This document shows, piece by piece, positions 1 through 64,000 of a DNA stretch of 64,000 nt. Below the pieces are notes generated by a model. The model searched no databases and was not told the origin of the DNA. It worked only from the letters and a program-made list of their open reading frames with translations. The translations under genes were made by a program, and so were the position numbers. Origin of the DNA: Zootoca vivipara (lineage: Eukaryota). Every line of letters begins with the position of its first letter. Position 1 is the stretch's first letter. The stretch lies in NCBI RefSeq assembly GCF_963506605.1, contig NC_083276.1, forward strand, positions 48,732,001 through 48,796,000, read 5' to 3'.

Positions 1-235
1 TTCTCCTTACTGAAGCTTCGATGTCTTAGCTGAAGTAAAAGAGAACCTCAGATCCTTAGTAATGTGGAGCTCCTGTAAAAAGGGGGGGGGCATTGTGCAG
101 CATAATGATCTCTGTCAAAACTGAAGAGCCAAGAAAAAACAAATCGGAGCACTAATAATACTGAGGTCCACTGCTACCATACCCTATACAAAAATTTTGA
201 CATTTGCCTCAGGCATTGGTAACAGTAGCCAATTG

Positions 236-326
236 CTGTGGTAGAGAATCTGCTTAGTGTGCAGAAGGTCCCAAGTTCAATCTCTGGCACCTGCAGGTAG
301 GGTTCGGAATGTTCCCTGCATGAAAC
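236..326 (+). mobile_element. tRNA-derived SINE fragment (Squam2-like)
   Basis: A/B-box-like TGGTAGAG...AGAAGGTCCCAAGTTCAATC head typical of squamate SINEs. Confidence 0.6.
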
Positions 327-339
327 TAATAATAATACC

Positions 340-384
<45 letters not shown>

Positions 385-425
385 TTATACCCTGCCCATC
401 TGGTTTCCCTAGTCACTCTCAAAAG
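327..425 (-). repeat. (TAA)n microsatellite tail plus L2-type 3' end
   Basis: AAT repeats followed by tttataccctgcccatctggtttccc, reverse complement of the unit at ~1000-1106. Confidence 0.65.
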
Positions 426-673
426 CTGCTGCCAACTCCCAGATGCACAGTGACCACCTAGCCCAGCCACATTCCTCAGTACTAAAGAAGGGGCAGAAGT
501 GTCTCCTTGTTCCTACACAATGACAATCACACTTCTCCTGGCACCAACAAAATGAAAGGTTGGGTAGCTGTAGGCCAAGAAGTTGGAGCTGTTGCAGTGA
601 TATCGACAGGGCAGGCCAAAGGTGAAGGAACCTCACACCCTTTTCCTTGTGGATTTGCTTTTGCCTAAATTAC

Positions 674-741
674 CTCTAGTATGATGCCAGCATTCTCAAC
701 CCCATTTGTATCTGCAGCATCCTGGAGGTCAATTTGTTCCT
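674..741 (-). CDS. FAM180B: FAM180B coding exon 2
   Basis: 68 nt, polypyrimidine+AG acceptor and GTAATT donor, phase-compatible with exon 1. Confidence 0.7.
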
Positions 742-1058
742 CTGGAAAAACAATAGAGAAAATAGTATTTAAAATCAACATCACCTATCCTCCTTCTCAT
801 ATATGCCTGATTTTCTGAGATTTCTTTTATTGTGTTAAATATTAACCTGAGGTCAAAATCTCAGTTATAACACTCATTATAGAATAATTCTGAGTTATTT
901 TGTAATGTATGTAATTAGGGAGGGAAGGAAGTTGACAGTCTCTAGTGGAGTGTAATGATGTGAACGTATATTATTGGAATATAAATGGAATATATATATT
1001 GGAAACTGCCCAGAGTGGCTGGGGAAACCCAGCCAGATGGGTGGGGTATAAGTAATAA

Positions 1059-1108
<50 letters not shown>

Positions 1109-2672
1109 AGAGGCGCCTGCAAGAAATATAACATCTGCTGTTTCTGTAGCTTTCCTTATTGTAGACAGCTTCCAGCTTTCCCTTCTAGAGTAATTCTCCC
1201 CAGAGTCATGGAGAAAAACTCACAGAAGTTGCTCGGAGAATGAGGCTGTGCACTTTTGCTTAGAAAAGATGATGCCTCCACCCAGGTTGCAGTCTCCTGA
1301 TCAAAGCCAGCTGCCTTCAATTTTGGATTGAAGCTCAGATTGCAGCTGCATTTCATTACTTCATAATACATAATTCAGGAAGTCTTTTGAGACTGACAGG
1401 CAGGAACAGAAATATTCCATTAAAATAACACCAATGGTGAAGGTAGTGTAGTTCTCAACATCTGTTTTGTTGAGTTCATCCAAGTGACTTCCAAGCCTTT
1501 AAAAAGAAAAGAAAAGGTACTGTTGGCAGTGGCAGACATCCTATGCCTTCAGTAAATGATCTGAAAAGCCCTATTTTGTGCCACCTTTAAAAATATTGCT
1601 TTTCCCCTGGCCGTTGCCACCCGAGGTGTATGTTCTTGGGACCCATCCAATTATTGTGAATGTGGTTTGTTTTAGACTGCTGTATTTTAAATTGTTGTAA
1701 CTTAACCTTTAACCTTTAACTTAATCCTTGTAGTGAAGTATAATAAATTGAAAATAATAATAATAACCCTGCCACTTTTTTTTTAAGGAACAAGAGCTGC
1801 TTGCCTAACCAGGATCTGGCAACTTCACATTTGATTACCTTACCAATGCAATCATATCACTACGGTAAATGCAAACCCCTGCTTCTGTTCTGAGAGTGAC
1901 GTATCAAGAAAACGGCTACTGAAATTCAGTATATAAATAGACCAGTCAGAAACTAGCCTTCTCTGGAATTGTTAGTCCAAAACCATTTGCCATTTTGTGA
2001 ATGCAACAGCGCGAGCAGCAATCGGAAGCAGAATACAGCAGCAGAGTAAACCACTGCAGAAATAAATAAAGATTATAATTGAAAAAACATACCACTGCAG
2101 AAATAATACTAATAATAATAAAGTCAAGATTTTCTCACAAAGCACCTCCCTCACAACTACCACCTATGTTTGAAGGCTGCTGGAAAATCCCCAGATGATG
2201 TTAACATGCTATTAATTCCAAGAGAGAAAAGCTGCATGTCCCATACAAACAGATGCTCGTTTCAGGGATTAAACGCAGGAAAAGTCGTCGATACTTATAG
2301 CGTTCCTTAGAAAGTATGTGAAAGGGGTGTGTGAAAACTCAGCAGAAAGTATCTGTGTCTGTTTAACTGTCTCACTCTAGCAAGATCCTGACTTATTTTC
2401 TTAGGCACAGTAGCAATCCTTTCTTGCGTTTTATCAGATAACCTTAGTCCTGAAGAAAGCCCGTGAAAAACCCGCCACTGGCACTCATGCACAAAATAGC
2501 CTGAACAGTTGCCTTGATAATAACAGAAATATATTGGCTGCCCACCACAGAGCAGACATCTCCAGTTGTGGGTGAGCTTCCTACCTGTCTGTCTCCGGGA
2601 TCCAGCAAACACACAGAGCATCAGAGCTGCCCACAGGCATGTTCCAAAGTGCAGCCGCAACACCTGGGCCAT
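674..2672 (-). CDS. FAM180B: FAM180B-like secreted protein, first two coding exons (partial; last exon beyond the left edge of the window)
   Basis: Exon 1 2672-2585 encodes the signal-peptide-like MAQVLRLHFGTCLWAALMLCVFAGSRRQT with donor gtagg. Exon 2 741-674 has acceptor ttccag, encodes (E)EQIDLQDAADTNGVENAGIILE and has donor gtaatt. Phases match (1 then 0). The exon-2 end resembles FAM180B ...PEVMFE|LLW, and the position next to NDUFS3 matches amniote synteny. Confidence 0.7.
999..1106 (+). repeat. L2-type LINE 3' end with (TTA)n tail
   Basis: gcccagagtggctggggaaacccagccagatgggtggggtata + (ATT)n. Confidence 0.65.
2585..2672 (-). CDS. FAM180B: FAM180B coding exon 1 (signal peptide)
   Basis: ATG at 2672, 88 nt, hydrophobic leader, GT donor at 2584. 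Confidence 0.7.
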
Positions 2673-3773
2673 GTCAGGAAGAGTCCTTACCCCCTTCTGC
2701 AAATAAAACACTTTGGGTGAACCTGAAGTCGTTCGCTGCCGTGTAGTTTCTTTCTCCTCTCTTTACAGTCCAAGAAGTTGTTGCTGAGACAGCTGGCATT
2801 TCTCCAATTCCAGCCCAGGGAAGGGCTTCCAGTTCAATTCACAGTTCCATCGCAATACAAAAGAAAAAGAAAAATCCTTGAAGGCTCAGGCTCAAGATTC
2901 TCTGAATGCTCTGCCAACGCAAGTCCCATTAATTTCCACTTGGAGCATCGGGCTGTTCCTTATTTGGTTTTTGGCTCACCAGGTTAAGACTTTATGATTC
3001 TACCCCTTCCCCCAACCAGCTGCTAGCTCTTAAGAAAAGAAAGAACATGCTCTTAATAAGCAAGGATTTATACTGACAATTTGAAATGTGCATGGCCATA
3101 AACTAGTCCTCCTTAGAAAGGCCCATGGAAGCTGCCTGAAGGACAATGGAAGAGCAGCTTATTTCATTTTGCTTCAAGTCATTCTTTTCCCCCCTTAACG
3201 TTTGCTTTCCAGCACTGAAATCCAACAGAAATTCTGACATGCCACAGGAGGGTGGAGCTGGCAAATCTATGCCAGAATGTATTCAGTAGAGAGGAAAGAA
3301 AGGTCAGAGTTGCTCTTGGAGGAGAAAGAGGAGTACAGTGGCCTATCAGAAACCAACACACACCCAACCGTCTCCATCAGCCAGCTATCTCCACATGGGA
3401 GGACCAGTTTTTGATATTATCATCCGTTTCAGCCATTCATAGGAATTTTCCACAGCACTTCCCCACCCCCCTGGATTTCAGGAAAAAACAGGATTTACCA
3501 CCTATATTCCTGCAAATCCACTATGGCACTCCAATTGTTGTTGGGACTACATCTCCCATCATCCCTCATCATTGGCCGTGTGGGCTGGGGCTGATGGGAG
3601 CTGGAGCCAACAACCGGAGGGCCTCAGGTTCCCCATCCCCTGCTATAGAATCTCTCTCTTTTAGCACCATCCCAATGTTTTAAAAGGGTTGCTGGATTCT
3701 ATATATTTAAATAATTTCATGGGGTGGGGGACTGGTAAGAAACTTTCTGCACCTCCCCAGTTTTTTCCCCCTT

Positions 3774-4019
3774 GAGAGCCAGTGTGGTGTAGTGGTTAAG
3801 AGTGGTAGAGTCGTAATCTGGGGAACCAGGTTTGCATCTCCGCTCCTCCACATGCGGCTGCTGGGTGACCTTGGGCTAGTCACACTTCTTTGAAGTCTCT
3901 CAGCCCCACTCACAGAGTGTTTGTTGTGGGGGAGGAAGGGAAAGGAGAATGTTAGCCACTTTGAGACTCCTTCGGGTAGTGATAAAGTGGGATATCAAAT
4001 CCACACTCTTCTTCTTCTT
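3774..4019 (+). mobile_element. Full-length tRNA-derived SINE (Squam3-like) with (CTT)n tail
   Basis: GAGAGCCAGTGTGGTGTAGTGGTTAAGAG head, B-box-like GGTTTGCATCTCC, 3' CTTCTTCTT. Confidence 0.8.
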
Positions 4020-4615
4020 GAACCAATATCAAACCTCATCCAGTGCCCCAATTCTGACTCCCCTACTCGCCGGTAAGCTCGGTTAAGAGCCCCGGACAGA
4101 GTGGGGTGGTAGTCGAAGGGGCCATTTTGAGCGTCACTGTCACCCTCGCGGCTGCAAAGCTTCGTTGCCGGCGGTGGAGAGCAGAGGATTCTCCCACAGC
4201 AAAAGACATTGAAATTGGGAAACCGTGAGTAAAGGATTTAAAAAGTTTAAGATTTGATGAAATTGGCCACGGAAGAGGCTTAAAAAGGGAGCCGACCTCT
4301 TCCAATTGAGGGACTGAGATACAGTAACCTGATCCCTTGCCGGGAAGGAGAAAAGAAGTATCTAATTTACTAACAATTGGCCTAAAAGAAGCCCCCCCCC
4401 CCCCGGAAGCCAGATCCAGGCCCCTGGAAGGAACAGCGATCAGACTTTGAGTTGTGGAATTGCTAAAAAGAAGAAGTGGGGGCATGGCTGAAAGAAAGTT
4501 AAAGGAAAAGATGCCCAGATTGGGAAATAAAATGGAGTGCAATGTTTTGGAATAAGACTGCCACCATTTCCTGTGTTGCAATTTGCTGTTTTCCCATGAG
4601 ACTGGAATAGATAAG

Positions 4616-5032
4616 ATGGCTCTAGACTCAACATCTGTAAAAGACCAGCTGTGGCAAAAGATTCTCTCAGAACTCTTTGACATTAAAAAGGAACGGAAGG
4701 AACTGAATTTGTACACCAAGCAGCTGAGGGAATATAATAAAGATTCAAGAGAGGTGAATGGAGAAAACTGCATGGAAAATAGGACTGGAATAGAGACTAT
4801 AAAATTGGACATAGAGGACAAAGAGGAATTACCAACACTGGACATTTCTAAGGTGCAAGAAGAAGCTGTACAATTTGAAGAGAAGGATGAGGAAGAATGG
4901 CAGAACGTTCCACAACTGGGAGATGTGGAACAGAAGAAGGATTGGATGCAAGAACTTTTCAAGGAAGAACCAGGGTGGGCCTTTGCCCCCCCAGTGAGAG
5001 AGGGGGGGAGAGGGCAAACTCTGGGAAGCTAG
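4616..5032 (+). CDS. Retroelement-encoded 138-aa acidic coiled-coil protein (ORF1-N-terminus-like)
   Basis: Intact ORF MALDSTSVKDQLWQKILSELFDIKKERKELNLYTKQL... with heptad hydrophobic pattern; strong AAGATGG context. Confidence 0.5.
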   Translation: MALDSTSVKDQLWQKILSELFDIKKERKELNLYTKQLREYNKDSREVNGENCMENRTGIETIKLDIEDKEELPTLDISKVQEEAVQFEEKDEEEWQNVPQLGDVEQKKDWMQELFKEEPGWAFAPPVREGGRGQTLGS

Positions 5033-5486
5033 AAAGAGAGGTATAGGTGGATGGGGGAGGAAACAGCAGAAGTGGGGCAAAAATGTTTTGTGGAAATTTT
5101 GGGAAAAGGTGGGAGGGGGTTAATAGATTATAACGGATGGTAGGGATGGATATAATGGAAGGCCCAATACTGGTATGGCATATGGACTTCGTTGGTAACT
5201 CCTGGGGAATCTGGATCTGGGGCTAGGGGCGGAAATATATTATTATGTTTAAAACAATATAATGATGTAAGGGTTAATACTAGAATGAAGAATCATTGTT
5301 AGTAAAAAATTATAGGCTAAGGGAATATCTTAAAAGAAGGAATAAAGGGTAATTAGAGAGAATTGGATTGTAATATGAGATTAAAGGTGATATTAATAGA
5401 ATATGGATTATAGCTGAATATAGAAACAAAGGATTGAGAGAGTAATGCTTTAAGATGTGTTAAATAACAATGAATACTGTCTAAAT

Positions 5487-6179
5487 CAGTGATGGGCAAC
5501 CTTTTGACCTTGGTTTGTCAAAATTCGCCAAAAAACCGAGCATAACTTGGGTAGTGTGTCACTTCGAGAAAAAAACCATAATTTCGTGATATTTATAGTT
5601 TAAATAACAAAAATGTATAATTGTAATATATAACTGTTTTTAATAAACCAAAAACTAATTATTTAACCAAACCAAACACCAAACTCCTTATTTATCACAA
5701 AGTGCCCCGAGTTGTTGAGCTTTTTGGGGGGAGCTGCTGACCAAAGTTTTGGAGGTTTTTTTGGGGGGTACAAAAGTTGCTTTGCTTTTTTGGGGGGGGG
5801 TGCCCCAAAGCTGCTGCGCTTTTTGGGGGGGGAAGAGAACAGAAATAAATGATGAATAATACCTTCGCTGGAACTAACACGCAGCACCGGCATAATCTGC
5901 CAAAGTGCCAAAAAAACCCAGCACAGAACGGGTTAAAAAACAAACGCTGTTACACCCAATCATAGTCTGCCAAAGCGCCAGAAGAAAACAGCACAGAAAG
6001 GGATAAGAACACCAATCTCTTGCTACCAGCAACAACAACAACAACAACAAAAAGGATCCGGAGAACAAATGGGGGGGGGGGACAACAACAACAGCGTGAA
6101 TGGGCCGATGGGGCGCGTGCCAGCAGTGAGGGCTCTGCGTGTCACGTCTGACACACGTGTCATAGGTTCGCCATCACTG
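5487..6179. mobile_element. Non-autonomous hAT-Charlie element, OposCharlie1 (OC1)-like
   Basis: TIRs CAGTGATGGGCAACC / GGTTCGCCATCACTG; perfect 8-bp TSD GTCTAAAT (5479-5486, 6180-6187). Confidence 0.85.
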
Positions 6180-7679
6180 GTCTAAATAATACTGCAATAG
6201 GGACTCAAGGTGGGGGGGGTGTCAAGGGAGTCCAAAGTGTTATGACCAAGATATAAGTTAGAATTTTTGCTTTTTGTATTTTTTCTTTTTTCTGTTTTGT
6301 TTTTTGTATTCTTTGTATGCTTTTTGTTTATGAAAATCTCCAATATATCAAGTTTGACCCAATGCTGTGGTTCAGTTCGCACAACAGATGTTTGCAGGTG
6401 CAATGGAATTCCCCCTTCCTTTCCCCTGCAGCCCCCTCATGCACCCTCAACATGTATCCCAGAGGGATGTGGGTCCTTCCAAAACAGATAGGGCAGTATT
6501 CAGAGGAAGGAGAGGGAAGGAAGCGCCAGTGTGCAAATGTAATCCACTTGTGCAGCGTTGAGATACAACCCAAATCCCATACTGACACACCAATATCTAG
6601 AGGGCCTTGATGTTGTGTATTTCAAACCTGCAGTCAAAACAGTATTGAGCCCATAATCCTTTTCATTTTCATCTTTCCCAGCTACTGTATCATTTTCAGG
6701 TTTGGGGTGTCCAACAGGCTGAATCTCTTCTTCATCTCATTAGGAAGAGAGACAATAAAAGTGCCACAGTATCTTAACTCTACCCTTCTTTCCATAAAGA
6801 ATCCAAAACAGGTCTAAGCACACACTAATCCATGGAGTTTGATTCATTGCATCTAAGCCAGTTTTCTGGAAATTTTACCAAATTGGGTACTACCTAGAGG
6901 TGCGTGTGAGCAACCTCTAGAACATCGTTCTTGTTGACAAAGGATCGCTGAAACATCAAAAATGGCCCTGGACTTGTCATTTAAGTTCACTCCAGTAATT
7001 CTTGACAATCTGCAAAATGTTGCAAAGGCACAAATCCATTGTACGGAACATGGCAAATGCTCCCCATTATCTAGAAAAGGGGAAGGTGTTTGGGAAGATT
7101 CACCCCCCTCTCCCTCCCATGCAAAGTGGAAAGCACTCTCTAGCTGATTAGCTCCACATGTGCTGAACTCCAGCTGCTCAAATCTCTGCAGTGAGCTTTG
7201 GCACAACTTCTGTTGTCTCTCAGAAATCCCCCGTACTGCTGCAACAGCAGCTTTTTTAAACAAATGCAATTTAACTAGAACAAAAGCTTAAAACATCTGG
7301 ATTCCAAACATTGTTCTGGGTTCAAACCCTCAAGAAATGAAACTTTCCATATAATATATCTGAGGTCAAATTAAATCTATTGTTTGCAGCCCTCCACCCA
7401 CTTATTCTCCCCCTTCTTTTATCACACCCAGTTCTCTATATTACATCCTATGCTGAGGAATGGGGAACCTGTGGGCCTCCTGGTGTTTCTGGACCACAAT
7501 TCCCATCATCCCTGACTACTGGCCATGTTGGCTGGGGCTGGTGAGAACTGGGGGTCTAACAACATCCAGAAGGCCACAGCCTCCCCATTCCTGTCCTAAG
7601 CCCTGCAACGATCGATACCTTGCTTCTGTAGAGTGTTTAGCTCACTTTTGGTGTTAAATGTTTATTCTCAATAGAGGAG

Positions 7680-8426
7680 TGTGACGGATTAGCCTGGTGG
7701 GCAAAAGAACTCCAGGGTGCAGAGAGTTAAACCCCAACCTCCTGGATAAATGACGCATTCCATTCCTGAGGGGCAGGACTGCCAGGAGTTTAAAAGGAAT
7801 GGGAGGGAGTTAATTCGGTTGAGAGGGTTGTGGGAGCGAGGGAGAGTGTGGGTAGGCGTAGGAGATCTTAAAGTGTTCTGAAGAGTTTAATTAAGTTATA
7901 TTATCTAGCCATTGTTAATTGAAACTAAGAATATGATCTAAGAGCCTGTACACATGAAACCATTACGCATTTAAAAGTCATCTAGTCTAAATAAACCTTT
8001 CTTAAATGTTAGTGGATGTGCTTAGTTATTCCAGCTGGGTATCTAAACTCACAGAAGTGGTGGCTCAATAGAGGACAAAACTTACCTCAGGAATAGAGGC
8101 AACGGTTTGTGTCTTAGAGTTACACGGAGGAGGCTTAGGAGGATAACCTGGGGTGCTACAAAGTTGCCAGAGTGGAAAGGGCAAACTTTTGCAGTGGGGA
8201 ATCAATCTGACTGAGACCCTTTACTGTAGGCAAGAGGTTAGTCCGTCAAACAGCCTAGAGTTTATCAAGATACCAGGCCACGTAAGCTGGAAGACTCTCT
8301 TTACTAAGGAACCCAAGTAACAGGGGTTTATTTTAAGGCGGCAGGAGAAGTGGGGGGTAGTGGTTTCACCCCTGGATTCCTGTGTCACATTTTTAGTATT
8401 AGAGAGGGAGGACCTTTTTCGTTACA
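7680..8426 (+). mobile_element. Solo LTR (Gypsy-like)
   Basis: TG...CA termini with short inverted repeats TGTGACG/CGTTACA; 5-bp TSD AGGAG (7675-7679, 8427-8431); internal TATA-like TTTAAAA and AATAAA near 7989. Confidence 0.85.
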
Positions 8427-9195
8427 AGGAGCAACCCGAAAACCACAACTCATATTGCTCTACATTTCAAGGAGCGGCCTTCTTTATGGCCACATTCATT
8501 ATTGAGTAACAAAGCCATATGCTTGCGGTCACATTTACTGCAGCATATTGGGGGGGGGGGGCGTCACAAATGAATTGGCAGATAGAGACATTAATAAAAT
8601 GTATCCAACTTCATGGCCTAGAGAATTTCTCAATAACCCGCAGATACTGCTGCCAGTGTCCTCCAACAGCAGCTGCGTGACCACAGCCTGTTCTAAGACA
8701 CACAAATAGGCCTAACAATCCAATAGACTTTGTGTGCAGCTGCACTAGCAGTTGGATGCGATCCGTTTTGCTTGTTTCAACAACAAAAAAACACATAAGT
8801 TTTCCAGCTACACAGAGTACTCAATAATTCTAGGATGGAGCCTTTTACTAAAAGTGAAAAAGCAAAGCTGGAACTTTGGTGCCTGAAGTATCTCTGGGCA
8901 ACTGAGGGTCTGTGCTTGCAAACAGTTGATGGTCATAAAGCATCTTCTCCTTTCTTGAGGTTTTTGTTTCTTTCCTGAAGGGAAGCAGAGTCCACTGTTC
9001 TTGTAGTGCTCTTTTTTTAAAACAAAAACACACACACAACCTCCCCAATTCTTTGTACTTTTCCCTGATGCTCCTTTGTATACCTTTAACCCTCCTCCAA
9101 TCTTCTGGATATTAATAGCACCTTATGCATGTTTCACAGCCAGTTTAAAAGCTGCATTTCCCGCACATATCAGACAAAAAAACCATATGTCTTTT

Positions 9196-9201
9196 TTTAT
9201 T
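9196..9201 (-). terminator. NDUFS3 polyadenylation signal AATAAA
   Basis: tttatt on + strand ~90 nt past the stop codon. Confidence 0.7.
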
Positions 9202-9287
9202 GATATTTAATATATATAAATACTTATATCAAACAGGAAGGTAGTGATACAGGGATGTCCCTGGCTTCCTCTCCTTCCTTCCTGCTG

Positions 9288-17776
<8,489 letters not shown>

Positions 17777-18094
17777 CTTCTCCTCCTCAGGGTCCGGAGC
17801 CGGAGCCTCACAAGGACACCGAGCGGACTCGTAAGGCGCACGCGCGCCATCGAGCCCTCTCTCCTATTGGTCCGACGTAGCAGAAAGCGCTGCGTCCCGC
17901 TCACGCAAGCTTCCACCACCGGAAAACCAATCCGCGCGAGGGGGCGGGACGAAATGATCCGGAAATCAGAGGCGCGCGCGCGGACCGGGTGATTGGCCAG
18001 CTTCCGGGAGCGGTTGAAAGAGCGGCGTCGGAAAGTGCAGCCCCTTCTGGTGTCCCCCTGTGCCATTCCCGGTGCGAAGTTCCGAGCCGGCGGG

Positions 18095-18113
18095 ATGAAG
18101 GGAGGAGCCTCAA
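18095..18113 (+). CDS. KBTBD4: KBTBD4 coding exon 1 (MKGGAS)
   Basis: Matches the MKGG N-terminus of the long mammalian isoform; gtaag donor; in frame with exon 2. Confidence 0.8.
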
Positions 18114-21100
18114 GTAAGAGCTGCTGCCCGCTGAGCGAGGCCGGGGCGCTTCTCTCCTCGGGGCTCAGCCCTGCCCGTTGCGGGGGCGGGAAGGTTCGGT
18201 TGCCGTCCGCCAGGGGGTGGGGCAGCGCACACGGACGCCGGGAGGGGCCGGAGCCGGAGCCGCCTTCCAACGAGGCGCTTCAGGGCCCGGCTCGAGAGCG
18301 ATAGGCCCTTCGCGCCCGGGCCCCGTGAAGGGTTGAGCTCGCTCGGGAGCTCGGCGCCGGCCAACTCGGTGCAGAATCGCCCTGGATCTCTGTTCAAGTT
18401 CTGTTCGCACCAGTGTCACGATGTTGGGACTGGGCGCCTCCGCTCAGTGAGCAAAAGCATCGAGAGACTGTTTCCAGATACCATCCCTGGAAGCTCATGG
18501 AGCCCTAGCTGCTTTAAAGCAGATGCCGAAACAACCGCAGGCAATTTTAGACTGAGGCTGCATTGCTATAGAGCAGGCACGTCCAACAGGTAGATCATGA
18601 TCTACCGGTAGATCACTGGACATCTGTGGTAGATCACTGGCTCCCCCCAAAGAAGCTCAACAACTTTGGCTCCCCTAAAAATGCTCAACATTTTAGCCAT
18701 TTAGCCCCCCAAAAACAGGGCTTTCCTCCCGCCTCAGAAAAGCTCAACAACTCTGACCTGAACCCCTAAAAATGGGCCTTCCTAATAAAATCTCAGCAAC
18801 TTTGATCTGAACCCCCCAAGAGGGGGTAGATCACTGCCAGTTTTTAACTCTGTGAGTAGACACAGACTGTTCGGACTTGACCACCCCTGCTATAGAGTAC
18901 ATTGCTTGGTCTAGGTCTCATTGAACTCTAGGCATCTCGCTTCTGAGTAGCCTCACAAAGAATCGCACTGCCTTGTTTTTGATCTGTCCAATGGTCAGCT
19001 TTCCCCTTCCATCAGCCTCCGTGGTCTTTAGGGCCTCTCTGTGCACTATAGAAACCAAAGGTACCTTTTTAAAGATGGCGTATGCACGGCAGTCAAACCC
19101 AACCCATCACAGACTTCCCGATGTCGGTGTACAACTTGTATATGTCTTTCAAAATGCACATTTGTCATTCTTCATATATTGTGCTTGTAATGCGCTCACC
19201 CTATAGGCAGAGCACAAAAGGCTTTGGAGCTTTTTAGTGTTCTGGTGATATCTGTACAGTATTTTGGGGATAGTTTTAAAAACAACATAAACTTCCTGCA
19301 ATTTATGGGAACAAGGAACCCTTGTTAAGAGTAATTCTCTTCAGATTCCTTTGTTCCATTGACTCATACTGGGGTATTTTCCTAGTATGCTCCTCATACT
19401 CTACAAAGTCTTGTAATCTGTGATTACCCACCATTTAAGGATTGGTCTAACTTTTGAGTTCTTGTAAATATGGTGCACTATGTCACATACTACATTAAAG
19501 ACTTGACCCTGTTATGGTGTTACTTGGATACAAAACACTGGTACGAGGAAGTAACTATTAGTGTAGGCTACTGTACACAATCTTTTGGCTGCTATTTCTA
19601 CATGATAGGAAATGTGTTCCTTATCTGTAGCATTTCTTTTTCCTTTCCTTTTTTAGATTTGTTTGCTTTAGTTGAGATATCAGTACAGCACAAGTCTGCG
19701 ATAAAAGAATCTCCAATGTCTGTTGTATTTCAGATTACTGGAGGTCAGATCTAAGCGGCAACATGGACTCACTGGACGAGACTGGAGGTTCCTCAACAGA
19801 GGAAACTGGAAATTCCTTAACTGAGAACTACTTTGTAAATTACACTTTCACTGACCGTTCTCATTCAGGCCGTGTGGCCCAAGGAATTATGAAGTTGTGC
19901 TTAGAGGATGAGCTCTTTGCCGATGTCACCATCTCTGTAGAAGGCAAAGAATTCCAACTGCACCGGCTAGTTCTCTCAGCTCAGAGCTGCTTCTTTCGTT
20001 CAATGTTCACTTCCAATCTGAAGGAGGCACATAACCGGGTGATTGAGTTACAAGATGTTAGTGAGAGTGTCTTTCAGCTCCTTGTGGACTACATTTATTA
20101 TGGAACTGTAAAGTTGAGGGCAGAAGATTTGCAGGAGACTTACGAAGTAGCAGATATGTACCAACTAACCGCCCTCTTTGAGGAATGTTCCCGTTTCTTG
20201 GCTCGAACAGTGCAAATGAAAAACTGTTTGCAAATTATGTGGTTGGCTGATCAGCACAGTGATGTGGAGCTCTATACGGCTGCCAAGCACTGTGCCAAGT
20301 CATACTTATCACAACTTCAAGAAACTGAGGAGTTTCTGCACCTTCCTCTCCGCCTCCTGACAGATATTGTCTCAGGTAAGTAGAATGGTTACTGAGACTT
20401 GTGGTTACTAAGGCCTTTCTGAGAGATTTGGATTAGACCCACGGCATTTCAGTTTCAGACCTAGTTTTGAGTCAGATGCCTTTGATTGCCCTGGTACATG
20501 GCTCTAAAGCGGAAAAGAGGAGCACCTTCCTGTTGAATCTGCTGCACCTCTCAGAGGCTTTTGGTTCAATAACTTGTGGTATTCCAGGTTATTTAGTGAA
20601 GATGAGGCTTGGAAGCACTTTTTAAACAGATTCTAGTCTTTCCTGGAGTAACAATTCTTTAAGGTGGTACTGGGTGCCGCAGCCTCATCTCTTTTGCTTA
20701 TGAAGTTCCACTGGGCTATGTTCTGTTCCCCCCTTCCCCAATTGTAATTCGTTTTAAACATTTCTATTCCCATGTTGTTTAGTATCTACATGAAACTACT
20801 AGGAGTGGTGATAGGGAGATTTGGAGGTCTATGCAATCAGTGTGCAGATTACATCCTACTTACTCCTCACATTCCAGGGAAACTAGCAGTTTTAATAGAA
20901 ATCATTAATAGAAATGGGCTGGATGGCAGCTAGTAAATTGAAGTTTCATCTAAATAATAGTAGTATATCCAACCTAGAACTAGGCAGTATCCACCAAAGT
21001 AGAACCACTAGTGATCTTAAAACCCTATATGGTTTGGCAACAGGATAAATTCCTCCTGCATTAGCTTACCCATGCACTCAAATGCTCTGCAGAGGCTTTT

Positions 21101-24100
21101 TGTTTCTGCATTCATTTGGTTGGAATGAAGGGGAAGGTTTTTTGTTGGAACTCCCTGCCTAAGGATGTTGATATTGTCGTCTCCTTGACCATCTGCTGCA
21201 GTGCAAAGCTCTTTCCATTTAAGAGGGCTTTTGGCCTTTAGTAGCTGGACTATACTACTATACTACTGGTATGTAATCTTTCTGTCTCATATAATTGCTT
21301 TATTGGCTGTCTTGTTATTTTTGTTGGACTTCGTTGTAGTTTATGGGTTATCTGCCTGTGGGGGTTAGCAGAGTTCTAGGCATTGACTTCTGTTGGTTCA
21401 AGCAGGGCAAACCCATAATCACCAATGCCAAGCAAGCATCTTGCTGTGAAGCCACTAGGCCTAGAATGCAAGATTGCTTGCTATGTCTCGCCTATCATAT
21501 TTACACTTTCAGAAACCCCACAGCAGCGAGGTTATGAAAGCTGTTTATAACACACAGCTCTAATTACCCCTCCCATCAATCTTTGGATTAAGACCTAGCA
21601 ACTCTGATTGGTGGTTGTGTACTTTTCTGCTGTGAGGAGAAAACGGACCCTTAGAGCTCTGCTCTGTTATCCTCTTCTTGAGGGAGCTCTTTTTTCAGTC
21701 TGCTATCTCTAGGAATAGCAGAAATCCATTTTGCTTGCTGTTGAAAGAACCACCTACATCTTGATTCATGTTACCTAGGAGTATGTTTTGATAAGCTGTA
21801 AAATGTAGTTCAAAGTGTTTTCTAGCTGTTTAAGAGGTTTTGGTACAGTCAAGCAATATATTACATTTTGTCAAAATAAAATAGCTCCTTCTGGAGATAG
21901 ATTTCACAGTAGCCATGTGTTCTTCAATAATGCTGTATACTGTTAAATCTCAAATTCTTAAGTTTAATGTGTTCAACCCAGATAACCACAAATACCTTTT
22001 TGTTACAAATGTTACAAAAATATTTCACTTCATGCATCTAATACACAGCTCTTAAGAAGTAAGGGTGTACCCCTTTTCTTCTGCTCTTTATTTTTACTAT
22101 CGCAAAATTGTTCTGTAGGAAGCATTTGTGGACAGAATGCAGTGAACTTGTTCTGTCAGCGCAAGAATTTCTGCTTGTGCAACAGAATTCTCCTCTCCCC
22201 CATGCGTACCCTGCACCCTCCCCAAATCAGCTGCAGAGGGCTAGAGAAAAACCCAGAACAGATTTAGGGGGCACACAGTGGACGTTCCATTGCACAAGTG
22301 GAATTCCTAGCACTGACAAAACAAGTTACTTGCATCCTGCCCTTTTTTTTTCTTCCTTTTTTTGTCAGGCCTGTGGAAACATGTCAGGGGGAGCCAACAT
22401 TACCTAATATGTTTGGCTGGGGGAGGGCGAATTGTATGCAGCTCAGGGCGGTCATGCAAGAAGACAAATCATATGTCAAGATATCTTTGTGAGGAATTGA
22501 ATAAATATGAAATTTGTTAATCGCAGCTCTGGTAGAATTAGCATTGAAAGGGAAATCCCCAGATCCACCAATAGTTAGGATAAATGTCCAGTTTCCTATG
22601 GCAACCACTTCTGGCTCTCTTGTCATTTAAAGGTCCAACCACCTCCTATCTGGTTTTCTGCTATTAATGTCGTTACAGAACTTCTTGCTGTTGGTATTTC
22701 TTTTTAGCAATGTGCTCCTCAAATTCTCCCCCCCCCCCAATCACTTTTCGTCCACTTGCATTTCTTTTGCCGAAGTTTGTGTTCCTTTTTGCTCTCCTAA
22801 TTTGAACAAGGCTTCCATTTTATAACACTTGCATGTTAACCAAGTGGGCATCCTCTTGGCTCTGGTGGGACCTTTCTTAATCTGAGCATCTAATATTGTG
22901 ATTTTAAAAAACTCCCAAGGAGTAGCATCCTCCTTTCCATGGCAGCAAAGGAGCCGTCATCCTTGGAGCGTGACAAGAGCTATCATGTTCCTGAAGGCCT
23001 TGTCCACCAAACTCTCTTCCTCTCTCAGCTTCTCTTGGTCAGCCACTTTGGCCCCAAGGGAATGAATCTGTTCCCTGAGAGCTGGGAGCTCATTGCATCA
23101 AGGACAAACCCATTTTTTTCCACCACATAGATCAGGGGTCAGCAAAAATTTTCAGCAGGGGGCCGGTCCACTATCCCTCAGACCTTGTGGGGAGGGGTGG
23201 ACTATATTTTGAGAAAAAATATGAACGAATTCCTATGCCCCACAAATAACTCAGAGATGCATTTTAAATAAAAGGACACATTCTACTCATGTAAAAACAC
23301 GCTGATTCCTGGGAATTTGTTAGGTCAGAGGGTGGAGGAACAGTGTGCTGAAGAACCTAGAAGGGACTGGACATTACTTCCTGAATAATTACGTACCAGA
23401 CTGAAATTGATTTAGAGACAGAAGGCCTCTTGACATACAACTCAAATATTCTATGCAACTATCACTTCCGGTCTGGCAGCCATTGGCATCGGCGGGGGAT
23501 TTTTGATCTCCGAAAGTCCCCAGCGACCCAGAGGAGGGGGGAGGTCGCGCGGGCACCGCGACCCCCCGGAGAACCCCCGGATTGAGCTTTCCGGGTGTGT
23601 GGGACCCAGCTGAGCCCCGTAAGTCCCGTTTCGCCACCCGGATTGCGCCTCTTGAGGTGCGCCGAGAGCCGGTTGAGCGGGATGGAGCCTTGGGAAGTCT
23701 GCTACCTCTGGAACGCGAAGCTCCATGCCGAAGCCACTTTGAGCGCCAGATGCCCCCGTTTTGATTAAAGATTGGACTTGTAAGTAAAATTTCTTTGGAA
23801 AAAAAATTAGAGAAGATTTGGTCCGGGGAAGGGAATTTAAAAAGGAAACGGAGGTCGTTCCCCCCCCCCTTATTGAGATAAGAGAGCAGCCACCAGACCT
23901 GCAGCCGCAACGCTGGAACGGACTGGAAAATCCGCTAAAAAATTTAAGTTGGACCCCCTCCCGGTGGAGCAGAGCCAAGGGAGGGAGAGGAAATCTCTAT
24001 TTTGGATCTCTGCATAACTTTTATGAAGTTCTGGAACAAGCCCTTCTAAACCGAGGGCGAGACCCTGGGAACAAAGACCAGTCGCCATTGTGATTTCACC

Positions 24101-27100
24101 GGTAAGGAACTTTGTATTAAAAAGGAACTCTTGGTTTAATAAGTCGGGTACGGATTTAACAAGATTTTGCGAAGTAAATGAATTTAAACAGAGGACTGTG
24201 AAATTGCGTTGTTGAAAAGAATTGGATAAAGGGACTAAAGTAAATCTGGGAAGTAACTGTGCACCATCTTTGGGAAAATAACATGCACCTGCCATTGTAA
24301 TATGAGAACACAATAGAATCGAATAGACAAAACAATGAGTCTCCAGCTGGACAAGGACAAAATGAAACTTTTGCTACAACTTGTATACGAACTAAGAGAG
24401 GATGTGTATGAATACACGAAACAGATACAAAATCTTAAAGAGGAGATACAACTGTTTCCCTTAAAGGATACGTTAGACTTACAGGAAGAAAACAAAGAAG
24501 AGCCGAAAACAGAGGAACCCGAGCAACCTGTGAGAGAGGCTGCAAAGGACATGGACTCTACTCAGACGGCATTAGCCCAAGAGACCCAGAATGCTGGACT
24601 CTCAGTGAGAGAGGGAGCCCAGAATCTGGGCTTGGATAACCAGAGAAAGTTTGTAAATCTGATCGAGTGGTGGCTTTGGGGGGGTAAAGAGGTGATAGGG
24701 AGGAAAGAGAGCTGGAGAAAGAGATTGGATCAACACAAAGAGGAGTGGAGAGAGGGAGGGGGCATGGTGTGGGTAAGAGATGGAGTGGGGTGAAAAAATA
24801 ATGAATTTTTAATATGGGACGGATTAAATGGTTGGAAACTGGATTGTTGCAAGGAACTGGTCGAGGTTTACAGGGAATTGCCTATTAGGGGAAGAAGGGG
24901 GAGACAGAGAAAGTAACTGAGAAATTTTGTGTGTTTTTCTTTTTTTCCTTTGAAAGTAATCAATGGGGAATATTTTTTAGGGGAAAGTATAGGCTAAGGG
25001 GTTTAGTTTAGATATTTGATTAAGTATTATTGAGGGAATATTGTAAGAATGGGAATATAAATGATTATATGATGAATTAGATTATTGATATAAGATTAAT
25101 TTGAAAGCAAGGAAACTGCTAAAGTTGGGTTTAAAATGAACTCGGTAAGGGAGGAACGGGGAGGTCACAGATATGTTAAGCAATATTAGATGTAAACAAA
25201 GAATCTTGTATGGTTTTTTTTCTTTTTTACTGTGTTTTTCTTTTTAGTATTTTTCCATTTTTTCTTTTTTTCTCTTTCTTTTTTCTTTTATGTGGTTGTG
25301 CCTTTTTTGTATCGTATTTAGGATATTGCACGATGTGATGATTTGGAAAATGTATAAGCTGAAAATTCAATAAAAATTATATTAAAAAAAAACAAATATT
25401 CTATGCAACTATGTACTCCAGGTGGTTTTTAATACTCAGTTACAAAGGTCATCATCAGTTATGATTTGTAACATGATAGTTATATTACAAAGTTTATTAA
25501 AAATTTGAACTGAGACAATACATTGCTTAGTCTTAAATATTTATTTATTCAATTTATATCCCATCCTTCCTCCCAAAAAAGCCCAGGATGGCACATGATG
25601 TATGTAGTTCTGGCATTAGCAACAGCTAATGCCAGAACTCCGAGCTACAGGAAACTCAGAAAAAAGCAAGCTTAATGGCCAGTATTAGTACTGAATAAAG
25701 TTTAAGATTTATCTGTTGTTTGGCCTACTGACCCACTTTTTCAACTGAAATCCCTATTAACTTCTGCTGGTTTCTACAGCCACTGATCTTATTACTTGTA
25801 ATGGGATTAACCAAGAACCAGCTTTCCCACAGAAGCAAAGGCCTGCTAGAGCAGGAAGCGGGGTACTTAATTGAATCAGGCAGTGGAGCTGTATTTGACT
25901 GGACGTACACCATTGTATTGAAAGCACTGAATATTTAAAATTATTTCCAATATCCCTGAGCAATGCAGTAGCTTAAAACATGTCAGGATTTGGAACGTGG
26001 TTAAAAGTTTCTTTGTACGCAATACCGTCATCAAAAAATATACTAAATGTTCTGGTGAATAGCTTTTCTGAAATGACAACAAAAATCATGTCTTTTGCAG
26101 CATCACTTCTTAAATGTGAGACATATGACAAGAAATTTTTTTTAAAAAAAAATCCCAAAATTAAGCAGGACAAAATGAAGGCCTAGCTGTTTAACTGTGG
26201 CAAGCAGAGAATGTAGTCTGGTCCTATTAATAATGTTGAGGCTATGTTTACCAGTTAACAAATTCATTAAGCGGATAGCCTTGGGCAGGAAATATGTTTG
26301 CTGCTTCTGTAGAATAGGAATGCTAACATGCAAAGGCTCCTGCTCTTGTTTATACCAGCTAAACCTGGTATGTATTGGGGGGAAAGAGAATACTGTACTT
26401 GCTATGCCCATGGCATGAAAATTTTATAGTTTAAACATGTTTTTTTTATTTGCAACCATACAGATGGGGTTCCATGTTCACAGAATCCAGCAGCTGCCAT
26501 AGAAACCTGGATTGGCTTCAATAAAGAAGAGCGTGCAGGTTTCTCAGAGATACTGCGATCAAGTTTAAAGGTACATGACAAAGCAGTCTACTCAGTGCTT
26601 CAACCTGCCTCCCTTCACTGTAATCAGTGTAGAAAGGTTTCCATAGGTAGAAACGTGGGCTGCCCTTGACACTAGAGTGATGTAAGCAGTGCCAATTAGT
26701 CTGATGTGAAAATAGAATTGTATAGAATAGAACTTCAGGGTCCTCCTACCTTGGCTCCTTTTGCCAAAGCACCTTCCTGCCAAAAGACAACACAGCAGAA
26801 TCAAACGTATTCCTCCTGTAGTGCTTCAAAAATGTGAAAACAGGTGGTCATTGCTGCCCTACAGATGTCAACTCAAGGGGCATTAGTGCTACCGGTAGCA
26901 GCAGTCAAAGCACTCCTGGCAGTGTGATCCAGAAGCCACATAGCACTTAGCTATGCATGTCCATATGCATCAAAACAGAGTAGTTGAGGAGACATTTTTC
27001 TTGCAAAGTGCTTGGCTAAATGTTTAGTGCTTGGCTAAAACAGAATCAGACTGTCTCAACTCTTTTGCTCATCCCAGGTCAATTCACACTAGTCTATGAA

Positions 27101-29930
27101 CATCTAGACAGTGATGCTCCTTTTCCTTAGGACCTAGCCAAAAATGATGGTGATTAACTTCCTGAGCCCTGTGAAAAATAGAATTCCTTTGAGGAATGAA
27201 TGTAGGGTGAGGGCCATTGAATCTGGATGGAAGATACAGAGTGCTTTCCAATATGACAGGGCTCTCCGCTCTGAAATCCTTACAGCAAATAATAAATAAT
27301 AATAAATAAATTTTTATTTATACCCCGCCCTCCCCAGTCAAAAACCGGGCTCAGGGCGGCTGACACCAACAGAATTACAATAAAACATAAAAACAATTAA
27401 TTAAAATACAGATTAAAATACAGTATTAAAATTTAAAATGCAGCCTCATTTCAAGTAGGCCATAAATCCAAGCCATGAGGGAGGAAAACACAGGGGTCAG
27501 GCTGAGTCTAACCCAAAGGCCAGGCGGAACAGCTCTGTCTTGCAGGCCCTGCGGAAAGATGACAAATCCCGCAGGGCCCTGGTCTCCTGGGAAAGAGCGT
27601 TCCACCAGGTTGGGGCCAGTACTGAAAAGGCCCTGGCTCTAGTAGAGGCCAATCTAGCCATCTTATGACTCGGGATCTCCAGAATATTATTATTTGTGGA
27701 CCTTAAGGCCCTCCGTGGGGCATACCAAAGGCAATAACTACCAAGAAAATCACCTTATGTCTCAGAGACATTTAAGGTTATGGCTATAAAGACTTGAAAT
27801 GTGATTTTGCTAGGGCTAAAAAAACTTGTTTAGGTTCCAGGTGGAAAAGCGATATACCAGGGGAAGTTTCAAGTAACTCCTTATAACACAAGGATGTGAG
27901 GATATGCAACCCTTGCACCCCTGAGACAGAAGAGAGAGCTGCCCCTTGCTTTTTGGAGTATTATGTGTCAATCCAGACCATCCCAGAGGAAAGTGAACAC
28001 CCACTTTGATGTTTACATGCAATGTGTCCTCATCTTTTCCTACACCACCTCACAAAGGCCTTCCACATTATCTCACAGGTGCAATGTGCACAAATTTTAT
28101 ATTACTGTAGTTTAGAAAGGTAATGACTGCTCTGTGGTCAGAGTCTTTATGTTCTAGACCCCTCCTCTTTCAGTTGTTGAACAGGAAGGTACAAGGTCTG
28201 GGTGGAGAAAGTGTCCTTGGGATCTCTCTTCTACCAAAAGGATCCCAGTCCCATCAGATTGGAAAACCAAGCCATGCTGGACCAGAAGGGAGACACAAAC
28301 AATTTCACCCCCTCTGCAAATAACCTTTTGGATCGGACATCCCCAAACTGCGGCCCTCCATATGTTTTGGCCTACAATTCCCATGATCCCTAGTTATCAG
28401 AACCAGTGGTCGGGGATGATGGGAATTGTAGTCCAAAACATCTGGAGGGCCGAAGTTTGGGGATGCCTGCTTTAGGTCATGGTTGTGGGTGGAAATGTTT
28501 ATAACCTGCTCACCTTGGAAGTTGGCTGAGGACACAAACAGATTATCTATATATGGATACCCTTCTCAGCTGCTGGAAAAGACTCAATTGAAATGCTAGT
28601 TTAAACTTGCTAGCCTCATAATTCAGTAACTGAACATGTGTTTCTTAACTGTTTATCTAGTTTTCATCTTGCCCGTAATATAGGAAGTTGTCTATAATGA
28701 TTGACAGCAAGTCTCGAAAATTTCAGACAAAAGTCTTTTCCAGCTCTACTTGGGGATGTTAGGGATTGAACCAGAGGCTTTCTGCCAGCCAAGCATTGGC
28801 CTGGAAAGCTATATACATTATGGTTATAAAGTGCAATGAAAAAAAATAAAAGGGTCACAAGAGACTTCAGTCCCAGCATGTCGGCTATCAGTGGCCTAAT
28901 ATATTGTGGTAATTGTGGACTAGTTTACTTAATAATTTGAGCTGTGAAACCCCAAGCTAATTTGCTGTAGGTATTTCTTTGCACCTATCATTGGCATGCC
29001 TCCTCTTGACTGAATTTCTGCACATAGACCTATGCACAACTTTTAATGAAATTTTGTTTTATTGTTTAGGAAATTGGAGAGAACGTTCATATCTACCTGA
29101 TTGGAAAGGAGTCATCCCGTACACATTCCCTTGCTGTCTCACTGCATTGTGCAGATGATGACTCCATCAGTGTTAGTGGTCAGAACAGTTTGTGTCACCA
29201 AATCACTGCCGCTTGCAAGCATGGTAGTGACCTCTATGTTGTTGGAGGATCCATTCCACGACGCATGTGGAAATGCAACAACACCACGATAGACTGGGAA
29301 TGGTGTGCCCCCCTGCCCCGTGACAGGCTACAACACACTCTGGTTTCTGTGCCCAGCAAGGATGCGATCTATTCACTGGGGGGCAAGACACTGCAGGATA
29401 TCCTCTCAAATGCCATCATATACTACAGAGTAAGAGACAATGTATGGACAGAGACTAGCCAGCTGGAAGTTGCAGTGTCTGGGGCTACGGGTGTAAATCT
29501 CAACGGTGTCATTTATTTGTTAGGCGGGGAGGAGAATGACCTTGATTTCTTTACCAAGCCCTCTCGGCTTATCCAGTGTTATGATACAAATACAGAGAAG
29601 TGTCATGTAAAGCCTTACGTGTTACCCTTTGCAGGGCGCATGCATGCTGCTGTGCACAAGGACCTGGTGTTCATTGTAGCCGAGGGGGATTCGCTGCTGT
29701 GCTATAACCCTCTGTTGGATAGCTTCACGCGGCTCTGCTTGCCAGATGCCTGGAGCTCAGTACCATCTCTTTGGAAAATTGCTAGTTGTAATGGCAACAT
29801 CTACATCTTCCGGGATCGTTACAAAAAGGGAGATGCCAACACCTTCAAACTCAATCCAGCCACTTCTGTGGTGACTGTCAGCAGTGGCCTCAAGGTGCTA
29901 CTCACAAATTTGCAGTTTGTGTTGGCATGA
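18095..29930 (+). CDS. KBTBD4: Kelch repeat and BTB domain-containing protein 4 (CUL3 adaptor), 4 coding exons, 542 aa
   Basis: Exons 18095-18113, 19734-20375, 26464-26570, 29070-29930 total 1629 nt. BTB motif FADVTISVEGKEFQLHRLVLSAQSCFF, Kelch region GGSIPRRMWKC, C-terminus KVLLTNLQFVLA*. Confidence 0.97.
18574..18889 (+). mobile_element. hAT MITE family copy 3
   Basis: Same TIRs; TSD CTATAGAG both sides. Confidence 0.9.
19734..20375 (+). CDS. KBTBD4: KBTBD4 exon 2 (BTB/BACK); second in-frame ATG at 19763
   Basis: tttcag acceptor, gtaag donor, BTB domain. Confidence 0.97.
22410..22920 (-). mobile_element. Degenerate L1 endonuclease-region fragment
   Basis: Minus-strand translation includes FILTIGGSGDF..N, resembling the APE GDFN motif. 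Confidence 0.3.
23133..23310 (+). mobile_element. Truncated hAT element (left end only)
   Basis: Starts CAGGGGTCAGCAAA, a hAT-Charlie-type TIR; no matching right end seen. Confidence 0.55.
23463..25392 (+). mobile_element. Full-length ~1.9 kb non-autonomous L1-like (HAL1-like) retroelement, copy B
   Basis: 20-bp TSD CAAATATTCTATGCAACTAT (23443-23462, 25393-25412); CpG-rich 5' end starting CACTTCCGG; single ORF 24335-24793; AATAAA 25369-25374; poly(A) 25384-25392; no RT or EN coding. Confidence 0.9.
24335..24793 (+). CDS. Retroelement-encoded 152-aa acidic coiled-coil protein (ORF1-N-terminus-like)
   Basis: Intact ORF MSLQLDKDKMKLLLQLVYELREDVYEYTKQIQNLKEEIQ... with heptad pattern and Trp/Gly-rich C-terminus WVRDGVG*. 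Confidence 0.55.
   Translation: MSLQLDKDKMKLLLQLVYELREDVYEYTKQIQNLKEEIQLFPLKDTLDLQEENKEEPKTEEPEQPVREAAKDMDSTQTALAQETQNAGLSVREGAQNLGLDNQRKFVNLIEWWLWGGKEVIGRKESWRKRLDQHKEEWREGGGMVWVRDGVG
26464..26570 (+). CDS. KBTBD4: KBTBD4 exon 3
   Basis: (D)GVPCSQNPAAAIETWIGFNKEERAGFSEILRSSLK. Confidence 0.95.
27289..27725 (-). mobile_element. L2 LINE 3' fragment
   Basis: (AAT)n tail, ataccccgccctcccc...gggctcagggcggct 3' motif, then L2 ORF2 end. Confidence 0.7.
29070..29930 (+). CDS. KBTBD4: KBTBD4 exon 4 (Kelch propeller, to stop)
   Basis: EIGENVHIYLIGKESSRTHSL...LQFVLA*. Confidence 0.98.
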   Translation, partial: EIGENVHIYLIGKESSRTHSLAVSLHCADDDSISVSGQNSLCHQITAACKHGSDLYVVGGSIPRRMWKCNNTTIDWEWCAPLPRDRLQHTLVSVPSKDAIYSLGGKTLQDILSNAIIYYRVRDNVWTETSQLEVAVSGATGVNLNGVIYLLGGEENDLDFFTKPSRLIQCYDTNTEKCHVKPYVLPFAGRMHAAVHKDLVFIVAEGDSLLCYNPLLDSFTRLCLPDAWSSVPSLWKIASCNGNIYIFRDRYKKGDANTFKLNPATSVVTVSSGLKVLLTNLQFVLA

Positions 29931-30413
29931 AGGAAGAAAGGTGCAGTGCCAGAACAATACATTCCTTTAAACAGCTCAGAGATGTATAGACCCCATAGCT
30001 CCAGCTCCTTGAGAAAGATCACAATACTTTAGAGAGTTCCCTGCCCCACCTTTCAACTCCTGCTCACAAGCAGCAGCATTGTAGCCACACGTAGGTGGCA
30101 TCTGTGTTCTGTCTGGATTACTGCTATCACTGTGGTCTCCTGCTGGTTAGCTTCTTGTGTCTCAGAACCCCACAGCTAAGAGGCTTCTTGGGTCTAAACC
30201 CTTTACCAACAAGCCCTATGCAAAATAGATGAAGTATTTCTACAGTCTTAGTTGCAGGCTATCTACTGCAGCAATCTGTCACGGTACAGAACATCCCTTA
30301 GAGCTGCAGCTAGCAGATAAAAGGCTTCCTCCCTTATTAGGGCTATGAAGGACAAATTTAGCTAGAGGTACTGAAAGTAACATCAGCAATGCATTGGATA
30401 TGATTGAACTTGG

Positions 30414-30606
30414 AATAAAGGAGGCAGCTATCCCCGACTGTGTTACTACCTGGCAAAAAAACGGAAAGCTTAGACCCTTGCCCTCATATTTAGAGGGCTC
30501 ATTCTGTGACATACGGGGGTGGGGGGGAGAACATGTTAAAAGAGGAGAATCATGTCAAGCCTATTTGTTGATACTGTAAGATCCTTGGGGTGCAAGTCTC
30601 AATAAA
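30414..30606 (+). terminator. Candidate KBTBD4 polyadenylation signals (AATAAA at 30414 and 30601)
   Basis: Two canonical hexamers downstream of the KBTBD4 stop. Confidence 0.45.
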
Positions 30607-30831
30607 GGCCTTCCGGAACAACTCGTTTATAATTGCTTGTATTCGAGAGGGAGCAGTGCTGACAGTGGTCCCATGCTGGTGCACTGAGATAAGTAATAAT
30701 AGAGACCAGCAGTAGAGGCAAACCATGTTCACCTAGCACTGATAAAGCTGGAAGCTACCAGATCTCCTTTGCTCTCATGCTTCAAGAAACTTTGTGGTAG
30801 CTGAGACAACAGTCTACCCCTAAACAATACG

Positions 30832-31047
30832 TTAGGAACCAGGTGTTTTCAGCGGACGGTTCTGCACGTTGTGTGATGGCTTGTTCTTTCTTTGCTGAAT
30901 CTTTGGTGGCTCTTGCTGTGCAGGAGTTCCAACTGCTACACACGTATGAAAGTCCTCCAGCAACTTCATTTGCTTTTCACGTATGATTATATGAGGACGT
31001 ATCTTAAGAATGGTGGCTATTGCTTGTTGAGGGGTACAGTGGTGGAG
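30832..31047 (-). CDS. PTPMT1: PTPMT1 exon 4 (to stop)
   Basis: LHHCTPQQAIATILKIRPHIIIREKQMKLLEDFH..., homologous to mammalian ...IAKIRSYIHIRPGQLDVLKEFH. Confidence 0.92.
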   Translation of the reverse strand, partial: LHHCTPQQAIATILKIRPHIIIREKQMKLLEDFHTCVAVGTPAQQEPPKIQQRKNKPSHNVQNRPLKTPGS

Positions 31048-34000
31048 CTGCAAAGGCAGAAAATCCAAATGAAAAATTATCTAAGGTGGGAACTAACTAG
31101 CTTAAGCAATGGAATGGGAAAACAGACAGTGAGAAAGGGAAGTTCAAAAACAATACCCTCAACAAATCCCAAATATTTGTTGTCATTTGTGAGTCTGTCG
31201 GCTAAAATCTGCCTTGTCGGATCCTAGCAGATTACTCAACAACTGTTATACTTAACCATCTCTTTTTTGCTCCTGCTGGAGGAAGAATGACTTCTGCATT
31301 GCTTTCCATTCAATCTCAAAGCATAATTGATTATATTTGGGCTATATGCTCTAAGTATCACAGCATGATGAATGGATACAAGCCTAGACAAAGATCTTAT
31401 TTTCAAAACTAAATGATGTACAACTGGTAAGGAAAAAAATACACTAATAGTAGTCTATCTAATATCCTACACATTTTCTCCCCACTTTCCAGGCAGCAAG
31501 GGGCTTGCAAGTGCAAGCATTTTTCATTCATACTGCCAACTTTAATACAGAAGTGGAAATGACTCCCAAGTCCGTCCCAGACACAAGAAAGCTGACAGTC
31601 ATACTAATTTTCTCTCCCAATGAGTACTAAATGAAGTGCTATACCCTAATTAAAGCAAATAAATTAAGACCATGTTGGAAGCAGAGTAGCAGTCCTGGGA
31701 AGAGTTTCACTTCTCTTATTCTTATTTAACAGAAGCAGTTTGTGTACAATTGATCAATTACCACTTTCTCGGTGTATTGGAAGCTTTCTTACCTGAATTA
31801 AATATGCAGCAACCATAGTGGCACTACGAAAGCGGCCAGCTTTGCAGTGCACATATACTGAGTTCCCAGATGCACGGTGCTTCATCACAAACTCAACACC
31901 TTTATGCAGGTTTTCCAATGATGGGACTCCAGTCAAATCAACAGTACTAAGGCGCAACTGTTCTACACCCATTTCCGCCCATTCCTGCAATTAACCCAGA
32001 AAACACAGAATCATCCATTTGGAAAAGAGAAGCAATGACCACTGTCACCTTTTCATTGGGCACACTGAAAGTCAAGGGAAAGATGCCGCAATTAAAAGTT
32101 GCTAATTTGGGCTGCAGTTATCTTCTGAACCCTATTGAACTCAATGGGACTTACTTCTGAGTAGACACACATACAATTGCACTGTTAAAAGTTAACGAGG
32201 GAAGCTGAAAAGACGACTGCAAAAACAGGGCTAAGAAAATAATGCGGGAGACAAAACTCTAAAGTTGGGTAGCAGTACAGTGAGGGTAACTAAGTGGGGA
32301 AAGGGGGAAATTTATCTGAGTATAATTCCCACTGACCTCTGCATTTATTAAGAAGTATGAACAATTATGTTCAACATGCCTTTTCACCAAGTAAACATGC
32401 ACATAACTGCAGTCCAAGTCAAGACGTTTCAGTGAAAACATGGCCTGAGGCTTGCGCATCATGGGAGGCCAGTTTGGTGCTAATGCTAACAGCTTCTGTG
32501 TAAACATGCACAGATCTGGCAGCATAACATGCAGTTCTGATTCAGTAAGATTTTGGGCTGTCCAGCATTCTATACTGATGTTTAAATATTCCCTTCTGAG
32601 GGAGCTTGTCAGTTGGGTTTCCTCTTTTCTTGGACACAATGGAGTTTGTGGGGGGACTCACCTCAGAAGAATAACACAGGAAGCGAGTCTCATACTCTTC
32701 GTTCATGGTGACCACTCCTCGGACATTCTGCTCCTCTACCAACTGCAGGAAGAACAGACAACTCAGCCCAGGTCTCAATATATTTCAGTATCTAGCCCAT
32801 CCTCCCCTTGAGTGAATGGTTCTCATTCAATATGTGCCATAAACAGAAACTTGCAGACAGAAGGCCATAGAAGCAGGTAAGCACTCCCTTTTTTAACCAC
32901 TTTTGGTGGAATCTAATTTGTTACTCTGATTTTAACTTATGCTTTAGTTTTGTCAATATGTTCTGCTGCCATTTTAGCTATAATTTCTTTATATTTTATT
33001 CTGTTCACTATTGTTCAGTTTTATTTTGTATAGTGTTTTATACATTTATTCTGGAAACTGCTGTGTGATTACGATACAATGAATAGCAGTCTATTATTAT
33101 TATTAAATTTATATACTGCTTAATGCCAAGATGGCTTCTGAGTAGTTTACACAAATATAAAAACCAAATGAACAACATTGTTAAAATACACAACAAAACA
33201 ATTCCATTAAAGCAATAAAATATAATCATCCACAATGATTCAAATATGCAATCAAACAATTTCAAACAGCACAGCAATTAAAACAGATGCATCTTCTAAA
33301 AAAGCAAGTAGAATGTCACTACAGATAGGGGCCTCTTGTATTGCTGCAAGGTATGGTACATGCCTCAGCACTGGTGCCAGCAGTTAAAAAGCCCATCTCT
33401 GCATCATCACAAGCTAACAATCATCAGGTTGTGACAGGATTAACTGGGATCTTAATGCTTTTACCTGGCAATGGAGCAGAGGTCAATCAGGTAACCCAGT
33501 TCAGGGTTGTTTAGAGCTTTATATATATCTATCAATCTATCAATCAAAGAACTAAAATGGCTTGGTGGCCAATAGGCAGGAGTGTTGATCCCTTCACAGT
33601 TGGCATGAGGTGTATCCAATATAGGGCATTACTTGCCACCTGGACCTCAACATTCTATACCAGCTGCAGCTTCCAGAGCAGCTGTCAGAAAACTTCACAG
33701 TGCATTATAGTAGTCTAAACAGGAGGTTACCAGTGCATCTATCACAGTGGCCAAACTACGTTGTCCAGACTCCAGGAAAGTTGACTAGGTACTCTTCACC
33801 AGCGAAGACCCTCAGTGATATTCTCTGAGATCCATCATGCAAGCTGGAGCAGAACCACCACAGAACAGTCTATAAATCTGATCTATAAATCTACTGTTGC
33901 AGGTAACAAATTGATTTGTACCATTAGTGGCAAGGGATAATTTATTCCTTCTGCTCAGTGCTTCACTGCAGCGGGCCTTGGACCCAAGAGGGGCAGCTGC

Positions 34001-34860
34001 CCCCACTTGAGTTGCATCAAAGCTGGAGAAAGGCTTGCTCAGGAACCTTTTCAGGGCTCACTAGTCAGCCCTTCACGTGAAACAACAGAAGCCAGGATAC
34101 CTTGTAGCTTGTGTGCCCCGCAAAGAATAGCCCCAGCTGTTTGCTGGGTTCGAATCAGGATGCGCTTGCAAACCTTGAACTGCTGGCAAATTTCAGCCTC
34201 CATCTCCTTCCATGTTGACAATCCTACACCGGCTACCCTCTTGTTGATGGGGTCTACCTTACGAATTTTTGCTGGTAGATCTTTCAACAGCAGAAATCAA
34301 AGAGGTAAAGGCTTGCCCATAGGATTTACCGAGCGTGTTCAGCGCAACGCTGCACGTGCCGCGTTCGAGAGTAAGCCCGCGCCGAGTTAACATAGCAGTG
34401 GGCGCAGGGCTACAGGCTGAGTTTCTAAAGGGAAGGATGCAGCTAAAGAAGCAGAAACCTCGTGCGCCGTGGGAGCTATTCCGCGGTACCTCGCAGCTCC
34501 CCGGCCGAGTGACCCGCAGAACCAGCCCTGGGGAGAAGGTGAGTAAACGGTGCCACGCGCTGAGCCGCAGCTCCCGCCCAGCAGTTGAAAGAGCACCCGC
34601 GGGTGAGACGCCTGCTCCGCCCGGCCCGGCCCTCCCGTTACCTGGCGACTCCGTCCCCGCAGAGGCAGCGCCCCCAGCAGCACGGAGCGGTCGACGCGGC
34701 TGAACCAGGGCCGCTGCGAGCCGGGCAGCCACTCCCGCACCAGCGTGTACAGCAAGGTCGGGTAGAACAGGACCCGCGCGGCTCCGGGACCCAACGTGCT
34801 CAGCACCATTGCCAGGCCGCTGGCCTCCTCGGGGCGGGCCGGGCCGTTAGGGCAGCTCAT
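30832..34860 (-). CDS. PTPMT1: Phosphatidylglycerophosphatase and protein-tyrosine phosphatase 1 (mitochondrial), 4 exons
   Basis: Exons 34860(or 34809)-34642, 32742-32662, 31984-31793, 31047-30832, all phase 0. Motifs ARVLFYPTLLY, NVRGVVTMNEEYET, STVDLTGVP and the CX5R loop VHCKAGRFRSAT. Confidence 0.96.
31793..31984 (-). CDS. PTPMT1: PTPMT1 exon 3 (catalytic loop)
   Basis: EWAEMGVEQLRLSTVDLTGVP...VHCKAGRFRSATMVAAYLIQ. Confidence 0.97.
32662..32742 (-). CDS. PTPMT1: PTPMT1 exon 2
   Basis: LVEEQNVRGVVTMNEEYETRFLCYSSE. Confidence 0.96.
33085..33830 (-). mobile_element. Old L2 LINE fragment
   Basis: Degenerate L2 RT C-terminal-type sequence (…tagtagtctaaacaggaggttaccagtgc…) and AT-rich tail. 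Confidence 0.5.
34642..34860 (-). CDS. PTPMT1: PTPMT1 exon 1 (alternative in-frame ATG at 34809)
   Basis: ...GAARVLFYPTLLYTLVRE...LLGALPLRGRSRQ, gtaac donor. Confidence 0.9.
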
Positions 34861-35109
34861 TGCGCTCGACGGAGAGGGGGCCAGGCCGCAGACATCTCGG
34901 CGGCGCTGACGAGCCCGCGCGTCCAGGCGCAGCTAGAACTGTCGCGCGGTGGGCGGGGAAGAGCAGCGAAGAGAGCAGCGAGCGTGCTCATTCGCGAACG
35001 GAGGGGCGTGCGCGCGCGTTGGAGGGGGGGGGGGACGAGTCCGCTCGTTCTCTCGCGCGCCTTTCTCTCGTTGGTGCGCCTCCTGCCCTGGGATGGTCTT
35101 TCCCGGAAG

Positions 35110-35246
35110 TGCCGCCATCTTGCGAAACCGGCCTGAGGCGGAGGCAGCCGAGCGGGGCGCGGGCGGATCCCCCGGGGCAGGCGCGAGGGCGGCGGCCGCC
35201 AGGAGGAGCCCGGGAAGGGCAAAGAAGGGAAGGCGCGCAGCCGACG
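35110..35246 (+). other. CELF1: Putative non-coding first exon of CELF1 (start approximate)
   Basis: Consensus donor ACG|GTGAGT at 35246/35247 downstream of the ETS-YY1 cluster. Confidence 0.6.
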
Positions 35247-37334
35247 GTGAGTCCGCTCCATCCAGCTTGCCGGCGGCGGACGGGACGTCAATTTATCCGC
35301 CTTATTAGGACTATTCTCCCTCTCTTAATTGGGCCTCGTTAGGACCCGAACGACTTTCGCTTCCCTTCCCGGCTGGCGAGACGGGAGTTTGGGCGGCGCG
35401 GGGGGGGGGAAGGGGAGGCTGCCCTGTCTGCCCCTTTTCTCTGCCTCTCAACGGCCGCTGCCTTGACGTTGACGGGCCGCCAGCTGCGCGGGTTGTCTGC
35501 CTTCCGCGGGTGGCGGGGCGGGAGCGTCTCATGACCAGCCGGCGACTGTCCCAAGCCCTGGGGGGGGGGGGTGAGAAGGAGAGAAAAGCGGCTCTCGGGC
35601 GCTTGGGTGGCGGGCAGCTACGCGTGTTGACGCTTGTCCCTTCTTCTGGTGTTTGCGCTTCTCCTGAAATAGTTGCTGGCTAGACATTCCGGGGCGGGGG
35701 AAGAATTTCGCAGGCGCGCTTTATCGCCCGCGGGGCTTCGGGGCAGCGCAAGCCGCTGGCGTTGCCATCCCCGGGCCTAGGGGGCGGGGCTCTCCTCCTG
35801 GAGGCTGAGGGTCTGACGCCGCACGTCTGTGTCTCTCCCCTCCGTTACGGAGCTCTGCTTTACCTTTGAGATACTACTATCAACTTCCACTCCCTCGCCG
35901 GCAAATTTAATCCCCCGGGCCGTGATAATGACCCTCTGGAAAGTGATTCCGACGAGGGAGGGGATGTGCGATGTATTCCTGGCGGTTTAATGGGCCCCAA
36001 GTGGAAGGAAAATGAGGAGGTCGGAATCCCTGGAAGATCGGCCACGTGCTGCGATTTCAATGACGACCCCCTGGCTCTTGTGAAACGTCTCCCTGGCTTA
36101 TAATGGCAGCCCCTTAGCTCTCTCCCCGGCCACTTGGCTCAGTCAGAGTAGTGCGCCACAAGTAGTTGGGGTGTTGTGTTTCGAAAGGCATTTTGCCAGT
36201 AGGGGAGAAATAAACGCAGCAAACTTAGAGCAGAGGCAGATGGAGGAAAGAGGGACATGAGGGAGATGCTTTTTTAAAAAAAGTACAGGTTGTACCAGTA
36301 CTTTAGTAATGTTATGTGGGTATGGTTCAGTGCTAAACTACACGGATACTTGCATGGTTCATGTATGTGGTTTCTTGTGTGGGAATTGCTGTACTGCACT
36401 TTCTCCCATAAATTTATTAACTTATTCTTAGGATACTAATATATGAGAAAATACTGCATGTATATGCTGCTTCCTTTTTCCATGTACTGCTCCATTGGTT
36501 GCAGGAACATACTAGAACAGTTTCTCTTGTTGCAGAAGAGGGAAGTGTTGCTGGGAGACCATTTTCTGTACAGTTTTACATGGTCTGCAATTTACTTCTT
36601 TCAGTTTGCTATAGCTTGGTCTTTTTTCTTCTTCAATTGCTTTTAGAACTATTCACTTTTGCCACTTACATAAAACATTCATGTAGTTCCTAATGTTTCG
36701 TTTCCTTACTATGTTCTGGGTACAATAGAGAAACAGGATATTGGGAAGTGGCTGTCAAGATGGACAAGAAGAGAGAGCATTACTGTATCTATCCTATGCC
36801 TCTGTGTAATGTGTTTTCATTGCAGTATACTATACTGCTATGATGGCTGCTGCTTGCTTTGTCCCTTGCTAGGGTGGAAGCATACTGAAGTTGGCTGTCA
36901 GACAGAGTGATCCTTCTGCTTCCTTCAGGGTCATACTACCTGTTTCAAGGCAAGGGGGAAAGTTTTGGGGTAGACAAACAGAAAGGATAGGGCACAGAAT
37001 GGCTTGAGAAACTGATTTGAGGGGGGGGAGGAATGGAGTTAAGGGAATGAGCAAAAAGCACTTCTTCCACCCCAAGAGAAAATGGGATATTGGTTCCAAT
37101 TTCTAAAAGTGCCTGAAACTGCATACCTTTTTACTTTCTCTCAGATATGGGGAGTGGCTATCTTGAAGAATACTGCTCCTGGTAACCCTGAGATCACTGG
37201 ATGGAATAATGTTTATGAATGAAATTGCTCTTTGAATGTTTTAACAGTTTTGGAATGTTTTTGTTTTTAAATTGTGGATCTATTTGCTGCCCTGGACTCC
37301 TTCAGGAGGAAGGGTAGGGTATAAATTCAATCCA

Positions 37335-37935
37335 TCTATATATAACAAAATGTAAAAATCGTGAAAGTGTGTGTTCCACTTTTCTCCGTAACCGCTTGAC
37401 CGATCGTCCTGAAATTTTGACAAAACGATCCAGGCCACTCCCCAAGCGTTGTTGGGAAAGAAAATCCCTCAAATCTCACACCTGGGCAGATATATACCTG
37501 GTTTTCCACCAAGTCAAACAGCGCCCTCAAGTGGCGTTATTCCCTCAGCTCCTCCTCCTACACCCCCTCCCTTCCTGTGAAATCTACACCACACCCACAA
37601 ACCAAATGACACCATCAACCAAGCAACTGAAACCACCAAGGCGGCCATTATCAGACCCCTAGGCCCCTGCCAGGCTGCCAGGCCGCCACTAGGCCCAGGG
37701 GGGGGAAGAGGGCGAGCGCCCGGACCGCAGGTCGCAGCACGGCCTTTGTTTTATGTAGCCCCCTGCCAGGCTGCCAGGCCCCCACTAGGCCCAGGGGGGA
37801 GGACAAGCACATGGATTGCAGGCCGCAGCACGGCCTTTGTTTTTATGTAGGCCTGAGGCTCAGGGGGATCTGAAGGGGGGTTATTACCCTCCGTTTCACA
37901 GACTAATCCACAGCAACGCGGGAAGGGCCAGCTAG
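37335..37935 (+). mobile_element. Non-autonomous Helitron
   Basis: 5' TC(TATATATAA), 3' subterminal hairpin ccacagcaacgcggg and CTAG terminus, inserted between A and T with no TSD; internal ~95-bp direct repeat. Confidence 0.85.
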
Positions 37936-38399
37936 TCAGTCAATAAAAATGCAACACTTAGATATATTACTGAATGATGGTGGAGACTGGCCTCTCTCCT
38001 ATGGGGAGGGGATAGAGTTCCTTAGTCCTTCCACTCCAAAATCATAGGCATTCTAGTTGATTGCTATACCATTTTGTGGTGGCTTTGTCTACTATTCTGG
38101 AGTTGGATTTTTGTAAACTGTAAATGCCCAATTATTCACTTGAAATACATTTGCTTGCATTTGGCAGCTGAATGTTTGTGCAGATTTTTGCTGCCCTTAC
38201 AAAATTATTTAGTGTGATTCCTGACTGCATTTTGTGTGCATCTGATCATTAGGTTTGTTCTTTCAATTCTGGTTTCATCTAGTGAGAACATTCCCAGTGG
38301 AGTGTTAAAACATACTGAGTTGATTTGCATGTCATGTTCAAGCCAGGGGTACCTAATCTGTGTCCTCCAATTCTTGGTTGACTGCAGTTTCCACCATCT

Positions 38400-38605
38400 C
38401 TAAGAACATAAGAATAGCCTGCTGGATCAGACTAGTGGCGCAACTTGTCCAGTATCCTGTTCTCGCAATGGCCAATCAGATGCCTGTTAAAAACCAGGAT
38501 TCCAGCAACTGGTATTCAGAAGCATTGCTGCCTCCAACTGTGGAGGTGGAGCACAGCCATTATGGCTAGTAGCCACTGAGAGCTCTCTCCTCCATGAATT
38601 TGTCT
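38400..38605 (-). mobile_element. CR1 LINE 3' fragment
   Basis: taagaacataagaatagcctgctggatcagac… typical reverse-strand CR1 tail. Confidence 0.65.
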
Positions 38606-40786
38606 TAAAAAAAATTCTCTGCACTTTCTCCATTCCATGCATAATTCTATAAGCATCTATCATGCAGCCACAGAAAGCCCTCTCCCTGGTTCCAATAAAA
38701 AAAGATATATATTGGTGTGACCAGAAGTAGGATTAGAAACAAACACACAATCTGAGTACATATTTGTTCCTTCAGCATGGATTAAATCATGTGTCTCTGT
38801 TTTGCTTTAAATGAGGCTTGATTATTTTTTGCTTGCTGTCATGCATAGCTGTCAATGCAAAGATAGAGGTAATCCAATCTGTGTGTCTCAGAATGAAGGC
38901 TGATTGGTGGGTTCATGAAGGGATTTTTGTCCTTGTAAAATGTGATACACCAGAGTGTGTATCATCCCTGACACACTTTAAAGCATATGGAATCTGGTGC
39001 TTTCCATTTGCACTTGTCCTTAATATATTTCTTGCTGTAAGAGTAGCTGCAAAATTGGAAATACCCGTTTTGTTTAATTCGAAAATGCACTGTCCTGAAG
39101 ATGTCTTCATTACTTTTTCATCTCTGGATGATCTTACAGATGTCTCTGGACACTTTTTTCCAGACATATGCTTTTCCATCACCATTTGTGTTTCTGGGTA
39201 TCTGGGCAGTGCTTGTTTAATTTAAATACAGTACCATTGTTTATGAAGAAGTCAGCCTAGTCCTTGAAGTCCTCTTCTTACCCAGGGGTCTAACTTATCT
39301 AAGAGCCCAACCTTATCAGCTTAAATCTTGCCTTGTTTTCCAGCAAATATTTCATGCCTACCATCCACATCATCTTTTCCCTAGCTTGAGCTTCTCTTCT
39401 TGGCTTGCTGCATAGTGATTTTCTTGCTGCCTGTCTCTGAAGCTGAGTTGCATGGAAGTGATAAGCTCATTGCAATGCAGAGGTTATCTGTACAGGCCCC
39501 AGAACTAGGATCTTTAAAAGTATTATTATTAAAAACTACCACTCATTTATTTATTTTACCATTGTGAAACTAAAATTTTCTTATGCTGTTCAACCTACCT
39601 TTATTTTTAAATTTATGCATGTGATAAGAAAGACAGTTACCTTAATTTCTGCCTCCCCCAATTTATTTTTCACAGGAAAGTGAATATCATAATGCCCAGA
39701 GCAAGCTGTCGAAATTATGTCTGTATTTGTCACTTTGCTCTTGAATTTGTCTGTATCACCCTGTCTTTTTTATGAATATAATTATAACTAGTCTGCATGC
39801 AGATCATTGTCTGTCCCATTGTTCAGAATTTTTCTGTAGTATCCACTTGTCCATTAACATTGAAAAGTGGGTGAGTTTAACAGATTTTCCCCTGTCAATT
39901 AAGTTTCCTTGCATCTGTTCATGGCATCTAGATTTTTGGTTATATAAATTGGACACTTTCTTCACTAAACATATTTTGCTACATTTCTAAATGTGAAATA
40001 GGTCCGTTAACTGTCACTGGGTATGTATATATTAGCGGGCAGACCAGAAGCTAGTTTCTTTTAGCAACCATGTAAGGGTAAAACTGCTGAATTTTTTTAC
40101 TCCTCAAGAGAACGTGGAGCTAAAACAGTTCTTCGTGTCTTCTGTATTGGTACAAATGCTGCAGACTAGCTTGCAGAGTGGATGGCCTTGTGTGTCACAT
40201 TGTATTTCAACCAGGCTTCCAGTCTCTGCATTTGCCAACCTGTTAGTTTGTATACATTTTTGGTACAACTGGGGGCCCAAGAAAAAGATGACAATGTTGG
40301 TGTCTGGCAGTGCTAATGGACTTGAAATACCGGTATATATTGCTGATAAAGTAACCAGTCTGTGAATGGGTTAGCTCTGAAACGATAAATATTTTTCATC
40401 GGGGGTGTTTGAAGACCCTGTCATCGGTTGGGAGAAATATACCAGTATTTATGAGAGGGCATTATAAATTCTGTAATTATTTGATAATGTGGGCCCATAA
40501 ACTTTGAGCTGGCATACACACCAACCATTATTACACATAGAGAACTTGGGGGTGGGGTGAATTTGTATTTGGGTTGGAGCTACCAAACCAGGGAGACATG
40601 TGCTGCTTCTGCCTTTGAAGTCCAGTGCAAAATGAAAGGCACTGCCCCATAGGACACTGTGTTCTAAGGTTTTGCACCACATATTTTTACTGCTTGTTTC
40701 CTGTGATGGTATCTCAGGAATATGGTGTGCTGCATTTTGATGCAATATTATCTCCCAGATAACCAGAAAGATATAACATCCATGAG

Positions 40787-41005
40787 CAGTTCAAAAGCAT
40801 ACTGGCTTGAGTAGATAAATAGATATCACTGTGGCCGGAAGGTAAATGACATTTCCATGCACTCTCACTTCCGTCATGGTGTCACGTGCCATAAATGGTT
40901 TAGTCATGTTTGCCACATGACCCGGAAAGCTGTCTCTGGACAAACGCTGCCTCCCTTGGTCTGTAAGTGGAGATGAGCACTTCACTCCATAGTCAAATTT
41001 GACTG
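40787..41005 (+). mobile_element. Diverged, truncated Sauria-type SINE
   Basis: cagttcaaaagca…agtagataaatag…ggaaggtaaa…gccacatgacccggaa homologous to 14048-14392. Confidence 0.7.
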
Positions 41006-41130
41006 TACAATGGTCAGGGCTGATGGGAGTTCTATTATTATTATTATTACTACTACTACTATTACAGTTTATTATCCCCCCTTTATCCTAAGATCCCAGA
41101 ATTAAAATGCAACATTAATATTAATACAGT

Positions 41131-41370
41131 GGTCCCAGCTCCTGCCAACCTAGCAGTTCAAAAGCATGTCAAAGTGCAAGTAGATAAATAGCTACAGCGG
41201 GAAGGTAAACGGCGTTTCCGTGCGCTGCTCTGGTTCGCCAGAAACGGCTTAGTCATGCTGGCCACATGACCTGGAAGCTGTACGTCGGCTCCCTCGGCCA
41301 ATAATGCGAGATGAGCGCCGCAACCCCAGAGTCAGTCACGATTGGACCTAATGGCCAGGGGTCCCTTTCC
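41131..41370 (+). mobile_element. 5'-truncated Sauria SINE inside a Tc1/mariner-type MITE (41127-41555)
   Basis: High similarity to 14144-14390; flanked by TA-CAGTGGT on the left and …aaccgaggtatcgcttta on the right. Confidence 0.8.
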
Positions 41371-42078
41371 GCAAAACCAGAAATAGCGTCCCAGTTTGAG
41401 AACTTTACCTCTGTCTAAGAGTGGAATCCGAATGGTGGAAGCGCACCAGCGACGGGAGGCCTCATTAGGGAAAGCGCGCCGTGGTTTAAGAACTGTTTCG
41501 GTTTAAGAGCAGACTTCCGGAACGGATTAAGTTCGTAAACCGAGGTATCGCTTTACACGATTTTCCACAATATTAAAAACAGTTTAAAACAACTTAAAAT
41601 TGCACAAATAAAATGTGTCCTAAAAATATACATCAAGTGTCAAAAGCAAGGCTACAGAGGTGTAGTCCAGAGCATATGGTGGACGCCAGGTTGGGGAAAG
41701 CTGCTCTTTTCCCACTTTCTGTATATAGACAAACATTCACAAACACACACACTGATTACTTTCCTCCCATCTTTCCCCCTATGTTACATGTTACCTGGAG
41801 GACAGTAGCCTCTTGAAGGAGCCAGAAGGTTTAGCCTGTAAGCCTTGCCTATGAAGAACAAAAACTTAGTTTATAGCTGTAACTGGTGTCCAGGAGAGAG
41901 TTCTGTTTAGTTGATTGCTGCTGTTCATTGTGGATCAGCTGCAGTGGTGTGGCCCCAAAGGAGAGATTGCCCCTTTGGGTGTTGGGTGTATGGTGAAGGC
42001 AGTTGGGTGTGGATGTGCTTGCTTCCACAGCCCCAAATGAGAGATTCAAGTGAGGCAGGAGGGGTGGATATGAATGTA

Positions 42079-42274
42079 CAGTGGTACCTCTACTTACGAA
42101 TGTTTTTACTTACGAATGGAGCTCCGTCCACCATCTTGGATGCGATTTTTTCTTACGCATTTTTATATAGGGTTGCTTCGACTTACAATTTTTTTCTCCC
42201 AATGCATTCCTATGGGTTTCGACTTATAAATGTGCATTCGGAACGCATTAAATTCGTAAGTAGAGGTACCACTG
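42079..42274. mobile_element. Tc1/mariner (Tigger-like) MITE
   Basis: Perfect 23-bp TIR CAGTGGTACCTCTACTTACGAAT, TA TSD. Confidence 0.9.
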
Positions 42275-42405
42275 TACTGGCTTCCAAGTTAGAAATGCAA
42301 TGCTGGGGAATTGTGTCTGTTGTGTGAGCAGATTGCAACTCACAAATAGTGTGATTGGAGATATTTGTTGATACAGTATTGTGATCTTATATTGTTTGGC
42401 ATTTA

Positions 42406-42582
42406 CAGCCGTACCTTGGTTTGAACATTTTGGCTCCCGAGGAAGCTGAACGTCCGGCAGGGCTTCCGATTGGCTGTAGGAGCTTCCTGCAGCCAATCAG
42501 AAGCCAGGCTTTGGTTTTTGAATGTTTTGGAAGTCAAACAGACTTCCACAATGGATTCCGTTTGACTTCCAAGTTATGACTG
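42406..42582. mobile_element. Tc1/mariner (Tigger-like) MITE
   Basis: CAGCCGTACCTTGG / CCAAGTTATGACTG, TA TSD. Confidence 0.75.
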
Positions 42583-42850
42583 TATAGTACTTTTATAATT
42601 TTTTGTATTAATATGCTGTTTGGGGCCTTCAGACTAAAAGCTGTTTATATACATATCATAACATGAATATTTGCACACAAACATGCAAACATTGACAACC
42701 ATGAAACTTAACATCATAACTTACTTTCAACACTCTCTGTACCCAATGCAACTGAATGTATGTATGAAGATACAGAGTGCTCTGTGTGTGTTTATACAAA
42801 TATTTGCCTTCTACTTACCCAGTGAAATGTTTTATTTCCCTTAAACAATA

Positions 42851-43002
42851 CAGTCGTACCTTCGGGGTACATAAGCAGCAAACCCGGAAGTATATTTCCG
42901 GGTTTTTGCCGCATGTGCAGAAGCGGTCCCACCGGTTGCGGAAACCTCGGGATCTGACCGGAGTTCCAAAGTGGATCCCGTCCACAACCGGAGGTTCCAC
43001 TG
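42851..43002. mobile_element. Tc1/mariner (Tigger-like) MITE
   Basis: CAGTCGTACCTTCGG / CCGGAGGTTCCACTG. Confidence 0.7.
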
Positions 43003-43409
43003 TGGAGAATTTTAACTAGGTCAAGTAAAGTTGTCCTGTTTGGGTGTGGCCAGTCTGTTACGTGACTGGCAGTCTTATGTTGTTATACTATACACACTTG
43101 CTTGGAAGTAAGTTTCCTTTGAGATCAATGGGATTTACTTATCAATAGGTATTGCACTGATACAGTTATCTACATTACAGTTGTATTCCATCTGAGGAGC
43201 TTAGTGTTCTAGCTTTGCATAAACTTCGTGTTGTAAGTTGTCCTGAGAGATGTGAGCTCCTTGTACCAGTAAATGTTACAAGTGAGTGACCCACTTTCTC
43301 CAGCCGTAGGCACTGCCCTGCTAGTCTAGTCCATTATTCAGTTTCCAGGAAAGAGAAACATGGAAGATGGAACGAGCTTTTTTTCCTGCTATTCCAGAGG
43401 GTAGGAACT

Positions 43410-43617
43410 GAGCTATTGGATTCAAATTACAATAAAGGAGATTCCGACTAAGCATTAGAAAGAAATTTTTGATGATGATAAGAGCTGTTTGACTGTGGAA
43501 CTGACTCCTTCGGGAGGTATGGACTCTCCTTCCTTGGAGGTTTTTAAGCAGAGTTTGGATGGCCATCTGTCATGGGATGATTGCAGGGAGTTGGACTAAA
43601 TGACCCTATGAGTCCTA
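43410..43617 (+). mobile_element. CR1 LINE 3' fragment
   Basis: tctccttccttggaggtttttaagcagag…gttggactaaatgacc typical CR1 end. Confidence 0.75.
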
Positions 43618-44359
43618 GGAAGATTGCAAGTAGCCTTCTTCTATTATTAATCTTCTAGTCTCTGGCATCTTGAGGTATGTTTTCTCTTACTATGAAAAAG
43701 CTACTTAGCTATCATCTGTTAATTTTAAATTCTTTTAAAAAAACAATCTAGGCTATTGACCATCACCACATTTTAATGAATTCTGTAAGTTGTTGATCCA
43801 TTGTGTGGATTGCTGCTTTTTCCATTGTTGACATAACCTGACCCTGAGTTCTAGTGGTATGAGTTGGGGGACTCCCCAGAACAGATTGTTTTTTTGGGGG
43901 TGGCTTCCGGGGGCATAAGCAGATTTCTGTTGTGCAAGTGGGTGGACATCATTGGTCAGCTCACATTTTCTGTACTGGGATGGCTAATCTGTGGCCGTCC
44001 AGATGTTGTAAGGCTACAACTTACATAGGGGTTATATCAAGCCAAATCATTTTGCATGTCAAATGACTTCTGCAGGTGCAACAGAACTTCCACTCCCTCT
44101 TTTGTCTGGTGCAAAGCCCCTGTCTGATCTGGGGTTTCCCCCAAGCCTCAGAGCAGATTTGGTGGCAGTGCAGGGGGAGGAAGGGGAGAGGGAGTTCCAT
44201 TGTGCTCACAGAAGTTGCATACACAGTGATTTAGGTGGAGTCGATCTATAATTGCTGACCATTGACCGTGCTGGCTGGGATTGATGGGAGTATGAGGTCC
44301 ATCAACATGTGGAGGTCACAAGTTAAGGTCCCCTGTTTACATTATTTGAGTAATTACAG

Positions 44360-44630
44360 CAGGGCAGTCTTTAGCATATGCGCCGCCGGGGTGCAAATAC
44401 CCAGTACCCCCAAATTTAGTTTAGCTGCGCCCAAATTTTTTAGGGGGACAAACTCAAAGTCGTTGGGAATATTGGACTCTGTGGAGTAACAGAGCGACGG
44501 AGGAGGGGGCAGGGACTTTCGCTCCATTGCTTTTCACTGCCACCAATTGAGAGGGACTGGTATACAGTAGGCATACATTTGGTGCCCCCCAGAATTTAAT
44601 GCCCCGCACCCCCGGGTAAAGACTGCGCTG
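44360..44630. mobile_element. hAT (Tip100-like) MITE
   Basis: TIR CAGGGCAGTCTTTA / TAAAGACTGCGCTG; 8-bp TSD AATTACAG. Confidence 0.85.
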
Positions 44631-45483
44631 AATTACAGCTAGTTTAGACACCCCTCATTGTATGTGTGAAGTTAGGAATTTTTTACTGCAATGAATATCC
44701 CTTTGCTACTCATTTGCTATTTTGTTGCCCATTTCGTATGCTTGAAATTTAGCCAAATCACTGGGGGCTTGACAAAATTGCTGCAAATGCAGGATGTGAT
44801 CCATGAGCTATCAGTTGACCATTCTTGCTGTGTATTATAAAAGCATGAAAGAAGGATTTCTTTGGCATTGCCCAAACCTCATGGGGGACTGTTAACATGA
44901 ACAACCTGCCACATGGAGCCATACCCACTTGGTTGAATTGCAGGTTGCCATCTTCTTTAGTTTTTGTACATAAACAAGCCATTATCTCTTGTGGACAGAC
45001 ATGTTCCTACGCTGCCAAGGATATTGGACTGAGTGTTGCATTCCCTCCCCCTTTAGTAAATTTAATAAGCAGCAGAGCTACTGGCTTAAAGGATGTCTAG
45101 AGTAGTTTGTAAACTAAAGTTTTAGACTACCATGAACCAGTGTCAGGAAAGTGGCTTTGGTTCTATTATGAGAGGTCACTTCACTGGATCTATAAGTTTT
45201 GGTCTCAGAGAGATGGCTCATATATCACAGAGAAGCATACTTGTTTTCTGTTGTAACATGCAAAGTGGGACTCTTATTTACTGCTTTTGCTGCAGTTAAA
45301 TATAGTCATTCCCCATTTTGCATGTAATGGCAGAAACACAACCAACTCATACTTCTGCTTCCCCCCCTCGAGGTTAGAATCCTCTGTCTTTAACCTTAAT
45401 TGCTTATTTACACTCCTCAAAAGAGATGAATATTGAGTGTGATGGGAAAAAAGATTAAAGAAGTTGGTTTACATAATCATAAC

Positions 45484-46050
45484 AACATAAGAGACTAGCT
45501 GGATCAGACCAAAAGCCCATCTAATCCAACTTTCTGTTCTCACAGCAACCAACCAGACGTCTGTGAAAAACACTCAGGCAGAACATGACACATAACAGCA
45601 CTTCCTACTTGTGTTTCCCAGCAACTGATATTCAGAGGCATATTGCCTCTGATAGTGGAGATAATACAGTTTTTGTGACCAATAGTGATTGATAGCCTTA
45701 TCATCCATGAATTTATCTAATCTCCTTTTAGAGTCCTCAGAGTTGGTGGCCATCACTTCATCTTGTGCAAGTGAATTCTGCTGTAGAAAAAAGTGCAGAA
45801 TATCCCACCATTCAGTTTCATTGGGTGACTGGATTCTGAGAGGAAGATCTACTGTATTTACATTTTCTCTACACACTTAAATTTTACACAACTCCATCAT
45901 GCCCCCCTTATTGTCATTGTTTAAAGTAAAAAGCCCAAGCCTAATCTTTCCTCACAGGGGAGATGCTTCAACCTCCTAATCATTTTGTCTCTCTCTGTTC
46001 CCATCTTCATTTATTTTTATTGAGGTAAATTATACTGACTCATACTTCAA
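45484..46050 (-). mobile_element. CR1 LINE fragment
   Basis: aacataagagactagctggatcagaccaaaagcccatct… reverse-strand CR1 3' region. Confidence 0.65.
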
Positions 46051-46280
46051 CGAAATCCAAAAGTGGTTAATCATCTATGTATAACTAGTAAGTTTGAGCA
46101 CTACAGCTTCTTTTTAGGACAATGAGGACACAACTGCCTTTAACATGACAGTCATTCTCCAGAAGTGGTTGTTGAAACAGTAAATATAAGCCATCATATT
46201 ACCAGGCACTTAGCTTCCGACTAGCCAGGAAATAAACAAGCTAACTAAATGGAGATTGGTACATTCAACAGGTATCAGAG

Positions 46281-46358
46281 TTGATTTCTACGGTAGTTCA
46301 GAATTAGCCTTGAAGGCACTAAGGAACCCGAACTTCAAATGAAAGAAGACGCTCCATG
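46281..46358 (+). other. CELF1: Candidate small non-coding 5'UTR exon of CELF1 (acceptor uncertain)
   Basis: Donor ATG|GTAGGT at 46358 and AG acceptors at 46280/46296/46301. Vertebrate CELF1 has a short UTR exon about 1 kb upstream of the MAAFKLDF exon (recalled, not verified). Confidence 0.3.
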
Positions 46359-47367
46359 GTAGGTGCAGGAAAGTTAATATGCATAATTTACCCAGCTTTT
46401 TTTTTTAGAACTGTGTGTCAGTTTGGTAAAACTTGCGTCTGAAGAAGGTTTAAACTCATGTGTGGGAAAGCAATTTTGGAAAAGAAGAAAGGACTTCAAC
46501 TTAATGCCAGGGCTTGAGAGTTTAACACTGAGAATTTCAGACTGAATTGTGCATTGCAGTGGGAAATGCTATTGATGATTTTTTTTCATATCTTGTAGCT
46601 AGCATATTAAGAAATGACTTCTTTGGCCAGGAGTTTCTAAAGTTCACCTTGTTTTCCAAGTGAAATTGGGAAGCTTACCAATATGTTCAATTAGGATTTC
46701 TCCCTGTTCTATACTGTATGCAATACTCAAGGCTGAAGTGAAATGTTGTTCTATTGAAGGAAGTAGAAATCTTGCCCAGCCCCACATAGCAAGCATGTTG
46801 AGCCCAGTTATATATATGTTGAGCCAGGATTTAATAAGCTTCCACCATCTCATAAAATGTGATTAGTTGACCTCAAACCAGAAAAGCAGTGTAATGATGC
46901 TTGGTTTAAGAATATTCTATCTAAAGAAATATTTAAGGGCTCATACTTTTGTGGTAGTGAGTTTGATTGGAAGCTATGAAGCTAGTTTGTGTTCTTTTCT
47001 GCTCTGTTGCACGCAACTATCTTCATGGATCTGACACTCTGTTTATCTGACAGTGCACTCAGTACTGCTTTGCCAGGGAAAATTGCACAAAACAAGCCCA
47101 GTGCATCAGCATTTTCATTGTGTACTGAGCTGAGTCTCTCTTCACATGGTCACATCCCCTTTTTAATCCTGGTCCTCATGTTTCTTTCCCAGTCCAGCCT
47201 GTTTTTGTGGTGTCTGTTGCTGGTCTCCCTAAGCTTGTGTTCTTGTGGTTTGAGTGTTATTTTGTGTGGATCACTGTGTTAAGACTCTAAGAAATTAAGT
47301 GGTGGTATTCAATTGGTTCGACAGGACAGTGATCTAGCATTAGTGGTTTGTGGTAAGCAGAGAAGTG

Positions 47368-47438
47368 ATGGCTGCTTTTAAGTTGGATTTCCTCCCAGAA
47401 ATGATGGTGGATCATTGCTCCTTGAATGCCAGCCCTAT
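47368..47438 (+). CDS. CELF1: CELF1 alternative N-terminal coding exon ([23 protein letters not shown])
   Basis: Known long-isoform N-terminus; gtgagt donor; phase 2 joins exon at 52911. Confidence 0.9.
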
Positions 47439-50400
47439 GTGAGTATTTTGTTTTCATAGCTAATCTACATTAATGCTGATCGCTTTCAATTTATTCTTTT
47501 GAAGGTAATTGGTGGGGGATTTGATCATCGTTCTGTATTAAGGGAAGAACCTAAATAGGCATATAAGACCCTAGAGTTAATTTATGGAAGAGAGCCTAAA
47601 AAACATGAACAAGAACAGAATTAGGGACAGTGTGTTAAGTTTGTATCCAGCATAGGATTGTGTTCCAGAGTGAGTTAATTTTAGAGAAAGACTCTTTATG
47701 GTTCACATAGCCCTTAAGATACAACTAAATTAAATTCTGCACTATATGTGGCACATCCATGCAGTTCAGGAGGGAATGCCAAATACATTCTTGTGAAATT
47801 TTATAGCTTGAATTGTACTTTTTTAGCATGTTAGATTTGCAGTTTTACATATTAAGTTAACTTTCTGCTCCTTGCATGTGCAGACACCTGCACATGCAAG
47901 GAGCAGAAACACAATAGTAAAGTTTACTGATCAAAATTATATGGTATGGATGCATATAGCTATTAAAGCATCATTCAGAGACATTTAATGGTTGTGGTAT
48001 TAGCTTCATTGGAATACTGTTTTCAGGTAAGTGTGGGCCATCTATTTTCTTGATTTTAATCCAGAAAGATCCCAAATGTGTGTTTTACCCCAAAGGATCC
48101 CTATTACAATTGCATTCGGGCTATTTCTGGCCCCTTCAATATCTAACTTTGCTATGGGATAGCAATTTATCATACATAGTAGAAAGCGACTAGCAAGGTT
48201 GGTTGCACCATGTGTGTGCATGGTGTTTCAGAGTACAACAGAACAAACTCTATATAGAGAACTTACAAACACTCTTAATTCAACACTAGGTGATGATGTA
48301 AATGGAGGGAAATAGTATTATTTCAGTAACATGTATTTGGACTTGGTTACAAAAGGTCAAGGAGACACGCCTGTTTATACCTAGATCCAAAACATGTTTG
48401 GGGGTTGTATCCAATTAATTATACTTGGAGTAGACCCATTGAAATTACTGAATCTAAATTAGTTATGTTTATTGATAACTTTTGTTTCATTCGCATCTCT
48501 TAGTTGTTCTTGCATTGGATACAACCCTAGGAGTCTGTAATCCAGCCAGTTTTGCACAACTGGCTACACTTGTTAATTTATGGATGCCAGAAATCCTGAT
48601 GCATAAGCCTTTTGAAAATCAACTATCTGTATCAGCTGCACTTTCAGTACTTTGATGTATCACAACCAATATGTGAAAATAAGGGCTGTTGATTTTATTA
48701 ATCATTTAGATATGACTTATAGAACTCAGCCCCTCTCTCTTCTCTTAAGAATAAAAAGGCAAGTTATTTTCTCTCAACTGAGTTTACAGTTTCAGATTAT
48801 TATTATTTTATTTAAAAAATCAAATATTTTCCTGTTGAAAATTGCTGGGAAGCTTACAGCAATTTCTAACATTAAAAATACAAATAAGAAATTAATAGCA
48901 CATAAAACAAACTCATTGTAAATATAATATTAGGGGAGCACAGCAATGAGATAAAATATTGAAAGAGTAATAGCCCTGTTGAAGAAGCCTTCCTTGGTTT
49001 TTTGATAATCAGTAAAGATAATTCACATTTGCATGTCCCTCAGGACTGAGTTTCACACTTCTAGGGCAACTGCATAAATTGCTCTATTACATCCTATTGC
49101 AGTTTTAATTTTCTTGAAAGAGGAATTTGAAATGCGTTTTAAAGAAAAGCGGACCTGTAACATAAAAAATAACTATTTGATGGTTCAAAACTTGTTACCT
49201 TGAATCCTTAGTTGCTTTAGTTCAAGGATTAATGTGAGGAAAACAAGTTCAGTTTTCCAAGATTCATTTTCAAAATGTTTTTAATTATTCAGAGTTTGGA
49301 TATTGGATCACTATAAGATGCCATCTTAGAGTAATTACGTAAAGTCGGCATAATTAAAAATTCAGTTTTATTCATTTGAAAAATAACTGGCCTGCCTTGT
49401 TCTGATATTTCTTGATTCTACATAATCTTACTGTTCTCTTAGGTGTGGAATGGTGGGTAACCATTTGAGGTAGCAGTGAGATCACACAGATCCAGTTATC
49501 GGAGCATGTCCTTGAAGTGGGATTGAAGGCAGTCCACAAACAGGGACTACATGTTGCACACCCAATTCAAATTTGGTTTTATTCATCTCTCTCTCCCTTT
49601 CTCAAAAAATCATTTAAAGGTATGGGTCCCCTGAGGAGTCACAGATCGAGTTAAATGAAGCATATTCACACTTACTGACACTTTCATACAGCAATATCTA
49701 TGGCAGAGTAGCATCCAAGTCCATAAAACATACTACCGGTATCAGTAAAAAGAATTTATTCTTTCGATTCATGAGGCTGTTTCCTGAATTTTTTTAAAAA
49801 AACAAAACATACAGTCACAAACCCTTTAAAAGCAAAATAAAACACCAAAATCATACTATTTTTTATAGGAAAGGGGTTAAAAATAAGTTACTGTACATAT
49901 ATAAAATAAGAAAAAGAACAAAACTACCCAAATCTCTTCATAAAACTTTGCAGTGGAAAACATAAATCTATATAACCTATAACAGCAGCAGCCTGAAAGA
50001 AACATAAATGCTTTTTACTTTGTAAAGTCATGCTGTCTGTTTGCCTGGAGGCAATTCTTACTTTCAGTATTGGAGAAAACTAAAAACATTTTTATAGAGT
50101 TTATGAATAAATGGGTCAGCCGTCCCCTGATAATAATCCCTTGAAAATAATGGCACTTAACATGGTTCACAAGAAGGAAAGTGACAAAAATAACAACTGA
50201 AGTTAATACTGTACAAAAAGTTACTCCCTTGCTGTTGCAGCATGACTTTCAGATTCTGCAGTATTAGCCCTGTGTATGTTGTATGAAGTTGGAGTGAACA
50301 GTGTATGCCTTTGGGCAGCATGATGTTAATACAAGTCTACCTCTTGTCCCTTCACCACAGCCTTATTCTCCTTTTTCCTCCCTGTAGCTAGACTGCAAAG

Positions 50401-53400
50401 CAGGGATGAAAATTTGTGTTTCTTCAGTTGTCATTGAACTCCATCTTCCATCAGCACCAGCTATCATGGCCAGTGGTCAGGAATGCTGGGAGATGTAGTG
50501 CAGCAGCAGCTGGAGGGTTGCAGATTCCCTAGTCCTTATCTAGAGAAACCAATAGGCAAGGGAAAGCTTTGGGAGTTTTTTTGGTGGTCTGTGGTTTAGA
50601 TGCCTAATTCTTTGATACTGAGATCTGAAACTCAACTGCCTAAACAATAAGTCCATGGTGGAAGCAACATCTAGTAGGGGCAATCAGTATGCTCATACAA
50701 AATTCCACAGAATGGAAGAACCTGGAAGTCTCAATAAATATATTATTTACAGTCTATGTTCTAGTATTCTGAATAGTGCTTCTTCCTTTGTCTCAAATTC
50801 ACAGATTATCAATAGGATTAACAAACAGTCAGTTGACTGACTGTTGTTTGACTGTGATCCAGTAAAGCTAAGAACGCCACTGTGGGTTTTGTTATTTTAA
50901 ATTTTGCAACTGTACACTGGCCCTGGTATTCTATGGTAAAAGTCAAAAGACAAGAACTGTTCAGTGAATTATTCCAATCAGTAGAAATCTTACTTGACGT
51001 GGTTAAAAGTTATAATAATTCATTATTATTATTTAAAAATTCAATGTTTTACAATAACAATCTGTTTTTGTAATTAATGTAAGTATTAAATGTTTTGATG
51101 ATGACAGTTAATTACTAGGTTGAATCTGTGCCTTCTGATATTAAAGCAAGGTTGCTATTTTTCTTGACTTCTTGTTCCGTTTTGAAAAAATATGTCACAA
51201 TGTCTGTGGATTATGAAATACTGGTTTAAATAGGACAACATTGAATGCCTATAAGTGGAATGATCAAATGGGAAATTCAAATTCCTTTGTACAATACCCT
51301 GCTCATTTAAACCTGAAACTCAGCAATCTACCATTGTAGCACAATTACCCAAAAGTGCTGACTACTGAGGCTTGGGGCTAGGGGAGCAGGAAGGAAGCTA
51401 CTCATCTAGCAACAAATCTGAGTGGTGCAGTACAGTGAATGGATGTTGCTGTTTCCTTCTCGTCCCCCCAAAATATGCTGCCTTTAAGCTTGAAAGGTGA
51501 AACACGTTTGAATGTGCACCTCATAGTGCAGGGGTGGGTATCTTGTGCTTAGCAGGCCAAGTTTGGCTTGCTGCTGGTCCAGTTTGATTCATGAGGCCGT
51601 TTCCACCAAACCCTGCCTGCCTGCCCATCTAATCAACATCAGTTGATAAGCAGGAGGACAGGATTTTATCCTGCATTGGCTGTGCCACTCTGCTGTCTGA
51701 GGGAACAGGATCATGCTGCCTAGGCAACAGGATTTAATATCAACTCTTTAGATGAAATCACATGACTGACAGGTGGAGAACCCTTGCTGGAGCAGTGTTA
51801 AAATGAGGGTGGAGGTGCTTCAGAGAGCAGTTGGTCAACCTCTTCAAAGAACAAAGGGTCTTAATCTTTGCCCAGCAGCTGATGGGTGAGCCTTGGCTGC
51901 ACAAACCTCTTCCTGGCTCCCCACCTCTGCCATAGGGGCATATGTGTTCCCCATCTTCCTTTTTTCTCTAACTGACGCTGAATTGATCTTCACATGTCAT
52001 TGCAGTGTGTCGTCACTTCTGAATATGAGTGCTTTTCAGAGTTTCAGCTGGTCTTACCCTGTTTCTCATATTTTAAGACATATCCATAAAATAAGCCATA
52101 GCAGGATTTTTAAGCATTCAAGGAATATAAGCCATACCCCGAAAATAAGACATAGTGATAGGCGTAGCAGCAATGCCGGCCACGGCAGAAGGAGGAGGAA
52201 AAAAATAAGACATCCCTTGAAAATAAGCCATAGTGTGTTTTTTTGAGGAAAAAATAAATATAAGACATGTCTTATAATATGAGAAACACGGTATCTTCCA
52301 TGCAGAGTATTATACCCAAACCAAACCATTGGTCTATTTTTAGGATTCCCATTCAGGAATTTTATTTTTATGGTTTTTTAATTTTTTTAAAAAAGTTATA
52401 TATATCTGCAGACATTGGGTTCTCCCAAGCAGGTTGACACCTCCCTTTTGTTTCTCAGTGACCCTGTTTTGGCTCCCATTTTTGTTGGCACTCAGCACTT
52501 TAGTTTGCTGTTAGAGGGAATGATGATATTTTTTCATCTTTATACTTACTACTAAATTCATTAGTTTTAATTACACCAACTTTTAGCTCAGTTTTCCTTC
52601 TCCAATAAACCATTATTTACCCTTTATACAAGACTATAATACATTCTATTTCTAAGATGCTAACGTTTCTGGGAGAGAAAACAGCAAATTCATCTGAGAC
52701 ATTTGAAGGCAATCAAGTCTTTGGAGAAGTGTCTCTTCTCTCTTCCCACCACATGCCTGGTTTTCAGTGGACAGAATATGTTCTCTCAATATCTCAGATA
52801 AGCAACAATTTTGAGTTTTAATTATTATCTTTCTAATACATTTGAAGAAGGGTTGGTTGGGACAGAGTCTAGGAGGACACTTACCATATGTTTCTCATTG
52901 ACTCATGCAGCTCAAAGAAAATGAATGGCACACTAGACCACCCTGACCAACCGGACATTGATGCCATCAAGATGTTTGTTGGCCAGGTCCCACGGAGTTG
53001 GTCTGAAAAAGATCTGCGAGATCTGTTTGAACAGTATGGTGCTGTCTATGAAATAAATGTCCTGCGGGACAGGAGCCAAAATCCTCCTCAGAGCAAAGGT
53101 GAGAGCTCTCTCTTTTCTTTTTACTGCAGGTTTTGGTCCAAGATCATTATGTGTCTTATTGACACTTATTACTTTGAGAAAGCATGTATTTGTGTTGTTT
53201 TGATATCACAATCCATGCATGATCTTCATATTACTGTATTTGGTATGGTAGCAAGAAAAGCAGTTAGTAGGAAGGTTAGTTTAGATGTCTGTTGTTCTTC
53301 ACATGCAGATGCAAACTTGGGCATGTCACTACATGTTGACAGTTTTATCGTTGAGCTGTACCTGCATAGTTTGCTTATTTTATAGGTTTTCTCCTGAAAA

Positions 53401-56400
53401 AACATAAATATGTGAAGTAGCCCTAAGTTGGGGGCATAGTGCACATAATGTTATTCCATTTGGGTGTCTTACTGATAAGATTCACAAGCAAGGAGTGTCC
53501 ACTTGATGTCCATTGAAACATTTTCTACAAGATTGATCTTTCTTTTGACCTGTGCAACTCAGTCTCAAAGTGTGAAACAAGGCTCTCAAGAGTTTCAGGA
53601 AGTTGCCACAAAAGGTATAAGCTCCTGACCTCTCATCTACTTCTGCCTTGAACTATTGACTGGGCCAGGAGGTAAAACTGTAGGGAAAGGTTTACTCTTA
53701 GTGTTACTAATATACATCTAATGAAGTGAGAATAAGGTGAAACCAAGAGCAGTTAAGTTGCAATAGCAAAAAAGGGGGGCTTATCTGTTATATTGTGAAT
53801 TCTGAAAACTAAAGTGTCATGCAGTAGAACGAGACCTCAAAATCCCAGTGTTCATAGTGAAGGATATTGCTTCAAGATGCAGATAAAGGGGACACTTTTA
53901 GCTCTCTCACTAAAAAAAAAGCTCCCTGCAAATTAGGAAAAAGATACTATTGTATTTGGGATCCTGTAGTACCAACTTTCTACTTGCAGCACACCTTGTG
54001 ATCCCCCCCCAATGGTAGGGTTTTCAAAAATGTGATTCTCCTACACAGTACATTTTATCACCTTATTCTGCTGTATGTTAGACAAGGCCTAACTTATATG
54101 TAATTTTTATTGGGTTTTCTACACATCAAGTTAAACATTTTACAAACTTTGAAACATTCAATAACTTCCCTTCTCCTTCCATGGTTCATATTACATATCA
54201 TTGTTTCCTGCATATTTTACTATAACCATTCAAATGAGGAATAGTTGATTTCTTGTTAGTTCACATTCTGCATACCTCCAGTCTTGGATCTTGTGCATAC
54301 ATAAGTCACTTATATAAATGGGACTGAAGTATGTTAAATAGTGAAGGCATTAGAAACATTAATTTTGATATTAATCTTACCCTTCAAAGATTCAGAATTC
54401 AGTTAGTGTCACCTTTTGGCTTAATGCATTCCGCTATCAAATAATTTATGCCGGAATGGATGATTTTTATATGTAACTTGTTTGCATTACAGGATGCTGT
54501 TTTGTTACATTTTATACCCGTAAAGCTGCACTAGAAGCACAGAATGCTCTTCATAACATGAAGATTCTCCCAGGGGTAAGACAATATGCATCATCTATTT
54601 AATCTGCTCTTTCAATATTTCTGCATGAATCCACACTCAGGATGCCATCTTTTCTGGGAGGGGGTATGTGGAGTCCCTTGAATTGACTGATATAAATACA
54701 GGCAACTCCTCACCTACATGGGGGTTACATTCTGGGGCCCCACGTGCACAAGTGAAAAAATGTAAAGTGAGGAGTACCCTCTAAGCACCCTCTAAACACC
54801 TTCTATGCTGCTCTCTCTTCAATCAGTACCAAAAATAATGTATCCACAGCTAGAATTGAAGTCCTGGGGCTGGCAGGAGGACATACAGGAAAGGGTCAGC
54901 TGCTGTTGAGCTATCCTGCACATCCGCTGTTAGGTAGGAAGGCTGAGCAGCATAAACAAAAGCCCTGCTGCATTTCAGGTGCTTCCTCTGCCCTCACTGA
55001 TGTCCTCTTCGGGATTCGGGGAGGGTCTCCATGAGGACTCTCCAGCTCTCTCCCACCATTTCCGGGTTTGAATTGAATTACTGAATTATTTCCTGGCACT
55101 GTGTGTGAGTTGATTGTGCATAAGTGGGAAGATGCCTGTACTGTCTTCTCTGAATTGGTAGCTGTAAAAATGGATTTATAAGTTCCCTTGTTATATATAA
55201 CAGCTTTGAAAGGAATGTATAGTTGTGGCTGGAGATGATTTACTCCCCAAAACTTGATTTCCACCTCTGCACCACTCCCAATCCTAATTGCTTTATCTGT
55301 GTTACAGATGCACCATCCCATCCAAATGAAGCCAGCCGACAGTGAAAAGAATAATGGTAAGTGTATGTAAAACAGCCTTTTTTCCCAAATTAATAACAAT
55401 CTGTTATATGGAAAGTTCATTGATTTTGACTTAAAAAACAACATCCAAGTTACTAAAGCATCACATACTACTACTGCCTTTGTGCAGTGCCTTTTGCTTT
55501 GCACTTAAGAAGTGAAAGAAGCTGATCCCTCTCCCTTGGTTGAGGAAATGCTAATAATATTTCTACAGGTTCAGCTTCAAGTTCTATAAAACATATTCAT
55601 TGCAAAGGCTTCTTTGTGATCCTAAAAGAAAAGGGGGTGGGAAGCAATATATTTGCTTTCTCAGAATGATTTTGTTATCTGTGCTGCCTAGTGAATGAAA
55701 ATAATCTCTGGTTTTGCATCTAGAATTATAAGGCTGCTCTATAGACACAACTTTCTCTTCTCTTACTATAAACCCTTCTGTTCTGAAAGAGTATAGTCTA
55801 TTACAGCATATGAAGATTTTTTTTGAATGGAGCATTGTATTCAGGCTTGCAATCTTGTTTCATACTGGAAATTACCTTGTAAAATTCACCTATGTTAAAG
55901 GAGAAATCACTGTCTTATATTTATATTAAAAGGACAATCCGTTTCTTAGTAATAAAAGCTGGTCAGTGTTTTTTGCACTGTAGACTACTTAAGCTTTTCA
56001 TTTTCTGTGGTTTATTGATGTGTAATACATTCTTTGTTACAAATTATGTAATTATATAAAATACAAATATGTGCTCATTTGTCTATCAGCTTGTTCAAGA
56101 ACGAACAAGTTGTTCATGGTTTAAATTCGTTGTTTAAATTTTAAATATGGTTATTAATATTGCCAACAAAAATATGCCAAGTAGCAATGTACAATGAGAA
56201 GATCTCTCTATTTAATCAGTTCTTAATCTAAGTGACGGTATCCAGTGCTCCTGCTCTGCTAGTGGAGTTACACTATAGAACAGAACCTCACTTTCTCTCC
56301 CTTATAGCCCCCCTGCCCCCTCAAAATTTGCTTCAAGAGCTTGGGGGACCAGCTGGAGAAAATTTTGGATGCATATGGTGAGGGTTGTGTTTGTAGATAA

Positions 56401-59400
56401 ACTGTGAAGAAATCTATTTATATAATTTTACTTACTACTTTAGTGAGGGCAGATAAATGACTTCCCTTTTTGTTCTTCTCTTAGCTGTGGAAGACAGGAA
56501 ACTGTTCATTGGGATGATCTCAAAGAAGTGCAATGAAAATGATATCAGAATGATGTTTTCCTCCTTTGGGCAGATTGAAGAATGCAGAATTCTACGGGGT
56601 CCTGATGGCCTAAGTCGAGGTAAGCATAGGGAGCAGGTATGAAACTGTTGATCGTTTTAGAGATCTCTCACACCCAAAGTATCTTACTGGAAAGCATTTG
56701 TAATTTTTGAAGTCAGCAGAATGTCTACCTCCGCTTTTTTTGTAAAAGGTTTATGTAAACTTAGCAAGTGAATTTGATCCTATTATCTTCCCAGGTTGTG
56801 CTTTTGTGACTTTTACAACAAGAGCTATGGCACAAACAGCAATCAAAGCAATGCACCAAGCACAGACCATGGAGGTAAGAAACTTTATTTAGAGTAACTG
56901 GGATAGTTTGCATTGAGCATTCAAGGGCCTTAACGGTTGGAAAGAGCAGAAGGTTCTGTATGTGCAGCAATGCCAGATTTCTACAACTTTGAAGTTTTCT
57001 AAGTGTTGCGGTATTGTTTCTTGGTTTGAACCCCCGCTACAGTGGTGCCTCGACTTACGAATTTAATCCGTTCCAAAGGCACCTTCATAGGTCGAAAAAT
57101 TCGTAAGTCGAAAAGCGCCATTGGAAATGTGATTTCCCATAGGAATGCATTGGAAACAGAAAAATTCGTAAGTCGAAGCAACCCCATCTAAAAATTCGAA
57201 AGTCGAAAAAACCCATCTAAAACCGCCACAGTTTCCGTTCGGATGTTGAGAAATTCATAAGTGTGCGGCCATTTGCCCTATTCGTAAGTCGAGGTACCAC
57301 TGTACTGGCACTCCCACACATATCTCCAATTTTATAAGAAATTAGATAAGATACATTAACATTAAAACACTGGAAAACTGGGCTAGAATAGATGCAAGGA
57401 GATTGCTTTAATAAGATTGGTGTATTTTTCTAAATGATCAGAGTTATTTGTGGCATTTGGAGGTAATGTATAAAGTATAACTATGTGAATTGATATTTCA
57501 GGGATGCTCTTCTCCCATCGTGGTGAAATTTGCAGATACCCAAAAGGATAAAGAACAGAAACGAATTGCACAGCAACTCCAGCAGCAGATGCAACAAATC
57601 AGTGCTGCATCAGTTTGGGGAAACCTGGCTGGACTGAACACACTTGGACCCCAGTATTTAGCAGTGAGTTTCCCTGGCAGTTTCTGTGCAAAATCATTTG
57701 GTTTATCCACAATAATTACTTGTAGCAGAAGAATCCTTGTGCTGGTGTTCTGTTGCAAAATTTGTTGTTTCATGGGCAAGTTGGTGAGTGTAGGTGATTA
57801 AGTTGCTACCATTTAGCAGCATTTGCATGCTCAGGTTGGTGAGGAGGGATCTGTCACTGTTTCATGAGGACTGAAGTACTGGCCTTCTAAAGGTTTTCAT
57901 GTGGCATAAATACAGAAAGGAGCCTTTATTTTCTGTGTTTAGTATGTGTGTAGTGTTTTCTGTGGGGTGAGGCATTTTTGCAATTACACAGTCAGTGGCA
58001 CACTAGCCCATGAATTGAGAGAGAACATTTGGCATGCAATTGTGTGATCAGTGAGATCTCACCCTTTTAATGGTATTTGGGAATGCTATTGCTTTGTGTG
58101 CTGCTTGATATGGTCCTGTTTGAACAGTGGCTATTCCACTTAGAACGGCGCTCTGGCTGTGGTGTAGTGCAGTGTCTCCAGAAGTGGAGCCAGCCCTCAT
58201 TCTCACTCTTGTTCTGTTTTTGGTGTAATGTCTAGCTTTATTTACAGCTCCTTCAGCAGACAGCGGCTGCCTCCTCTGGAAATATGAACACACTGGGCAG
58301 CCTCCACCCAATGGGAGGTGAGTGTTTTCTTCCTTTGCCCCTAGGTTCAATGTCATATTGAAAAAGAATCATGAGAAGGCTGTTAAGAAAGTGTGGTATG
58401 ATATACCGTACTAATGTCAGTGAAGATGGCTCTCAGTTGCTTATGACAGAGAAGAGTCCAGAATTGAATTTTTACTCGTCTCTCTCTACTGCCTCTTCAT
58501 TATTTCTAGGGATTTTATTTCAAATGTGCAGGAAGTGTTTTAAATGCAGAGGTAAGAAGTACAGTTGCAGTTAAGTGACTGTCCAACTCATGTTCCTCAT
58601 TCTCAGACATATTTAATATACGGTATCTACTTTTCTATCTATTCTGGAAATTTTGTAATTGTCAGACAATAATAGGAAAAATATTGCTTCACTTTATATA
58701 GTGAATTTCAAGCTGTGTTTAATTTTAGAATCTACATATGTCTAGCTCAGTAATGTGGATTTTCTGTGGGAGGGGAATCAATTGGAATTTATTTATTTTT
58801 GGGGAGGGGGATTCAGTTTGCAATAGAAATTTTTCTAGAGTAACTTAATTTGGCATGTTTGTTTTTACTTGTATTTCGTAAATAAAGCTTTAAAAATAGA
58901 AAGTGGCACCCATTCATTGTTACTAATGAACCTATAAAATTAAGAATATTCACAGCAAAATAAAGCACCAGAAAACTTCAGAATTTTTTCCACCTCACAT
59001 CACTTGTCTAGCATCTATGCTTTGTGTGTTTGAGCAATCTGTTGTATCTCTTGCAGCTAATAGCTTCTTCTTTTTTAAGAATGGAGAAAATTAGCAAAGT
59101 AAGGCAAAAAAAAAAATCCTGTCCCAGTACCTACAAAAGCTTTCATGTCAGACTATTAAATATAAAGTAATTTTTAAAATCTTGCTTTTGAACAAGAGAC
59201 TACAATCATCAGTGAAGAGCCACAGCTATCTTTAATACGCTTTTCATTTGAAAGTATTAAGGGTAATGGAGAAGAACCATATGGAACAATATTGTAAAGG
59301 ATAAAAATGTATAAAATTAGATGGTGCATATCTCATAAACTGAACTAGAGGTAGGATGACAGGTTAATGTCAATACGTGAATAAGGAGAAGAACGTACAG

Positions 59401-62400
59401 CTGTGTGGTCAGCACTGAATGTATACACTATATCAGGCATGTCCAACAGGTAGATTGTGATCTACTGGTAGATCACAGGGTGTTCCCGGTAAATCCTGGT
59501 TGATCTCTAGCCCCCCAGCGATCTAAAAAAAACCCCACAACTTTGGCTTTCTAAAAAAGCTCCACAATTTTGGCTTTCTCCAAAAAGCTCCACAACTTTT
59601 GCTTCCCAAAAAAAGCTTAAAAACCTTGGGTAGATCACTCCTAGTTTTTTTTTCCAACAATGGTTAGATCACTGTCAGTTTTTTAATACTGTGAGTAGAT
59701 CGCAGTCTATTGGGAGTTGGATGTCCCTGCACTATATGAAACAAATTAATGTAGGTGTCTTGGTTGGTGCTTTAGTTGTGATTCCTGCATTGCAAGAGGT
59801 TGGACTAGACCCTTAGGATCCCTTCCAACTCTGCAATTCTATGAATCACAATCATTTGAGTTATGCTTTTTCCAGACGAGATACTACAGAGGCCCTCTTT
59901 AACATGCTGCATTCACAGGGATTTCAAGTCATTGGCAGTTGTAACTTGGAAATGTCGGACAGCATGATCAAGAACTCCTGCACCATTTAGGTTAAGTTCC
60001 TGGAGGGGTTATGGAATCATAGAGTTGTAGAGTTGGAAGGAACACCGAGGGTCATCTAGTCCAACCCCTCGCAATGCAGGAATCTTAACTAGATCATATA
60101 TGACAGATGGTCACCCAACTGCTGCTTAAAAACTTCCAAGGAAAAAGAGTCCACCAACTCTTGTGAGAGTCTATCCTACTTAGAATAGTTCTTACCGTCA
60201 GAAAGTTTTTCGTGATATTTAGGTGGAATTTTGTTTCTTTTCACTTGAATGCATTGGTTCAGTTCCTAAGCTTGTTCTATCTTCCATGTAACTGGCCATT
60301 AGATATTTGAAGATGGCTATCATACCTTCTCACAGTCTCCTCTTTACCAGGCTAAACATTCCCAACACCCTCATAATGCTTGGTTTCCAGACCCTTTATC
60401 ATCTTGGTCACCCTCTGCACGTGTTCTAGCTTGTCAGTGCCCACAATTCATCCTGATTTGCTTGCACCAGGCTTACACAGATGTTAGACAATGTTTAGTC
60501 TTCATTGAGCATTCATTCTGATTTGTTTGTGATGAGCTTTTATGTCAATGAACATTCATCCTGCATTCATCTTGAGTTGCTTGCAGAGTGGTTAAATATC
60601 TTCCCATTAATCCCACACTTTTTAGTGCATTTCCTTATCATTTTACTAACTGCAAAAGTCTTGCTTTTGTCTGACCTTTGCCTATGCTATGAATGTTGGA
60701 AGATTCAGGACAGATAAAAGAAAGTACTTTGTCACTCAGCACATAGTTAAAATATGTATCTCACTCCCACAGGAAATAGTAAGGGCCTTCAACTTGGATG
60801 ACTTTAAAAGAGGATTAGACAGATTCATGCAAGATAGGGCTTTCAGTAACTACTAGCCATGATGGCTGTGTTCTGCCTCCATGGTCAGAAGCAGTATACT
60901 GAATTCCAGTTGCTGGAAACTGCATGAGAGAAAAGTGCTGTTTGCGCTTGGGTCCTGCTTGCAGGTTACAGTCACCTGATTGGCCACTGTGTGAACAGGA
61001 TGCCGGATGAGATGGTCATTTGCCTGATCCAGCAGGCTCCCCTTACGTTGTTGCCCTGTAAGTGAGAATATTAGTAGATGTGTTTCCTTGCATCAGGAGT
61101 TTGTGGTGCTTGAGAATGTTAGGCTTCACACTCCTCCATAAAGCAACTTCTGAATGCTGTTGGAGAAATAGGCTGCTGGGTTCACCAGTGATTTAGTGCT
61201 TAGTGGTACCAGAACATAAACACTATTCATTGATGTGTTGCAGGATTGAATGCAATGCAGTTACAGAACCTAGCTGCATTAGCAGCTGCAGCCAGTGCAG
61301 CTCAGAGCACACCAAGTGGTACCACTGCACTCAATTCTTCTAACAGCCCTCTAAGTGTGCTCACCAGTTCAGGTAAGAAAGCCATGTCTTGATATAATAC
61401 GGTTTTGCATATCTTAAGGCCACATGACAATAGAGCCAGCTACTCATTAAATCATAAGCTTTTTTGTGGGGAGACTTGATTAGTCCTGCCTCCCCAAAAC
61501 ACATTTCTGCTGTTTACACAACATGAAACAAATCAGTGTAGATGCCTTCAGCATATGTGGTATATGTTGCATCTGTAAATAAAATGCAGTTCTGCTTAAC
61601 ATGTGAAGTAGTACTCAAACATCGAAGCCATCTTCAACAAGAAGGTGTTCTTTTTTGGAATATAGTTAATCTTCTCTCCTGTGTTCTGATTCTCCAATTT
61701 TCAGCTTGCTTTAGATTATTGCAGGGTCAAGTGGAATTGAGAGAAGGGTTGCATAGCATAATTAGTTGGGAGAAAATAATTTGCATTCTGAGCACAGATG
61801 CAGGCACACCAGGCCATGTTTCCCAAGTGCGGTGCTGTACTTTGATATATGGAAATGAATGGTGACTTTGAAGGAAATTAAGGGATTTCATTCAAGGACT
61901 TCATGAGAGAGAATGGAAACTAAAGTGGTCCCAGTTATCTAGCAAGTCTGATGCCAGAGTAGGAGTGGGAAACGTTTTTCAACCTGAGGGTCACATTCTC
62001 TCATGGGCAGCCTTCTGGGGCCTGCATACCAATGATGAATGGGATAATGGATGTGACTCTCTATCTTTGTACAGTAGGCTACAGTCCAGTCACGCAAAAG
62101 GTCAGATGTTTCGACACATGCATCTCTCCATCCAGTCAAGCAAGAGGTATTATTACAGCCAGGCAAGAAGAACTAGAGGAGGGTGTGGAGCAAGGCTTTG
62201 AAGGGCTGTGGCCTGTGAAGAGCCCTAAGAGCCTGATAGAGAGGCCTGGATGGCCACTTTGGTCCTGGACCAGACACCCCCCACCTCTGTGCTAGAGTGT
62301 AGGAAAGGGGGAGTACTTGGGAACTGATTGGGTATATCATGATCGACTACTGAGCAGTCAACTGTTCTGAGGTAGTAGAACTCAAATCTCAGTAATGCAG

Positions 62401-63533
62401 CATGGTACAAATTCCTGTCAGATCAGCTTCCATTGTGCATGCATCAACATGTCTAGCTGCCAGTTGATCAGGGCAAGTATTCCCAGCCTCTGTTGAGCAA
62501 GGCACCCAATACTGCGCAGGTCCCTATCCAGAGGTCTCATTTCTACTGTGGTTTCCAAGCAGATTACCAAACAACAAAGGTCCCTTCTCAGCAGTCCTGC
62601 TGGTTTTTTATTTCCTCCATACACCATACAAATGAGAGAGACTCCATCTCCCAAGGCATCTGTTTATTTCAGAGATTCTGAGGAGGAAATTGGTGATGAC
62701 CTCAAATAATGGCTGGCTTGTAAACTATGCCAACATTCGTGGACCCCTGCGTGCCTTAGTGTCTAGGCACAAGGTTACCAGTGAAACAGGCTTTGAGGTT
62801 TGCATGCCCCAAGATTAACATGTACTAATATGCTCAGAGTTCCATACGATAAAGTGAAACATGATTAAATCTGAATTTTCTGGGGTCATAGGAGTTTACA
62901 GCTGGTCAGATCCCAGGGCTTCCATTTTGTATACAAATACACTGCTGTACACCATTGGGGAATTTTAAGTTTTGGTATTTTAACTATCCTTGTTATAAAT
63001 TACTGAACCTTCAATACATTTTTTAGTGCACATTTTGGAGAAAGTAGTAAGATGTGACTGTGTTGGAAGCAGCTATTGGTGTCTAATGCTTTCATTTTAA
63101 TAGCAGGATCATCACCCAGTTCCAATAGCAGCTCCTCTGTTAACCCAATGGCTTCTCTTGGAGCACTACAAACACTGGCAGGGGCTACTGCAGGCCTCAA
63201 CGTTGGCTCTTTAGCAGGTATGTTTAGCATGAAGAAAAGAATGAGCCCTTTGCTCCAGTTGCCTCTCAGCTTCCCTTAATAATAACATATGATTTTAAAA
63301 CTGGTTGACAAATCAATCACTGACATTTATTCAAATTTTCTGCTTAGGAATGGCAGCCTTAAACGGTGGACTAGGCAGTGGTGGTCTCTCAAATGGCACA
63401 GGGAGCACTATGGAGGCCCTAACTCAGGCTTATTCTGGGATCCAGCAATATGCCGCTGCAGCTTTGCCCACACTTTACAACCAGAGTCTCTTAACACAGC
63501 AGAGTATTGGTGCAGCTGGAAGTCAAAAGGAAG
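47368..63533 (+). CDS. CELF1: CUGBP Elav-like family member 1 (CUGBP1), partial: N-terminal extension, RRM1, RRM2, divergent domain; continues past the right edge
   Basis: Exons 47368-47438, 52911-53098, 54493-54575, 55308-55356, 56485-56619, 56795-56874, 57502-57663, 58236(58248)-58317, 61244-61372, 63104(63107)-63217, 63348-63533; all GT-AG and phase-consistent. Protein begins [52 protein letters not shown]. Confidence 0.97.
52057..52291. mobile_element. Tc1/mariner-superfamily (Tc2/pogo-like) MITE
   Basis: 25-bp TIR CCCTGTTTCTCATATTTTAAGACAT (2 mismatches), TA TSD, internal AAAATAAG(C/A)CAT repeats. Confidence 0.85.
52911..53098 (+). CDS. CELF1: CELF1 exon with canonical ATG (52921) and RRM1 start
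   Basis: [62 protein letters not shown]. Confidence 0.98.
54493..54575 (+). CDS. CELF1: CELF1 exon (RRM1)
   Basis: (G)[27 protein letters not shown]. Confidence 0.97.
55308..55356 (+). CDS. CELF1: CELF1 exon
   Basis: [16 protein letters not shown]. Confidence 0.97.
56485..56619 (+). CDS. CELF1: CELF1 exon (RRM2)
   Basis: (A)[44 protein letters not shown]. Confidence 0.97.
56795..56874 (+). CDS. CELF1: CELF1 exon (RRM2)
   Basis: (G)[26 protein letters not shown]. Confidence 0.97.
57040..57302. mobile_element. Tc1/mariner (Tigger-like) MITE
   Basis: TIR CAGTGGTGCCTCGACTTACGAA / TTCGTAAGTCGAGGTACCACTG, TA TSD. Confidence 0.9.
57502..57663 (+). CDS. CELF1: CELF1 exon
   Basis: [54 protein letters not shown]. 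Confidence 0.97.
58236..58317 (+). CDS. CELF1: CELF1 exon with alternative acceptor (+/- LYLQ)
   Basis: tctag|CTTTATTTACAG|CTCCTTCAG; [LYLQ][23 protein letters not shown]. Confidence 0.95.
59434..59729 (+). mobile_element. hAT MITE family copy 4
   Basis: CAGGCATGTCCAAC / GTTGGATGTCCCTG; TSD CACTATAT both sides. Confidence 0.9.
60014..60440 (-). mobile_element. CR1 LINE 3' fragment
   Basis: aatcatagagttgtagagttggaagg…ggtcatctagtccaacccc reverse CR1 tail. Confidence 0.75.
60705..61050 (+). mobile_element. CR1 LINE 3' fragment
   Basis: ttcaggacagataaaagaaagtac…tttaaaagaggattagacagattcatg…cctgatccagcaggctc. Confidence 0.7.
61244..61372 (+). CDS. CELF1: CELF1 exon (divergent domain)
   Basis: (G)[42 protein letters not shown]. 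Confidence 0.96.
63104..63217 (+). CDS. CELF1: CELF1 exon with NAGNAG acceptor
   Basis: tag|CAG|GATCA; [A][37 protein letters not shown]. Confidence 0.95.
63348..63533 (+). CDS. CELF1: CELF1 exon preceding RRM3
   Basis: (G)[61 protein letters not shown]. Confidence 0.97.
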
Positions 63534-63789
63534 GTAGGTGAAAGACAGTGGCGGGAAGGTTGGTTCTCTAAGAGCTGGAGTCCTGTACTTTTGCAAGAGA
63601 CGGAAACAATAGAAACCACAGACAAACATTATGTTAAAATATCAAATATTTTGGCTCCCTGGCCTCAAATGTCTAATGAACATAGACTGTTTCCACTAGC
63701 CTTTGGCTATTGTTACCCATCCAGGTACACTCTCTCTATATATGTATATATACACCATATATATATATGAATAAGTATGTATGTATAAG

Positions 63790-63939
63790 ACGACTAGGCA
63801 TATAAGATGACCCCCAACTTTTTAAAATAGAGTTTGGGATATACTCGCCGTATAAGAAATATTGACCCGGCGTATAAGACGACCCCCGACTTTTGAGAAG
63901 ATTTTCCTGGGTTAAAAAGTAGTCTTATACGCAGGAATA

Positions 63940-63941
<2 letters not shown>
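63790..63941. mobile_element. Partial Tc2-like DNA transposon end
   Basis: Repeated GCGTATAAGACGACCCC-type units ending agtcttatacgcaggaatata. Confidence 0.55.

Positions 63942-63973
<32 letters not shown>
63942..63973 (+). repeat. (GT)16 microsatellite
   Basis: Perfect GT run. Confidence 0.95.
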
Positions 63974-63975
<2 letters not shown>

Positions 63976-64000
63976 CTTTCACTGGGCTAACAGGTGCATT

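Follow-up and report, generated by a model that had tools for sequence, protein, structure and literature searches.

Structure of the Element

The window analyzed here, by which we mean the whole 64-kb stretch (64,000 nt) from Zootoca vivipara, contains a retroelement of 1930 bp at positions 23463..25392 of the forward (+) strand, on which all features described below also lie. It is flanked by a perfect direct repeat of 20 bp (100% identical, 23443..23462 and 25393..25412), and these coordinates confirm the unit with an exact TSD that had been proposed in the initial annotation. The 5′ UTR (23463..24334) begins with CACTTCCGG and is CpG rich, as first described: over the first 300 bp its head, the presumed internal Pol II promoter, has a GC content of 61–67% and a CpG observed/expected ratio of 0.8–0.9. 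Seven upstream ATGs are present in this copy, as well as splice-donor-like sites at 23619, 23780, and 24102, the last of which opens a stretch (24102..24213) that is a GT..AG intron in the sister subfamily and that is absent from three further copies. A single intact ORF of 152 aa follows (24335..24793). The 3′ UTR (24794..25392) comprises a T-rich tract, AATAAA (25369–25374), and an A9 tail (25384–25392); the signal and the poly(A) tail reported earlier are thus both present, the tail being short. The absence of a reverse transcriptase (RT) and of ORF2 was also confirmed for the element. Neither an RRM nor an RT was matched in Pfam above the cut-off, although the value of Pfam as a test is limited here, Transposase_22 having been missed in all 12 local L1 ORF1s.

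Copies, Target Sites, and Mobilization

The element belongs to a family of hundreds of copies and many subfamilies, which fall into two related groups (A and B). At least 52 DNA matches to it were found in the same genome (40 scored of 332 candidates), and its structure is therefore not due to chance. We identified 57 distinct copies, mostly of 1.7–2.0 kb and each with its own TSD of 11–22 nt, as expected from the suggestion of a multicopy structure of about 1.9 kb with individual TSDs. 5′-truncated copies with a TSD are also present. In another public run of the species (X1), the insertion site of the window's element is empty and the 20-bp repeat occurs there as a single copy. The family is recently active and polymorphic.

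Alternatively, the element could have arisen once, by internal deletion from an ordinary L1, with its frame left open by chance. Its ends are indeed L1-like. However, many copies have the same size and layout, omega is below 1 in this frame only (see below), and at the DNA level the element resembles local L1 bodies nowhere beyond the last 33–60 bases and low-complexity tracts. A single-copy origin, which had been named in advance as an outcome that would overturn the interpretation, is refuted by these data and retains practically no probability.

The target sites are L1-like: in 48 of the 57 copies, the cut lies between a pyrimidine and a following A-rich run, and the same type of site was found in all ten local L1s having a TSD. 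Intact autonomous L1s coexist in the genome with this RT-less family. These features strongly suggest that the element is mobilized in trans by LINE-1. No autonomous partner sharing the 3′ end was detected, as none of 15 3′-only matches lay behind an L1 ORF2. Among 40 loci selected by the hairpin described below, seven had an ORF2-like match elsewhere within 6 kb, on the opposite strand or distant; the exception was L275, with a match on the same strand approximately 2.7 kb downstream. Two copies are 98.8% identical to another (L008) but lack an exact 132-nt GT..AG intron, and such spliced copies, together with the CpG content, suggest that the head has Pol II promoter activity. In three RNA runs (6% of each), depth on the element was 0–5x over most of its length.

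L1-dependent SINEs and SVA are likewise mobilized in trans by way of their poly(A) tails, but they are noncoding. This element, for which the same route appears probable, differs in encoding a protein that is maintained by selection and in giving rise to spliced copies.

To find relatives outside this genome, we searched protein collections with the single protein (25 candidates), with a 37-sequence alignment at similar length (3045 candidates), and with a protein alignment at longer length (7995 scored), and none was found; the ESM Atlas gave no usable match. These collections are mostly microbial and contain few transposon ORFs, and hence such blanks imply neither novelty nor a narrow range. 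No description of such an element was found in the openly accessible literature searched.

Selection on the ORF and Its Coiled Coil

Selection on the ORF was estimated with likelihood models and with pairs of real copies. On internal branches, omega was 0.53 in group A and 0.60 in group B, and an alignment made from DNA only gave 0.55 and 0.63 in frame vs. 1.05–1.22 off frame. By these estimates the ORF evolves under purifying selection that is only moderate (omega 0.5–0.6), and a dN/dS near 1, which would have spoken for a decaying frame, was seen only off frame, where the values are about 1 or above. The ORF of HAL1 (half-L1), a non-autonomous L1 derivative, is also under purifying selection, as Bao and Jurka reportedly found in 2010, and the ORF studied here resembles it in this respect.

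Across the family, the protein has 150–185 aa. The selection acting on the frame is strongest in the N-terminal coil and the C-terminal RxxxG, and the coil, the most constrained part of the protein, has an omega of 0.37 and 0.43 (p = 2e-9 and 1e-12). In the window's copy this region (24362..24457, residues 10–41) shows a coiled-coil pattern of 4.5 heptads, M10-L13-V17-L20-V24-Y27-I31-L34-I38-F41, and AlphaFold2 places a helix at residues 3–40 (pLDDT 66–83), which supports the N-terminal heptad coil noticed at the outset. The remainder of the model mostly has low confidence (mean pLDDT 52.5, a poor model overall), and most of the protein outside the coil is predicted to be disordered.

The ORF is retained across subfamilies at identities down to approximately 20%, yet it is intact in only 4 of the 40 copies selected by hairpin alone. 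This combination favors an action of the protein in cis.

RNA Hairpins within the ORF

Two covarying hairpins overlap ORF codons 25–55 codons downstream of the coil, with a loop fixed as GUGRGAG. In this copy, hairpin 1 lies at 24518..24548 (loop GUGAGAG at 24530–24536, imperfect stem) and hairpin 2 at 24593..24623 (the same loop at 24605–24611). Pairing was preserved in 92.7% and 91.5% of cells, which was equaled by none of 500 shuffles and compares with at most 63% in slid controls. The synonymous rate is 0.74 and 0.46 in the hairpin codons vs. approximately 1.65 elsewhere, and the GTG of the loops is kept in 62/62 and 61/62 ORFs. V-R-E-G, which appear as the best-conserved protein motifs, are in fact RNA hairpin loops. 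Both the hairpins and the RxxxG end had been overlooked in the initial annotation.

The hairpin was absent from all 19 local L1 loci examined, and the one Rfam match (23 bits vs. a gathering score of 82) was located outside the hairpins. Three possible roles or identities of the hairpins were rejected: none of 19 listed deletions of at least 60 nt begins at a loop, as would be expected of splice donors; pairing of the loop with a CUCUCAC partner inside the element was found in 0 of 29 cases; and the stem geometry suits a 9-nt loop rather than CAGUGN, the loop of the iron-responsive element geometry used for comparison. A Lin28-type binder of the loops may be considered as a lead only. GGAGA, AAGNNG, and UGUG have been reported as Lin28-type motifs that occur in the terminal loop of a small hairpin (PMC3759924). 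Some loops of the element hold one of these, but the commonest hairpin-2 loop, AGUGAGAGA, which has A at the variable place in 24/29, contains none of them.

The hairpins raise the possibility that the RNA does the work: they would recruit a host or L1 factor, the ORF would serve mainly to keep the RNA on ribosomes and stable, and the protein would be waste, disposed of via its RxxxG end. The most invariant sites are indeed those at the nucleotide level (the GTG positions), the whole-ORF omega is only moderately low, and most of the protein is predicted to be disordered. On the other hand, the strongest selection falls on the heptad coil, which implies more than merely holding a frame open, and we regard this explanation as quite unlikely.

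The C-Terminal RxxxG

The Trp/Gly-rich tail described earlier terminates in R-D-G-V-G-stop (24776..24793), a degron-like RxxxG end. Among long frames that were not selected by their end, 73 of 112 finish in RxxxG, compared with 43 of 7499 background frames. For the Arg, dN is far below dS, and both the Arg and the glycines show synonymous changes with few amino acid changes, indicating that the motif is conserved at the protein level. In local L1s, it was found in 0/12 ORF1 and 0/19 ORF2.

RxxxG has been described as a C-degron of CRL2 with KLHDC3 or APPBP2 (PMC12922316, PMC7458402), and the end of the element protein is a putative CRL2 degron. Its -VG terminus is not the best-described form, because, according to a 2020 review, KLHDC3 mainly targets -RG/-KG ends and the optimal glycine for APPBP2 is at -2 or -3 (PMC7458402). 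In the literature searched, no transposon protein with a conserved C-degron was encountered.

Relation to L1 and Its ORF1 Protein

To compare the element with autonomous L1s, 19 local L1 loci were sampled (150 scored of 5386 endonuclease candidates). The element shares only its start motif and tail type with these loci, and no parent or partner L1 family was recognized among them. Local autonomous L1s begin with the same motif, which is also found in anole L1 (PMC5381506). Squamate clade-1 L1s (anole type; local families L129–L147) resemble the element in the GACTTCCGG start, T-rich 3′ UTR, AATAAA with a short A tail, TSD length, and target site, but they are 6.3–7.0 kb long, with an ORF1 of 306–366 aa and ORF2 frames of 1245–1289 aa, and have neither the RxxxG end nor the hairpin. 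The 3′ UTR initially called L1 type is so by its T-rich tract and its last 33–45 bases; similarity does not extend more widely.

The initial label of a HAL1-like element is not supported, because homology to L1 ORF1p was undetectable while a positive control worked. Against 12 local ORF1s, hhalign gave a probability of 0.2–0.5%; in a PDB search, the profile of the element protein matched no ORF1p, although a local ORF1 profile found human ORF1p at E = 5e-6. The Pfam L1 ORF1 families matched nothing in the genome, and Pfam was dropped as an ORF1 test because true local ORF1s were missed. In the sources cited here, HAL1 is a non-autonomous mammalian element with L1-type ends, its own internal promoter, and a single ORF without ORF2 (PMC5753468, PMC8535693, PMC13756887). 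The element fits this layout, its 5′ internal promoter being putative and judged from sequence. However, HAL1 as presented there is defined by ORF1p (coiled coil, RRM, and CTD), to which the element ORF does not correspond: its protein has no detectable RRM or CTD, and the element has ORF-overlapping hairpins and a conserved RxxxG end.

It may still be that the element is an old HAL1, whose protein is a shrunken ORF1p from an extinct or unsampled L1 lineage that would self-oligomerize and compensate for the loss of its RRM and CTD by binding its own hairpins. The 5′ start and 3′ tail are of L1 type, the coil is N-terminal as in ORF1p, the best profile alignment, which is nonsignificant, matches it to the beginning of the ORF1 coil, and one ORF1 coil (L141) was matched weakly (E = 0.0009 among 31 sequences). 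The hhalign and PDB results and the lack of the hairpin in the 19 L1 loci argue against such an origin. In addition, the loop is fixed but the protein tail is not, a pattern more consistent with a conserved external binder. We consider this origin improbable.

It had also been proposed that the protein could co-trimerize with L1 ORF1p. When the coil was modeled with two L1 ORF1p coils, the score was 0.55 and the best of three controls reached 0.00, although the proteins serving as controls were unrelated ones for which a coiled coil is not specified, and the L1 family was arbitrarily chosen. The runs agreed in at least 91% of contacts, with partner pLDDT of at least 74. The mark was passed with a score of at most 0.60 by only 5 of 78 solved complexes and also by all four passing mismatches (of 180); at a score such as 0.55, a pass is more often false than true. 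The model thus lends weak support to binding of the element coil to L1 ORF1p coils.

A Possible Mechanism

L1 prefers its own RNA, and Alu reaches ribosomes through a protein-bound RNA structure. The means by which Pol II transcripts of non-autonomous elements get around this self-preference are an open question in the field, as is the reason why HAL1 retains a protein. In the family studied here, the problem can be broken down into three conserved components that are separable from one another: a coil of 32 residues, a pair of 31-nt hairpins whose loop is fixed, and a C-terminal motif of 5 residues.

Our best explanation, which we put forward tentatively, is that this is an RT-less family copied by LINE-1 ORF2, whose short protein is a cis-acting, short-lived adaptor to the L1 particle. 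The RNA would be transcribed by Pol II from the GACTTCCGG head and translated. The coil would emerge first and join the coiled coils of L1 ORF1p before the ribosome has let go of the element's RNA. The hairpins would be bound by a conserved protein, of the host or of L1, and may delay the ribosome or serve as an anchor for the particle. The RxxxG end would direct the released protein to a CRL2 ligase of the KLHDC3 or APPBP2 type, so that the action stays on the element's own RNA and the host L1 is spared. L1 ORF2p would then prime on the poly(A) tail. The seven upstream ATGs, the low RNA depth, the moderate omega, the -VG form of the terminus, the low complex score, and the lack of a recognized parent or partner among the L1 loci sampled are points against this explanation.

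A further reading, which seems rather unlikely, is a new coding class of retro-parasite with a two-ended adaptor: the coil would enter ORF1p trimers, RxxxG would call CRL2, and the hairpins, encoded within the same codons, would mark the element's RNA for reverse transcription. In this reading the protein has no relationship to the portion of ORF1p that binds RNA, and the CRL2 ligase is one expressed in the germline.

The same two ends could instead make the protein a degrader, in which the coil enters ORF1p trimers and RxxxG brings CRL2, so that L1's own RNA would be stripped of ORF1p and ORF2p freed for the RNA of the element. Its layout would suit this role, with the coil at one end, the degron-like motif at the other, and a predicted disordered linker between; the complex model (0.55 vs. 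0.00) points weakly the same way, and KLHDC3 expression is high in the testis of mouse and human (PMC12922316). However, a diffusible degrader would aid all copies equally, so that the ORF would be difficult to maintain in each subfamily, and the genome contains many autonomous L1 families that are still intact. We therefore judge this role unlikely.

Being abundant and polymorphic, the family constitutes an ongoing source of mutation in this genome, and annotation based on ORF1/ORF2 would miss it. A second, decayed member (group B) lies in the same window at approximately 4041..6348; its ORF starts at 4616 and does not end in RxxxG, its hairpin 2 is at 4982–5012, and it is interrupted by an insertion at 5487–6179.

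Structure and Genomic Context of the Element

The 1930-bp retroelement copy at 23463..25392 of the window is flanked by an exact 20-bp direct repeat (target site duplication, TSD; 23443-23462 and 25393-25412) and contains an open reading frame (ORF) of 152 codons at 24335-24793. Its 5' head, whose first bases are CACTTCCGG, is rich in GC and CpG, and its 3' end carries AATAAA and a tail of nine A residues. All parts described in the initial annotation were thus recovered. A contig from run X1, a public sequencing run of the same species, passes directly from 23442 to 25393; it lacks the 1950 bases between and retains a single TSD copy, which indicates that the insertion is polymorphic within this species label.

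On the same strand, the element is enclosed by a BTB-BACK exon at 19763-20380 and by a Kelch exon at 29070-29927, so that it probably lies in an intron of one gene. These exons, grouped with features at 52873-53100, about 34390-34932 and 17740-18279 (among them an RRM exon and two minus-strand frames), are reminiscent of the CELF1-PTPMT1-KBTBD4-NDUFS3 block of other vertebrates. The repeat immediately left of the element (23130-23312), from which hundreds of RNA reads run on into dissimilar sequence, is probably a common transposon fragment. A second, related element in the window, with its ORF starting at 4616, contains an insertion at 5487-6179 that has an 8-bp TSD and is bounded by terminal inverted repeats (CAGTGATGG..CCATCACTG); these features suggest a hAT-like MITE.

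A Multicopy Family Probably Mobilized by L1

In the genome searched (1.44 Gb, 48 contigs), the element DNA gave 52 matches (40 scored of 332 candidates), with full-length copies of 99% to 69% identity, and its protein gave 94 (150 scored of 303). When the second window element was the query, all 150 scored of 539 candidates were matches. This element represents group B, which has the same layout as the first element's group A, a length of 1.7-2.0 kb, and homology to group A (hhalign 95.5%, E 1.6e-8). Of the weaker hits, 20 were examined along with their flanks: wherever a TSD could be found the layout was the same, mostly at 1.9-2.0 kb, and none of the 20 had an ORF2 downstream. The fetched loci include 57 distinct copies whose 5' motif is intact and whose TSDs span 11-22 nt; they measure 1481-2126 bp, which supports the proposed unit of ~1.9 kb with individual TSDs.

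The target site was cut between a pyrimidine and a following A-rich run in 48 of these 57 copies and in 10/10 local L1s having a TSD. 5'-truncated copies bearing TSDs were also present, and no L1 ORF2 lay upstream of any of 15 3'-only hits. Intact L1 families are numerous in the genome; their ORF2 frames are 1245-1289 aa long, and they share the element's start, GACTTCCGG. The element start also agrees over its first 9-10 bases with the consensus GACTTCCGGTGN8ATGGCG, given for anole clade-1 L1 in PMC5381506. Moreover, L011 and L012 are two copies that match a third (L008) at 98.8% identity but lack 132 nt reading GT..AG with a T-tract; L009 lacks the same stretch, but its nearest unspliced relative has no AG there. 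The missing stretch points to an RNA intermediate made by Pol II and spliced. Taken together, the TSDs, target sites, intact L1s, empty site and spliced copies strongly suggest that the family is mobilized by L1 ORF2p.

A group A copy at L096 (G000:C14:42866000-42875999) is interrupted by a ~6 kb insertion with a 1386-codon open frame and the look of an LTR retrotransposon. More diverged subfamilies were seen at L066 (minus strand, 4385-5146), L064, L067, L072, L253 and L272, several of them carrying three loop motifs and some differing at the 5' end, implying a radiation beyond groups A and B.

Relationship to L1 ORF1p and HAL1

The element had been labeled 'mini-HAL1'-like. Its layout is indeed like that of HAL1; however, HAL1 is defined, in PMC5753468, PMC8535693 and PMC13756887, by encoding ORF1p, and no ORF1p homology was detected here. 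Profile-profile comparison of the family with 12 local ORF1s and 19 ORF2s gave probabilities of 0.1-0.7%, and the family profile recovered none of the human ORF1p structures, whereas the local ORF1 profile did (E 5e-6). In the AlphaFold2 model, residues 3-40 form a supported helix, and little else is supported. By these comparisons the protein is not recognizably ORF1p, and the HAL1 label was not upheld. A weak coil-on-coil hit is the sole trace of likeness to ORF1p. Descent from an old HAL1 changed beyond recognition appears improbable. The local L1 loci (L129-L147) comprise many intact families, several of whose ORF1s end in long acidic tails; none of the 12 local ORF1s matched the Pfam L1 ORF1 families.

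Selection on the Reading Frame

A filter on the end and an internal motif gathered 73 intact ORFs, of which 62 were analyzed after nine partial or odd rows were dropped by hand and two for want of a clear start. Whole-ORF omega was 0.62 in group A and 0.66 in group B (IQ-TREE). Under our own likelihood model, it was 0.53 (P = 7e-9) and 0.60 (P = 3e-7) on internal branches and 0.57 and 0.59 on terminal branches, whereas internal-branch values for the two remaining sense frames were 1.12-1.37; the sole other frame echoing the signal was the antisense frame sharing third positions (0.67 and 0.80). Alignment bias was ruled out as the source of low omega, since omega from DNA-only alignments was 0.55 and 0.63 in frame but 1.05-1.22 off frame, and off-frame alignments guided by protein gave 0.98-1.23. 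On the dN/dS check proposed earlier, the ORF is thus under purifying selection. By region, omega in groups A and B was lowest in the N-terminal helix (0.37 and 0.43), followed by the linker (0.52 and 0.60) and the tail (0.61 and 0.59). Between nearest subfamily pairs, indels were multiples of three in 28/39 cases in the ORF versus 134/556 in UTR windows, a comparison partly forced by the choice of intact ORFs and including some UTR windows that reach the flanks.

All of the first 40 new loci from the hairpin match list scored on the family profile, but only four had an intact frame. Inserted copies decay: the ORF is kept by source elements and lost by their offspring, which suggests action in cis. 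In young group A copies (L003, L005, L009, L012, L013 and L017), frameshifts are concentrated in a G run past the Trp-rich stretch (codon ~115-120), reflecting either a mutation hot spot or assembly error.

RNA Hairpins within the ORF

Valines 66 and 91 are invariant and encoded by GTG in 62/62 and 61/62 ORFs, compared with 94 of 233 codons for other valines; the following residue is Arg or Gly, switched by a single A/G change. Each GTG lies in the loop, N-GUGRGAG-R, of a stem (24518..24548 and 24593..24623 in the 1930-bp copy), with the two loops 66-78 nt apart. Across 29 subfamily representatives, 92.7% of cells in hairpin 1 and 91.5% in hairpin 2 were paired, with 4/6 and 3/10 pairs changed on both sides. 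These percentages were reached by none of 500 shuffles, a test inflated by relatedness of the sequences, and slid controls peaked at 48% and 63%; pair-counting and type-counting measures were not above shuffles. Hairpin 2 has 22 G-U versus 8 A-C cells, favoring the sense RNA, and hairpin 1, imperfect in several group A subfamilies including the window copy, has 6 versus 15. The synonymous rate was 0.74 and 0.46 in hairpin codons versus about 1.65 elsewhere.

Stem-flanked GTGRGAG words accounted for 120/159 occurrences in the ORFs versus 1/59 across 20 comparison loci (19 L1s and one other LINE), in which the hairpin covariance model found nothing above noise. In the window, its only strong-scoring hits were hairpin 2 of the two elements. 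Genome-wide, the 19-base core of hairpin 2 was counted 265 times (reversed control, 0), and a third hairpin is present in some long subfamilies. No Rfam match was found, and Lin28-type motifs (PMC3759924) fit only some loops. A mechanism working through the RNA only, with the protein disposable, would draw on these hairpins; with selection strongest in the N-terminal coil, we consider it improbable.

A Putative C-Terminal Degron

In 112 long frames for which two in-frame loops were the sole criterion, the terminus is RxxxG in 73, KxxxG in three and something else in 36, the last mostly one-off and suggestive of a frameshift or premature stop. Among background frames, RxxxG is the end of 43/7499, and no local L1 ORF1 or ORF2 has this end. 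Unlike the loops, RxxxG varies synonymously (Arg as AGA/AGG, the final Gly in all four codons), and dN at its sites is far below dS; the glycines are partly fixed by the ORF filter, of which Arg is free. This end matches a C-degron motif and may function as one. PMC12922316 describes KLHDC3 as a binder of C-terminal RxxxG with high expression in mouse and human testis; a review lists -RG/-KG as the main KLHDC3 ends and, for APPBP2, RxxG/RxxxG close to the terminus (PMC7458402).

Possible Mode of Action

It was proposed that the protein could co-trimerize with L1 ORF1p. Modeling of the element coil together with a pair of identical coils from one local ORF1p gave a score of 0.55 versus 0.00 for the best control; at least 91% of contacts agreed between runs, and partner pLDDT was at least 74. 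This supports the proposal weakly: at 0.60 or under, only 5/78 solved complexes reached the mark, as did all four passing mismatches (of 180), and a coil of this sort may accommodate any amphipathic helix. Our tentative preference, held at a little short of even, is that the protein is a short-lived cis adaptor: the coil would engage the L1 particle during translation, the hairpins would anchor or pause, and the degron would clear free protein. The same degron-like end and coil could belong to a trans-acting degrader of ORF1p, which seems unlikely beside the pattern suggesting cis action. Against all protein-based readings stand an RNA depth of 0-5x over most of the element (three RNA runs, partly read) and seven upstream ATGs in the window copy. 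A donor-like GTRAGT, present in many representatives 310-335 nt into the element, may mark a larger intron whose removal would take out most upstream ATGs; no copies spliced at this donor were seen.

No account of an element like this turned up in the open literature, at the level of listings and abstracts; the family may well be present in Repbase, Dfam, subscription journals or supplements as an unexplained L1-like entry. We rate its kind, a non-autonomous coding L1 parasite, as already known; if a cis adaptor with a degron were true, it would form a new class. Run X2, a public sequencing run from organism B, contains 5% of the element's words and could hold a relative from a second species.
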